Assembly: GCA_050331235.1 (NCBI GenBank)
Contig: JBHJHA010000035.1
Location: forward strand, 79,311-143,310
Source of the DNA: Leptolyngbyaceae cyanobacterium
GTDB lineage: Bacteria > Cyanobacteriota > Cyanobacteriia > Phormidesmidales > Phormidesmidaceae
DNA length: 64,000 nt
Direction of reading: 5' to 3'
Below are positions 1 to 64,000 of the stretch, piece by piece. A model generated the notes under the pieces. It saw nothing but the letters and a program-made list of their open reading frames with translations, had not been told where the DNA came from and did no database searches. Every line of letters begins with the position of its first letter. Positions within the stretch are counted from its first letter, which is position 1. The translations under genes and the position numbers were made by a program.

Positions 1-878
<878 letters not shown>

Positions 879-1360
879 AGAAGCTGCTCCTTAAAGATCA
901 CGATTTTCGGTCGCTGAGCTCACCGTCAACGCTGACCGGACAGGGCCCAATGCCAAAGTTTGGACGCACAATCGGTCGCTGTCCAATCCATCTGGATGTG
1001 CATGATACAACTTATTGGCTGGAGTCGCCGTGCGATCGCTGCACCCATGCCCCAAAGCTCTGAGTTGCCGGTTTTGCCCAGTCTGTTCACACTGGCTACC
1101 CGATCTCGCTGCGATCAGACTGCGTTAGTCAGGGGTCAATCGAGTTGATCAGGACGCAAACAAACATCGGCCGTGGGATGGTTTAGACCGTATTTGAGCT
1201 TGCTGTGAGGGCAAGACGCGACTGAAGTTCGCCCGTGGATTCAGCTTTCTTCATCAAGATCACCGCCGGGGGTGGCAGCTTTGGCGGAGCAGACGGGCAT
1301 TTTGAGAGGGGTGCTCAGGGCAAAAACGAGGGTGTAAAGGTGGGTCTCTAAGGAGCAAAT

Positions 1361-2413
1361 ATGAGTAGCGATCGCATACGGTTGGCGCAGTTTGGGGTGG
1401 GCCGCTGGGGCAATCATCTGTTGAGAAATTTTCTGGCTTTGCCCGCGGTCGACGTAGTGGCAGTGGTAGAGCCGCGCCATGACCAGCATGGCGCGATTCG
1501 CGAGAGGTTTAACTTGGGACCGGCGGTTGACTTAACGACAGATGCGGCCACGGTGCTGACACGCGGGGATGTGGATGCGGTGGCGATCGTCACGCCTGCA
1601 GCGACGCACTATGAGCTCATCAAAACTGCCCTCAAAAATGGCAAGCATGTCTTAGCTGAAAAGCCGCTGACCTTGGATGTGCGCGAGTGTGAAGAGCTCT
1701 GTGAACTCGCAGCCCAGGAAGCACTGCGGTTGATCATTGACCATACTTACCTATTCCATCCGGTGGTGCAGACGGGGCACCAGGTATTGGCCAAGCAGCC
1801 GCTAGGGCCCCTACGCTATGGCTATGCCACGCGCACTAATTTGGGCCCGGTGCGACCCGATGTCGATGCCCTCTGGGATTTGGCGGTGCATGATATTGCG
1901 ATTTTTAATTACTGGTTGGGGGAATTGCCCACTCAGGTTGTGGCCCAGGGGCAGATATGGCTGCAGGGCGATCGCCCTGCAGCTCCCCATTTTCCCCAGG
2001 GACTTGCCGATGTGGCTTGGCTGCGCCTGGTTTACCCCAGCGGGTTTGAGGCGACAATTCACGTCTGCTGGGCCAACCCGGATAAGCAGCGGCGATTGGG
2101 CATCGTGGGCGATCGCGGCACGCTCATTTTTGATGAAATGCAGCGGGACACCCCCCTGGTTTTACAGCAGGGGGAGTTTGCCCCACAGGGCCGCTATTAT
2201 GTGCCCCAGGGATTAGACCGCCAGGCGATCGCCATTCCCGATGGCGAGCCGCTAACAAATGTGTGGCAGCATTTTGTTGATTGTCTGAGCAAATCGGTGG
2301 ACTCGCCCGTGTCGTCGGGGCAGGTGGGTGCTGATTTGGTGGAGATTTTGGTGGCGCTCTCTCAGTCCCTCAACCAGGGGGGCCGCCCGATTAAAGTGAA
2401 CGAAGTGGTTTAA
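1361..2413 (+). CDS. Gfo/Idh/MocA family oxidoreductase
   Basis: GVGRWG Rossmann motif, GKHVLAEKP motif and DLAVHD; AGGAG RBS upstream. Confidence 0.92.
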   Translation: MSSDRIRLAQFGVGRWGNHLLRNFLALPAVDVVAVVEPRHDQHGAIRERFNLGPAVDLTTDAATVLTRGDVDAVAIVTPAATHYELIKTALKNGKHVLAEKPLTLDVRECEELCELAAQEALRLIIDHTYLFHPVVQTGHQVLAKQPLGPLRYGYATRTNLGPVRPDVDALWDLAVHDIAIFNYWLGELPTQVVAQGQIWLQGDRPAAPHFPQGLADVAWLRLVYPSGFEATIHVCWANPDKQRRLGIVGDRGTLIFDEMQRDTPLVLQQGEFAPQGRYYVPQGLDRQAIAIPDGEPLTNVWQHFVDCLSKSVDSPVSSGQVGADLVEILVALSQSLNQGGRPIKVNEVV

Positions 2414-2475
2414 CCTTCGACATCCAGGCCGCAGCATGTGCCATCTTGAGAGGGTGTGATCAGAGGAGCAGCAGC

Positions 2476-3606
2476 ATGTTCCAGGGGCTATGGACCTGGT
2501 TAGAGACGCGATGGGTTGCCCCAGCCTATGCCGGTGGGGTGCTGCTGGGGGTGGCGATCGCCTTTTTTGGGGCAGCGGTCAACAGCATGGCGGGATGGCT
2601 CTATGCCATCAGTGGCGTCATGAGCGCGATCGCGCTGATTAATATTTGGGCATCTCCCCGCAGTCTGCGAGGGGTACAGGTGCAGCGTCAGCCCATTTGT
2701 CCCGTGAGTGTAGGGGAACTGCTCATGGTTGACCTGGAGGTGGAAAATACTACCCCGAGGGCGAAGGTGCTCCTGCAGATTCTCGATCAATTACCAGCGG
2801 CCTTGGGCCAGCCAGCTGAGCTCTCCATCTCGACGCTATCGGCGCATCAGCATCAGCGCTGGCGTCATACCTGCCATCCCACCCGCCGCGGCATTTATAC
2901 CTGGGAAACGGTGAGCTTGCGCACCGCCGCCCCCTTTGGCCTGTTTTGGTGTCAGCGCCAGCGACCCGCTCCGGCCCACGCCACAATTTATCCCCAGATC
3001 TTGCCCCTGCCCCAATGTCCGCTGATTGACCACCTGGGGGTGGCTTTGGGAGGGCGCTGGCAATCTTCCCGTCAGGCCCAGCAGGCCAGTCAAGGGTTGA
3101 CCCGAGCGGTGCGGCCCTATCGCTGGGGCGATCCGACTCGGCTGATCCACTGGCGGACCAGTGCCCGCTACGGTGAGTTGCGGGTGCGTGAGCTCGAAGA
3201 GCAAACGGCTGATAATCAGGTGATTATTGGGCTTGATACCCGCGATCGCTGGACGCCGGCAGCGTTTGAATCCGCCGTGATTGGGGCGGCCAGTCTCTAC
3301 ATTTATAGCTTGCAGCGGCAGCTCTCGGTGGCGCTTTGGCTACCTGACACGGGCTTGCTCGATCATAAGCACGCCGTTCTCTCGGCCTTGGCTGAGGTGA
3401 TGCCAGACCGTCCTCAAACCCAGCGTCTCCCTGCCCAACCTCTGATTTGGCTGGGCGCAGCACCCCCCTCTACCCTGCCCGATGGGAGTCTCTGGGTGCA
3501 GTGGCGAGAGGCCACCAGGGCGCAACCGGACTCCCGCTTGAAGCCGACGTTGACGATTGATCCAGAGCAAGATTTGGCTGAGCAAATGAACGCTGAGCTG
3601 CGGTAA
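2476..3606 (+). CDS. DUF58 domain membrane protein
   Basis: Two N-terminal TM segments and the VRPYRWGDPTRLIHWRTSAR...VRELE signature. The ATG at 2476 follows a GGAG. Confidence 0.88.
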   Translation: MFQGLWTWLETRWVAPAYAGGVLLGVAIAFFGAAVNSMAGWLYAISGVMSAIALINIWASPRSLRGVQVQRQPICPVSVGELLMVDLEVENTTPRAKVLLQILDQLPAALGQPAELSISTLSAHQHQRWRHTCHPTRRGIYTWETVSLRTAAPFGLFWCQRQRPAPAHATIYPQILPLPQCPLIDHLGVALGGRWQSSRQAQQASQGLTRAVRPYRWGDPTRLIHWRTSARYGELRVRELEEQTADNQVIIGLDTRDRWTPAAFESAVIGAASLYIYSLQRQLSVALWLPDTGLLDHKHAVLSALAEVMPDRPQTQRLPAQPLIWLGAAPPSTLPDGSLWVQWREATRAQPDSRLKPTLTIDPEQDLAEQMNAELR

Positions 3607-3639
3607 CGCTGTTTAGATATAAGGGGAGACGCCAAATCT

Positions 3640-4107
3640 GTGGGGGTGAGCTACCGTAGCGACACCGATGTCTCAGATGGATGGATGAGTCCCATGGCCC
3701 GACTTAAATCATTGGGGGCAGGTGTACTGCTCCTGTTGGGATTTTGGGGTTTGGGGAGAGCCGCTGACATGGGCCTCAACCGGAATCCCAACGTGCTAGA
3801 AAAACGCGAGACGATCGCCGCTGGTCTTTTACTCGGCCTACCTGCGACGGTGGGGGGTGGCTGGCTGCTGTGGCACAACCGTCGTCAGCAGCGGCTGCGA
3901 CAGGCACAACACCTAAGGGCGACCTTTTTTACGCTGCTGCAGGCAAAACAGGGCAAAATCACGCCATTAGCTCTGGCCATGGCGGCCAATGTGGAAGGGG
4001 CGATCGCCACCGCGTATCTCCGAGATCGCAGTCTTGACTTTGATGCAACCTTTCAAGTCGATGCGGAGGGCAACGTGGTCTACTGCTTTCCGGTGGAGAC
4101 GAGCTAA
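3640..4107 (+). CDS. hypothetical membrane protein (2 TM plus a C-terminal helical domain); start uncertain
   Basis: Two hydrophobic segments followed by GKITPLALAMAAN...FDATFQVDAEGNVVYCF; directly follows the DUF58 gene. Confidence 0.7.
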   Translation: MGVSYRSDTDVSDGWMSPMARLKSLGAGVLLLLGFWGLGRAADMGLNRNPNVLEKRETIAAGLLLGLPATVGGGWLLWHNRRQQRLRQAQHLRATFFTLLQAKQGKITPLALAMAANVEGAIATAYLRDRSLDFDATFQVDAEGNVVYCFPVETS

Positions 4108-4189
4108 CTTGAGAGGTTGACTATTCTGACGATGGCTAATATTGGGCTGATCCTGATTTGTGGCTGTCGGACGACAGAGGCTCTAGGAA

Positions 4190-4302
4190 TAATACCCATT
4201 CTTTGTAATCGCTACAGATTTAACGATCCCCCGCTGTCGCTGCCCCTTGAAAAAGGGGCTTTGAAGGATCTATGTATAGTCGTGATTTGCAGGATTCGTA
4301 TA
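4190..4302 (-). mobile_element. about 113-bp MITE-like dispersed repeat, copy 1
   Basis: Reverse complement reads TATACGAATCCTGCAAATCACGACTATACATAGATCCTTCAAAGCCCCTTTTTCAAGGGGCAGCGACAGCGGGGGATCGTTAAATCTGTAGCGATTACAAAGAATGGGTATTA and aligns end to end with 24240-24355 and 43563-43677. Confidence 0.85.
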
Positions 4303-4651
4303 AAGCCTTGGCTCATCCTCCTGCTTGACCATGGCTCTACTCCTAGCTGACCAGCAGCAAAGAGCCATCCGATCCCAACCCAGTCACCCTCAAAAGCTTT
4401 GATCTCCTACCGATCCTCCCTTCTGCGAGGTCCAGGACGGCGGACTCGTCCTGGACGAGGGGGGCTGGGGGAAATCGAAATTCCCCCAGTCAGCCTGACT
4501 GCACCTGATCCGAATTGAGATCGGCCCAGGATGTAACGTCTTCCCTAACAGAATTAGGGTGCTCTCACGGTCGGTGAAGCCGCATTGGCTTAAGATTGAG
4601 CCATTTGCCCGGTTCCTTTGTGGGCAAGTCGATGCTTGCTTTTCCACCGCT

Positions 4652-5128
4652 ATGGCCCATTCATCTCCCCAGCCTCATCCTTTGCTCACAGCAGCCGCGA
4701 TCGCTGCGATGCCAGAGGAGACTTTTGTTCATCCGCTCAATGAAAATGCCGTGCGCCATACGCGATCGCTGGCGGCGGCCACAGGCTGTTTACATCTGGG
4801 GGTGCATTTGGTGCGGGTGCTGCCAGGGCACGACTCAACCGCCTATCACCGTCACCGGGGCGAGGAGGAATTCATCTACATTCTTTCAGGGCGTGGCACC
4901 ACTACGATTGGGGCGGAAACGTTTGAAGTGCAACCAGGGGACTTTATGGGCTTCCGCCCGGATAGTCCAGCCCATGTCATGCACAACCCTTTTGCGGAAG
5001 ACTTGGTGTATCTCGTCGGGGGCTACGACCTCGATTATGACGTGGTGGAGTATCCCCATCATGGAACGCGGATGTATCGTGTGGGCGATCATCGTACCTA
5101 CGAGCCGTTGTCAGGGGACTCAGCCTGA
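4652..5128 (+). CDS. cupin domain protein
   Basis: Cupin metal motifs HRHRGEEEFIYILSGRG and PGDFMGF...AHVMHN. The ATG at 4652 is preferred over the track's GTG at 4559. Confidence 0.88.
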   Translation: MAHSSPQPHPLLTAAAIAAMPEETFVHPLNENAVRHTRSLAAATGCLHLGVHLVRVLPGHDSTAYHRHRGEEEFIYILSGRGTTTIGAETFEVQPGDFMGFRPDSPAHVMHNPFAEDLVYLVGGYDLDYDVVEYPHHGTRMYRVGDHRTYEPLSGDSA

Positions 5129-5286
5129 ACTGTTGTGAGTTGAGGGACAGCTTGACAGGATTTTAGGAACAGGATGCCCTGGCTGAAATGGCAAACGGTG
5201 GCCAGGATCGATCATTTGAGGGGGCTGACGATGGGCAAGGGGGCGATCGGGTAGAGTGATGGGTGTTGTCTCAAGGAAAACCCCCA

Positions 5287-5637
5287 ATGCCGCTCATCAA
5301 AGTTCAAACGTCACTTCCCATGCCTGACAAAGCTGAAGTTGAGGCAATGCTCAAGGAACTTTCTAGCAGCTTGGCGTCTCACCTGGGCAAACCCGAATCC
5401 TATGTGATGACAGCCTTTGAAGGCGATATTCCCATGACTTTTGCCGGTACGACCGAGCCAGTTTGCTTCATCGAGATTAAGAGCGTTGGCAAAATGGGGA
5501 CGAAGACCCAGGCCATGAGCAATGATTTTTGCGCCAAGGTTGAGGATGCCTTAGGCGTGCCCAAAAACCGCACCTACATTGAGTTTGCCGATGCGGCCGG
5601 AGCCATGTGGGGCTGGAACGGCACCACGTTTGGCTAA
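5287..5637 (+). CDS. MIF (macrophage migration inhibitory factor)/phenylpyruvate tautomerase family protein
   Basis: Starts MPLIKVQT, giving the catalytic Pro1 after Met removal; also LGKPESYVM and a C-terminal WGWNGTTF. Confidence 0.93.
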   Translation: MPLIKVQTSLPMPDKAEVEAMLKELSSSLASHLGKPESYVMTAFEGDIPMTFAGTTEPVCFIEIKSVGKMGTKTQAMSNDFCAKVEDALGVPKNRTYIEFADAAGAMWGWNGTTFG

Positions 5638-5652
5638 GATGGCATCCGTCTT

Positions 5653-7614
5653 TCAAAAGGGGACGTCCTTGCCCGGAGATGAAGATGGCTTAGCCTGCCG
5701 CCCATTGCCAGCTTGGGTAGCTGGGTCAGCCGCTTCATCCTCCTCAAGGTTGACGATCTGACCGTTGAAAAACTCTGCAAAGCTTTTCACCGCGCGGTCA
5801 ATGTCTGACTCTGAACGCCAGTTTTGGGTGCCCGTGGGTGGAGGGGGCTCTGCGGCAGGTGTCGTGGGAGTCAGCGAGTCAACCCCAGACGGAGAGTTGG
5901 CGATCGCCTCGGCAGGCGGCGGTGAAATTGCGGGAGCGCTCGTCGGTGATGGTGCTGGGGCAAGCGTCGTTGGCGTCGGGGCGGCTGGCGCTGGTGTCGG
6001 GGCCGCGCTACCGGGAGGGGCAGCCGCGACCTCTAAAGAAACTTTGACTGGCTGGTTGAGCAACTGCTGAAACGCGGCTTCGATATTGGGCAGTTTACTT
6101 TGGGCCATTTTAAGCAAGTTGTGGGACTTGATGCCCACTCGGGCAGCCCGACCGCTATAGCTGATCAAATGGCCTTGCTGCTGGAGCAGCGCCCGAGTGC
6201 CCATAGGTTTGACGTTGGCAATAATTTGCGTCCAGAGCGTGACCAAATCAGGGGTGCTCTCGGTGGCGTTGGGGGCGACTGGTGCTGGCTCTACTACCGG
6301 TTCTTCGGGTGGGGGGGATACCGCTGGCTGCGCCTCTGAGGCAGCGGGGCTGGGTGGGGGCGCTGAAGTAATAGTTGAAGCAGGGGGTGGAGTCGGCGGG
6401 GCTGGGGACACTGGAGCCGGCGGATCGGTGCGAGTTGTCGCTGCTTTTGGCGGCGCCGCTGGGCGTGGGGGCGCGGCAGCGACGGGAGCGGGCGCGATCG
6501 CCCCGACCGATGGCGTCGGGACCTGGGCAGAGGGCAGCAGACTCATTAATGTGACTTCCAGCCAGAGTCGCGGCTGAGTCGTGTTGCGCAGTTGAGTTTC
6601 AGCTTCACGCAAAGTTTTTTGTCCGGCCAGCAAAAGCGGCAGTGCCACCGACTGGCCAAATTCCTGCATGGCGGCCCAAGTAGGCGGCGTCACCGGCACC
6701 AAATCAGCCCGAGCCCCCGCTGTTTTGGCAATGATCAAATCGCGGTAAAACCCCGCGAGATTTTGCAGCACGACCATGGGCTCACGGCCTCGATCCATCA
6801 GCCGCCGGACCGTATCTAGCGTGGTGATGCTGTCATCGGCGGCGATCGCTTGCACCAGGGAGAGCAAGTCGCACTCGGGCACCGCCCCCACCAAATCCCA
6901 AACTTTTTCCGCGTCGATCGGGGGCTCCAACAAACTGAGCTGGTCGAGTAAACTCTGGGCATCCCGTAGTCCCCCTTGGGCAATTTGCGAGACTAAGCGA
7001 ATTGCCGCTTCGGTAATCTCGATGTCTTCCCGTTGAGCGATCGCCTGGAGATGAGTCACCATCGCCTCTAAGGGGATGCGGCGAAAGTCGAAGCGCTGGC
7101 AGCGGGAGATGATGGTTGGTAACACCCGCTGCGGATCCGTGGTGGCCAGCACAAAAATGACATGCTCAGGAGGTTCTTCTAGGGTCTTCAGCAGCGCATT
7201 GAACGCCGCCGTGCTGAGCATGTGGCACTCGTCAATGACGTACACCTTGTAGCGGCATTGCACGGGGGCAAACTGAGCCCGTTCAATCAGCTCCCGAATA
7301 TTGTCAACGCCGGTATTGCTGGCGGCGTCAATTTCCACAATGTCGAGGATAGATCCGGTGCTGATGCCGCTACAGACCTCGCTCTGACCTCAGGGTTGGG
7401 GGGGCGGGGTGGATTGGTTGAGACAGTTCAATGACTTGGCGAGGATGCGCGCGCTGGAGGTTTTGCCCGTGCCCCGTGGGCCACAAAAGAGATAGGCTGG
7501 GGCGATGCGCTGCTGCTCTAAAGCGTGGCTGAGGGTTTGGGCGATCGCATCTTGTCCCACCAGCTCAGTGAAGGTTTGCGGTCGGTATTTGTGGTGCAGT
7601 GGCTCATATCCCAT
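5653..7614 (-). CDS. dnaX: DNA polymerase III subunit gamma/tau, interrupted by one in-frame TGA at 7390-7392 as sequenced
   Basis: [13 protein letters not shown], Walker [24 protein letters not shown] and TIISRCQRF, then a Pro/Ala linker. The two track ORFs (7390-7614 and 5653-7338) are in the same frame, separated only by the TGA. Confidence 0.95.
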
Positions 7615-7667
7615 AGCTATACGATACCGGGAGAGTTGAGCCGACGTGGGAAAATCAGATAAAGGTT

Positions 7668-9311
7668 TTATGCGCTGTCTTGGGCGAGGAAGGCCTGCCA
7701 GTTTTGCAGCGCCGCCGCATCGGAAATCACGGCCCGCTGGAGCAATACCAACCCATTGTTGGCATCGATCAGTCCATACTGCTCACTCTCAATCAGACTG
7801 TTGATAAAAGGAACGAAGGTTTCATACCGATCGCGATCGCGACCAAACGCCACTTGATAACGCCGCAACCGCCAAAAGTCAGCGGCGATGTAGTTCACCG
7901 TTGTGGGGACACCGGCATCATTGGCGTAGTCTAGGCGGGGCATGCGCAATACAGCGCGCCGACCAGAGAGATGGGGCACGATGTAAGTGGAAGCGGTAAC
8001 GCTGGCTTCAGCAGGAATTTGGGCCAGTAGGTTGTTGATCGCGCCGGCTCGCTGCCACTGGAGCGGTAGCGGCACATATACCCACGGCTGAAAGGAGTCG
8101 GGAATGGCAAAGGCAAAGGCCCGACTGGGATTAGCTAAAGGGACGATGATCAACGAGATAACGAGGCAAACGCTCCAAAATCGGCGAAAGTTGCGAGCAG
8201 GCGATCGCCCCGAAAGCGCTTCTAAAGGCTGACCAAACCGGCGTATCCCTTGTCCCGCCCACCACAGAATGGTGCCGTAAAACATCCCTGGAACGACATT
8301 TAGGGCATAGCGAATGCTGGTATCCAGGCCAGAATCACCGTCAGTCAAGGTCAGCTTGAGCAGTGGTGGCCCCGACATAATCCAGGTGGTGGGCGATAGT
8401 GCTGGAATGAACGCCAGCGGCAGCCAGTGACCTACCAGATACTCCACCGTGCCGCCCAGGGGTGAAAAGAGCTCTCTGATTAACAGTCCTGGCTGGGAGA
8501 TCATGGCCCAGATGACCTGCAAGGTAGAGGCTTCTTCGCGATCGATGTATTGCCCAAACTCCTCGATCATGAAGCGCTTGGAAATATCGTCGGAAAAGAG
8601 GGGCATCAGAACGTTGGTCACCAACACAAAATAGCCAACGCTCAGCCCACACACTCCTAGGCCCAGCCAGGGATGGCGACGACTGGTCAAGAGATAGGCC
8701 CCCACACCAAAGAGGGCGATCGCGCTATCCTCGCGCACCGCCAAAATCGCGATGCACAACAGCCCTACCAATCCCCAACGCCGATACTCCATCGCCAATA
8801 GCAGGCCGAAAATAAACAAGGGAATTTGTCCCAGGTCATGGAAGTTAGCGAGATAAGGATTCAGCACGGCGATCGCGCCGTAAAAGCTCACCATGATCGC
8901 TAGCGACAAGCGATGGACTAGGTGCTTGCGCGCCAGGCCGTACAGCAGCAGTCCTGCAATTGTGGCAAAAGCCGCCTGCAAGATTGACAAGGTCACCGGT
9001 GAGGGAAGCAGGCGATAAATCGGCCACCAAATCAGTAGAGCTGGGGTAAAGTGTTGCCCCAATCGGCGATAGTCGACCCGCGGCAGCTCACCCCCATGGA
9101 TGACGTTTGTCGACAACTGTGACGACAGTGTGCTTTGAAAGAAGTTGCCGTGGGCGTTGTTCCAAAACACTTGGTTGAAAATGCCCTGGTCGTAGGAGGC
9201 GTAATAGGTGAAATAGCGGTGCAGCAACAACCCGGCCATGAGTAGAAAAAAGCCCAGGGCGATCGCCATGACTCGCCGTGTATCCGCTTCTTTACGCCAA
9301 CTCAACAACAT
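7668..9311 (-). CDS. DUF2079 family membrane protein (GT-C-like glycosyltransferase candidate)
   Basis: Multi-TM protein with [22 protein letters not shown] and REDS motifs. Confidence 0.8.
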
Positions 9312-9545
9312 GCTGTGACTGCCAATCTGTATTGATGGAAAAACGCCTGCTCCGTAGAATAGCGTTTCTTTGACTGCCCCCTTACAAAATGTATGAATGT
9401 GTGGGGCGGTATCTCAGTTACGGAGTCCAGGATGAACCCCCATTCCCCGTTGAGTTCCTCTACTGCTTGTTGCCCATTGTAGTGCTGTTAGCAGGAATAA
9501 TTGCGGAGCTGATATAAGGTGAGCGGTAATGCAATGAGCCGGGCA

Positions 9546-10040
9546 ATGAGCAACTATCCAAGAGCGTTCTCACATATCGGGATTTCTGTACCCAATGTCG
9601 AACAGGCCGTTGAGTTTTATCAGGCGGTCATGGGGTGGTATCTGATTATGCGACCAACCGTGATCACCGAAGAGTCGGCCACTTCTATCGGTCAGATGTG
9701 CATAGATGTCTTTGGCACTGGCTGGGGATCATTCAAAATCGCGCACATGTCTACTGGCGACAGAATTGGCGTGGAAATGTTTGAGTTTCAGAACAATGAG
9801 AAACCAACGGATTTTGAGTACTGGAAAACCAGCACATTTCATTTTTGTATACAGGATCCAGATATTGAAGGTCTAGTGGAAAAAATTGTTGCCCACGGTG
9901 GTAAACAACGCATGCCTATTCGTGAATACTATCCCGGCGAAAAGCCATACCGCATGGTTTACGTCGAAGATCCATTTGGCCTCATTTTTGAAGTTTATTC
10001 CCATAGCTACGAACTGACCTACTCGCAAGGCGCTTATTGA
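9546..10040 (+). CDS. VOC/glyoxalase (lactoylglutathione lyase-like) protein
   Basis: YPRAFSHIGISVP...VEMFEF...FHFCIQDPD...EDPFGLIFEVYS, paired VOC metal ligands. Start could be 9519, 9534 or 9546. Confidence 0.9.
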   Translation: MSNYPRAFSHIGISVPNVEQAVEFYQAVMGWYLIMRPTVITEESATSIGQMCIDVFGTGWGSFKIAHMSTGDRIGVEMFEFQNNEKPTDFEYWKTSTFHFCIQDPDIEGLVEKIVAHGGKQRMPIREYYPGEKPYRMVYVEDPFGLIFEVYSHSYELTYSQGAY

Positions 10041-10189
10041 CAAGACCGTTTCTCACGTAGATTCTCTCTGTGATTGGATAATTGGCTCGCAATATCGAGG
10101 TATGGCCGGGTTTGACTAAGTAGGACAGATTTCCCTGGAGAAGCGGCTTGGTCGTCTAGGATGGGGAGAGATCTGAAGTTGGCATCGGC

Positions 10190-11959
10190 ATGGCGCGTTC
10201 AAATCAGTCTGCCCAGGGAAACTGGCATCTCAAGAAACTGGGGGAATATCTGCGCCCCCATTGGAAGCAACTAGGCTTAGGGATCGCTGCGCTTTTGCTA
10301 GTCAACCTTGTCGGCGTGCGGATTCCGCTATTGATTCGTGATGGTATTGACGAGCTGCAGGTCACCTTTAGCTTTAACCAGATTGCTTACTACGCCATTG
10401 TGGTGCTAGTGCTGGCGTCATTAATGTGGGTCATGCGTATGGCCTCTCGTATCTGGATTTTTGGGGTGGGGCGGCAAGTCGAGTTTGATCTAAAGCAGCG
10501 CATCTTTGAACATTTGCTCAAGATGGAGCCCAGTTACTTCGCCACCAATACCATTGGCGAACTCATCAGTCGGGCAACTAGCGATGTGGATAATGTGCGG
10601 CGCTTAGTCGGATTTGCGGTGCTGAGTCTAGCGAATACGCTATTTGCCTATGCCTTTACTGTGCCGGTGATGCTGTCACTCAGCGTACGGTTGACTGTCG
10701 TGGCTTTAGTGGTTTACCCGGTGATGTTGATCTTAGTGCGGTTGTTTAGCGATCGCCTCCGCAACCAGCAGCTCCGGGTGCAGCAGTCAACGTCGCGGCT
10801 TAGCGAACTGATTCAGGAAGATCTCAGTGGCATCTCGCTGATTAAGATCTATGCCCAGGAAGAAAACGAGCGCCAGGCCTTTGCTGAGCTCAATGACGAT
10901 TTGCTCGACGCCAACCTCACCCTAGCCCGGACCCGGAATACCTTGTTTCCCTTGCTGGGCGGCCTAGCAAGTATTAGCCTACTGTTGATTCTGGCGACGG
11001 GGGCCGGAGCGATTGCCGACGGCTTCCTGTCCGTTGGTGACTTCGTAGCCATGGTGTTATATGTGGAGCGGCTGGTCTTTCCCACTGCGCTGCTGGGCTT
11101 TACGATTACGGCCTATCAGCGGGGCGAGGTCAGTATTGACCGGGTCGAGGCGATTCTCGCGAGTGAGCCCAAGATTTTTGATGCCTCGACTGCGCAGCCG
11201 CTGCCGGAAATAATCCAGGGACGGCTGCAGGCAAAGGATTTGAGCTTTGCCTATGCTGATGGCTCGGTGCCTGCGTTGAATGGTGTTTCGTTTACCATTC
11301 AGCCGGGGGAAACGGTTGCTATTGTGGGACCGATTGGTTCAGGCAAGTCGACTTTGGCGAATGCCCTACCGCGACTGCTCGACATTGAGCCGGGGCAGAT
11401 TTTCCTCGACGGTCAGGACATTACGGACATGCCGCTGGCCAATTTGCGCTCTGCGATCGCCTACGTTCCCCAGGAGAGCTTTCTCTTTAGCACCACCATT
11501 AATAACAACATTCGCTATGGCGAACCGTTGGCCGAATTAGCAGAGGTTCAACACGCGGCCAAACTGTCTCAAATCGCGCCGGAAATTGACAACTTTCCCA
11601 AGCAATATGACACCGTTGTTGGCGAACGGGGCATTACACTATCGGGCGGGCAGCGACAGCGCTCAGCCCTGGCGCGGGCGCTGATATTAGAAGCACCTGT
11701 TGTCGTGCTAGATGATGCCCTTTCCAGTGTTGACAATCAAACCGCCACCGATATTTTGAACAACCTCAAAACGGGAACGCAAAATCAAACGGTGATTTTT
11801 ATCTCCCATCAAATGGGCGTGGCGGCTCTGTCTGATCGCATCATGGTGATGGATCAAGGGAAAATCGCTCAGATCGGCACCCATGACGAGCTTGTGCGAC
11901 AGCCGGGGCTGTATCAGGAACTCTGGGAGCAGCACAAGCTGGAAGAAGTGCTGCTGTAG
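10190..11959 (+). CDS. ABC exporter, fused permease and ATP-binding domains (MsbA/MdlA-like)
   Basis: N-terminal TM domain, GPIGSGKS, LSGGQRQR and VVVLDDALSSVD. Confidence 0.95.
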   Translation: MARSNQSAQGNWHLKKLGEYLRPHWKQLGLGIAALLLVNLVGVRIPLLIRDGIDELQVTFSFNQIAYYAIVVLVLASLMWVMRMASRIWIFGVGRQVEFDLKQRIFEHLLKMEPSYFATNTIGELISRATSDVDNVRRLVGFAVLSLANTLFAYAFTVPVMLSLSVRLTVVALVVYPVMLILVRLFSDRLRNQQLRVQQSTSRLSELIQEDLSGISLIKIYAQEENERQAFAELNDDLLDANLTLARTRNTLFPLLGGLASISLLLILATGAGAIADGFLSVGDFVAMVLYVERLVFPTALLGFTITAYQRGEVSIDRVEAILASEPKIFDASTAQPLPEIIQGRLQAKDLSFAYADGSVPALNGVSFTIQPGETVAIVGPIGSGKSTLANALPRLLDIEPGQIFLDGQDITDMPLANLRSAIAYVPQESFLFSTTINNNIRYGEPLAELAEVQHAAKLSQIAPEIDNFPKQYDTVVGERGITLSGGQRQRSALARALILEAPVVVLDDALSSVDNQTATDILNNLKTGTQNQTVIFISHQMGVAALSDRIMVMDQGKIAQIGTHDELVRQPGLYQELWEQHKLEEVLL

Positions 11960-12084
11960 GACTTTGGGGTGACTAAGGGAGGCGATTGCGCGGCTGCCCC
12001 GGTCTAGAAAAAATGTGTGTATTTCGCCGCTTCTGGTCGAGGGGCTTGCACAATAGGAGCGATTGGTGTTGTGCCTAATGGGCG

Positions 12085-12996
12085 ATGCTTATGCAACGGT
12101 TGCGACGATTTTGTTTGGCCTTGGGGGTTGGTTTAGGGCTGACGCTACTTTTGTCTCTGGGTAGCTGCAACCAAAGCGCCACTGTGTCTGGTGGTCCTAG
12201 TCGGTTAGTGATCGGGGTCGTAAGCTATAACCAAGGCGTTGACTCTGTTGAGGCCTACGCGCCATTTGAGCAATATTTAGAAGAAGCGTTGGGCACCCAA
12301 GTCGAGTTTGAGCCGGTCTTTAATGAACTTCGCGCGGTGGAACAGATTGAGTCCCAGGCTTGGGACTTGGCTTTTGCGCCAGCGGGGTTGGCGGCGATCG
12401 CCGTCGATGATGCCCAATATGTGCCGCTATTTCCGCTCCAGGGCAACCCAAAACAGCGATCGCTCGTTATCGTCCCGACGGAGAGTAACGCTCAAACTTT
12501 GTCTGACTTGGCCAATCAGGCGATCGCCCTGGGTGAACCGGGCTCCGCTACTGGCTACTACCTGCCCCTCTATGACCTGTATGGCATGACGTTAGCCGAG
12601 ATTCGCTTTGCCCCAACGCCTAAAACTGTGCTGGACTGGGTCGATACCGAGGACGTGGCTGCCGGAGCCCTGTCAGAAGAAAACTTTCAGCAATATCGTA
12701 ATGGATTCGACACCGGTCGCTTTCGGGTGCTGCACGAGACCCGCGTGGTCAATAACGGGGCCGTATTGTTGAGTCCGGCGATCGAGCGCAATCAGCAGCG
12801 GTTGATCGAGGATGCGATGCAGGCAGCGCCTTCCAACATTGCGTTTGATGCTGGCTATATCGCCAATGCACCGCCTCCGGCCTTTGACCAACTGATCCAA
12901 CTGGTTGATAAAGTCCGCCCGTTGGAAAAGCAGGTGCAGCAGCAACCCGCTGTTCTCACTCTTGATACCGCTACGCCGGCCGCTAACGGTGAATAA
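12085..12996 (+). CDS. PhnD/PtxB-like (phosphate/phosphite/phosphonate-type) substrate-binding lipoprotein, orphan
   Basis: Lipobox LSLGSC and GEPGSATGYYLP, similar to the S-x-S/T-G anion-binding loop of PhnD-family proteins. No importer permease is adjacent. Confidence 0.8.
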   Translation: MLMQRLRRFCLALGVGLGLTLLLSLGSCNQSATVSGGPSRLVIGVVSYNQGVDSVEAYAPFEQYLEEALGTQVEFEPVFNELRAVEQIESQAWDLAFAPAGLAAIAVDDAQYVPLFPLQGNPKQRSLVIVPTESNAQTLSDLANQAIALGEPGSATGYYLPLYDLYGMTLAEIRFAPTPKTVLDWVDTEDVAAGALSEENFQQYRNGFDTGRFRVLHETRVVNNGAVLLSPAIERNQQRLIEDAMQAAPSNIAFDAGYIANAPPPAFDQLIQLVDKVRPLEKQVQQQPAVLTLDTATPAANGE

Positions 12997-13267
12997 ATGG
13001 AAACTGGCGATCGCTCGTCCGATTCGCCATTGTGTGGGCTTGTGGACAAAACGGATGAGTCAACACAACATTTAGGAACGCATGAGCTACGGTATGGAAA
13101 TAGTGGGGAACGGTAGCCGGGCCAGGCAATGCATTTACCCCTATCCTTAAGCCCACTTTTTTAACTGGCCTATCGGTTAGCGTTAGCAAATCCAAGTATC
13201 AGGGTTGAAGTATCGAGTATTGACACTGATCTCTTAGAGGTCTGGCACTGGCTGATCCTACCTGACC

Positions 13268-15439
13268 ATGAATCATTCCCTTTCTGACAACTCTCAGGGA
13301 CAGCGCACCCTGGCGGCGATTATTTTGACCGATGCGGTCGGCTTTAGCGCGCGGATGTCTGTGGATGAGGAGAATACCCTCAATCTGATTCATCGTGATT
13401 TGGGTCTGATGGAGGCCTTGTGCAAACGCTTTGAAGGGCGAGTTATCAAGTCCACCGGCGATGGCCTATTGATGTGCTTTTCGAGTGCTGTGCAGGCGGT
13501 GAGCTGTAGCTTGGAAATGCAGCATCAACTGGCTGCAGCCTATCAAGCGGTGACGGTAGATGAGCAACTGCAGCATCGCATTGGCGTTCACCTGGGCGAT
13601 GTCTTTTTTAAGAATGATGACGTCATGGGCAATGGTGTTAACATTGCGGCCCGATTACAAACGGAAGCTCATCCGGGGGGAATTTGCATTTCTCAAATTG
13701 TTTACGATGTGGTGAAGTCACGGCTCGACCTCAACGCTACCTATGCGGGGCCGCTGCACTTAAAAAATATTCACGACCCTCAACCGGCTTACCATATTGA
13801 CCCTTTCAACAAAGCTGAGGTGTCACCCTCCCAGATGCCGACCATGCGGGAGGGGAGCGACGCAATGGTGGCTCCACGCAGTGAACGATCGCCAGTAACC
13901 CACCGCGCAAAACTGGGTCCCGGTTGTATGGTGGGCGGCCGCTACGAGATTCAGCGGATTTTGGGGCAGGGGGGGTTTGGCCGGTCATACTTGGTCGAAG
14001 ATTCCCAACGGTTTGGTGAAAACTGTGTGTTGAAGGAGTTCTTTCCCCGCAATGCCTCGAAGCGATCGCAGCAAAAGGCCCTTGACCTATTCAAACGAGA
14101 GGCCAAAACCCTCTATCAAATCAATCACCCCCAGGTGCCTAAGTTTCTGGCGGGGTTTACCCAAGAGCAGCGGCTGTTCATCGTGCAGGAATATGTCGAT
14201 GGCGTCACCTATTCCCACTTGCTCAAGGAGCGGAAGCGCAACGGGCGAGTTTTTTCTGAGCTTGAGGTGAAGCGCTGGCTCATTCACATGCTACAGGTGC
14301 TGGACTATTTGCATGGTCTCAACATCGTGCACCGCGATATCTCGCCTGACAACGTGATGTACTGCCGCGAACGAGACCTGCCCATCTTGATTGACTTTGG
14401 TCTGGTCAATGATGCGATGAACGAGATTTTGTCAGGTGAAGTGGATGATGACGATTCACCCCGCTCCGCTACGGTGGTGGGCAAGTTTGGCTACTCACCA
14501 CCGGAGCAAATCCAGCTAGGCCAGTGCTTTCCCTGTAGCGACCTCTATGCATTGGGGGTGACTGCGGTGGTGCTGCTCACGGGACGTTACCCCCGCGAAC
14601 TGATGGATCGCAACACTTTGGAGTGGCACTGGGAAGACCATGTGTCACTCAGTTACCCGTTTACGGGATTGCTCGACAAGCTGATGCATCGGCAGCCCCA
14701 AGAGCGGTTTCAATCTGCCCAGGCCGTGCTAGAGGCCTTGACGCCACTGCTGGATGCCGATGAGGTGAGTTCGCCCCTGCCCCAGTCAATGCTGACCATG
14801 ACCCGCATTGACCTATCTCCGGATCCTCAAGCAGCTCCAGAGTTCAACGCGCCGATGCAGTTGGGCCGCCCCTCGATGTTACAAAATGAGGCGTTTGTTG
14901 AGCGCTGCCGCCAAGAGCTCACACGCTGCATTGGGCCAATGGCAACCCTCATTGTGGAGGATACGATTGACCAATATCCCGATGCTAGCCCCCATGAACT
15001 AGTGGAAATCTTGGCCGCTCAGCTCTCTGATGGTAAGCAGGCGGAGCAGTTTGTGAGCAATGTCCACATCGCCCCGTCTACCCCTGCTGGCCGGAGCGAC
15101 CTCACGGTCAATCAATCAGCCTCGCGATCGCCCAATACCCAACAGCTCTCGAGTAAAGCGGTCCGTCCTAGTGACATTCCCTCGGCGGAGCTGGCGGTCA
15201 GCGGCGACCCTGCAGCCACACCAATAAATTCTCAGCCTGCGTCTGGGTTGAGTTCAGACTTCATTGACCGCTGTCGACAAACCTTGGTGCGCTGTGTGGG
15301 GCCGATGGCAACCATGCTCCTCGAGGATGCCCTGTTCGATTATTCCCATCTAGGGCCGCAGGCGTTTGTCGAACAGCTAGCGCGAGAAATTCCCGATCCG
15401 AAAAAGGCCCAGGAATTTCAGCAGCAACTATTGGGATAA
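13268..15439 (+). CDS. class III nucleotidyl (adenylate) cyclase - Hanks-type Ser/Thr kinase fusion with two C-terminal repeats
   Basis: Cyclase motifs ILTDAVGFS, VIKSTGDG, RIGVHLGDV and DVMGNGVNIAARLQ. Kinase motifs LGQGGFG, VLKE, HRDISPDN, DFG and GKFGYSPPEQ. Confidence 0.93.
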   Translation: MNHSLSDNSQGQRTLAAIILTDAVGFSARMSVDEENTLNLIHRDLGLMEALCKRFEGRVIKSTGDGLLMCFSSAVQAVSCSLEMQHQLAAAYQAVTVDEQLQHRIGVHLGDVFFKNDDVMGNGVNIAARLQTEAHPGGICISQIVYDVVKSRLDLNATYAGPLHLKNIHDPQPAYHIDPFNKAEVSPSQMPTMREGSDAMVAPRSERSPVTHRAKLGPGCMVGGRYEIQRILGQGGFGRSYLVEDSQRFGENCVLKEFFPRNASKRSQQKALDLFKREAKTLYQINHPQVPKFLAGFTQEQRLFIVQEYVDGVTYSHLLKERKRNGRVFSELEVKRWLIHMLQVLDYLHGLNIVHRDISPDNVMYCRERDLPILIDFGLVNDAMNEILSGEVDDDDSPRSATVVGKFGYSPPEQIQLGQCFPCSDLYALGVTAVVLLTGRYPRELMDRNTLEWHWEDHVSLSYPFTGLLDKLMHRQPQERFQSAQAVLEALTPLLDADEVSSPLPQSMLTMTRIDLSPDPQAAPEFNAPMQLGRPSMLQNEAFVERCRQELTRCIGPMATLIVEDTIDQYPDASPHELVEILAAQLSDGKQAEQFVSNVHIAPSTPAGRSDLTVNQSASRSPNTQQLSSKAVRPSDIPSAELAVSGDPAATPINSQPASGLSSDFIDRCRQTLVRCVGPMATMLLEDALFDYSHLGPQAFVEQLAREIPDPKKAQEFQQQLLG

Positions 15440-16369
15440 ATCATTGGCAGAGCTGCCCCGGCGACCTTCGCGGTAGCGCTCGAGCCGCTGCATCGCCATC
15501 TGCAGGCTCAGTCGCATTCGATTGAAAGCCTCAGCCAGTTTGCCCACTTCGTCTTGGGAGTCTTGGGTAAATTCGGCTTCGGTATCGCCCATGCTGACTG
15601 CCTCAGCGACCTGGGCCATACGGTTGAGCGGCCGCACCACAAACCGCTTGAGCCAGAGATTAACTAAAATAATCGCGATCGCAAACGCGATAACAAAGAT
15701 GCCCAAAATCAACAGTAGCGACTGCCGAGCCCCACGGATGACGCGTTCTGCCGGGACGGAAATCATTTGCGCCCCAACGATTTCATCTAGTTCCCAATTG
15801 AACCCGTTGTCCGGACCGTAGCGCTCGATCATGCTGGCAGGAGCGGCTTCGGGGATGCTATGACATTCTAAGCAGCTCTGCTGTTGGATCTGAATGGGGC
15901 GAGCGATGTAATACAAGTCCCCCGCTGGTGTGCTTCGAAATCCACTGACTTGGGTAGCCTGATTGGTATTTTGACGAAAGTTATTGACGATCGCCGCTTC
16001 AAAGGCGTCGGCTTTGTCCCTCAGATTAGTCGGGTTCAAGGTTGCTTCTTTGTAAAAGAAATCGCCGTATTCCGGATTGAGACGAAAGGTCTCAAATACC
16101 TCACGGGCCGAGTAAGCAGGGACACTTTCTGGTAAAAACTCAGCTTCGAGGCGATCAGCGATTTCCGGTTTGACGTGGTCGTTGGTGTAGGTGCGGATGG
16201 AGTTCATGGTTTCCATCAGCATCAGGGCTTTGGTGGTGAGTTGGCCTTGGGTACTCCGATTGAGCACCGAAGACAGCGCCAGGCTGCTTGCCAGCACTCC
16301 CCCTAAGAAAACCAGCACCAGCAAAAGCGTAAACTTTTGACCTAATTGCAAATTTTTGAGCTTTATCAT
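15428..16369 (-). CDS. DUF3365/Tll0287-like c-type heme sensor with a HAMP domain and no output domain
   Basis: TM - periplasmic domain (YKEATLNPTNLRDKAD, CLECH heme-attachment motif, YGPDNGFNW) - TM - HAMP (VVRPLNRMA...DEVGKLAEAFNRM), then only a short tail. Confidence 0.9.
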   Translation of the reverse strand: MIKLKNLQLGQKFTLLLVLVFLGGVLASSLALSSVLNRSTQGQLTTKALMLMETMNSIRTYTNDHVKPEIADRLEAEFLPESVPAYSAREVFETFRLNPEYGDFFYKEATLNPTNLRDKADAFEAAIVNNFRQNTNQATQVSGFRSTPAGDLYYIARPIQIQQQSCLECHSIPEAAPASMIERYGPDNGFNWELDEIVGAQMISVPAERVIRGARQSLLLILGIFVIAFAIAIILVNLWLKRFVVRPLNRMAQVAEAVSMGDTEAEFTQDSQDEVGKLAEAFNRMRLSLQMAMQRLERYREGRRGSSANDLSQ

Positions 16370-16648
16370 TGGCTTAGAACAAACTTTAAAGGGGCTCTGT
16401 AGTCATACAGGAGCGTTGAGCACATTCCACATGGGTGGATGAATTTGTGCATTTAGCTGGGCTAGGCGGCACTGCCCAAAGCTGTGCTCACGTCCTCTCG
16501 CTGTCGATAGATTTTTTTGATTTGCACCCTTCTCCCATATAGGCACGGAGTTTCGCAAACCCGATAAAAGTTTTGCTTAATTTCACAGACGAAGATGGCA
16601 GGCTGAAACTGTGAGCCGTCGCTAATTTCTACCAGTGGTGGGAGATGC

Positions 16649-17587
16649 TCAATAGTCGGCCAGAGATCGCCAACCGCGATCGCGATACCGGGCTTCCGCT
16701 CGGTCAGGATGTAAAATCTCTGCCAAAATTTCTAAGGAATCCACTAGCCTCGGCCCCGGTCGGTTGAAATATTGGTTGCCATCGACTACGTAGACCTGTC
16801 CCTGCTGTACCGCTTGTAGTTGTGGCCAGGCCGGGTGCTCACGCAGGGGATGGCTTTCGCGGACAGTGGTCGCTAAGTCGTAGCCACACGGCATCAAGAT
16901 TACGACCTCTGGATTAGCCTCGACCAAATCTGCCCATTGAATCCACGGCGAATGTTGTCCCACCTGGGCGAGTAGAGGCTTTCCCCCGGCGAGCTCAACC
17001 AGTTCTGGCACCCAGTTGCCGGCCGTCATCAAGGGCTCTGGCCATTCGATGCAAACGACCGTGGGCCGATGGGGAACGGTGGCCACCCGCTGCTGACACT
17101 GCGCCACACGGGACTGGAGCGGGTGAATAGCGGTATCTGCCTGGTGGGTTCCCGCTTCGCCCAGTAAGGCGATCGCCACTCGGCGCAGGTCATCCCAGAT
17201 ATCCGCCAGGTGGTGGGGCTGTAGCGATATGACTTGGGGCCGAGCCTGGATCAAGCTGGCCATGGCGGTTTCGACATCAGCCAAGCTGACGGCGCAAACC
17301 TCACACTGGGCCTGAGTCAAGATATGGGTCGGTTGTAGGGTGGCTAAAACGTCAGTGTTGATTTGATACACACTCAGCGCGGATTGTAGCAGTTCCGTCA
17401 CGCGATCATGAATCACCCGGCTGCTGCCTTCAGGGGTGAATTTGGGAGCCGTGCAGACAGGCAACCGGGCGACGGTAGCAGGGTAGTCGCATTCATGGCT
17501 GCGGCCCACTAAATAGGAGCCCAGGCCGAGTCCATGGACGATTTCAGTGGCGCTGGGCAAGAGTGAAACCATCCGTAATGGCTGCAT
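16649..17587 (-). CDS. BtuF/TroA-fold 'cobalamin-binding' protein with no signal peptide
   Basis: RMVSLLPSATEIV, GRSHECDYP and DGNQYFNRPGPRLVDSLEILAEILHP. Confidence 0.85.
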   Translation of the reverse strand: MQPLRMVSLLPSATEIVHGLGLGSYLVGRSHECDYPATVARLPVCTAPKFTPEGSSRVIHDRVTELLQSALSVYQINTDVLATLQPTHILTQAQCEVCAVSLADVETAMASLIQARPQVISLQPHHLADIWDDLRRVAIALLGEAGTHQADTAIHPLQSRVAQCQQRVATVPHRPTVVCIEWPEPLMTAGNWVPELVELAGGKPLLAQVGQHSPWIQWADLVEANPEVVILMPCGYDLATTVRESHPLREHPAWPQLQAVQQGQVYVVDGNQYFNRPGPRLVDSLEILAEILHPDRAEARYRDRGWRSLADY

Positions 17588-17680
17588 ATCAGTGCCTCAA
17601 CTGAGTAGGATTACCGCCACGACAAAATCCCACGGTGGGTGAGAAGGACGCCAGAGGGTGTCCCGAGAACGGCAAGATCA

Positions 17681-18550
17681 TCAAAGATTCCATGGGAGCG
17701 ATTCCTGACGGTCGTTGAGAGATGGGCTGTCGGCAATCGCCGGCGATCGCTGGGTTTCTAATCCTAAAAAGTCGAACAGGGTGCGATCGGCAAGCTGACT
17801 CGGAGAGACCTGCTGCAAACTGCGAAAGATCGACTCCACGCGGACGGGAGTAGCCCGCTCCCACTGGGCTAACATCTCTTTAATCTGCACGCGCTGGAGG
17901 TGGTCCTGGGAACCGCAGAGATTACAGGGAATGATGGGAAACTGTCGCTGTCGGGCATAACGGGCAATGTCCTTTTCCGGGCAATAGGCTAATGGCCGAA
18001 TGACAAGGTGGCGGCGATCGTCGGTCAGTAGCTTCGGTGGCATGGCTTTGAGGCGACCACCATGAAATAAGTTGAGGAAAAAGGTTTCTAAGATGTCATC
18101 CCGATGGTGACCCAGGGCTATTTTAGTGACGCCCTCCTCGGCGGCGAGGCGATAGAGCGCTCCCCGGCGGAGACGGGAGCACAAACTACACATGGTTTTG
18201 CCTTCAGGAATGACGCGCTTCACTACGCTGTAGGTGTCTTGCTCGATGATGCGAAACGGCACCCCCAACTGGCGGAGATAGGTCGGCAACACCTCAGTGG
18301 GAAAATCTGGCTGCTTTTGATCTAGGTTGACGGCGAGCAACTCAAACTCGACTGGGGCATTGCGCTGCAGACTCATCAACAGATCTAACAGGGTGTAAGA
18401 GTCTTTGCCCCCTGATAAACACACCATGACCTTATCTCCCTCTTCGATCATGCCATAGTCGTGGATGGCCTTACCCACTTGCGATCGCAGCCAAGCCTGC
18501 AACTTTTTGAAAGTTTTTGAGGTCGGGGTAGAAACTGGTGCAGCCGTCAT
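17681..18550 (-). CDS. ttcA: tRNA 2-thiocytidine(32) synthetase
   Basis: PP-loop [24 protein letters not shown] and [10 protein letters not shown]. Confidence 0.95.
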
Positions 18551-18729
18551 TGCGGATCTCACATCAAATCGACAGTTAGTGTCAAGTCAGCTTCTATTCT
18601 ATATAGTGAACTAGCGGTACTCAAGTTGAGGCAGTCAGGCTTACGCTCTCTAAGCGCCCGGGCAGAGGAGGTTTTCTCCTGAACTAAGTCGCAGTGATAC
18701 TCTAGTAAAGCCGTTTCGTCTTTTCCGTA

Positions 18730-19359
18730 ATGCTGACCTCTTTGACAACTTTAGCTGCTGCGGAAACCGCTGACATGTGGTCATTGGAGAAATTTGTCTG
18801 GACTGATTATCGACTCGCGGTGGTGTTCACGGTGGTCTTGCCGTTGGTCTTGCTGATTTGGGCTTTTGTACAAAAGGCGGAAAACATTCAACGCTTGTTG
18901 ACCATCTACTGGCGCGTCGCGAGCCTGTTGATGATTACGGTGTACTTGATGATTGGTGGCCTGACCTTCAGTTTTATTGCAGGGCTGATGGCGCGGGTGT
19001 TGATTCCCCTGAGTCTGTGGTTTTGGGAAGATCTGAACGAAGAAATTCGCGAACAGCCTAATTCAGTTCTCCGATTTGTCTTTGTGGCCTGGCGCTGGGC
19101 CGTGAGCATCTACAGTCTTGCTGGAGCCATTTTTTTAGCCTTTTTCCTACCCTGCGCCTTTTCGAGCACTCGCTTTGCCGGCGAGGTCTGTCAGGTATGG
19201 CTACAGCCACCGCTGCTGTATAAAGAGATTTTGCACGGCGGCTATACCAATGGCTTCCTTGCTTTCTTTGGTGTGGTGGGGTTGATCATTTACCTGCTAG
19301 CGCTCGGCTATTTCGTCTTTGTGCGCCTCGGTCGGCAGGGCCGCTCCGCGATGAGTTGA
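18730..19359 (+). CDS. DUF3177 family membrane protein
   Basis: VWTDYRLAVVFTV, YWRVASLLMITVYL and SLWFWEDLNEEI, recognised as a cyanobacterial family. Confidence 0.85.
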   Translation: MLTSLTTLAAAETADMWSLEKFVWTDYRLAVVFTVVLPLVLLIWAFVQKAENIQRLLTIYWRVASLLMITVYLMIGGLTFSFIAGLMARVLIPLSLWFWEDLNEEIREQPNSVLRFVFVAWRWAVSIYSLAGAIFLAFFLPCAFSSTRFAGEVCQVWLQPPLLYKEILHGGYTNGFLAFFGVVGLIIYLLALGYFVFVRLGRQGRSAMS

Positions 19360-19374
19360 TAGGACTTGGCTCCC

Positions 19375-19674
19375 ATGACGATCCCGCCCATTCAACGGTT
19401 AGAGCAGTACGCGTTGCGGTTCCCTCAAGAAGTGCTGATGGTCAACGCTGAGGTGGCTGGCGAAGAGGATTGCGTGGTGATCTTTCGAGGCTTCTCCAGT
19501 TCTCTGATGCGGCCAACTGCGGCCGACCCCGAAGTGCCTGTGTTGCCAACGGACGCTGTGATTCATTCTATCGATCGCTTACAGGGTCCCTACAATCCCG
19601 ATCATCCCCAATATCTCGAGCAGGACATTGCTTGGTCGGCTTTTTGCAATCGCCTCTCAGCCTTGGGCATCTGA
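19375..19674 (+). CDS. conserved cyanobacterial hypothetical protein
   Basis: RLEQY...EVL...VIFRGFSSSL...IDRLQGPYNP; lies directly downstream of the DUF3177 gene. Confidence 0.8.
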   Translation: MTIPPIQRLEQYALRFPQEVLMVNAEVAGEEDCVVIFRGFSSSLMRPTAADPEVPVLPTDAVIHSIDRLQGPYNPDHPQYLEQDIAWSAFCNRLSALGI

Positions 19675-20094
19675 GTTCAGATTGGGGCGATCATGCCCTG
19701 ATTTAGCCTTTTGGGAGTTTGGGTACCGGTAACGGAGCCACACCCAGCCGACCAGGCAACCGATGGCGTAGTACAAAAAGTCGCCCCAGACAAAGGTGTT
19801 GCCCAAGACTAAACGACCCGGTAGCGTTCCTCTCACTGCCTATAACCAAGGCGGTTGCCAAAGCTGCAAAAACTCAATGAGGCTAGTGGCAACAAAAACC
19901 GCGATCGCGATGCTGGTGGGAGGCAGCCGAGGCCAAATGACGGCCACCAGTAACATCCAGAAAATTTCATAGGGAATGCCGCCAAATGCATCATTGAGCC
20001 AGCTCTGGCCCACACCTCGATAAAACTTGGTTGCGAGTCCCAAGGGAATAACGAAGGCGATGCTCAACCAGAGATGGCGCTGATACTTTGACAT
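19657..20094 (-). pseudogene. DUF2809-like membrane protein with a premature in-frame TAG at 19840-19842
   Basis: ...IEFLQLWQPPWL*AVRGTLPGRLVLGNTFVWGDFLYYAIGCLVG... The family-like C-terminal half continues in frame after the stop, to a TGA at 19657. Confidence 0.8.
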
Positions 20095-20335
20095 TTTCCA
20101 AGCCGCTGAGAGTGGCGATGAATGGCTGCATTCTTGGGATGCCCAAATTTGTAAACAAGTCACGCTACAGGACTTGTTACTGGCCATAACCGACCGAAGC
20201 AGACGTTAGGGCGGCTGGGGCGATCGCAAGCCCCGGGCGAAAGTTTCTCCCAACTGTTGTGTCTGCTCCGAAATGGCACCATCTATGGCACTCTGAAGGT
20301 GGACGTACTTAGCACACCTTATCCATTTCAGGGCC

Positions 20336-21556
20336 ATGCAAACCCTTCCTTCTCCGGTTACTCCTGCACCCACCGATGCGGCGTTTGATACCACCATTCA
20401 CCGTCGCCCAACCCGCCCCGTTCAGGTGGGCAATGTGACTATCGGTGGCGGCGCACCTGTGGTCGTGCAGTCCATGATTAATGAAGACACCCTCGATATT
20501 GAAGGGTCCGTTGCCGCTATCCGGCGATTACATGAAATAGGCTGCGAAATTGTACGCGTCACCGTGCCTAGCATGGCCCATGCGAAAGCCCTCGCGACCA
20601 TTCGCGAGCAGCTAGAAACCACCTACCAGCCGGTGCCTCTGGTGGCAGATGTGCATCACAACGGCATGAAAATCGCCCTGGAAGTAGCGAAGCATGTCGA
20701 TAAGGTGCGAATCAATCCCGGCCTATACGTTTTTGAGAAGCCCCAGACGGGCCGGACAGAATATTCCCCTTCCGAATTCAAAGAAATCGGCGACAAAATT
20801 CGCGAAACCCTAGAGCCTCTAGTGGTTTCGCTTCGGGATCAGGGTAAGGCGATGCGCATCGGGGTCAACCATGGTTCCTTAGCTGAGCGCATGTTGTTTA
20901 CCTACGGCGATACGCCCGAAGGCATGGTGGAGTCTGCCCTGGAATTCATCCACATCTGTGAGTCGCTGGATTTTCGTAACATCGTACTTTCCCTCAAGGC
21001 TTCCCGGGTGCCGGTCATGCTGGCGGCCTATCGACTGATGGTCAAGCGCATGAACGAATTGGGCATGGATTATCCTCTCCATTTGGGAGTGACGGAGGCG
21101 GGTGATGGTGAATATGGCCGTATCAAGTCGACTGCGGGCATTGGCACCCTCCTGGCCGAAGGCCTTGGCGATACGATTCGGGTGTCGCTGACCGAAGCCC
21201 CAGAAAAAGAAATTCCCGTGTGTTACAGCATTTTGCAGGCTCTAGGGCTCCGCAAAACTATGGTGGAATATGTTGCGTGTCCCTCCTGTGGCCGCACTTT
21301 GTTTAACCTGGAAGATGTGCTGCACGAGGTGCGAGAGGCTACTAACCACCTGACCGGCCTAGATATTGCTGTGATGGGGTGCATTGTCAACGGTCCGGGC
21401 GAAATGGCCGATGCTGACTATGGTTACGTAGGTAAAACGCCGGGTTACATTTCCCTCTATCGGGGGCGCGAGGAAATTAAAAAAGTTCCTGAAGATCAAG
21501 GAGTGGCCGAGCTGATTAACTTAATCAAGGCGGATGGCCGCTGGGTTGATCCTTAG
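20336..21556 (+). CDS. ispG: (E)-4-hydroxy-3-methylbut-2-enyl-diphosphate synthase
   Basis: [31 protein letters not shown] and [11 protein letters not shown]. Confidence 0.98.
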
Positions 21557-21765
21557 GAACTAGGTGGCTGAGTGAAGGGGGCCTTCCCTGGGTCAATTGG
21601 TCGATGGATGTGCCAATTGTCGTTCGTGTTAATTTCTGCCCCCATTGCTCAGGAAACCTTCAGATTCACTGGCTATGATGGGGCAAAGCAAGCGATGGGG
21701 GCAGGTCCATCATCGCGGTGATGCTTGTGTTAGATTGAGCCTAATTGCCGACGGAAATAGAGTTT

Positions 21766-23052
21766 ATGGCGATCGCAAAGCGAGGATTGGTCCTAGGAGC
21801 AACGGCCGTGGCTGTTGCCGGTGTCATTGTGACCGGTGCTGGTCTGCATTTGTCCCAAGGTAAAGCCTTTTTTGAAGAAAGTCCTAAAGAGGTGATTGAT
21901 GAGGTGTGGCAACTCATCGATAACACCTATGTTGATGCCACCTTTAATCAGAATGATTGGGAAGCCATTCGTACTGAGTATCTAAGCCGAGAATATAGCT
22001 CGCAAGAGGCGGCCTACGAAGCGGTGCGTGAGATGCTCGAACTGCTTGAAGATCCTTATACGCGTTTTATGGATCCTCAAGAGTTTCGCAATATGCAAAT
22101 TGATACCTCCGGTGAACTAACTGGGGTAGGTATTCAGATTTCCCAGGAAGAGGAAACCGACGAGATTGTTGTTGTTGCTCCTATCGAAGATACGCCAGCT
22201 TTTGAAGCTGGACTCCGCTCTAAAGATGTCATCGTCGAAATTGATGGTGAAAGTACGGAAGGCTTAGAGCTGAATGATGCGGTCAGCCGCATTCGTGGTC
22301 CGGTGGGCTCCGAGGTGACCTTGACTGTTCGCCGTGATGACGAACTGATTGATTTCAGTCTGACGCGGGCCCGGATCGAAATTCACCCGGTGCGTTACTC
22401 CGTCAACGCTGAGCCAGAAGGCGATATTGGCTACATTCGCCTGACCCAGTTCAGCAGTAATGCGGCGGGCGAGATGAAGGAAGCGATCGAGGATCTCGAA
22501 TCACAGAATGTTGTTGGTTATATCCTAGACCTGCGTTCTAATCCGGGTGGTTTGCTCTATTCCAGTATTGAAATTGCCCGCATGTGGCTAGACGAAGGTG
22601 GAATCGTTTCTACGGTTAATCGCCAAGGCGTTGTAGATGAAGAAGCCGCGAACAATCGAGCTTTGACGGATAAACCCTTAGTAGTGCTAGTTGACGGTGG
22701 CTCTGCAAGCGCTAGCGAGATTCTTTCTGGTGCGCTGCAGGACAATGACCGGGCGCAGCTAGTGGGTACACAAACCTTTGGTAAGGGACTGGTACAGTCT
22801 GTGCGCAGTTTACCAGACGGGTCTGGGGTGGCAATTACGATCGCCAAGTATCTGACTCCCAGTGGTCGAGATATCAACCAAATGGGCATCGAGCCTGATA
22901 TTGCCGTCGAGCTCTCCGAAGAAGAGCAGGAAGAGCTGGCGAACAATCGCGAGCGCATCGGCACCCTTGACGATCCACAGTATCGTCGCGCCCAAGAACT
23001 GCTGATTCAGACCGTGCAGGCTGAACAAAATACCGCCGTTGACCTGCAGTAG
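21766..23052 (+). CDS. ctpC: carboxyl-terminal processing protease (S41A, PDZ domain), probably CtpC-type
   Basis: DPYTRFM, LTGVGIQI, LDLRSNPGG, SASASEI and TFGKGLVQ. The paralogue assignment is from memory of the N-terminus and the ispG linkage. Confidence 0.85.
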   Translation: MAIAKRGLVLGATAVAVAGVIVTGAGLHLSQGKAFFEESPKEVIDEVWQLIDNTYVDATFNQNDWEAIRTEYLSREYSSQEAAYEAVREMLELLEDPYTRFMDPQEFRNMQIDTSGELTGVGIQISQEEETDEIVVVAPIEDTPAFEAGLRSKDVIVEIDGESTEGLELNDAVSRIRGPVGSEVTLTVRRDDELIDFSLTRARIEIHPVRYSVNAEPEGDIGYIRLTQFSSNAAGEMKEAIEDLESQNVVGYILDLRSNPGGLLYSSIEIARMWLDEGGIVSTVNRQGVVDEEAANNRALTDKPLVVLVDGGSASASEILSGALQDNDRAQLVGTQTFGKGLVQSVRSLPDGSGVAITIAKYLTPSGRDINQMGIEPDIAVELSEEEQEELANNRERIGTLDDPQYRRAQELLIQTVQAEQNTAVDLQ

Positions 23053-23095
23053 TCTGGATGAAGGCTGCAGGCCGCTCAGAGGGGCCGCAAGATGC

Positions 23096-23275
23096 TCAGT
23101 TAGGTTGACACTTGCCCGCTCGGATCAACCCCACCCGCTTGGCGATCGCCTCGCCTTCGGTTCGGTAGGGACCCCATTGCTCTGTGGTTTCCATCGTTTC
23201 AAGCTCGACTGTGGTAACAATTTGACAGGTTTCAGCTGCCCCTCTGACCACATACCAAGTCGCAGTTTCATTCAT
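23096..23275 (-). CDS. 59-aa small protein resembling a conserved cyanobacterial family (below the ORF-track cutoff)
   Basis: MNETATWYVVRGAAETCQIVTTVELETMETTEQWGPYRTEGEAIAKRVGLIRAGKCQPN*; the WGP...AIAKRVGLIRAGKC motif is recognisable. Confidence 0.8.
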   Translation of the reverse strand: MNETATWYVVRGAAETCQIVTTVELETMETTEQWGPYRTEGEAIAKRVGLIRAGKCQPN

Positions 23276-23470
23276 AAATTGTCGCTACTTCTTAAAGCTG
23301 CCGCCATCTTACCGCTGGAGCTCACCATCGGGACCTCGGTTTTGAAGTTTGTTAGCAGAGGCATCGATTACGCTGAGCCATGATAGGTGTGGCCGGCCTA
23401 AATCCTTGGTGGTCATTCTCACCTGGGTCTAGTAAGTAGGTTGCCGCTCAATTCACATCGTGAAGGTTGG

Positions 23471-24037
23471 TCAATAGCAGTAGCGATCGCCCTTAGGGGC
23501 CAAGTGCTCTTCCCCTTTGCGAGTGGCACCAAGCAGCGTGGAAATGACAACACACTTGTTTTTGGCTGCTCCGTTCTTACTTGTGAAGGTGACCGTGCTC
23601 AGGCGATAGCGCACTTCCCCCTGAAAGCCAAACCGGACATAGTAGGTACCATTGCTTTGGGCCATCGTGGTATCGGCTGCGTCCAGCACGACATTGGTAT
23701 CGAGGCTTTCCCAAGCCGCAACGTCCTGCCAGTTCAAATCATTCGGATGGATTGCCCACTCGAGATGATCATCGACTTCCCGGAGGCTAAACCGCCAGGA
23801 AGCTTGATGACTCGTAGCGGCAGTTTGGGCTTGAAGAATACCTAATCGCACCTCATCACGGGCCGCAGTAACTTGACGATTGAGCATAAAAGTTAGCCAC
23901 GACGGAATCGCGATCGCGGCCAAAATGCCCACCATGACCACAACGCCCAGCGCCTCAACGAGTGTAAACCCCTGCGCTTGGGGTGGCGAGACTCTACTAG
24001 GCCAAAGCGAGCGATCGCGCGACGGATATAGAGGCAT
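23471..24037 (-). CDS. type IV pilin-like protein (prepilin cleavage/methylation motif)
   Basis: QG^FTLVEALGVVVMVGILAAIAIP, with a C-terminal Cys pair. Confidence 0.9.
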   Translation of the reverse strand: MPLYPSRDRSLWPSRVSPPQAQGFTLVEALGVVVMVGILAAIAIPSWLTFMLNRQVTAARDEVRLGILQAQTAATSHQASWRFSLREVDDHLEWAIHPNDLNWQDVAAWESLDTNVVLDAADTTMAQSNGTYYVRFGFQGEVRYRLSTVTFTSKNGAAKNKCVVISTLLGATRKGEEHLAPKGDRYCY

Positions 24038-24239
24038 ATTGATTACCCTGATGACTCAGCCAGCATGACTCGAATCCAGGGGGGGATGCGTTAGGGAATT
24101 TTCGGTTTTTGAGTTTGCCGGAAACCTCTGCTGAACCGACATTCTGTGGATTTACGTAGTCGGTCAAGTGCCGTTTTGGGACGTCCGTTAGCGCGGGGTG
24201 CTAGGGATTAACCAAATGCTCATGCCTCGTCTGATGGAT

Positions 24240-24355
24240 TAGATTGTTTCTGCAAATCGCGACTACACGTAGATTCTTCAAAGCCCCTTTTTCAAGGGGG
24301 CAGCGACAGCGGGGGATCTTCAAATCTGTCGCGCTATTACAGAGAATTGGTATTA
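24240..24355 (+). mobile_element. about 113-bp MITE-like dispersed repeat, copy 2
   Basis: TGCAAATCGCGACTACACGTAGATTCTTCAAAGCCCCTTTTTCAAGGGGGCAGCGACAGCGGGGGATCTTCAAATCTGTCGCGCTATTACAGAGAATTGGTATTA; the terminal TTA coincides with the amidase stop codon. Confidence 0.85.
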
Positions 24356-25765
24356 ACGCTGCTCTTGCGGGTGGCCCTGACTTAGATGAGGAAAGGGCGC
24401 AATCAGCCTGTGAGCTTCTAGCCACTGAGCGACTTGTAAAATCTTGGCTTCCTGGTAGGGTGCCGCAATGATCTGTACCCCTGTGGGCAAGGTGCCCGCC
24501 TGAATGACCGGGACTGATAGGGCAGGCAGCCCGATGAACGACAGCGGTTGAGTATAAAGCCCTAGATGAGGTCGCACGAGCACCGATTGGCCGTCAATAG
24601 TCATGGTCGATTGGCGGAGAAAGGGGGCTATACAGGGGACCGTCGGCGCAATCAAAACGTCATAGGTCTGCAGGATCTTGCGAGCTTCTGTCTGAAACCA
24701 GCGCCGTACTCGCTGTGCTTTAATGTACCAATTTTGGGGGATGAGGGCACCGGCGACAAAGCGATCGCGGGTGGCCGGGTCAAAATCCTGGAGTCGCGTC
24801 TGCAGGTCGGGTAAGTGCAACTCACTGCCTTCTGCTGCCGTGATGAGATAAGCCGCTGCGCGAGCTATGTCCGCTCGGGGTAGAGTGACTTGGTGGGTGA
24901 TGCCCAGGGCAGAGACAATTTGAGCCACAGAGGCGGCAACCTCTGACTGCATTCCCTGGGTGAAATCATTATCTAGCAGGGCAATATTCAGGGGCTCAAT
25001 TCCAGCGGTGAGGGAGTTAGCAGTCGCCGTGGCGGGGCGATGGGTGCACACTGGATCACGGGGGTCTGCGCCCTGCATCACGTCAAAACTGATGGCGATA
25101 TCCCGCACTGAGCGGGCCATGGGACCGATGTGGTCGAGGCTGGTAGAAAAGAGGGCCGTACCTGCTCGAGACAACCGACCATACGTGGGTTTGAGTCCGT
25201 AGATGCCACACAATGCTGCCGGCACCCGAATTGAACCATTGGTATCGGAGCCGAGGGTGAGGGGCACTAAACGCGCTGCGATCGCGGCGGCAGCCCCCCC
25301 CGATGATCCCCCAGCGACTCGCTGCGGAGCATGGGGATTTGGTGTGGCCCCATAGTGGTGATTGACGGTGACAAACCCGTAAGCGTACTCATCCATATTG
25401 AGCGCACCGACTAAGATCGCGCCGGCTTGCTCTAATCGAGCGATCGCGGTGGCATCCTGTTGAGCGGGTGGGCGATCGCGGTTGATTTTGGAGCCAGCTA
25501 GCGTCGTGTGCCCAGCAATGTCGAATAAACTTTTGACTCCAAAGGGCACGCCTGCGAGGGGTCCCATGGGACGCCCTTGGCGCTTGGCTTGATCGATCTC
25601 CAGGGCCCGCTGTTGTGCCCGCTCGGCCACCATCAGGGTAAAGCAGTTGAGCGTACGATTACGCTGGTCAATATCCTGCAAGGCCTGTTCCACAACGGCC
25701 TGAGCTGTAGTGCTGCCCTCTTGGATGGCATGGGCAATGGCAGTGGCATCGGCAAAAGCAGTCAT
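24353..25765 (-). CDS. AtzE-family amidohydrolase (amidase signature family)
   Basis: GVPFGVKSLFD, LNMDEYAYGF, GGSSGG, GSDTNGSIRVP and DPATRDRFVAG. Confidence 0.88.
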   Translation of the reverse strand: MTAFADATAIAHAIQEGSTTAQAVVEQALQDIDQRNRTLNCFTLMVAERAQQRALEIDQAKRQGRPMGPLAGVPFGVKSLFDIAGHTTLAGSKINRDRPPAQQDATAIARLEQAGAILVGALNMDEYAYGFVTVNHHYGATPNPHAPQRVAGGSSGGAAAAIAARLVPLTLGSDTNGSIRVPAALCGIYGLKPTYGRLSRAGTALFSTSLDHIGPMARSVRDIAISFDVMQGADPRDPVCTHRPATATANSLTAGIEPLNIALLDNDFTQGMQSEVAASVAQIVSALGITHQVTLPRADIARAAAYLITAAEGSELHLPDLQTRLQDFDPATRDRFVAGALIPQNWYIKAQRVRRWFQTEARKILQTYDVLIAPTVPCIAPFLRQSTMTIDGQSVLVRPHLGLYTQPLSFIGLPALSVPVIQAGTLPTGVQIIAAPYQEAKILQVAQWLEAHRLIAPFPHLSQGHPQEQR

Positions 25766-25937
25766 AGTTCAGAGGCAAACTCAGCAATGGCGACCAATGG
25801 TGCAAGGCTCAAATTCGGCAGGCACTGGAAACTGGCAAATCTTTACATAGCGCCTTAGCTAGTTCCAGATAGAGGAGATAAACGACGTTCAGCTCCATCC
25901 AGGTAAACAGAACCCTTTCAAATTTGTGAGTTGATGC

Positions 25938-26144
25938 TTACGGATAAAAGGTTGGGGCGCTCTCGATCTCGTCGGCAAGCTCAAAATCTAGGACAGACTG
26001 AGCGATCGCCACTACCCGTTCAAATTCTTGGGTGACGCCAGCGAAAGTTGAGGGCGGCAATGGGATTTCTAGTAGGTCTCTCATTTGCCTGACATAGATT
26101 TGCGGGTCAAATTCTCGACGAGCAGCCGATGAAGCAAGGTCCAT
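25938..26144 (-). CDS. DUF4089/AtzG-like small partner protein
   Basis: 68 aa, YVRQM...GVTQEFERVVAIAQSVLDFEL...ESAPTFYP; immediately upstream of the AtzE-family gene, with a GAGG RBS. Confidence 0.8.
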   Translation of the reverse strand: MDLASSAARREFDPQIYVRQMRDLLEIPLPPSTFAGVTQEFERVVAIAQSVLDFELADEIESAPTFYP

Positions 26145-26760
26145 TTAACACCTCAACTGACAGGGGTGTCTCCACTATTCATCAATCCGTCAACAGCTGA
26201 CTATAAGATTTAATAGTTCTCCAATTTTTGCCCGATCTAATTTTTGCTCGTGATGAGTGGTAGAGGAAAAATTTCACCTGCCAGAAGCCAGATAAATCCA
26301 AGCATCGGGATCGCGATGTTCGTCGCCAGGCCAAATCTGAACGAAAAATAAAGCTGGTCACCGGCTCCAGTAAACAGCTCCATGGGCCAGAAATTTGCCG
26401 GCGATTTCTACATTGAATATTAAGAATTCGAAGGTCTAACTCTGAAATGGGTCCCTGTATGCCGGTCACTAGGGACTGGTTTTTCCTGCTATCGCCCGAT
26501 CCAAAATGCTAGACCGTACAGTCAAAGCCGCTGGTAGTGTGAATAACTCCATGGCAGGGGGCCGCCTCGTTTGGAGATGAAAATCAGCAACATAGAGGAT
26601 CAATGCAGTTTATGTGGGCGATTGGTTTAATGCCTCATAGTTCAGTATTCTAGATAATAGGTGTTTAAATTCAGAGACTGAAAAATCTCAAAGAGAGGTG
26701 CTTTTTCGCTCCAATGCGAGTGAAGAGACCAGTAGCTGCTTGACTTCATAGGGACTCGCA

Positions 26761-28011
26761 ATGCAAAGTTTGAATTCTAAAATTCAACTTGAAAACTTAG
26801 TAAAAATTTATGGCAAAAACCCCGATCACGCCTTGAAACTTTTTCGTCAGGGCGGTAACCGTGATGAAATTTTACAGGCAACCGGCAATGTCTTAGGGGT
26901 TGCTGATGTTTCGCTAACAATCGGCGAAGGTGAACTGTTTGTCATCATGGGCCTTTCGGGGTCGGGTAAATCAACTCTGGTACGCTGTATCAATCGCTTG
27001 ATTGAGCCCACCAGTGGCCATGTTTACATCGATGGGGAAGACGTGGCTCGGGTGAATGATCAGCGCTTGCGTGACATCCGGCGCACCAAGATCTCCATGG
27101 TGTTTCAGCGATTTGGCCTGTTTCCCCACAAGACGGTTTTGGAGAATACCGAATACGGCTTGAAAATGCGGGGTATTCCGACTGAGCAGCGACGGCAAAA
27201 GGCGCTTGAAACCTTAGATATTGTGGGGCTGCATCAGTGGGCTGACTATGCACCCAGTTCGCTGAGCGGTGGTATGCAGCAACGGGTCGGATTAGCGCGA
27301 GCTTTGGCCACCGATGCGCCAATTTTGTTGATGGATGAGGCCTTTAGCGCGCTAGATCCATTGATTCGTCGGGGTATGCAGGATGAATTGATGCGCTTGC
27401 AAACGGAACTGAAGCGCACCATTGTCTTTATTAGCCACGACATTCAGGAGGCGCTAAAAATCGGCGATCGCGTTGCCATCATGAAAGATGGTTATTTGGT
27501 CCAGGTGGGGACTCCGGAAGAAATCGTGACCAATCCGGTGGACGATTACATTGCGGCGTTTACTCAGGATGTTAATCGGGCTCAGGTGCTCAAAACTGGC
27601 TCGATTATGCGAAAAACGGTACCCTACATCCTCGGTCAAGGGTCGGCGCGAGCAGCCCTAGAGGACATGTACCAGCGCGAGCAGTCTCGTCTCTATGTTG
27701 CGGACCGTCAAGGTCGCTTAGTCGGACTTTTGGACCGTGCTGAGCTCCAACAGGCGGTTGACGCAGGGGCAAAAGATGTTCAGTCAGTCATGGTGACGGA
27801 CTTTCCCCAGGTGACTCCCTCCACCAGCTTGGAGGAGATTTTTCACCTCGCCCAGCGGGGTATTCCCATCGCGGTAGTCACTACCAGCGGCAAATTTAGC
27901 GGGGTGGTTGAGCAATCCGACATTTTGGCGAGCATTGGACGACTCAGCCACAACCACAGTAGCGATCGCTTTGCTGCCCCCGACGCTCCATCAACCCAGG
28001 TAGCGGTTTAG
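26761..28011 (+). CDS. proV: glycine betaine/proline ABC transporter ATP-binding subunit with CBS domains
   Basis: GLSGSGKSTLVRCINRLIEPT, LSGGMQQRVGLARAL, LLMDEAFSALDPLIR and a C-terminal CBS pair. Confidence 0.95.
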   Translation: MQSLNSKIQLENLVKIYGKNPDHALKLFRQGGNRDEILQATGNVLGVADVSLTIGEGELFVIMGLSGSGKSTLVRCINRLIEPTSGHVYIDGEDVARVNDQRLRDIRRTKISMVFQRFGLFPHKTVLENTEYGLKMRGIPTEQRRQKALETLDIVGLHQWADYAPSSLSGGMQQRVGLARALATDAPILLMDEAFSALDPLIRRGMQDELMRLQTELKRTIVFISHDIQEALKIGDRVAIMKDGYLVQVGTPEEIVTNPVDDYIAAFTQDVNRAQVLKTGSIMRKTVPYILGQGSARAALEDMYQREQSRLYVADRQGRLVGLLDRAELQQAVDAGAKDVQSVMVTDFPQVTPSTSLEEIFHLAQRGIPIAVVTTSGKFSGVVEQSDILASIGRLSHNHSSDRFAAPDAPSTQVAV

Positions 28012-28059
28012 GGACGGTTCCCTTTGGCGACGGTTTGATGTCAACATTTCACGTGAAGT

Positions 28060-29019
28060 ATGGATAGCGCGATTTCAGACTTTTTTAACTGGCTTTTTTT
28101 GAATCAATCTACCGAAGTTCTGCCCTTAGGGGAGTGGATCTCAGGTGTCGTTGATTGGGTAGTGACTAATTTTCGCTGGATCTTTCAGCTCATACGGGTG
28201 CCCATTAGCCAGGCTCTCAACGGCATTGAGGCTTTTCTACAGTGGCTGCCACCTATTGTCTTTTTAATAGTTTTGGGTTTGCTGGCCTGGCAGTTTGCCG
28301 GGCGCAACTTAGCCGTATTTAGCGTTGTGGCGATGACTTTCGTGGGTCTGATTGGGGCCTGGACAGAAACGATGACGACGCTGTCTTTGGTGATCACTGC
28401 AGTGGTGCTGTGCATTGTAGTGGGGCTGCCTTTGGGTATTGCCGCGGCCCGCAGCGATCGCGTTGAGGCAGTTCTCCGTCCTGCCTTAGACGCCATGCAA
28501 ACACTGCCGGCCTTCGTGTACTTGGTGCCGGTTGTTATGCTTTTTGGTACGGGGAAGGTACCGGGCGTCATCGTGACCTTCATCTTTGCCGTACCCCCGT
28601 TGATTCGGCTGACCAATATTGGCATTCGTCAAGTTTCTGAGGAGACCATTGAGGCATCTCAAGCCTTTGGCTCGACTCCAAGGCAAATGCTGTGGGAAGT
28701 GCAGGTTCCCTTGGCTATGCCCACGATCTTGGCAGGAGTCAATCAGTCCATTATGTTGGCGCTATCTATGGTGGTGATTGCTTCGCTAATTGCCGTCGAG
28801 GGGCTCGGGCAAATGGTCAACCGAGGGATTGGTCGCTTAGATGTGGGTTTGGCCGCTGTGGGCGGTCTTGGCATCGTGCTCATGGCGATTGTGCTTGATC
28901 GGCTTACCCAAGCTATTGGTCAGCCGCCTAAAGATGGCCTCTCTTGGCAAGATCGGGGTCCGATTGGAGCGATTCGTTCAGCACTGGGTAAGTCGCGACA
29001 GACCCCTGCTACGCCTTAA
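28060..29019 (+). CDS. proW: glycine betaine/proline ABC transporter permease
   Basis: LDAMQTLPAFVYLVP, an EAA loop and AGVNQSIMLALSMVV. Confidence 0.95.
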   Translation: MDSAISDFFNWLFLNQSTEVLPLGEWISGVVDWVVTNFRWIFQLIRVPISQALNGIEAFLQWLPPIVFLIVLGLLAWQFAGRNLAVFSVVAMTFVGLIGAWTETMTTLSLVITAVVLCIVVGLPLGIAAARSDRVEAVLRPALDAMQTLPAFVYLVPVVMLFGTGKVPGVIVTFIFAVPPLIRLTNIGIRQVSEETIEASQAFGSTPRQMLWEVQVPLAMPTILAGVNQSIMLALSMVVIASLIAVEGLGQMVNRGIGRLDVGLAAVGGLGIVLMAIVLDRLTQAIGQPPKDGLSWQDRGPIGAIRSALGKSRQTPATP

Positions 29020-29114
29020 ATCGCTGGTGGACTTGTCGCCGTCTCCGCCTACAATCTTTAGGTTCGAAGACGCGGCATCAACGTATCGTTTGTTACTTCA
29101 ATTCTTTCAAAAAT

Positions 29115-30209
29115 ATGAATTTTCAATTTCAACCTTCTGCTGCTTTGACGCTGGGTAAGCGCTGTGGTCTCGCTACGATGTTGGCGATCGCGATCGCCGG
29201 CGTCTCTGCCTGTAACTCAGGAGAGCAGGCCGCCGATCCGGCTGATGAGTCGGCTGAATCAACGGAAACCGCTGCTAGCGACCAGCCGGGTGAAGGGATC
29301 ACCGTTACCCCAGGCTACGGCACGTTAGAGGAGCTGTTTCAAACCGAAGTCGTGAATATCGGTCTCGAGCAGATGGGCTATACCATTGAACCTGGTAAAG
29401 AGCTTGAATATGCCACCTTGCACGTCGATATTGCCAACGGTGGCATTACCTACACCGCCGCCCATTGGGAAACCTTACACGAAGAATTTTTTGCTAACAG
29501 CGGCGGCGATGATTCTTTAGAACGCACGGGCACTTTTATTGACAATGTGCTGCAGGGCTACAAGATCGATCAAGCCACTGCCGAAGAGTATGACATTACT
29601 TCCGTCGAGCAATTAAAAGATCCTGAGATTGCGGCCTTGTTTGATACCGATGGTGATGGTAAAGCCAACCTCACTGGCTGCAACCCAGGATGGGGATGCG
29701 AGTTGGTGATTGAACACCAGCTGGATGAATATGGCCTGCGCGATACAGTGCAGCACGACCAGGGACAATATTTCGCGTTGATCGCTGACACTATCACTCG
29801 CTACGAGCAAGGTGACCCGGTGCTTTACTACACTTGGACGCCCCTCTGGGTCAGCGGTGTGCTCAAGGATGGCGAAGATGTGACTTGGTTGGAAGTGCCC
29901 TATACTTCCCTCCCTGATGCGCAAGGAGACGTCACCGAAGCTGATACCAGCGCTGAGGGCCAAAATTTGGGATTTGCGGTTGATCAGCAGGTGATTTTAG
30001 CTAACCTAACCTTTGTGGATGAGAATCCGGTCGCGGCCAAGTTCTTCGAACTGGTGGAGATTCCCATTGGTGACGTTAGCGCTCAGAACCAGCTGATTCA
30101 AGATGGTGAAGACACGCCCGAACAGATTCGTCAGCATGCGGAAGCCTGGATCGAAGAGAACCAAGAACAGTTTGATAGCTGGATCGAAGACGCGATCGCC
30201 GCCCAGTAA
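29115..30209 (+). CDS. proX: glycine betaine ABC transporter substrate-binding lipoprotein
   Basis: Lipobox GVSAC, EELFQT, GKANLTGCNPGWGCE and YYTWTPLW; the protein is strongly acidic. Confidence 0.93.
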   Translation: MNFQFQPSAALTLGKRCGLATMLAIAIAGVSACNSGEQAADPADESAESTETAASDQPGEGITVTPGYGTLEELFQTEVVNIGLEQMGYTIEPGKELEYATLHVDIANGGITYTAAHWETLHEEFFANSGGDDSLERTGTFIDNVLQGYKIDQATAEEYDITSVEQLKDPEIAALFDTDGDGKANLTGCNPGWGCELVIEHQLDEYGLRDTVQHDQGQYFALIADTITRYEQGDPVLYYTWTPLWVSGVLKDGEDVTWLEVPYTSLPDAQGDVTEADTSAEGQNLGFAVDQQVILANLTFVDENPVAAKFFELVEIPIGDVSAQNQLIQDGEDTPEQIRQHAEAWIEENQEQFDSWIEDAIAAQ

Positions 30210-30240
30210 GATTTAGCTGGTCAATTCAGTCTGGTCTGTT

Positions 30241-30271
30241 GCCCGCCGTTCTATGCAGAACGGCGGGTTTG
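30241..30271 (+). terminator. rho-independent terminator after proX
   Basis: CCCGCCGTTCT-ATGC-AGAACGGCGGG followed by TTTG. Confidence 0.75.
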
Positions 30272-30671
30272 TCATGGGGGGAGGGCATCGCTCGGGAAGC
30301 GTGTGATCCGCGTCAACGCGGTTGGCGGTGATAAACACAAATTCGTCCACGCAATCTTGGGCTGTGGAGCGGTTTTTTTACATAGTCGTGTTACCCCGCC
30401 CCCACTCCCATGAAAACAACCCTATGCGTTTTGGTGTTTATGCTCGCCAGTGTTGAACCGCTAGCGAAGCCTATTGATCGCTATCAACCCATCCTGACGG
30501 CTGCTGCCGTGAGCGCTACGGTATAACCTATATCGACTATCGACAGATGACGACGGCCATAATCGCTGTTGAAACCGACCGATTGATCAGCGGGATATGA
30601 CGGAAATCTAAAGTTTTGACCGGGGCGATCGCGCTGATAAAATTCAGAGTGCTACAATCAATGCTGGCCCA

Positions 30672-30745
30672 GGGCACGTAGCTCAGTTGGATAGAGCATC
30701 AGATTCCGGTTCTGAGGGTCGGGGGTTCGAATCCCTCCGTGCTCG
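30672..30745 (+). tRNA. tRNA-Arg(CCG)
   Basis: Acceptor GGGCACG/CGTGCTC, D arm GCTCAGTTGGATAGAGC, anticodon arm TCAGA-TTCCGGT-TCTGA and T loop TTCGAAT. CCA is not encoded. Confidence 0.97.
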
Positions 30746-31057
30746 TTTTGTTAGGTAACTCACACTGTTGCGGTTTCTTGGCCTCGCTAGATCGAGGGCG
30801 GCTCATTTTTGGGCGCAATCAGCGTTGGGGCTCAAGGTGCAGGTTGGCAAATTGTCATCATCTTGCCGTTGATGAGCATGGAGATACAGATTATGCAGAG
30901 GCACTGCCAGCTTGTCTCAAATGGCTAGTAGTAATCAGAGGGCTACAGCTGCTGGATAAGGGTTCGCCCAGTTTTAGGAAATTGGTGTGGCCAGCTGGAA
31001 ATGCAGCCGGCAAGAGACTCCTGATAGCGGTCTACAATCGCACGACTACGTGACAAA

Positions 31058-31085
31058 ATCGCCGCTACCAACAGGCAGCGGCGAT
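31058..31085 (-). terminator. putative terminator downstream of psaM
   Basis: ATCGCCGCT...AGCGGCGAT inverted repeat preceded by AAAA on the + strand, giving a U-tract on the minus strand. Confidence 0.6.
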
Positions 31086-31125
31086 CACAACGGTTGCTCT
31101 TAGTTGAGCAATCTCATCTCACCAA

Positions 31126-31215
31126 TTACTTGTAGAGCTCAGTCGCTAGGCGCAAAGCCAAGAAACCAGGAACTAACGCGACCGCTAACGCGACGAAAAC
31201 TTGGGTATCTGTCAT
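31126..31215 (-). CDS. psaM: photosystem I reaction centre subunit XII
   Basis: MTDTQVFVALAVALVPGFLALRLATELYK* matches the PsaM pattern (DTQ...AL..AL.P..LA.RL.TELYK). AAGGA RBS; below the ORF-track cutoff. Confidence 0.95.
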   Translation of the reverse strand: MTDTQVFVALAVALVPGFLALRLATELYK

Positions 31216-31587
31216 TGCTATGAGTCCTTATTAACAACAGTATTCAGCCTCATCTATCGAGGCTGATCAATTTTTGACCAAGAATTGGCGCTTAAGCGCT
31301 CTGGACGCCCAACTGTTACACAGCGTTACCAAAAAACATCCCTAATTTTCTTAACTTTGGCCTACCCTCTAAGATTGTCTAGAGGTCTATACCGGTTGCT
31401 TGGGAACTGATAATTTGAGTCAGGCTAAGGGTTTCTTGAGCCAGGGTAAGAAGGGCTCCAATCGTCTCAGGTGCTTAGGCTAGGTTAAGGTTTGGCTGGC
31501 GAGCGAGCGAGGGTGACTTAAAACACTGTCTCATGTCTCAACGCACAACATAATTACGCCAATTCGAGCTATTTAAGACTGACTGCT

Positions 31588-32262
31588 GTGTCTCACTCCA
31601 GTACTGCCATTACTGATCAACCTTCACCGCCGCCCTTCAGCAACCAACTTCGGCGCATCCAGCGCGATGTTTTGAGAATGGGAGCACTCGTTGAGCAATC
31701 TTGCTTACTCGCCAAAACCGCGTTGTGCGATCGCAATCTCGAAGCGGCTCAACAACTCAAAACCCACGATAAAAAAATTGATCAGTTTTATCGACAGATC
31801 GAAGTGGACTGCATTGAGCTGTTGATTCATCCTCCACCTGGCATGCAAGATCTGCGACACGTCAGTGCCTTTATGCAGCTCATTCGTGATTTGGAGCGCA
31901 TCGGTGACTATGCTAAAGATATCGGTGAAGTTGCCATCCACCTATTTCCCCATCCGGCTCACCCCAGCATTGATCAGATCCAAGTCATGATTGACCGGTG
32001 CCGCTCTATGGTTGCTTTAAGCTTGTTGGCCGTGTCTGATCTCAACGCTGATGTCGGTAGTGACATCAAAATTAAGGACGATGCTGTTGATGACGATTAC
32101 GAGCGGCTGTACCGATGCTTGGTCCAGACTGATACGCCCTTCGTGAATATTGAAGTCGTTGTCTCTCTCGTCTTAGTTATTCGCTATTTAGAGCGCATTG
32201 CTGACCATGCTACGAACGTTGGTCGTCGGATTGCCTATGTCGTGACCGGTGAGCGCATTTGA
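31588..32262 (+). CDS. phoU: phosphate signalling complex protein PhoU
   Basis: Duplicated PhoU repeats DLERIGDYAKDI and YLERIADHATNV. Confidence 0.95.
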   Translation: MSHSSTAITDQPSPPPFSNQLRRIQRDVLRMGALVEQSCLLAKTALCDRNLEAAQQLKTHDKKIDQFYRQIEVDCIELLIHPPPGMQDLRHVSAFMQLIRDLERIGDYAKDIGEVAIHLFPHPAHPSIDQIQVMIDRCRSMVALSLLAVSDLNADVGSDIKIKDDAVDDDYERLYRCLVQTDTPFVNIEVVVSLVLVIRYLERIADHATNVGRRIAYVVTGERI

Positions 32263-32689
32263 ACCGGGCAACAGTGGCTAAATGCCTTTTATCGAAATAG
32301 ATAACGTTCGATTTTTTCCAGATTACGGTATAGTGTTTACGGCTTAGGGCTAGCAGCTCTAAAAGTTTGGGCTGTTGATTTTAAACTCATTGGCTGCGCC
32401 AAAGAGCCAGTTGTTCTGCCGATTTTGTTGACGCTTGACTAGAGTCGGAGATAGCGCAGCGAATAAGAACAGCCGCCTCGACATCAGGCTTGCTAGTCGC
32501 GACAACGACGCCAAGCGCTCTCAGCGCAATGATTTCAGGGCAAGGTCTATCCACTCTTACAGATCCTTGCATCGTGAATGGTTGTCACCCTTGGCTAACT
32601 GAGCATACGAGTGAATTCTCAATTAGGAATCACTGGTTTCAGTTTGTTGTGTGTCACCAAGTTGCCCAGAACTAAGGATTCCTCGCTTC

Positions 32690-35053
32690 ATGAACTTCTC
32701 GATCGCCTCTCTGCTAGCCAACTTTACCGATGGTAAAACACACACCCTCAAAGCTATTCAAAAAAAGCTGCACTGCGATTCGGAGGACACCATTCGCGAA
32801 CTCCAGATTGCCCTCGACGCCCTCGAACGCATTGGCGTCTTAGAAAAAAGTAAAGGCAAGTACCAGCGGGTAGCCGAAGACGGTGTTGTCGAAGGCAAGC
32901 TCCGTTGCTCTAGCAAGGGCTTTTGTTTTGCGATTCAAGACGACGAAGCCGCTGACGATATTTATATTCGCGAAAGCCAGCTGAATACCGCTTGGAATGG
33001 CGATCGCGTTCTAGTCCGAGTCACTAAAGATGGCAGCCGCCGCCGCAGTCCAGAAGGGGAAGTGAAAGTCATCCTCGAACGGGCTAACGCCTCGGTGTTG
33101 GCCCGCGTTAAGCATGAGAGCGATAACTATCAGGCGGTACCGTTGGATGATCGACTGCTATTTGAGCTCAGCCTCGATGGACCCCAGGAAACTCTCACCC
33201 AAGCTGTTGATCAGCTGGCCCACATTGAGGTCACTCGCTATCCCTTAGCTCAAGATCCTCCCCAGGGCAAGATTGCCCAAATCCTGGGGAGTGATGCTGA
33301 AGCCGCCTCCGATATCGATATCGTCTATTGCAAATACGACCTGCCGCGAACTTTTCCTGAAAATGCGTTAGAAGCTGCTAAAGGTCTCCCCAATCGTGTT
33401 CGCAAAGCGGACATTAAAGGACGACTCGATTTACGTGAAGAGCTGACCGTCACGATTCATAGTGCCCAAGCCCAGGTCATTGATGATGCCCTTACGGTCA
33501 GCCAAGATGCAGACGGCAACTGGAAGCTGGGAGTACACATTGCCGATGTCGCTCACTACGTACCGCTGCACTCTCCCATCGATCGCGAGGCTCTCAAGCG
33601 GGGCATGGCGGTTTATCTCGGCAATGAGATGATTCCCATGCTGCCCCCGCCGCTATCGACCTCGCTGTGTTCTTTCAATCCGGGTAAAGATCGTTTGGCG
33701 ATTTCATTAATCGCTACCCTCAACACCGAGGGCGAAGTCCAAGAGTTTGAAGTGCAGCCTAGCGTTATTGCCGTTGATCACGCGTTGGACTATAAGCAGG
33801 CCCAAGCTATCCTCGCCAAAGACAGCTCCGCAGAGCTCGAAAAACTTGACGTCAAAGAAAAAGAGTTGAAAAAATTTGAGCCGATTTTTGATACAGTGCG
33901 TCACCTTTACACCCTGAGTCAAGCGGTGCGCCAGCAACGGATGGCTCGCGGCTCCTTTGAGCTCAACTTGCCTGAGCATGAGTTTCCAGATGATGCAAAG
34001 GAACCCCTCGCTTCCTACGCCTCTCCCCGGTTTCAATATGACGATGAGGGGCTGCTGGGGGTCATGGTCATTGCCTCGTCGCTGACCGCCCGGCGAATGG
34101 TCACTGAGTTCATCCTGCTGGCAAACCAACTCATTGCGTCCCATCTCAAAGCTTTGGGGGTCCCGGCCATCTATCGACTGCACCGAACCCCAACGGCATC
34201 TGACGTTCAGGAGCTCATGAAGCTGGCTGAAAACATGGATATCAACCTCACCCTTGGCGAGGAAGACACTATTGTGCCCATGGACTATCAGCGGTTTACC
34301 CAGCAATTTGCTGAGTCACCGTCTGAGAAAATATTAACTTATCTTCTCCTCTCAACTTTTAAGCCCGCCTTCTACGGCATTCATCCAGACTTGCACTTTG
34401 GCCTTGCTTTGGATGATGGCTACACTCACTTTTCCTCGCCGACCCGTCGCTACCCTGATTTGATTACCCACCGCGTCTTACACGCGGTCTTTTCTGACGG
34501 GCGAGATCGCCGCTCCACCCGGTCCAAAGATCGGGTCAATCTGCGACACAGTAGCTGCCACGGCAAGATCAACTGGAATGTTTTGCCTCCCGAAATCAAC
34601 GGTGAGCTAGAGGACTATATCAAGCGCATTGTGGGACCGTTAAGCGAGCGGGAGCAATTAGCCCAAGATGCGGAAACCGACTTGGAAGGCTTGAAAAAAG
34701 CCGAGTTTATGCGCGACCATACTGGCTCAGTTTTCCACGGGTTGATTACTGGCGTGCAGTCCTATGGCTTTTTTGTCGAGATCGAAGAACTGCTTGTTGA
34801 AGGACTGGTACATGTCAGCTCTCTCAAAGATGACTGGTATGAGTACCGTGCACGCCAGCAAAAACTTGTAGGTCGCAAGAACCGCCGCCAGTTCCGCCTG
34901 GGCGATCGCGTCGAAGTCCAGGTTAAAAGTGTCGACTACTACCGCCAGCAAATTGACCTCATCGTCATTGGCGGCGGCAGTGAAGCCAGTGAAGACGATC
35001 TCACAGATGACGAGGTCAACGGTGAAGAGCAGCCCCACGACGAGTCGGAATAA
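32690..35053 (+). CDS. RNase II/R (RNB) family protein, Zam-like
   Basis: N-terminal HTH-like and cold-shock domains (GFCFA...DIYI), an RNB domain (GVHIADVAHYV, YTHFSSPTRRYPDL) and a C-terminal S1 domain. Confidence 0.9.
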   Translation: MNFSIASLLANFTDGKTHTLKAIQKKLHCDSEDTIRELQIALDALERIGVLEKSKGKYQRVAEDGVVEGKLRCSSKGFCFAIQDDEAADDIYIRESQLNTAWNGDRVLVRVTKDGSRRRSPEGEVKVILERANASVLARVKHESDNYQAVPLDDRLLFELSLDGPQETLTQAVDQLAHIEVTRYPLAQDPPQGKIAQILGSDAEAASDIDIVYCKYDLPRTFPENALEAAKGLPNRVRKADIKGRLDLREELTVTIHSAQAQVIDDALTVSQDADGNWKLGVHIADVAHYVPLHSPIDREALKRGMAVYLGNEMIPMLPPPLSTSLCSFNPGKDRLAISLIATLNTEGEVQEFEVQPSVIAVDHALDYKQAQAILAKDSSAELEKLDVKEKELKKFEPIFDTVRHLYTLSQAVRQQRMARGSFELNLPEHEFPDDAKEPLASYASPRFQYDDEGLLGVMVIASSLTARRMVTEFILLANQLIASHLKALGVPAIYRLHRTPTASDVQELMKLAENMDINLTLGEEDTIVPMDYQRFTQQFAESPSEKILTYLLLSTFKPAFYGIHPDLHFGLALDDGYTHFSSPTRRYPDLITHRVLHAVFSDGRDRRSTRSKDRVNLRHSSCHGKINWNVLPPEINGELEDYIKRIVGPLSEREQLAQDAETDLEGLKKAEFMRDHTGSVFHGLITGVQSYGFFVEIEELLVEGLVHVSSLKDDWYEYRARQQKLVGRKNRRQFRLGDRVEVQVKSVDYYRQQIDLIVIGGGSEASEDDLTDDEVNGEEQPHDESE

Positions 35054-35225
35054 GACTCGTACTACAAAAATCGTTACACTGGGAAGGCGGAGACAATCGC
35101 ATGAACCGAGCCGTAGCCTAAATACATCGTCATCACGTCAAGTTTGACTCATGGCCATTGAGCCCTTGGCCAGTGCGTTGGCAAAAGCGACAGATCTCTG
35201 TTAATAGTCGGCGCGCACGGATCTA

Positions 35226-35858
35226 ATGAAAGACGTAGGAAAAACGCTACCGCTTACTCTAGGCATCACTGGCGCTTCGGGGTTAATTTATGCCGTTAGA
35301 GCAGTGAAGTTTTTGCTCGAAGCGGATATTCCCGTTGAGCTTGTTGCCTCCAAAGCCACCTATCAAGTGTGGAAGGCTGAACAAGATATCCAAATGCCGG
35401 CAGAGATGGTTGCCCAGGCAGATTTTTGGCGCGCGCAAGCTGGTGTCGAGACCCAAGGAAAGCTGCGCTGCCACCCCTGGAGTGACGTTGGAGCTAATAT
35501 TGCCAGCGGCTCCTTTAGAACCTTAGGCATGGTGATTATGCCGTGTAGCATGAGCACTATTGGCAAATTGGCCGCGGGGCTCAGCTCAGACCTCTTGGAA
35601 CGGGCCGCCGATGTGCAACTCAAAGAAGGTAAGCCGCTAGTACTCGTGCCGCGTGAGACCCCCCTCAGCCTGATTCATTTAAGGAATTTAGTGTCCTTGG
35701 CAGAGGCTGGGGCTCGCGTCGTACCTGCGATTCCAGCCTGGTATCATCAGCCCCAAACAGTTTTAGACCTTGTTGATTTTGTCGTTGCCCGAGCCCTCGA
35801 TCAATTTGGTCTCGATTGTGTCCCCCTGCGCCGCTGGCAAGGACACCATCCGGATTGA
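35226..35858 (+). CDS. ubiX: flavin prenyltransferase
   Basis: GITGASG, IASGSF, PCSMST, RAADVQLKE, LVPRETP and PAIPAWYH. Confidence 0.95.
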   Translation: MKDVGKTLPLTLGITGASGLIYAVRAVKFLLEADIPVELVASKATYQVWKAEQDIQMPAEMVAQADFWRAQAGVETQGKLRCHPWSDVGANIASGSFRTLGMVIMPCSMSTIGKLAAGLSSDLLERAADVQLKEGKPLVLVPRETPLSLIHLRNLVSLAEAGARVVPAIPAWYHQPQTVLDLVDFVVARALDQFGLDCVPLRRWQGHHPD

Positions 35859-35902
35859 CAGGCGATCACTGCACCGTAAACGAGCCGGCCTGCTCTCTTG
35901 TC

Positions 35903-37885
35903 CTAGTCCGCAGCGAGATAGGTGTAATGGTTGAGGCTATGTTCATAGTGCTGCAGCAGTAATTGTGCCTCCTGAATAGTAATTTTGCCGTCTTGTAGAG
36001 CGTGCTCAGAGCGGCGACGAATATTCTCAATCAGATCGGCGGAGTCGTATTGTACATAGCTCAGCACCTCGGTCATGGTGTCGCCTTTAACTACATGCTC
36101 AATGTGGTAACCCTTGGGTGTCATGTGAATGTGAACGGTGTTGGTATCGCCAAATAGATTGTGCAAGTTGCCCATGATCTCCTGGTAGGCTCCCCCAAGA
36201 AACAGTCCCAGATAGTAGGGCTCTGACTCATTGACGGGGTGTAGTTCCAGCACTGATTTGACATCTCGCAGGTCAATAAACCGGTCAATTTTGCCGTCGC
36301 TGTCACAGGTCAAATCCGCTAGGGTCGCCCGGTTGACGGGCTCTTCATTTAATCGATGGATGGGCATGATGGGAAAAAGCTGATCGATTGCCCAGGCATC
36401 CGGCATCGACTGAAAGACCGACAGATTGATGTAGTAAATCGAGGCAAGGCTCTTTTCCAGATCTTCCAAATCATCGGGAACGTACTCTTCGTGGCGGACA
36501 AGGTCAAGAATGCGACGACAGCAGGCCCAATATAGTCGCTCGATCTTGGCCCGCTCAGTCAGGCTCAGGTAGCCAAAGTTAAAGAGGCTAATCGCTTCTT
36601 CTTTGAACTGGACGGCATCGTGGTAAGCCTCTTGATAATTTTTTAGATGAACCGAGGCGTAGGTATCGTAGAGTTCTCGCAATAGTGCGTGATCCTCGGA
36701 ACTCGGGGGCTCAATAGTTTCCAAACCAGGCTTGTCGCTGGTGCCGAGTACGTCAAAAACCAATACGGACTGGTGAGAGGCGATCGCCCGCCCGCTCTCA
36801 CTAATCAAAGTCGGTACGGGCAAATTCCGGGCGGAACAGGCTTCCTGAACCTCGGCCACAACATCATTGGCGTAGTTTTGGATGCTGTAGTTCTTGGATG
36901 CGCCAAAGTTCGTTTTGGAGCCGTCATAATCAACGCCCAGGCCGCCACCCACGTCGAGATATCCCATCTGGGCCCCGAGCTCAGATAGCTCAACGTAGAT
37001 TTGACAGGCCTCCCGCAGCGCATCTTTGATCACGCTGATGGAAGAAATTTGAGACCCGATATGAAAATGTAGGAGCTGCAAACAGTCCAGCATGTCGGCG
37101 GCTTGCAACTGCTCCACCGCACTGAGAAGTTCAGGAATGGCTAGGCCAAACTTAGCGCGATCGCCAGCGGAGCCTCCCCAGCGGCCAATACCTTTGCTGC
37201 TTAATTTAGCCCGCACGCCTAAGATTGGGCGAATTTGGAGGCGACGACTGGCTTCGATGACCAGCGGCACCTCATCTAGCTGCTCTAGCACAATGATGGG
37301 CGTTTGCCCTAGTCGCTGGCTGAGCATCGCCGTTTCGATGTACTCCCGATCTTTATAGCCGTTGCAAATCAGCAGGGCTCCAGAACTATCGAGGGTGGCC
37401 AGCGCAATGAGGAGTTCCGGTTTGGAACCAGCTTCGAGGCCAAATTGATGGGGTTGCCCAAAGCGTACCAAGTCCTCAACCAGATGCCGTTGCTGATTGC
37501 ACTTGACCGGAAAGACGCCCCGGTAAACGCCGTGATACCGGTAGCGGGCGATCGCCTTGGCAAAGCAGGCATTTAATCGTTCAATCCGGTCTTCCAAAAT
37601 GTCGGAAAAGCGAATCAGGATTGGTAACTCTAAGTTGCGCTGTTTGAGGGCGGTTACTAAGTCATAAAGATCTAGAGAGCCCCCGCGATCGCCCCGAGGC
37701 GCCACCATAACATGCCCAGCCGCATTAATTGAAAAGTAGGGATCACCCCAGCCGTGGATGCGATAGAGTTCTTCACTTTGTTCAATGGTCCAGCGAGTTC
37801 CGGTCGTTTGGGCAACCGCGCCCGTAGTGACGCGAGATCGTAGGGCTTGGAGTACCTCTTCACTCGATTGTCGAGTTGTGGCCAT
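35903..37885 (-). CDS. speA: biosynthetic arginine decarboxylase
   Basis: VFPVKCNQ (PLP Lys), GLEAGSKPEL, HFHIGSQI, DVGGGLGVDYDG and DLTCDSDG. Confidence 0.97.
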   Translation of the reverse strand: MATTRQSSEEVLQALRSRVTTGAVAQTTGTRWTIEQSEELYRIHGWGDPYFSINAAGHVMVAPRGDRGGSLDLYDLVTALKQRNLELPILIRFSDILEDRIERLNACFAKAIARYRYHGVYRGVFPVKCNQQRHLVEDLVRFGQPHQFGLEAGSKPELLIALATLDSSGALLICNGYKDREYIETAMLSQRLGQTPIIVLEQLDEVPLVIEASRRLQIRPILGVRAKLSSKGIGRWGGSAGDRAKFGLAIPELLSAVEQLQAADMLDCLQLLHFHIGSQISSISVIKDALREACQIYVELSELGAQMGYLDVGGGLGVDYDGSKTNFGASKNYSIQNYANDVVAEVQEACSARNLPVPTLISESGRAIASHQSVLVFDVLGTSDKPGLETIEPPSSEDHALLRELYDTYASVHLKNYQEAYHDAVQFKEEAISLFNFGYLSLTERAKIERLYWACCRRILDLVRHEEYVPDDLEDLEKSLASIYYINLSVFQSMPDAWAIDQLFPIMPIHRLNEEPVNRATLADLTCDSDGKIDRFIDLRDVKSVLELHPVNESEPYYLGLFLGGAYQEIMGNLHNLFGDTNTVHIHMTPKGYHIEHVVKGDTMTEVLSYVQYDSADLIENIRRRSEHALQDGKITIQEAQLLLQHYEHSLNHYTYLAAD

Positions 37886-38205
37886 GATGGGTTTCCTCCG
37901 CGGCGTTGGTCATCAATCAGTAGACGCTAGCCCGCTGACTTCACTATGTCGTTTAGCGTACCGGTTTTGAATCATCTGGGGTGAAGGTCCTTATATTTTC
38001 CCTGACGCAAATGACGCCGCTGAGAGCGGCTAAAACGCTGCTATCAAAAAGGTTTAACGGCTCTGGCGGGCAAGAATTCTCTCGCAAAAGCCGACCAATT
38101 CAGACCTTCATAGGCAATTGGCAGTTCGCCTTGGGGCGATCGACCCAACAAAGATGCGGTCTTTCCCCGCTTGGACAAAGACCGCACCGCCAGTAATTGA
38201 TCAAT

Positions 38206-39894
38206 CTAGGCAAATAGGTCGAGATCCGTCATGGCTCCTCGACTACTGCTCGAAACCAACTTGGCATACTTGCCCAATATGCCACGGGTGTAGTTGGGCT
38301 GGCGGGGTTGCCAAGCCTCTCGTCGCTTAGTGAGTTTCTCATCGGAGACATTGAGCTGGAGCAAATTTTGGTCCGCGTCGATGGTGATGGAGTCGCCTTC
38401 CTCAACTAGGGCGATGGTGCCCCCTACAGCGGCCTCTGGTGCTACGTGGCCAACTACCATGCCATAGGTGCCGCCGGAGAAGCGACCATCGGTAATCAGA
38501 CCCACTGAGTCACCCAGCCCAGCGCCGATGATCGCTGATGTTGGGGCCAACATTTCCCGCATGCCCGGTCCGCCCTTGGGACCTTCGTAACGCACTACCA
38601 CGACATCGCCGGCGTTGACCTGCTTGTCTAAAATCGCCCGCAGACATTCCTCTTCGGACTCAAAGACGCGGGCCGGGCCGGTAATCTGTCGCTTTTTGAT
38701 CCCCGTTAGTTTGGCAACGGCTCCTTCTGCCGCTAAGTTACCCTTGAGAATGCCTAAGTGGCCCTGGGGATACATCGGATTGTCAAAGGGGCGAATCACG
38801 TCCTGATTGGCCCGGGGCACTGCGGGGATCTCCGCTAGCAGTTCCGCAACGGTTTTGCCAGTAATCGTGAGGGCATCACCATGGAGCAAGCCTTGGCTCA
38901 GGAGCATTTTCATCACTTGGGGCACGCCACCAGCCTGATGAAAATCCGTGGCCACGTAACGGCCAGAGGGTTTGAGATCACACAGCACAGGCACTTTTTG
39001 GCGAATATTTTCAAAGTCGTCAATCGTCAAGTCAACCCCGATGGCATTGGCGATCGCTAACAGATGTAAAACCGAATTTGTCGAACCGCCCACAGCCATA
39101 ATGACCGCGATCGCATTCTCAAAGGCTTGGCGAGTCAAGATTTGACGGGGCAAAATCTGCTGACGAATAGCTTCTACTAAAGCAAAAGCAGACTTTTCAG
39201 TACTGTCGGCTTTTTCCGCATCTTCAGCAGCCATCGTGGAGGAATACATCAAACTCATGCCCATGGCCTCAAAGGCTGAAGACATCGTATTGGCGGTAAA
39301 CATGCCCCCGCAGGAACCAGCTCCCGGGCAGGCATTGCGCTCAACGGCCATTAACTTCTCATCATCAATTTTACCGGCACTGTACTGCCCCACCGCTTCA
39401 AAAGCGCTGACGACAGTCAAGTCTTCGCCTTGGTAGTGGCCAGGTTTAATCGTGCCGCCGTAAACAAAAATCGAGGGGATATTGAGCCGACACATGGCAA
39501 TCATGGCCCCCGGCATATTTTTGTCGCAGCCGCCGATGGCGATTACCCCATCCAAGCTTTGGCCGTTACATACGGTTTCGATTGAGTCAGCAATCACCTC
39601 GCGGGAAACCAAGGAATATTTCATGCCCTCAGTGCCCATAGAGATGCCATCACTAATCGTGATCGTGCCAAATAGCTGGGGCATGCCACCGGCCTGTCGA
39701 ATGCCGATTTCAGCGCGTTTGGCTAGATCATCAAGGCCCATATTGCAGGGGGTAATGGTGCTAAAGCCATTGGCAACGCCCACAATCGGCTTAGTAAAGT
39801 CATGGTCACTAAACCCCACAGCCCTCAACATGGCTCGGTTGGGAGTTCGCTGTACACCTTGAGTGACGACTTGACTTCTACGGTTCTCTGACAT
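38206..39894 (-). CDS. ilvD: dihydroxy-acid dehydratase
   Basis: [43 protein letters not shown] and TDGRFSG. Confidence 0.98.
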
Positions 39895-40529
39895 GATTAC
39901 CTTGTCCGCCTGACTAAAAATGCTCATCCAATCCTACCGAATTCATCCGCCCCATCGACATAGACTCAATCATTGACTACTCATAAAAACAATGGTGTGA
40001 GTGCTTTAAATAACTGATTTGATAGGCAGGAGCGAATACCGATTCCCCATGGGAAAGGTTCTTAAAGTTACTACATTGCAATGTGTGAATAACTCCGTCT
40101 TTTTGTGGCTAGCCGCCGCCGGCAAGAGATCCTGATTGCCTCAAATCTTGAAATCATGGCCTTTGAGTGCCAGCGATCTCGCTCAAGGGGTGCCCTGACC
40201 AGGGTCGCGATCGCCTCAGACTAGGACATAGCTTCCTATCCAAATCGCGTTAAGATTAGCCATCTGTCGCTTTTCGATGCGTCATTTGATTAATCAATCC
40301 AATCAATAGATGCTGAAAGCAAACAGGGCAGCTTCGTTTTTATAGGATTGGAGAATTGCCGTTATTGGCACCTTTTAACCCAGTGATCATAGAAGACAAT
40401 CATTTGGGGGGCGACGGTTCATCCTAATTTTGTAATGGAGCGATGTCCAAAGTTAAAAGCACAGCGATCGTCATCGAGTCCCCATTGGGCTGACGGTTGC
40501 AATAGGTTCCTGAATGAAGGATCGATCAC

Positions 40530-41369
40530 ATGGATGCGAACGAAGTCATCACTCGATATGCCTCGGGAGAACGCGATTTTCGCGGTGCCGATTTAAGGGG
40601 AGTGAATTTAGCTAACGAAAACCTGCAAGATATTAATTTACGGCAAGCCGTGTTGAGTGGGGCCAACTTGTCTAGCTGTGATCTCAAGGGAGCTAACCTG
40701 CGGGAAGCTAAGCTAGAAAAATGTAATCTCCAGATGGCGCACCTAGAGCTGGCCAACCTAATCGGCGCCGACTTGGTCTATGCTGACTTGACCGAGGCCA
40801 ACTTGAATGAAGCTGGCATCCGGGGCTCTAATCTATCCCACGCGATAATGCTACGGGTGAGTGCTCAGTCAGCCAATCTGAATGAGGCAACTCTGGACAG
40901 TGCGCAACTGCGAGAAGCAGACCTGTCTCACTCGGCACTGAACCGCTGTCATTTGATCGAGACTGATCTGACGCTCTGTAAGCTGGAAGACACCAGCTTT
41001 GCCAATGCTATTTTGACAGGGGCGACTCTCACCGGTGCCAATCTAGCTACGGCACTCCTCAGTGGGGCGAACTTGGATAACGCCGACTTAGGGGGAGCTG
41101 ACTTGAGCCGGGCCAAGCTCCAGGGCTGTACCCTGGTCAATGCCCACTTGGTGCAGGCTAACCTGCGCGGGGCAAACCTCAGCTGGAGCTCGCTACGTGG
41201 CGCGGAACTGCGCGGTGCGACCCTCTATCGCGCCAAGCTAAGCTGGTCTAATTTAAGCGGTGCCGACCTCAACGAAGTCGTGATGATCAGTGCCAGTATG
41301 GATTATGTCAATCTGCGGAACGCGGTGCTGACGGGGGCGATTTTGCCGGATGGTCGGACTCACGAGTAG
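40530..41369 (+). CDS. pentapeptide repeat protein
   Basis: YASGERDF followed by continuous A(D/N)Lxx repeats, ending ILPDG. Confidence 0.95.
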   Translation: MDANEVITRYASGERDFRGADLRGVNLANENLQDINLRQAVLSGANLSSCDLKGANLREAKLEKCNLQMAHLELANLIGADLVYADLTEANLNEAGIRGSNLSHAIMLRVSAQSANLNEATLDSAQLREADLSHSALNRCHLIETDLTLCKLEDTSFANAILTGATLTGANLATALLSGANLDNADLGGADLSRAKLQGCTLVNAHLVQANLRGANLSWSSLRGAELRGATLYRAKLSWSNLSGADLNEVVMISASMDYVNLRNAVLTGAILPDGRTHE

Positions 41370-43197
41370 GCGATCGCCGCGCCACATCGGCAGGCATCAC
41401 CGCCCGGGGGGCCAGGCGATGGGCCACATCAATTGGCCGAATCGGCATTTGTGCGACTGCATCGCGGCGTAAATGCGCCAGACGATACTGCACTTCGATG
41501 AGTTCTAAATGGAGCAAAGATGCCAGGGCTCGGATAGTTGGCGTCAAGCGACCGGTGAGGCGATCGCGGTTGTTTAACCAGCGGTTGACTCGGGGGGGCA
41601 AGCGATCGCTGAAGCGCAACGGCAATGCCGAAGTAGAAAATAGCGCCGCATATTCTGGGCTTAAGAAAGTCTGATAGTCGGCGGCTTGAGCTGTCTGCTG
41701 CATGACGAAACTCAGCACAGTGCCGTTTAAGTAGCTACGCAGGGGGCCGGTCTCAGTAGCCGGGTGCTCTGGCATAAATGGCACCTGAGTCAGCGCCGGA
41801 TTGATATTTTGGGGATCGCCCACGCTGAGGTGAGTGCCGCCAATGATGGCAATCAGCGATCGTGGTCCCGTCAGCTGGTTAAAGGGCCGCAACTGTTGAT
41901 CAGAAACGGAGGCAATGCCATCGCTGGTGCTCGTTACCACTAATGTCGGCACTTTCACCGAGCGCAGCCCTGTTTCCCCAAAGATATGGCCCGCTAGCGG
42001 ATTCATCAGCACTAACTGAGCAATGCGAGGGTCAGCTAGACTCTCTGGCGGCAATTCCGCTTCGGTGGCGGCACACTGAAACCAGTCAGCTGGAGAGGAG
42101 GCGCCCACCTCAATTCCGGCACAAAAGTCTGCTAGTGCTACCGGATCAACTTTGCCCCCTGCTAGCACTAATCCCGTGTAGCCACCTAATGAGTGCCCCA
42201 CGATAGTCACCGCATCTAGCTCTAAGCGATCGCGCAAAAAGAATGAGGTTTCATTCAGCTCCGACAGCCGATCAAGAATGAAGCTGATATCCCGGGGGCG
42301 CTCCACAAACTCATGGCCGGGTAGGATTGCTCCCTCCGGGGCAATCAGAGCCTCAACGTTGCTACCGGGATGCTCTAAGGCAATCACGGTCAACCCATGG
42401 GAAGCCAGATGCTGAGCCAAATAGTCTAAAAAGTAGCGATCAGCGCCAAACCCGTGGGACAAAATCACCGTTGGACCGGCGTTACGCTCCGACCAATAGA
42501 GATCCATGGGGATCACGCGATCGCGGTGATGATCCCGAAACGAGACCGACCAGCGCTCGGGCCTCCGGTGGCCCGACATAGCCGGATTGAGGTCTTGAGT
42601 CAGCGATCGCCGCGGCGACTCTTGCAGTTCTTGATCGAGAACGCGGCTGAGGGCTGTCTGCTCCAACCGAGAGACGCCAACTTGGGCTGCCAGCCGCATC
42701 AGGGCTCCCCCCTCTAGGGTCAAACTCTCGCCGGGTAGCGCTTGCAACAGCGTAATAAAAGTCACCCCGGCATCACTCTGTTCGGCGGTCTGCAGCGCCG
42801 TTTGAATCATGCCTGGCGTTAACTGAGGGGCCACCTGAGAGAGCGCGGTGATAAACGGTTTGCCTTTCTGGGTGCCAATCAGGTCATCGATGAAGCGATC
42901 GCGCACCGAGGGCTCAACACTCAGGTGCCTGAGTAGCGTCTGCTGCAGCCGGGCCGTCATCACTGACTGATAGCGCTCCAGCCGCGCGGGCACTCGTCCA
43001 GTTTGGGCAAAGGTTTCTAAATCGCTGACATACACGCTGACGTGGGCTGGGCCCAATTCAATCGTGATGCGCTCAACAGCGCGGCTCGGGAGCGCCCCTA
43101 GAACAAGCACGCCGCCACTAAGCATTGACAAGCAAGCTGACCGGACTCCCAGCCGCAGAATTTTATGAAGGGCAAACAAAGGGCCTTGGCGCATCAA
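41308..43197 (-). CDS. secreted alpha/beta hydrolase with a DUF1400-like N-terminal domain
   Basis: Signal-like N-terminus, SDLETFAQTG, SHGFG, GHSLGG nucleophile elbow and GGTHLS. Confidence 0.88.
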   Translation of the reverse strand: MMRQGPLFALHKILRLGVRSACLSMLSGGVLVLGALPSRAVERITIELGPAHVSVYVSDLETFAQTGRVPARLERYQSVMTARLQQTLLRHLSVEPSVRDRFIDDLIGTQKGKPFITALSQVAPQLTPGMIQTALQTAEQSDAGVTFITLLQALPGESLTLEGGALMRLAAQVGVSRLEQTALSRVLDQELQESPRRSLTQDLNPAMSGHRRPERWSVSFRDHHRDRVIPMDLYWSERNAGPTVILSHGFGADRYFLDYLAQHLASHGLTVIALEHPGSNVEALIAPEGAILPGHEFVERPRDISFILDRLSELNETSFFLRDRLELDAVTIVGHSLGGYTGLVLAGGKVDPVALADFCAGIEVGASSPADWFQCAATEAELPPESLADPRIAQLVLMNPLAGHIFGETGLRSVKVPTLVVTSTSDGIASVSDQQLRPFNQLTGPRSLIAIIGGTHLSVGDPQNINPALTQVPFMPEHPATETGPLRSYLNGTVLSFVMQQTAQAADYQTFLSPEYAALFSTSALPLRFSDRLPPRVNRWLNNRDRLTGRLTPTIRALASLLHLELIEVQYRLAHLRRDAVAQMPIRPIDVAHRLAPRAVMPADVARRSPTRESDHPAKSPPSAPRSAD

Positions 43198-43562
43198 ACC
43201 TAACGATACGAACGGAGCAGAACGCCAATCATGAACGCAGCGTTAACTTAATCTAAAGGACAAAGTAGGGATTTGAGAGGGGGGCAAATGTCAACTTTTA
43301 TTGCCTGCCTACAGAATTTTCAAGCTGCAAGGAGGGAACTCGCTGCCTGCTGTAGGCTCCAGTGGGCGACGAGTTCCCTCTTGGGCTGTGCGATCGCGCT
43401 GAGATGGTGCACAACGTCAGTTCTCCTTAAGCAAATCTCACAGTCAATTAGTCGTGAGGGCTGCGGATTGCCTCTTGGGACAGGCTAGGGAAAATTTTCC
43501 GGTAAACTGAAGTGTCCCAGCTCTACCCCGACCGCTGAGCCTCTCCGATAAGGGGAGGAAGT

Positions 43563-43677
43563 TATACTGTCTCTGCGAATCGCGACTACACATAGATTCT
43601 TCAAAGCCCCTTTTTAAGGGGGCAGCGACAGCGGGGGATCTTCAAATCTGTAGCGCTATTACAGAGAATTGGTCTTA
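43563..43677 (+). mobile_element. about 113-bp MITE-like dispersed repeat, copy 3
   Basis: TATACTGTCTCTGCGAATCGCGACTACACATAGATTCTTCAAAGCCCCTTTTTAAGGGGGCAGCGACAGCGGGGGATCTTCAAATCTGTAGCGCTATTACAGAGAATTGGTCTTA. Confidence 0.85.
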
Positions 43678-43713
43678 TTGGTTCACTTAAAATCCTGATC
43701 CCGAACTTAGGTT

Positions 43714-44208
43714 ATGCACACGCTGATTGGCCTCATGGGGCCGGGAGAAACCGCTACCGAGACCGAAATCGATATGGCCTATGCCCTGGGAGCCGCGATC
43801 GCGCAGCAGGGCTGGGCTCTGCTAACGGGGGGGCGAGCTGCGGGGGTGATGGCGGCGGCCAGCCGGGGAGCCCGCGCTCACCAGGGATTGGTTGTGGGTA
43901 TTTTGCCTGACCCAGACCCCACCGCGATGTCATCTTTTGTTGACATTGCTATCTGTACGGGGATGGGGCAAGGGCGCAACGTGATTAATGTGCTGTCGAG
44001 TCAGGTCATTGTTGCCTGTGGGCTCGGAGCCGGAACATTATCTGAAATTGCCCTGGCGATCAAGTTGCAAAAGCCACTGATCTTGATGTTGGTGTCACCA
44101 GCAATGGTAAGGGATTTACAAAAATTATCGGCTGCCCAGATTGCACTCGTTTCTGAAGTTGATGACGCGATCGCACATATCCAACAAGCCCTATTGCTGC
44201 ATCCCTGA
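43714..44208 (+). CDS. SLOG/LOG-family nucleotide-binding protein (TIGR00725-like)
   Basis: LLTGG...GVMAAASRGA, TGMGQGRN and GAGTLSEIALA. Confidence 0.88.
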   Translation: MHTLIGLMGPGETATETEIDMAYALGAAIAQQGWALLTGGRAAGVMAAASRGARAHQGLVVGILPDPDPTAMSSFVDIAICTGMGQGRNVINVLSSQVIVACGLGAGTLSEIALAIKLQKPLILMLVSPAMVRDLQKLSAAQIALVSEVDDAIAHIQQALLLHP

Positions 44209-44522
44209 ATCCATCAAGACACGCCGAATCGTGACGCGATTAGACAGTTCATTAGAGTGATATGACGAGTCTATACTAATCCTGAGGGGGTTTTGCGGTC
44301 TTTCTCAGTTCAAATTGGGGCTGCGTTTTTGCCGAAGCAGACGCTTTAGAAACAGCATGGACAAATGGCCATCATGAACTCGTACCCGAGTTTCATGAAT
44401 CACTGTTGAGAAGTGCTCAAGCCGCGCCTGATTAGCAGGAAGAAATACTAATCTTCGGGCTTTGGCGTTAATAATAGGATGTCTGCTGGCCCTTGCCATA
44501 GCCCTTTACTCACAACCTCGCT

Positions 44523-44819
44523 ATGCCTGAAGACTCCACTTCCAAAGATGAGTTTTTGCTGCCCCGTAGTTCCTACCGGGGCAAGCCATCGCTGCCTAAC
44601 TTAACCTTTAACTCTAATTTGCAAGAGTTTGCTCAACGGGTTTCCTACATTTGCAATCTAGAAACAGGAGGCAAGGTCGACCCGGATGAAGCCTACCGCC
44701 AAATCAGACTGCTCTGGAAACAGCTCAAGTCATCTAAAAAGAATTTGCTTGATACCACCCTGCCCGACATTGGCCCTGAGGATCTGCCTGACGATACCGA
44801 AGATTCGGATGCTAATTAG
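44523..44819 (+). CDS. conserved cyanobacterial hypothetical protein
   Basis: FLLPRSSYRG...NLTFNSNLQEFAQRVSYICNLETGGK...AYRQIRLLWKQLK motif. Confidence 0.85.
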   Translation: MPEDSTSKDEFLLPRSSYRGKPSLPNLTFNSNLQEFAQRVSYICNLETGGKVDPDEAYRQIRLLWKQLKSSKKNLLDTTLPDIGPEDLPDDTEDSDAN

Positions 44820-46141
44820 GGAGGCGTAGCCTGACGTTGCTGCATTCGGTCATAGATATAGCGAGCCACAGCCGGAAATGCGGTTACATCGCCCGTCGAG
44901 TACATCGGGTCATTGGCAAACATGACCAGCACAAAGCGCGTTTGGTTGTCCGGTGAGATGATGATGGCGGCTTCTTGACGACCCTCATCAAAGGTGAATC
45001 CGAGCTTTGTGTAAAGCTGCACATCCGGTGGTAAATATTCCCCAAAAAAACCGGCGATCGCATTGGATTCTGTCGTCTGCCAAATCGCGGGATCGGTACT
45101 GTGGCGCAGGTGCGCTTTGAGGCGATCGCTGTATTCCGCCGCCACTGCCTGCCCAGTTTCGATTTCGTAGAGTAGTCGTGCCGCCGCCCGTGTCGTTAAG
45201 TAATTTCTGGTGAGGGGATGCTCTTTCCCGAGCGTTTCTCCTGCCGCAAACTGTAAATCTCGACCCGTTCGCTCAGTCATGCCCAAGTCGGGAACGGGAA
45301 ACGTTTTGTGCGCAATGTTCAGATCGGGGTAGTGCGCTCGCAAGAAGTAATCGTTGATCGTTTGCCGCGCTGCCAACCAGTCTGCCCAGTCATTCCCGGT
45401 GAGGCTAGCTCCAGACTGTGTCTGGGTGACCGCATCGAGGACGCGACTAGCCGCCCCGTTGTTGGAATAGTGCACCGTCAGCAGTTCATCATCGGGATGC
45501 AGGGCTGCCTCCGGCGACATCCGCCCTGTTTGGTAGTGATTGTAAAGTGCCACTAACCAAAACAGCTTGACCACACTCGCGGGATAGCGAGCTTGCTGAT
45601 CTTGAAACTGTGCATACTGACAGCAGGGAGCTTTTAAATCAACCAAACTAACCGACACCACATCGGTCGGTAACCCCTTATCTGCCAAGAGGCCAACGGC
45701 TCCCCAGACGATGCGCTCTAGAGCGTGGGGTGAGGCACTAGAGGCCTCGGCGACAAATGGCGGTGGATTGGCCACCGGATAGCGCGGCTGGTCAAAATGG
45801 CTGGCAGCCTGGTAAAAGTCCAGCCCTTGGGTCAGGGTTGTGGGCACCGTTTGCCAGGGCGATCGCCAGCTAACCGGCGGCACTGACCGACAGTTGGGGT
45901 GAGGGCTGACATCGCCTCGGGAAGGCGAGATGCGTGTACAGAGATTGGCGGCGAGGGGCGGTGCTGAAGTCCGGCTTTGCCACAGCGCTAGCCCCGCAGC
46001 TAACAAGCTGCCCGCGACAAACCCGCCCAGGGATAAGATCAGCCATCGGACTGGCAGCTGTTTTGACCGATAGTGGGGAGGCGCTTCCATAGACAATCGG
46101 ATTACCCTTGGGGATGAATGGGACTGCTCAGCCAAGACCAC
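44816..46141 (-). CDS. serine hydrolase of class A beta-lactamase fold, membrane-anchored; start uncertain
   Basis: One TM segment, YPASVVK (SxxK), SNN (SxN) and TKLG (KTG-like). Confidence 0.85.
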   Translation of the reverse strand: MVLAEQSHSSPRVIRLSMEAPPHYRSKQLPVRWLILSLGGFVAGSLLAAGLALWQSRTSAPPLAANLCTRISPSRGDVSPHPNCRSVPPVSWRSPWQTVPTTLTQGLDFYQAASHFDQPRYPVANPPPFVAEASSASPHALERIVWGAVGLLADKGLPTDVVSVSLVDLKAPCCQYAQFQDQQARYPASVVKLFWLVALYNHYQTGRMSPEAALHPDDELLTVHYSNNGAASRVLDAVTQTQSGASLTGNDWADWLAARQTINDYFLRAHYPDLNIAHKTFPVPDLGMTERTGRDLQFAAGETLGKEHPLTRNYLTTRAAARLLYEIETGQAVAAEYSDRLKAHLRHSTDPAIWQTTESNAIAGFFGEYLPPDVQLYTKLGFTFDEGRQEAAIIISPDNQTRFVLVMFANDPMYSTGDVTAFPAVARYIYDRMQQRQATPP

Positions 46142-46314
46142 CTACTGGTCACGTCATGGCTGCCGAGATTATAGAAGACCTCTCTCAACCTGAACGACTT
46201 TACTTACGATCGCTCGAACGGATGTGGCCTCGCCCAAGTCCAGCAGTTGGCGGTGGTAACACCAATGGCCCAAAATTATGGCAGCGATCGCACCTCTCTC
46301 AGCAAGGAGACTTT

Positions 46315-48030
46315 GTGGCAACTGAACAACAGTTTGTACTGGACTTAACGGTCGCCCTCGGGGCCTCGGCAGTCAGTGGATATCTGGCCCATCGCCTGCG
46401 GCAGCCTGCCCTCTTGGGTTACTTAGCTGCTGGCCTCCTAATCGGCCCCTCCGGCTTCAAACTGCTCAATGATGTGCAGCAAATCCGCGACCTCGCTGAA
46501 ATTGGCGTAGCCTTTCTATTGTTTGCACTGGGCGTAGAATTTTCGTTGGCAGAGCTGCGTCGAGTTAGAAAAATTGCCGTTCAAGGTAGCCTGCTGCAAA
46601 TTGGCCTGACCACCCTACTGGTGCTCGCCATCTCGCTGTTGACCGGTTGGGCGACATCTCCCTTACAAGGCATTTTTCTCGGCTTTGTCCTCACACTGTC
46701 GTCCACTGCCGTCGTCCTCAAAATCCTGACCGAACGGGGCGAAACGATGGCCCTGCATGGCCAACTAATGCTGGCGTTGCTAATCGCTCAAGATTTGGCC
46801 CTGGGGTTGATGCTGGCGTTTTTACCAGCGCTCGATCAGCCAGAGAAGTTTTGGGGGGTCCTATTAGCTGCCGTGCTCAAGTTTGCGCTGTTTTTAGGCG
46901 GTGCGATCGCCGTGGGACGGTGGTTCATTCCCGCACTTATGCGCACCGTTGCCGCGACCGAAAGCCAAGAGCTCTTTTTGCTCACAACGATCGCGATTTG
47001 TCTCAGCGTCGCGTGGATTACCGCTAAATTGGGCCTATCCATTGAGCTGGGTGCCTTTGTGGCGGGCCTCATGATTGCCGAAGTGGATTATTCCGAGCAG
47101 GCCTTGGGGCGCGTACTGCCCCTGAGAGACACCTTTGCTTGTCTATTTTTTGTTTCGGTGGGGATGCTCATCGACCCGCAGGTGCTATCTGAGAATTGGG
47201 CCGTCATTTTGGGCCTCGTCACTATCGTTATGGTGGGCAAAGCGCTAATTATCCTGCCCATTATTTTGCGCTTTGGCTATTCGTTTAAAACGGCCCTGCT
47301 GGTCAGTATTGGCCTCAATCAGATTGGAGAATTTTCCTTTGTTTTGTCTATCCAAGGCCTAGATTTGGGGCTCATCAGTGAGCAGCAATATTTACTTCTA
47401 TTGGGGACGACTGCCATTACTTTGGTGCTTACCCCAGCCTGGCTCAGCAGTGCTCCCTTGCTAACCCGTGGCTTACAAAAGCTGCCCTGGGTAAGCGGGT
47501 GGTTACAGCAATATTCTGAGCCGCAACTGCTCTCCATGCCAGAAACCATGAGCAGTCACGTCATTGTTGCGGGCTATGGTCGGGTGGGCCAGGTGATTGT
47601 CAATATTTTGCTCAGTCGGGGCTACGAAGTCCTCGTGATTGAAAATAGCGAGGCGGCCATTCAGCGATTACGGCATCGCCAGATCCCGTTTATCTACGGT
47701 GATGCAGATGCCGAGCAGGTGCTGGACAAAACCTACCTGACTAAGGCTAAAGCCATGGCGATCGCCCTGCCCGACCCCACTAGCACGCGATTGCTGCTCC
47801 AGCGCACCCTGGCCCGTTCACCAAAGCTGGAAGTGATTGCGCGATCACACACCAGCCAAGAGATTGATCTGCTGACGCAAATGGGGGCTCGGGAGGTGGT
47901 GCAGCCCGAGTTTGAAGCGGCCATGGAACTGGGGGCTCATTTGTTGCGCACGTTAGGAGAAGACCGTGACGATATTCAACAAGTGCTCGGGAGCATTCGC
48001 CACGATCGCTATCAAAGCGTCCGGGGCTAG
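46315..48030 (+). CDS. CPA2 cation:proton antiporter with a TrkA-N domain (KefB/C-like)
   Basis: LAEIGVAFLLFALGVE, SSTAVVLK, LIAQD, QIGEFSF and GYGRVG. The GTG at 46315 follows an AGGAG RBS. Confidence 0.93.
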   Translation: MATEQQFVLDLTVALGASAVSGYLAHRLRQPALLGYLAAGLLIGPSGFKLLNDVQQIRDLAEIGVAFLLFALGVEFSLAELRRVRKIAVQGSLLQIGLTTLLVLAISLLTGWATSPLQGIFLGFVLTLSSTAVVLKILTERGETMALHGQLMLALLIAQDLALGLMLAFLPALDQPEKFWGVLLAAVLKFALFLGGAIAVGRWFIPALMRTVAATESQELFLLTTIAICLSVAWITAKLGLSIELGAFVAGLMIAEVDYSEQALGRVLPLRDTFACLFFVSVGMLIDPQVLSENWAVILGLVTIVMVGKALIILPIILRFGYSFKTALLVSIGLNQIGEFSFVLSIQGLDLGLISEQQYLLLLGTTAITLVLTPAWLSSAPLLTRGLQKLPWVSGWLQQYSEPQLLSMPETMSSHVIVAGYGRVGQVIVNILLSRGYEVLVIENSEAAIQRLRHRQIPFIYGDADAEQVLDKTYLTKAKAMAIALPDPTSTRLLLQRTLARSPKLEVIARSHTSQEIDLLTQMGAREVVQPEFEAAMELGAHLLRTLGEDRDDIQQVLGSIRHDRYQSVRG

Positions 48031-48079
48031 CCGTTACGGACTAGGGGCAATTGTGCCCAAACTAATTGCACGTCCGTGA

Positions 48080-48547
48080 TTAATTGAGCTTAGCCGTGCA
48101 TTCCAAAATCAGTCGCTCGTTGATCGTGGCGTAGGGCTGCACCTCTAACGCCCGACGAAAGCAGCGAATAGCCGCCGTGTAGTTTCCCAGACTCATGTGG
48201 CACAACCCCAAGCCGTGTAGCGCCCCAAAGTGATAGGGCACCAGCTCAATCACCGTTTCACAGTCGGCGATCGCCTGCCAATATTGATGCTGCATATATC
48301 GCAACACGGCGCGGCGATTCCAAGCCTCGGCAAAATCTGGCATCGCCTCAACGAGCTCTGACAAAATTTGCTCCGCCTCATCTGGCTTATCCGCCTCTAG
48401 AAGATTTTGACTGCGGATTAAAAGCTGGGCCCCATAGGCTCCTTTTTGGGTGTACCAGAGCCGCCACAGCGCCTCTGTGGCAATCTGTCGCACGTTTTCA
48501 TCGGAGGCCTGCAAATCTTGCAGGAGCGATTGGGCATCGGCTGACAT
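48080..48547 (-). CDS. tetratricopeptide repeat protein
   Basis: PDFAEAWNRRAVLRY and HFGALHGLGLCH TPR units. Confidence 0.88.
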   Translation of the reverse strand: MSADAQSLLQDLQASDENVRQIATEALWRLWYTQKGAYGAQLLIRSQNLLEADKPDEAEQILSELVEAMPDFAEAWNRRAVLRYMQHQYWQAIADCETVIELVPYHFGALHGLGLCHMSLGNYTAAIRCFRRALEVQPYATINERLILECTAKLN

Positions 48548-48905
48548 AGGTCTACTGCACTCAGGAGCAACAATCTCGCCCCCTCGCTGAACCAGCCACT
48601 CACTATCACCCATGGGTGGCTACGGTTCGTACAGGGGCAACCCTCTTTACTGTAAGCAATTTTGGTCGCCCTCTCTCCATGGCACCCGCTCGCGATGGAG
48701 AATTTTATCTCGGGACAAAGAAACCAATGTTCTGATTCCACCAATCAGTTCGCTGTCAACAGTTCAGCGGGCACGAGTCCCATCATGCGAATAACCGGAA
48801 AAGGGGGGCGATCGCCGCTACAACGATGCTTTCTGACCTCTGATCTGCATTCTTGAAAACTGGAGCCATCGGCCTCTAACAGCTAGATGCTGCTGCGTGG
48901 CATCA

Positions 48906-49442
48906 CTAATCCCGTCGCATTAGCCGGACGGAGTCTTCCCCATCTACCCCTGATAGGCAAACTTTGACAATCTCTTCACGGGCGGTCGGTACGACCTTGC
49001 CCACAAAGTTGGGGTGAATTGGCAGTTGTCGATGACCGCGATCGATCAGCACCGCGAGTTGGATCATGTCTGGACGACCGTAGTCACTGACGGCATTCAT
49101 CGCTGCGCGAATCGTTCGCCCACTAAAAATTACGTCATCCACCAGCACCAGCGTTTTACCAGTCAAGTCAAAGTTAATGTTGGTGCGCTCTGGCGTCCGG
49201 ATGCCAATGCTGTCGAGGTCATCACGATAGAATGTAATGTCCAACGCTCCGACGGATACTGACTGCTGTTCTAGATGTTTGATCTGTTCTGCCAGAGCCT
49301 GGGCCAAGGGCACACCACGGGTATGAATCCCAATCAGGGCCAAATCGCTTAGATTTCCGGCTCGCTCAACGATTTCCGACGCCAACCGATTAATCGTGCG
49401 GCGCAGCTCTTCCTGTGACAAGAGTTCTACGAAGTTGGCCAT
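48906..49442 (-). CDS. pyrR: bifunctional pyr operon regulator / uracil phosphoribosyltransferase
   Basis: [34 protein letters not shown] and DRGHRQLPI. Confidence 0.96.
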
Positions 49443-49711
49443 ACATCCCCGAGTAAGCCTGTGGCTTGCTGCCCATTGCGATCGCCAGTGATAGAAAGCC
49501 TGACCCTGCTCAATCTTTGTCGACCTACCGCCGCGATCGTCAGCTATTCCCCCGGCGAGTTTAGGGGAGAGCGCTAGGCCACAAGCAGATGTTCCATCAT
49601 CCGTAAGGTTACCTTGTCTCAGGTCTTGGTTGGTCGTTTCCCCCCCTGATTGGATGGACCAAGACAGCTAATCTGCTAAATCTTTCACCTCAATGGCAAT
49701 AGAGGGCAGCT

Positions 49712-50710
49712 CTATCCCACGGTGAATAGCCCGTAGCGTATGGATAATAGGCTGGTACCCACAAATAACCAGATCAAAGTCGCCCATCGAGTCAGCTCCA
49801 GTCCCTGCTGGATGGTCATGACTGTAATCGGCTGATTAGGATCGCCAAGCAATGGTTTGGCTTTCACCTCACCGTGATAAGCATTGAGCCCACCTAATTG
49901 AATGCCCAGGGCAGCCGCATAGGCACATTCGCTCCAGCCAGCATTGGGGCTCGGATCGGCTGGCGCATCACGACGACATAGCGTCCAGACTCGGCGCGGG
50001 CGGCGAGCCAGCAGGGCAATAGTGCCCACTGTCAGCCGACAAGGCAGCCAGGTGGCAACATCTTCGCTCCGCGCGCTAAACCAGCCGAGATCTCGGTAGG
50101 GAGGGCTGCGATAGCCTACCATCGAGTCTAAGGTGCTCAACGCCTTATAGGCCATGGCTAAACCTACCCCTAGTGGTGGGGCGATCGCTGTGCCCAATAT
50201 CATGTAAAACAGCGGCGCCATTACCCCATCCGTGGCATTTTCGCTCACGGTCTCCATGACCGCGCGCAAAATCTCTGCCTCTGAAAGCTGCTCGGTGTCA
50301 CGTCCCACATACAGACTGAGTTGGGTCCTCGCAGCAGTGATATCGCCTTGCGTTAGCGGTGTCAAAACGTCTTCAGCCGCCCGTCTGAGACTGCGCGCCG
50401 CTAAACAGCTGGCCAGTAGCACAATCGCTGTAGCGGTACCGAGCCATGGCTGTAGCTGCCGAGCCAGCGTCACGAGTCCCACGGCGATCGCTCCACTCAC
50501 CACCGGCAAGCCCAGGCCCAAAACCAGGCCCGCTAGCCGTTGCCCCTGGGGCGATAGGTTCCAGGGCTGAAGCCAACGCTGATAACGGTGGATTGCCTGC
50601 CCCATGAACTGGACAGGATGAGGCCAGCTCCACGGATCCCCCACCCAAAAGTCAACGATGCCAGCCAACAGCGGCAGTAAGATCACCCCACTAGACCACA
50701 AAGCTGGCAT
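49712..50710 (-). CDS. cbiB: adenosylcobinamide-phosphate synthase (CobD/CbiB); start uncertain
   Basis: GDPWSWPHPV, VGRDT, SENATDGVMAPLFY, LDSMVGY and PSPNAGWSE. Confidence 0.94.
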   Translation of the reverse strand: MPALWSSGVILLPLLAGIVDFWVGDPWSWPHPVQFMGQAIHRYQRWLQPWNLSPQGQRLAGLVLGLGLPVVSGAIAVGLVTLARQLQPWLGTATAIVLLASCLAARSLRRAAEDVLTPLTQGDITAARTQLSLYVGRDTEQLSEAEILRAVMETVSENATDGVMAPLFYMILGTAIAPPLGVGLAMAYKALSTLDSMVGYRSPPYRDLGWFSARSEDVATWLPCRLTVGTIALLARRPRRVWTLCRRDAPADPSPNAGWSECAYAAALGIQLGGLNAYHGEVKAKPLLGDPNQPITVMTIQQGLELTRWATLIWLFVGTSLLSIRYGLFTVG

Positions 50711-51134
50711 TTTCTCCCTGGGATGCTTGCCAACTCCGGGCATCAAAATATAAATCTTCTAGTGAAATATGAAATAGGGCATCTTTCATCTGTGCATGTA
50801 GTCGCTTCCAAATGCCGTATGTGACCCAGTCCTCTACCTGCCCTGCCTCGGGCATATCCCGCAGCAGTGGGGTAGCCGTTTCCCCCACGGCTACCAAAAT
50901 CTCTCCGAGGGAAATTTGCGCGGCCGGCTTTGCTAACCGATAGCCACCTTGGGCCCCGCGGACCGAAACCACCAAGCCCGCCCGCCGCAGCTCAATCAGC
51001 AGTTTCTCTAAATAGGGGGCCTGTAAATTCTGGCGCTGGGCGATCGCTCTTACCGAGGCCAAACTCTCTATCGGTTGCAAGCTCAAATCCAATAAAGCTT
51101 TCACACTGTAATGCCCACGCTTTGTTAGTTTCAT
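50691..51134 (-). CDS. Rrf2 family transcriptional regulator with no Cys
   Basis: MKLTKRGHYSVKALLDL, YLEKLL and SVRGAQGGYRLA. Confidence 0.93.
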   Translation of the reverse strand: MKLTKRGHYSVKALLDLSLQPIESLASVRAIAQRQNLQAPYLEKLLIELRRAGLVVSVRGAQGGYRLAKPAAQISLGEILVAVGETATPLLRDMPEAGQVEDWVTYGIWKRLHAQMKDALFHISLEDLYFDARSWQASQGENASFVV

Positions 51135-51900
51135 GGGTGCCAGCTAACATTTCCAACTCAACGCCGACCAACTCACCCCCCCGAGGCCATGGCTGAGTGG
51201 TCAGAGCAAACAAACTCAAGACATCCACCACCATAAAAGAAAAATGTGAGTTCCAGCAGGGGATGGGTTCAGGCCACACGGCTAGCACTCCCGAAATAAA
51301 GGTCCATTGCTCCATCGGCATCCACAAATGAATTTCGATGACCAAACCGTACCTGAGCTGCGAATTCGCAGATAAGACCTTGAATGAATCAGTCCGATCG
51401 CTCGCTGTCTACTGCAACCACTTAAACAGCAATTAAGGGAAAGTTCTTATCACTAGGGCCTACTCCCCGTATTGGCGGGTTGCAGTCCTTATGAGCAGAG
51501 TACTTGACGGCCAAGGATGAGCCGCTGTGTCAATCACCGTGTGGCGGCGAAGCGATATCCGGCCATCCCATGAGGCAATGAACATCGCAATGTTACGCCC
51601 ATAGTTTTGTGCCGTGAACATCAGCAGATGAAAGCCCTACTACAACGACTCGCCGACACTCAAGGGTTTGGTTCGAGGCTGATTTTTCACGGTACCAGGC
51701 AAGTCTTAAATGCATAGTTCAATCAATCATCAAATTTGAAACACATATTTTTCATAATCAACGTTAATGCAAAGTAACAAAATTCGATTGTTCTGATTTC
51801 TGGATTTGGGATTACAGTTAGTGTCAATAGGATTAGATACATTGCTGGGCTGATTCTAAGTTCTGTATGTCGAACTGTTGTAGATTGCGAGACATCAACC

Positions 51901-52293
51901 ATGGCCGAAAAACAAGAGGTTGAGATGCTAACCGGTCAAGCACTGGTGCAAAAAGTTAAAGAGCTGGAAGACCACACAAAAGAAGAAAAAGCCAAGGCGT
52001 GTGGATACTATACGATCACTAAAAATGGCACCAAGCGCGTCAACATGATGAAATTCATGAACGCCTTGATTGCGGCTGAAGGCATCGAGCTCGACAGCGA
52101 ACAAAGCACCAATGGTCGCGGTGGTCGAAGCGCCAGTTATCGCATTACAGTTCAGTCCAACGGTAATTTATTAATCGGCTCAACCTACACCAAGCAAATG
52201 GGATTGCAGCCAGGCGATGAGTTTGAGATCTCCTTGGGCCGTAAACATATTCATCTCAAACAGCTAACGGACGGTGAAGATGATGAGGAATAA
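51901..52293 (+). CDS. cyanobacterial AbrB-like regulator (cyAbrB2/Sll0822-like by recollection)
   Basis: LTGQALVQKVKEL...ACGYYT...RVNMMKFMNALI...SYRITVQSNGNLLIG...GDEFEISLGRKHIHL. Confidence 0.92.
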   Translation: MAEKQEVEMLTGQALVQKVKELEDHTKEEKAKACGYYTITKNGTKRVNMMKFMNALIAAEGIELDSEQSTNGRGGRSASYRITVQSNGNLLIGSTYTKQMGLQPGDEFEISLGRKHIHLKQLTDGEDDEE

Positions 52294-52614
52294 ATCTCTG
52301 CAGCAATCTTTGGATGAGATTAGTTTCTTAAGGCGCTGCCAGAAAACTTGTTCCTGTCAACGTATCTTCATCGTGCGATTAGCCCACTTTGGCTGGGTGA
52401 TTGTTGGTTGGCTGCACAGTCGCGATCGCCGCAAGATTTTACTTGAACAGTAGCACAGCTGAGGAATCCAGCCATTTTGTACATTGCACATTCACTCGCG
52501 AGTGAGTGCCCCTAATTGATGGAGAGCGATTCTATTTGGCATTTGGCCCACCTTGCCAACTATTAGGCACTGCGAATTCTATTTGCTTTGGGGTGTTTGT
52601 ACTAATTAATTGAT

Positions 52615-54159
52615 ATGACCATACCGTTCATACTAGAAGTCGCGATCGGCTTAGTGTTTATCTATCTCACGCTGAGTCTGCTCGCGAGCGAAGTTCAAGA
52701 AATTATCGGCACTCTTTTACAGTGGCGTGCAGAGCATTTAAAGCGATCCATCGAGGTGCTGATTGCCGCCAATGATAAAGACAGCAAAGAAGCCGCGGAA
52801 ACCTTAGCTAACCGCCTCTACGACACCCCGCTCATCCGCAGCTTAAATCAGGAAGCCACGGGTCCCATTGCCCACTTCTTTCGGTTGATCAATCAAGTCA
52901 TCGGTCAGGTTTACCGGACGATTACAAGGGCTCGCAACGTCTTTGGTAACAAAACCAGTGGCCCCTCCTATATTCCTGCCAAAACGTTTGCTCAAGCTCT
53001 ATTAGAAAGCGTTCAAGTTGAAGATTTGCGGGCAGTTTTATTGGAGAGTCGCTTAGGCCGGTTTATTCAAGAGAAACTAACGCTGCCGCTCAACCATATG
53101 GTCAATGATCTGAGGGCCAGCACCGCGAATGAGTTTCTGCTTAACACAGAGTTCCGTAATCTAGAAAGGTCGATTACCCAACTCATCGAGGACTTTCGGG
53201 AACAGCGGAGTACGCTATCGGAAACCCTCGATCGCTTAGTTGTTCGCTTAGACGAATTTGCCGCTGCCGCCCAGGCTGCGCTACCCGATAACCATCATCT
53301 GACTGAAACTTTTATGCGGCGGTTGGACTATCTCCGCCAAACCCTTGCCAGCACGACTTTAGATAAGTCTGCCATGATGAAAGCTATCCAACCGAGCCTG
53401 GCAGAGTTAGTTTCCGTTGTGGACTCTGATAGCTCAGTCTATCGAGAACTCAAGGAATTAGTGAGGCGCGATGGGGGCAAAGCTGAAAAAATTCTCACGA
53501 ATATAGAGAGCAATACTCTACCCGCCAGTCTCCAAGCAACATTAATCTCGCTAGCTGAAAAAGCTGGCAGTTCGTTGGCAGCTAAAGCCAGCGATACCGT
53601 TTTAGGAACGATGCAGAATCTAACCGAAGACTCTGTCAGCAACCTCAAAATTTACCTGTCTGATTTAGAGAGTGATGTCAAAGCTTTGGGCCTAGAGGTT
53701 GAGGCTTGGTTTAATCGCGGGATGGCTCGGGCCCAGGGCGTTTATAAGCGGAATGCTAAGGCTGTTGGATTGATGATTGGTATTGCGATCGCCATTTCCC
53801 TCAATGCCGACTCGCTGCATATCTTGGACAGCCTATCCCGCGATCCAGCGGTCCGCAATGCAATTACCCAAGCTGCAGAGCAAGTCGCTACAGACAATCC
53901 GGAAGTGATTGGCCAACTCGAAGAGGAGGTTGATCAAGTCCTGAGCGATCTACCCATTCCAATCGGATACAGTGAGGCCATTACCAGTAAACAGCAAGCT
54001 GCCCAAGATTCTTGGTTTATTCCCCTCATTCCGCGTCGGTTAGTTGGTTGGTTAATTACCGGCTTTGCCATCTCCATGGGCTCCAGTTTTTGGTTCAACT
54101 TGCTCAAGCGCGTGGTCAATGTCAAAAACTCTGGCAAAGAAGAGGGTACGAAGGATTAG
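52615..54159 (+). CDS. conserved hypothetical membrane protein
   Basis: N-terminal TM (EVAIGLVFIYLTLSLLASEVQE...LQWRA), a long helical soluble region, and C-terminal TMs with GWLITGFAISMGSSFWF. Confidence 0.85.
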   Translation: MTIPFILEVAIGLVFIYLTLSLLASEVQEIIGTLLQWRAEHLKRSIEVLIAANDKDSKEAAETLANRLYDTPLIRSLNQEATGPIAHFFRLINQVIGQVYRTITRARNVFGNKTSGPSYIPAKTFAQALLESVQVEDLRAVLLESRLGRFIQEKLTLPLNHMVNDLRASTANEFLLNTEFRNLERSITQLIEDFREQRSTLSETLDRLVVRLDEFAAAAQAALPDNHHLTETFMRRLDYLRQTLASTTLDKSAMMKAIQPSLAELVSVVDSDSSVYRELKELVRRDGGKAEKILTNIESNTLPASLQATLISLAEKAGSSLAAKASDTVLGTMQNLTEDSVSNLKIYLSDLESDVKALGLEVEAWFNRGMARAQGVYKRNAKAVGLMIGIAIAISLNADSLHILDSLSRDPAVRNAITQAAEQVATDNPEVIGQLEEEVDQVLSDLPIPIGYSEAITSKQQAAQDSWFIPLIPRRLVGWLITGFAISMGSSFWFNLLKRVVNVKNSGKEEGTKD

Positions 54160-54424
54160 CCACCCAGACTTCGGCCACTATCCCAGCAGCTTTCTCGCTT
54201 CATGATTAGGTCACCGCTTCATCAGTCTATAACTTCAAATAGGACGGCCTCTACGGTTCCTAAATTCGGCTGCCTTTCCTGGCTCAACTACCCAAAAATG
54301 CTATGCGGTTCTGCCTGCTAATCATCATGTTTACTACTGTATAGCGATAACCAGGATTGGCACTTTTGAAGGCATTAAAGAAAGTGTATTTTCAATCCAG
54401 TGTGAACACAAAAATTGAGGGAAT

Positions 54425-54440
54425 TGTAATAATAGAGACA
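54425..54440 (+). promoter_or_regulatory. putative NtcA-like box overlapping a -10-like element
   Basis: TGTA-ATAATAGA-GACA has one mismatch to TGTA-N8-TACA and contains TGnAATAAT. It ends about 10 nt upstream of the riboswitch. Confidence 0.5.
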
Positions 54441-54450
54441 GAACAGCTGA

Positions 54451-54540
54451 ACGTTCATCCTGTTGCTCTTTGCTCGACCTCAATCAACCCTAGCAGTAGT
54501 AATCAGGACGGAAGTAGGGTTAGGCCCCGAAGGAACGCGC
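54451..54540 (+). ncRNA. glutamine riboswitch (glnA RNA motif, type I)
   Basis: P1 CGTTC/GAACG, P2 TCCTG...CAGGA, junction CGGA, and E-loop AGTA...GAA enclosing P3 GGG-TTAGG-CCC, ending GAAGGAACGCGC. This is the glnA-motif architecture. Confidence 0.88.
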
Positions 54541-54575
54541 CCCCAATACATCTAACTCATAACTGGAGGCGAATC

Positions 54576-54701
54576 ATGTTAGACACTTCATTGATTCAAG
54601 GATTGGAAGTGATCGCTATCGTCAGTGTGATGACGACCGTTTTATCTCCCATTTTGTGCTGGGTGTTGACGCATCCTTTGCTCGAGAGTAAAGCGGGCTA
54701 A
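54576..54701 (+). CDS. 41-aa single-TM small protein downstream of the glutamine riboswitch
   Basis: GGAGG RBS 6 nt before the ATG; MLDTSLIQGLEVIAIVSVMTTVLSPILCWVLTHPLLESKAG*; followed by a terminator. Confidence 0.72.
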   Translation: MLDTSLIQGLEVIAIVSVMTTVLSPILCWVLTHPLLESKAG

Positions 54702-54714
54702 GCCGGAAAACGTC

Positions 54715-54754
54715 ACAGCCCGATGGTTCGCGCGATCCATCGGGCTGTATTTTT
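54715..54754 (+). terminator. rho-independent terminator
   Basis: ACAGCCCGATGG-N10-CCATCGGGCTGT followed by ATTTTT. Confidence 0.82.
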
Positions 54755-54841
54755 GATTGCACCCCATCCTGGGCGGTGCAACCTAATTATGTGGTTTTTA
54801 CGCAGGTTGTCGATGGCGACTCGGCGATCGAGAATTTGTGC

Positions 54842-55003
54842 TCAAGTAGCGCTTGCTGGCCTCACTTTATATGCCTTGTGCATAGGATAACCGTCCTGGG
54901 CATAGATGCGATCCACGCAGTTTTGCGCAATTTCTAAATCTTGAAAGACACTCAGTACTTCTTCTCGCCCATTGGCGTAGAGCACACATAACTCCCAAAA
55001 CAT
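54842..55003 (-). CDS. 53-aa small protein resembling a cyanobacterial family (below the ORF-track cutoff)
   Basis: AGGAG RBS; MFWELCVLYANGREEVLSVFQDLEIAQNCVDRIYAQDGYPMHKAYKVRPASAT*. Confidence 0.72.
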   Translation of the reverse strand: MFWELCVLYANGREEVLSVFQDLEIAQNCVDRIYAQDGYPMHKAYKVRPASAT

Positions 55004-55273
55004 GACGAACTCCTGAACTGACTGAATCAGCCTTCGAGAAGCTTTAATTAAGCTTCGTACTCCAGCCTGTTTTAAGCGTATTGCTTGATTCCAGCTTCGT
55101 AATCCGCAAGATTATCGAATCGATAATGGAATGCTGGCTATTTGGTGAAACAACTGCGGCGGACATTGACGGCTATTGACAACCGCAGCGCTCGATCGCC
55201 TTGCTGGCCCGATCGCGGCTCCATTTTCGGTAAGGGGAGCAGTGATAGCAACCTAGGCGGTGAGGATGTAGCG

Positions 55274-56404
55274 GTGGCAAAATTTGACTGTGTGATTGTG
55301 GGGGCTGGACCCGCAGGGAGTAGTGCGGCCTATCACCTATCCCGGCGAGGGATTACCGTGCTCCTGCTAGATCAAGCCACCTTTCCCCGTAACAAGCCCT
55401 GCACTGGCGCCGTATCACCCCGAATCGCTGAATGGTTTGATTTTGACTTTGCGCCTGCTCTAGAGACAACCGAACGACGCATTCGCTACACCTGGAAGCT
55501 CGGCGATGAAGTTGCAGCAGAATTGAAGACCCAGGAGCCGATTTGGTTAGTCAAACGAGACAAGTTTGACCAGTTTTTGGTAGAGCAGGCGATCGCCCAG
55601 GGCACCACCTTTCAAGATGGGACTGCCGTTACAGGTCTCACTTTTACCGCAGGACAGTGGCAAATTCAGACCCCAGCCGAAACCTTTCACAGTGACTACT
55701 TAGTGGCGGCAGATGGCGGTCAGGGGCCTATCGCTGGCTGGCTGGGCTTGAAACAGCCGTCGCCGCGGGCGGCGGCGATGTATACCCTGTCTGCTCCCTT
55801 GCCGACGGACTACAGCGCCCTTAATTTTGAATTTGGCTTGCTCAAAAACGGGTGTTTATGGTGCTTTCCTCAAACCCAGGGCACTGTGATGGGAGCCCTG
55901 AGTCTTGTGGGCAATGAGCCCGCTGATTTTGAAACGACCTTTGCGGCCTATACGGCTGGCCTCATGGGGCCAGACTTCCCGGGTGAATGCCATTCATGCC
56001 CTGTGCAGCTTTGGGATGGTCACTATCCGCGTCATACCCAGCAAGCGGTGGTGGTAGGCGAGGCCGCGGCGATTGTTGATCCGTTGTCGGCGGAAGGCAT
56101 CCGCCATGGTCTGTACAGCGGCATGAAAGGGGCTGAGGCGATCGCCTCAGCCCTAGCGGGTAATGCCGCTGCCTTGGCTGGCTACACCGACGCCATGACC
56201 GCCTGGGGCAATAATATGCAGTGGGCCCAGCGTATTGCTGGCGTATTCTTTCGGGTGCCGGGTATTGGCTACCGAGTCGGGATCAAACGACCCACCATGA
56301 CCAAACGTATGGGCCAACTGCTAACCGGCGAAATTCAATACAGCGACATCGCCAACCGCGTCATCAAGCGGCTAACAACCGGTTTTCTGCCGGGGCGTTC
56401 GTAA
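55274..56404 (+). CDS. geranylgeranyl reductase-family FAD oxidoreductase
   Basis: DCVIVGAGPAGSSAA, FPRNKPC, LVAADG and VGEAAAIVDPLSAEGI. The GTG start follows GAGG. Confidence 0.88.
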   Translation: MAKFDCVIVGAGPAGSSAAYHLSRRGITVLLLDQATFPRNKPCTGAVSPRIAEWFDFDFAPALETTERRIRYTWKLGDEVAAELKTQEPIWLVKRDKFDQFLVEQAIAQGTTFQDGTAVTGLTFTAGQWQIQTPAETFHSDYLVAADGGQGPIAGWLGLKQPSPRAAAMYTLSAPLPTDYSALNFEFGLLKNGCLWCFPQTQGTVMGALSLVGNEPADFETTFAAYTAGLMGPDFPGECHSCPVQLWDGHYPRHTQQAVVVGEAAAIVDPLSAEGIRHGLYSGMKGAEAIASALAGNAAALAGYTDAMTAWGNNMQWAQRIAGVFFRVPGIGYRVGIKRPTMTKRMGQLLTGEIQYSDIANRVIKRLTTGFLPGRS

Positions 56405-56419
56405 GTTCTAGGCTGTCCA

Positions 56420-56917
56420 CTACTGAGCTAGCTGCGTTAAGGCCGCGCCAGTGACGCGACAAAGTTGCCATTCCGGTTTGATTTCCGCTCCCATCCGCTC
56501 ATAGAAGGCGATCGCGGGGCGGTTCCAGTCCAGCACGTTCCAATCTAGGCGGCCGCAGTCCCGCGCTACAGCTAGCTGGGCCAAATGCCGCAGCAGGGCT
56601 TTACCAATGCCCTGGCCGCGATGCTCAGGCAACACAAATAAATCTTCTAAGTAAATGCCCGGCTGCATCAAGAATGTTGAGTAGTTGTGAAAAAACAAGG
56701 CAAAGCCGACGGCTTGTTCATCCACGCGGGCAATCAGCGCCTCGGCATAGGGGCGATCGCCAAACAGATGTTGTTCTAGATCGCTGAGCTGACCAGTCAC
56801 TTCATGGGCGAGCTTTTCGTACTCAGCTAACGCGTTGATCAAAGCGTAAATCGCGGGAACATCACCGGGCTGGGCCGAGGTGATTGTTATTGAGTGGGGA
56901 TTCATCACATCAGACAT
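56420..56917 (-). CDS. GNAT N-acetyltransferase (SSAT-like)
   Basis: LAEYEK, YSTF, IYLEDLFV...RGQGIGKALL and VLDWNRPAIAFY. Confidence 0.92.
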   Translation of the reverse strand: MSDVMNPHSITITSAQPGDVPAIYALINALAEYEKLAHEVTGQLSDLEQHLFGDRPYAEALIARVDEQAVGFALFFHNYSTFLMQPGIYLEDLFVLPEHRGQGIGKALLRHLAQLAVARDCGRLDWNVLDWNRPAIAFYERMGAEIKPEWQLCRVTGAALTQLAQ

Positions 56918-57361
56918 GGTAAAAACAGCAGTATCTCTGGATGGAGCAAATGGGTAGATGGAGCAAATAGGTGATCGCCATGACTGAACTAGCCGCCCCC
57001 AAGATAGGTGCGGTTACCCACCGGCGGCGGGTAATTTCAGCCATTGAGAATTTTGCCAAACTTTCGTATCATCGAGCTTCTGAATTAATCTGACAGACGC
57101 TAATTGACCGTGAGCAGAAAGCAAAGGTCTACCATATATATTGATGGAGTGTGCAAGCTGGTCAGCGGCTGCCCCTGACGACGGGGCCTGTGTAATGATG
57201 GTTGGCAGTACCGTGAGCAATTTTGCTGACGCTAAAAGGCTAGAGTCAGTTGGCTATCTGTTGCATGTCATACAGCATCCTCGGGCTGAACACCGCAGGC
57301 TGAGGTAAGTCATCAAGTCATCACCGTTAGGCAAAGGGACGAACGAGGAGACACGAGTCGA

Positions 57362-59872
57362 ATGGGTAAAGTTGTTGGTATTGACCTTGGGACAACCAAC
57401 TCAGTGGTCTCTGTTATGGAGGGTGGCAAGCCCATCGTCATCGCCAATGCTGAAGGCATGCGCACCACTCCTTCCGTGGTTGCCTTTAGCAAGGATGGCG
57501 AACGCCTGGTGGGTCAGATGGCCCGTCGACAAGCCGTGTTGAATCCTCAAAATACCTTTTACGGTGTCAAACGGTTCATGGGGCGCAAGTATGGGGAACT
57601 CACCCCCGATTCGAAGCGGGTGCCTTACACCATCCGCCGGGGCGACAACAATGAGGTGCGAATCCAATGTCCGCGTTTAGAGCGCGAGTTTGCCCCCGAA
57701 GAACTTTCCTCCATGATTTTGCGTAAGCTCGCTGATGAAGCCAGTCGCTATCTGGGGGAACCCGTGACCGGGGCGGTGATTACTGTGCCGGCCTACTTCA
57801 ACGACGCTCAGCGACAGGCCACCCGCAATGCTGGGCGTATTGCCGGGTTAGAGGTGCAGCGCATTCTCAACGAACCCACCGCGGCTGCCTTGGCCTATGG
57901 GCTGGAACAGCAATACAGCCAAACTGTGTTGGTATTTGACCTCGGGGGGGGCACCTTCGACGTCTCCATTCTAGATGTCGGCGATGGCGTGTTTGAAGTG
58001 CGGTCCACAGCCGGTGATACCCAGTTGGGTGGCACCAACTTTGATAAGAAGATTGTTGATTGGCTGGCCGATGAATTTCTAGAAGCGGAAGGTGTGGATC
58101 TCCGCCGCGATCGCCAGTCGCTTCAGCGCTTAACCGAAGCCGCCGAAAAAGCCAAGATTGAACTGTCCGGGGTCAACGTTTCAGATATCAACCTGCCTTT
58201 CATTACCGCGACGGCTGACGGTCCCAAACATTTAGAAACGTCGCTCTCGCGGTCACAGTTTGAGGGCTTGTGTGGTGATTTGATGAGTCGCCTGAGGGGA
58301 CCGCTAAAGCAAGCTCTGTCTGATGCTGGACTCACCCCGGATCAAATTGACGAGGTCGTGCTGGTGGGCGGTTCGAGTCGAATGCCGATGGTACATGATC
58401 TGGTGCGATCGCTCATTCGCCGGCCTCCCAATCAAAATGTCAATCCTGACGAAGTCGTGGCCGTCGGTGCGGCGATTCAAGCCGGCATTCTGACCCAAGA
58501 GGTGCAAGACATTCTCCTGTTAGATGTCACGCCGCTGTCACTGGGGTTGGAAACTATTGGTGGCGTCATGAAAAAGGTGATTCCGCGGAATACTACCATT
58601 CCCGTGCGGCGATCGGACATTTTTTCTACCTCAGAAAATAACCAAACGATGGTGGAAGTTCATGTCTTGCAGGGCGAGCGCGAAATGGCCACCGACAACA
58701 AAGATTTGGGCCGGTTCAAACTGATGGGGATTCCCCCTGCGCCGCGAGGAGTTCCCCAGGTGCAGGTGGCCTTTGACATTGACGCCAACGGCATCCTCCA
58801 GGTCTCCGCCATGGACCGGACCACTGGGCGCGAGCAAAGCTTGACCATTCAAGGGTCAGCTACCCTGAGCGAGGCCGAAGTCCAGCAGATGATCCGCGAC
58901 GCGGAGGAATATTCTGAGACTGATCGCCTCAAACGCGAACAAGTTGAAAAGCGCAATCGGGCCGAGGCTCTGACCTATCAGTCTGAGCGGATCCTGCGTG
59001 AAGTCGTGCTTGATTTTGGGATGCAGTTTGCCCGCGATCGCCGGCGACGGGTTGAGCGCCTCATTCAGGAGCTCCGCGAGTGCTTAGCCAATAATGATGA
59101 ACGTGGGATTGACATTACCCAAGCTGAACTGCAAGACGAAGTGTACGAGCTCAATCGGGAAGCCTACCTGTATGAGGACGACACTGAAGAAACCGACTTT
59201 TTGGGGCAAATCGGGGGGACGCTCAAGCGTACCTTTATGGGAGATGAGGATGACTTCAACCGTTACGAAGATAGCTGGTCCCGTCGCCCCGCTTGGGACG
59301 ATGACGCTTGGAATTATGATCGGCCCCGATTGACGGGAACGCCCCCCGCTAACGATTATTACAACGCGCCCCCGGCTCGCTATCAGCCGGACAGCTATGG
59401 TGCTGCCCCCCGTACCAATGCGCCCTATGGCGCTCCTCGTAATTACGCAGATCCCCGTAGTTCCGAGGGATATGGTGCGCCAGGCGACAACGGTATGAGC
59501 CCCGACAGGCCCCGCGACTATGGCAATGAACCGCCCCGCCCCAATGGTGGCTATGGGCAGCCCGGTCCAGGCTATGCCGGCGATCGCTACGCCCCTAATC
59601 AACCGCCTCGCTATCCCAATGAGCGACGACCTGAGGGTGATGCCTACCGCGCCCCTGATCCATGGGGAAATGGCGATGCCTATGGCAACCAGCGTCCTCC
59701 AGCGCCTGAAGCTCGGGACTGGAATCGACCCTCGACAGACGCCAATCGTCCGCTGCAAAACCGCCCCCCCCAAGACCCTCAAACGGGTCGCCGAAATGAC
59801 TATGATGCCCCCCGAAGAAGCGGTGGCAGCGGTTATGATGACGACTGGGGAGACGAAGACGAATGGTTTTAA
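57362..59872 (+). CDS. dnaK: Hsp70 chaperone, DnaK3-type, with a long low-complexity C-terminal tail
   Basis: [25 protein letters not shown] and NPDEVVA. It ends [11 protein letters not shown] and is followed by a dnaJ gene. Confidence 0.96.
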
Positions 59873-59946
59873 GCCGGGTCTGACCGTCACTGTACACACA
59901 TTTATCGCCAGGCCGATCATGATGGGTCGGAGTAGCTGCTGCGTCC

Positions 59947-60927
59947 ATGCAAAACTTTCGGAATTACTTTGAGATCTTAGGAGTTAATCAAGAAGCTTCG
60001 CTGGCAGATATCAAGCAGGCTTATCGTCAGCAGGCCCGCAAATATCACCCCGATCTCAATCCGGGGGACAAAGAGGCGGAAGAAAAGTTCAAGCTGCTCG
60101 GCGAAGCCTACGAAATTCTGTCTGATCCAGAGCGGCGATCACAGTACGAAGATTACAGTAGCTTTTGGCAGCAAAAAGGATTTCGCCAGCGGGTCAGCAA
60201 GTTTTCTTTTAAGGATATTGACTTTGGTGATTTGGGCGACTTTAACTCTTTTGTTGACCAGTTGCTCAACCGTCGAGAAGAGTCAACCAAAAATAGTAAT
60301 GGTCGCGCCTACTCAGAAGAAGTCGCCGCCAACGGTTATCGCTCGCCCTCACGGCCGACCAATACCTCAGCTGCCACTGAGCGCGGAGCGGGTCGACGAG
60401 ATGCAGAAGCCACACTGACTGTACCGTTAGAGCGTGCCTACGTTGGCGGTCAAGAACGCATTCGCCTCGAAGATGGACGGGCGATTGAAGTCGATATGCC
60501 CCCTGGCATGGTGACCGGCCAGCGCATTCGCCTCAAAGGGCAAGGGATTGGTGGTGGCAACCTTTATCTCCGCATTTCGGTAGAGCCCCACCCGTTTTTT
60601 AAGTTGGTGGATAACGATATTTTTTGTCGAATTCCGGTCACCCCCAGCGAGGCGACCGTTGGTAGTAACATCACCGTGCCCACCCTCGATGGTCCTGTGC
60701 AATTGGCCGTTCCCCCCGGCGTTCAAACCGGGAAACGCTTGCGGCTGGCCGGACGGGGTTATCCCATCGGGCGCGAACGTCGCGGCGATCAGATTATGGC
60801 AATTGAAGTCGTCATTCCCCCAGCGGTTAGCGATCGCGAACGTGCGCTCTACCAAGAGTTGAGAGCCTTAGAAACCTTCAATCCGCGAGCGGAGCTTTTG
60901 CAAGCTTGGCAAACGGCGTCACGATAG
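59947..60927 (+). CDS. dnaJ: class B J-domain co-chaperone (no zinc finger)
   Basis: J domain with HPD, a G/F-rich segment and a C-terminal substrate domain; no CxxCxGxG repeats. Confidence 0.92.
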   Translation: MQNFRNYFEILGVNQEASLADIKQAYRQQARKYHPDLNPGDKEAEEKFKLLGEAYEILSDPERRSQYEDYSSFWQQKGFRQRVSKFSFKDIDFGDLGDFNSFVDQLLNRREESTKNSNGRAYSEEVAANGYRSPSRPTNTSAATERGAGRRDAEATLTVPLERAYVGGQERIRLEDGRAIEVDMPPGMVTGQRIRLKGQGIGGGNLYLRISVEPHPFFKLVDNDIFCRIPVTPSEATVGSNITVPTLDGPVQLAVPPGVQTGKRLRLAGRGYPIGRERRGDQIMAIEVVIPPAVSDRERALYQELRALETFNPRAELLQAWQTASR

Positions 60928-60943
60928 CCAGACTGCTGTCTTC

Positions 60944-61849
60944 CTACAGGGACTCAATATCGTAAATGGTGGCTAGCCGATAGTCGGACTGGGGGCTTAC
61001 CGTGATGACGTCATCAGCGGCATTGGTCGTCTCCACACAGATAAAGCGTTGATAAGCATCGTCAGTCAAGTCCCCCGACTTGACTGAAATATCGACCCAT
61101 GGATTCCACACAACTGCCGTTTTATTGCCCGTTGAGGTGATCCGAATTCGTCGATTCAGTGCGGCGTCCTGAATTGTTAATTCTTGCGGTACGTCTTGAT
61201 AAATGCGGTCAACTTCCGATGCGATAGTGATGTCACCGCTTTGAGACTTGACCTTGAGCTCGTCTACTTTATCGATGTAGGTAGTGCCATCCAAACCGGT
61301 GACTGACGTTTGAGTGATATCACCGACGGCAAAGTATGTGTGGAGCGCTTGAGTAATTTCAAAGGGGCGATCGCCAGTATTCCGACTGATCAAAATGAAA
61401 TGCAGGGTTCTGCCTACTGTAATCTCAACCGATAGCTCAAAGGCATATGGCCATAGCTCACGGGTCTCATCAGTATCGCTGAAACCTAAGGTGATTTGAG
61501 TAGCGCCATCGATCAACGACTTAGTGCCCATGACTTCCCACATGCGATTGCGGGCAAATCCGTGGCTGGGTCGGCCTTTGCCCTCTGGGTCCGGCCCAAA
61601 CCAAGGCCAGCAAACGGGTGCCCCGCCCTTGATGGCCTTACCTGGGCGATAGTAGGCGTTCTCGCTCACAAACATCAGGTCTTCAGTGACGCCTTTGGGC
61701 TTAAAGGACAGCACCTGTCCCCCATAGAGAGAAATGAGCGCCTTTGCTTGGTCGTTGGCTACTTCCAGATTGGGAAAATCGCCTTTTCCCTCTACAAACC
61801 TCACGCTACCGCCAAGTCCATATTCCTGGTTGAGCTGAGCCAAGTCCAT
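60944..61849 (-). CDS. D-hexose-6-phosphate mutarotase (aldose 1-epimerase family)
   Basis: AIKGGAPVCWPWFG, HGFAR, ALHTYF, VVWNPW and FICVE. Confidence 0.93.
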   Translation of the reverse strand: MDLAQLNQEYGLGGSVRFVEGKGDFPNLEVANDQAKALISLYGGQVLSFKPKGVTEDLMFVSENAYYRPGKAIKGGAPVCWPWFGPDPEGKGRPSHGFARNRMWEVMGTKSLIDGATQITLGFSDTDETRELWPYAFELSVEITVGRTLHFILISRNTGDRPFEITQALHTYFAVGDITQTSVTGLDGTTYIDKVDELKVKSQSGDITIASEVDRIYQDVPQELTIQDAALNRRIRITSTGNKTAVVWNPWVDISVKSGDLTDDAYQRFICVETTNAADDVITVSPQSDYRLATIYDIESL

Positions 61850-62162
61850 TGTGCTATTCCTCTAGTCTGCTCTCTTGATTAAAGCGCAGCGATATTAAGA
61901 AATGGCGAAATTGGCATCACTTTCCCATCTATAGATTGGCGATGAAGGTTATTGCTCGAGAGGGCAATCACTGGCAGTCCGGTTCAGCTAAAAGTCGGCT
62001 AGTGCGCAGGGCGACTCACTGTCCTCGCAGCAAATTGGTTGGGCGGTATGTGGGTTCTGAGTTGAACTCAGCGATACTCAGAACCTGTAAAGTTCCTGCA
62101 ATCCGAGCTGCTGCTAGGGCGATCGCACTCGCGTCAGCCGCCATGTTCTCCGTTGAACCGAT

Positions 62163-63056
62163 TCACACCACTATGGAGGTTTGTTGTCTAGCTTCGATCT
62201 CCTGATCAAATGCGATCGCAATGCGAGCGACTGCGGCTTTGGCCTCAGCCCGTGACAGCGCCTTCGGAGGGCCTGCTGGACCGTTGGTGGCATCGACAAC
62301 GTAAATCAGTCCGCTAGAGTTATCTCGCAGCACGTCAAGCTCGCCATACTCAATCCCGACCTTGTCAGTAAATCGGGCCAGGGCAGCTAATTCTTCAGCA
62401 GAAAATATCTCGACCGGCTCTCGCAGCTCAGCCGCAGTGTTCGTATTGGCAAAACGGATGGCAGCGGGGCGACGCTTGATATAGACCAGCAATACTTTAC
62501 CGCCACAGATGACCGCCCGGAGATCAACAACTTCATCATCGGCGGAGTTATCGATGAGCCGCTGATAAACTTTGCCCGCTACCACATCAGCGGGCTGTAA
62601 AGGTCCCCAAACGATGCGACCATCGTGGGTCGCATTTTTTTCCGACTTCTCGACGATCGCCCCGGTATAGGTGAGCGGATCGACGGCTAAGGTATACCCG
62701 GCGGCGTCAGCCCAAGCTTTAGCAACGCGGGATTTTTTATTGTCGCGATGCCGTCCGTTAATCACATATTTGCCGTCGGTTGACGGTATCCCAAAGGTTA
62801 GGTCATAGGGCTGTTGGGCATCAAATACGGGTCGATAGCCGTTGACCGCGAATATCTTGGCTAACATCATTTTGTGCCGTAGATGACGCGGTTTGCAGAG
62901 CACGCGACGGCGCGGCGACAGGATTGCTTGGGCGATCGCCCGTATCGGTGAAACATATCTGGCGGCGTTTTTCGCCGCGTGGGCGATCGCAAGATATTCC
63001 CGTAACGGCAGGCGATTGCGGGCGGGGCCTGGGGAAACGAAAGTATTTGAATCCAT
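62163..63056 (-). CDS. hypothetical protein with an ATP-grasp-like C-terminus
   Basis: VEKSEKNATHDG, VYQRLIDN, DLRAVI and YGELDVLRD...IYVVDATNGP resemble ATP-grasp motifs. Confidence 0.65.
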   Translation of the reverse strand: MDSNTFVSPGPARNRLPLREYLAIAHAAKNAARYVSPIRAIAQAILSPRRRVLCKPRHLRHKMMLAKIFAVNGYRPVFDAQQPYDLTFGIPSTDGKYVINGRHRDNKKSRVAKAWADAAGYTLAVDPLTYTGAIVEKSEKNATHDGRIVWGPLQPADVVAGKVYQRLIDNSADDEVVDLRAVICGGKVLLVYIKRRPAAIRFANTNTAAELREPVEIFSAEELAALARFTDKVGIEYGELDVLRDNSSGLIYVVDATNGPAGPPKALSRAEAKAAVARIAIAFDQEIEARQQTSIVV

Positions 63057-63472
63057 GGCGCTTTCACACAGCTAAAACGTCAGTGGGGTCCAAGGTTTCG
63101 CTGATATACGACACTCGCTTCATCATTTGAGCCAGAGCGTTTTCGGCCTGACCAGACTTGCTGGCCAACGGAGCCGACAATTGACATTCCCTGTTAACCC
63201 CTATACAGGGTTCAACGCTTGACTGCCCCAGCCGACATGACACGGGGCAATTTGACCAATTCTTTATCGGAATTGACCTTCTCTCCCCAAATGCTTCACA
63301 AGATATCGGCCAGTGCCTCTGCCGCAGAGGGCCTATGGCAGCCTGCCGATTAATCCGGCACAGGTCACGAAAAGACGGGTCCAGGTATGGATTCTGGATT
63401 CAAGTCGTGCCGCCGCAATTGGCACAATGCTACGCATGTAGCGACGCAGCTAGGCATCCCAACATCGCTCAT

Positions 63473-63510
63473 AAAAAAGTAGGCCGCCCTCACATTGAGA
63501 AGGCGACCTA
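63473..63510 (-). terminator. putative terminator downstream of psb34
   Basis: AAAAAAG-TAGGCCGCC...GGCGACCTA on the + strand gives a hairpin plus U-tract on the minus strand. Confidence 0.65.
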
Positions 63511-63541
63511 GAGATGATATGCAGCTGTCATGCAGGGCTGG

Positions 63542-63712
63542 CTAGGAGACGACAAAAGCGATAGAACAGACGCCGACGATCAAGCTTGCAGCCAACACAC
63601 CAAGAATGATGTAGTTGCGCTTTTCATTGGCGGTTGGGGGCTCTGCCTCGTACATCTTAGGCTCCACGGCAAAATTATTTAACCGACCACCATCTTCAAC
63701 GGTATAGCGCAT
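63542..63712 (-). CDS. psb34: photosystem II assembly protein Psb34 (Ssl1498-like)
   Basis: MRYTVEDGGRLNNFAVEPKMYEAEPPTANEKRNYIILGVLAASLIVGVCSIAFVVS*; GRLNNFA.EPKMY motif plus a C-terminal TM. Confidence 0.9.
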   Translation of the reverse strand: MRYTVEDGGRLNNFAVEPKMYEAEPPTANEKRNYIILGVLAASLIVGVCSIAFVVS

Positions 63713-64000
63713 ATCGAAAACCTTAATTATTTCAATCCATTAAACCTTAGCAGACAATTATCAAATATCGATACACTTCTTAACACTTTTAAGGTTCTTT
63801 CAACCTTTCGGTAGAGATAAATGTCGGCGATCGCAGTGGCGGCCGCTACTGCGCTAAGTATTCTCTAAAAAAGTCAATTTGAATCTGGGCCGCTGTTCGC
63901 TGTAAGCCAATATCAAAAATGCTATGTCCTACGCTCTCAAACTCGTACATCATGGCGGGAATCTCGTTGCTGGCAATGACGTCATGGAAGTTGCGTGCCT

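Follow-up and report, generated by a model that had tools for sequence, protein, structure and literature searches.

A predicted glutamine-switched gene for a single-span membrane microprotein in a Leptolyngbyaceae cyanobacterium, possibly a brake on nitrogen uptake

Glutamine riboswitches are known to control the gene for IF17, the glutamine synthetase inactivating factor, and genes encoding IF17-like DUF4278 proteins. In the survey of Klähn et al. (2018), the aptamer precedes DUF4278 genes in 25 of 28 genomes; some aptamers precede open reading frames (ORFs) without a Pfam family, which the authors mention and leave undescribed, and their table gives Pleurocapsa sp. PCC 7327 two aptamers and one DUF4278 hit (PMC6212724). 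The closest known leader is that of gifB, the IF17 gene of Synechocystis sp. PCC 6803, where a type 1 riboswitch is combined with an NtcA-type promoter box, and where a helix that masks the Shine-Dalgarno site (anti-SD) begins at the C following stem P1. In the model proposed for gifB, glutamine binding melts the helix by recruiting its first C to a long-range pair (PMC6212724). IF7, IF17 and NirP1 are small NtcA-controlled inhibitors of nitrogen assimilation, and an NtcA box placed over the -10 element or the start site is the repressing arrangement (PMC11848123).

The locus described here belongs to a Leptolyngbyaceae cyanobacterium (assembly GCA_050331235.1, contig JBHJHA010000035.1, positions 79,311-143,310, forward strand); this 64,000-nt stretch is called the window, and its coordinates are used throughout. 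An earlier note on the same DNA had delineated a compact unit of five parts, namely an NtcA-like box, a riboswitch, a ribosome binding site, a 41-codon ORF and a terminator, and all five are found where it had placed them (Table 1). The leader resembles that of gifB in its riboswitch type, its promoter box and the point at which its anti-SD helix begins. It differs from gifB in its product, which lacks DUF4278, is hydrophobic and is predicted to span the membrane, and in an NtcA box that carries one mismatch.

Table 1. Features of the transcription unit, in window coordinates
Feature	Position	Strand	Basis or remark
NtcA-like box GTA-ATAATAGA-GAC, predicted repressor site	54426..54439	+	sequence
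Likely -10 element AATAAT	54428-54433	+	overlapped by NtcA-like box
Type 1 glutamine riboswitch aptamer (RF01739) with long P2 stem	54450..54541	+	cmscan, fold
Predicted expression platform, anti-SD hairpin	54538..54571	+	folding energy, likeness to relatives and to the gifB model
GGAGG ribosome site	54565-54569	+	6 nt 5' of the ATG
Gene for the 41-aa microprotein, with a single hydrophobic helix at about residues 10-32 and a predicted N-out/C-in topology	54576..54701	+	
Intrinsic-terminator-like hairpin, then ATTTTT	54715..54754	+	folding energy

The terminator described earlier as strong is indeed so by prediction: its stem (54715-54748) folds at -25.5 kcal/mol with a z-score of -6.16, none of 200 shuffled sequences is equally stable, and ATTTTT follows to 54754. 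A simple terminator scan of the window, with a loop limit of 8 nt, did not list it. Because both flanking genes, a 514-aa ORF and a gene for an FAD-dependent oxidoreductase, lie more than 400 nt from the unit, the latter is likely a separate transcript. A gene resembling the 514-aa ORF is the upstream neighbour at 7 of the 14 same-genus loci; the ORF itself (52615-54159) has no Pfam match above cut-off. Elsewhere in the window, an 836-aa ORF with a long low-complexity C-terminal tail (57362-59872) and the ORF after it are presumably DnaK-like and DnaJ-like, respectively, and a tRNA gene at 30672-30745, with anticodon CCG as read from the alignment, is the sole other Rfam match.

The aptamer scores 51.9 bits (E 1.7e-8) against RF01739 in an Rfam cmscan of the window, above the gathering cut-off of 35, which confirms the glnA-type riboswitch. 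The conserved core CGUUCA / CGGAAGUA / GAAGGAACGC and the three-way junction are present in the model alignment and the fold, the core columns are invariant across 20 leaders, and P1, P2 and P3 all form in the minimum-energy fold. Right after P1, the anti-SD segment CGCCCCCA (54538-54545) pairs with UGGAGGCG (54564-54571), covering GGAGG, in a predicted hairpin of -8.7 kcal/mol (z -2.9); loss of its first C (54538) is computed to cost about 1.8 kcal/mol. Most of the 27 leaders in which P1 is detected form a comparable hairpin, which other branches build from CGCCUC/GAGGCG; in five loci (L021, L025, L029, L053 and L054) it is weak or takes another form. This is the kind of hairpin proposed for gifB, and the RNA elements expected of gifB-like control are found in this unit. 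The opening of the switch is not reproduced by folding: the nearest-neighbour model keeps the ribosome site paired under ligand-like constraints, so the case for a glutamine switch comes from homology. By that homology, the leader very probably turns translation on when glutamine is high.

The promoter is less clear-cut. Positions 54425-54440 read TGTAATAATAGAGACA and contain GTA-N8-GAC, one mismatch from GTA-N8-TAC, overlapping TG-T-AATAAT. The AATAAT is conserved, its identity as a -10 element being predicted, and a sigma-70 scan of the window lists no promoter at the box. Some 10% of the AT-rich 45-nt segments of the host genome contain a box with at most one mismatch, and the argument for this one therefore lies in its position, 26 nt before P1 (offset -26), in register with the perfect boxes of L021, L026, L029, L031 and L035. 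Perfect GTA-N8-TAC boxes are found in 7 of the 27 family members with a detectable P1 (chance 0.9% each), six of them at offsets of -23 to -29, and 6 of the 25 members in which no P1 is detected have such a box within 200 nt, where chance would give 4.6% per 200 nt; these counts include close kin and so are not independent. Among the same-genus orthologues there is no perfect box in 14, and a single-mismatch box in only 4. NtcA control looks real for the protein family and weakened in the host's genus. The repression claimed in the earlier note thus stands for the family and only weakly for this copy, which we consider somewhat more apt to be NtcA-repressed than to be free of it.

The ORF itself bears clear marks of selection on a protein. 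Over codons 2-32 in 14 same-genus orthologues, dN/dS is 0.11 and pN/pS 0.23 (pooled pairwise values, with synonymous sites near saturation), and variable columns at codon positions 1, 2 and 3 number 21, 7 and 27 of 31. The proposed frame is free of stops in all 14 orthologues; the other five frames contain stops in 6-14 of them. The conserved, constrained gene expected from the first description is thus found, and the 41-codon ORF is almost certainly a real gene on this comparative evidence. That it yields no functional product, being a chance frame or the tail of the 114-aa frame noted earlier (54357-54701, open in the host genome and running through the riboswitch), is scarcely credible: the non-coding version conflicts with the dN/dS, the codon-position pattern and the existence of 97 clusters of relatives, and the longer product with an upstream frame that, in the other 13 orthologues, is shut after 7-55 open codons 5' of the ATG, against 75 open codons in the host genome.

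The 41-aa peptide has a best 19-residue hydropathy of 2.25, a hydrophobic 19-mer (1.96-2.83) is present in all 52 members examined, and AlphaFold2 predicts a single helix over residues 4-39 (mean pLDDT 84), in agreement with the one hydrophobic helix read from the sequence before. Lysine and arginine are absent ahead of the helix in 52 of 52 members, from which the topology is predicted, and net charge is near zero. The motif P-x-L-(C/L)-W-(V/I)-L-P-x-R recurs across 227 sequences, with the proline at about 100% and the tryptophan at 97%; the tail after the helix, of some 8-20 residues, is poorly conserved past Leu-Pro-x-Arg. The peptide has no Pfam match at E 1, PF14105 (DUF4278) included, and no NCBIfam or PDB match (best PDB E 2.6), with no similarity to any solved subunit. 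Thirty members searched against Pfam gave none either, save one stray DUF5917 at E 0.027. Both earlier characterizations, a membrane microprotein of no recognised family and a peptide unlike IF7 and IF17, agree with these searches. The ESM Atlas returned clusters of hypothetical proteins alone, at 0.80, which is chance level, and fused or longer forms numbered none among 7995 candidates, which is weak evidence. The microprotein belongs to an unnamed family of one-helix proteins of about 35-55 aa.

Three identities were considered for this family and set aside. Origin from, or mimicry of, an Amt helix was suggested by a 13-residue Mep2 match (E 3.9) and not borne out; hhalign against cyanobacterial Amt1 gives 0.3%, and the host's Amt ranks 748 of 1560 domain hits. 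The motif looks PsaI-like; hhalign against the host genome's PsaI gives only 0.6%. The peptide is not Norf4, whose N-terminus differs as judged by the primers in the paper that describes it (PMC5126843). Norf4 and HliR1, reported by Baumgartner et al. (2016), the former rising on nitrogen removal (PMC5126843), and Ncl1450, a 36-aa, low-carbon-induced protein from Synechocystis ribosome profiling with homologues in Pleurocapsa, Stanieria and Cyanothece (bioRxiv 10.64898/2025.12.20.695498), are similar to the family in size and in having one predicted helix (Norf4, HliR1/SliP4 and Ncl1450 have 31-37 aa). However, the family profile has no match in the genome of Synechocystis salina LEGE 00031 (best E 0.08), which contains the norf4 start; Ncl1450 might still be distantly related to the family.

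A search with the peptide finds matches in 28 of 41 genomes at E 1, and the family profile at E 0.001 matches 24 of 24 genomes of the host's taxonomic family and 3 of 16 others. Protein searches return 106 relatives at E 0.01, the named ones all "hypothetical" or "uncharacterized"; clustering at 50% identity gives 97 clusters, of 34-101 aa. Of 401 genomes sampled evenly across the phylum, 31 match at E 0.01, and 23 of these are counted (E 5e-7 or better, the host's own included); the eight weakest (E 1.2e-4 or worse), of which G141 alone was inspected, are excluded. Two large taxonomic families of the sample have no match in 46 and 26 genomes, respectively. Three rows (L033, L058 and L059) were dropped because they are not full ORFs of the protein family. 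Cultured strains with members include Leptolyngbya sp. PCC 6406, Halomicronema hongdechloris C2206, Cyanobacterium aponinum PCC 10605 and Leptolyngbya sp. O-77. No paper describing the family was found in the literature searched, mostly outside subscription journals.

The pairing of riboswitch and gene is recurrent and no accident of the host genome. That genome has five RF01739 matches, of which three front DUF4278 ORFs (the ORF behind one of its other riboswitches matches PF14105) and two front the microprotein family, namely the window copy and, at C20:3107, a paralogue of 55 aa. No riboswitch is found at the third paralogue (C51:6390). Across 41 genomes, 28 of 121 above-cut-off riboswitches front the family (27 of 103 in the 25 genomes of the host's taxonomic family), and 28 of the 62 family loci sit 34-62 nt behind an RF01739 match. 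These linked loci are spread over 20 genomes, all 14 of the host's genus included, so that the linkage looked for after the first description proves tight. Direct scans of loci added two linked cases that the stricter filter had missed (L025 and L023), and two linked cases belong to a distant taxonomic family (f30; L053 and L054).

The remaining 34 of the 62 loci have no RF01739 match in that search, and one paralogue group mostly lacks both the riboswitch and the NtcA box; the protein family is therefore not solely nitrogen-controlled. Four loci share an orthologous position downstream of a UspA-family gene: L026 has an intact riboswitch, L023 a lengthened one, and in L024 and L027 none is detected, while the NtcA-like box remains in L024, L026 and L027. 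Such a series indicates that the riboswitch can be lost or gained. In a tree of 52 members the riboswitch label needs at least three changes, and only 6 of 49 branches are well supported, too few to tell gain from loss. Separately, two units of a riboswitch and a 56-aa DUF4278 ORF stand in tandem about 300 nt apart (G000:C50:43729-44306; L001 and L004), and three riboswitch matches are found at the same spacing in G001:C12, G010:C360 and G011:C1.

Within the genus the gene occupies a stable chromosomal position; beyond it the gene's surroundings are not conserved, and uptake genes do not adjoin it with any regularity. Individual loci have features of their own. In L049 (665-1602), a UreG-like gene (PF02492) follows a member on the same strand after 162 nt, and a same-strand tRNA gene overlaps both this gap and the ORF start as called. 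The member in L034 has just 3' of it an inverted repeat of 75 nt that is nearly perfect (1392-1466), where matches to microRNA families are far below cut-off. In G011, about 8 kb separate the second riboswitch-linked paralogue (L135, G011:C1:7845000-7863000) from nirA-nrtP-narB; in G000 the two share a contig, about 41 kb apart, and in G001 they are far from each other.

If the unit works as gifB is proposed to, NtcA bound to the box over the -10 element would dampen transcription under nitrogen limitation, and the anti-SD hairpin would hide the ribosome site. On an ammonium upshift, NtcA would leave the promoter and glutamine would bind the aptamer, drawing the first C of the hairpin (54538) into a long-range pair, so that the hairpin would weaken and the peptide be made. 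By this analogy, the peptide is likely made when nitrogen is plentiful. What follows is drawn by analogy only: the peptide would insert with its C-terminus inside, and its near-invariant proline and tryptophan, followed by Leu-Pro-x-Arg at the inner membrane face, might dock on a transporter and lower its activity; the peptide would then do at the membrane what IF17 does to glutamine synthetase and NirP1 to nitrite reductase. Since IF7, IF17 and NirP1 are NtcA-controlled inhibitors of assimilation, a membrane peptide under like control would most simply brake uptake. It shares with IF7, NirP1 and PirA the character of a small nitrogen-control protein and likely the same on/off logic; those act by protein-protein contact and target soluble proteins, and no membrane-spanning member of the group was found in the text searched (PMC11848123). 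The parallel with sP36 of Methanosarcina mazei, a small protein that targets the ammonium transporter AmtB1 after an ammonium upshift, is one of function; by its description, sP36 differs in being archaeal, 61 aa long, cytoplasmic until the upshift and active together with GlnK1 (PMC10714827).

The explanation we tentatively favour is that this is a stand-alone, probably glutamine-switched gene for a predicted single-span protein, likely made under nitrogen-replete conditions and possibly braking nitrogen uptake, with Amt1 as the first candidate. That the peptide brakes some nitrogen uptake system is conceivable and falls somewhat short of probable; that Amt1 itself is the target is doubtful. 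The host genome encodes one amt, a nirA-nrtP-narB cluster and a UrtA-like gene. NrtP as an obligate target is disfavoured, being above cut-off in only 13 of the 22 family-positive genomes of the phylum sample and missing from G026, which has a riboswitch-linked family copy. UrtA is likewise set aside as an obligate target, with 31 of 36 carriers above cut-off and 33 at E 1e-60. All 36 of the carrier genomes tested have Amt, which leaves it as the only possible universal partner; co-occurrence does not point to it, however, because Amt is also present in 14 of 14 control genomes and the family is patchy. Counting against an uptake brake are the want of a steady link to uptake genes in the neighbourhoods, the lack of a family match in the S. 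salina genome and the control that PII already exerts over Amt1, NrtCD and UrtE in Synechocystis (PMC6603209).

It may be instead that the same regulation serves another membrane complex, in photosynthetic or respiratory electron transport or in carbon uptake, or a membrane protease, and rebalances carbon and nitrogen at high glutamine. In its favour, the riboswitch is missing from about half of the family loci, and in three related genomes (L044, L046 and L048) a member lies 81 nt behind a gene for a 75-aa protein with a C-terminal hydrophobic helix; this neighbour has no Pfam match at 1e-5, and we take it to be Psb34-like. The partners of SliP4 are electron-transport complexes. Single-helix small proteins of its kind exist in cyanobacteria (PMC11848123). 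However, the peptide has no likeness to solved PDB subunits, the hhalign value for PsaI is negligible, and both of the control signals found here are nitrogen signals. This reading is only a little less probable than the uptake brake.

A role within the glutamine synthetase control circuit, in which the peptide would tether DUF4278/IF17-like proteins or PII to the membrane or otherwise partner with them, is unlikely. The leader type is shared with DUF4278 genes (three of the five host riboswitches, against two for the microprotein family), and of 17 further loci examined, four have a paralogue that lacks the riboswitch and adjoins DUF4278-like genes of its own strand. It stands between two such genes in three near-identical genomes (L143:437-1045, L145 and L146), and just before one in L157. 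Yet these four loci amount to about two independent cases, a motif scan found a convincing DUF4278-like neighbour at none of the 52 earlier loci, and the inner tail is short and poorly conserved for such a partner. A type I toxin-like peptide that slows growth or depolarises the cell is most improbable: size and the single helix fit, the Synechocystis protein Ncl1450 has been so read (bioRxiv 10.64898/2025.12.20.695498) and a promoter-like site lies on the opposite strand at 54813-54786, but such sites are about as many as chance would give (2, with 1.7 expected), the peptide has no lysine or arginine before its helix and a net charge near zero, its chromosomal position is stable within the genus, and induction by glutamine would be a poor fit.

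The regulatory module of this unit is a known one, and the protein family it appears to control is undescribed in the literature searched, where no glutamine-fed membrane branch of cyanobacterial nitrogen control was found either. Such a branch is apparently missing from the genus Synechocystis, judging by the one genome searched. In its strongest form, which we think rather unlikely, the family would be a second major output of the riboswitch that closes uptake by direct binding to Amt1, and would provide a PII-independent glutamine feedback on ammonium entry. More generally, that about a quarter of the switches in one taxonomic family front a microprotein unrelated to IF17 points to a membrane-located arm of glutamine feedback.
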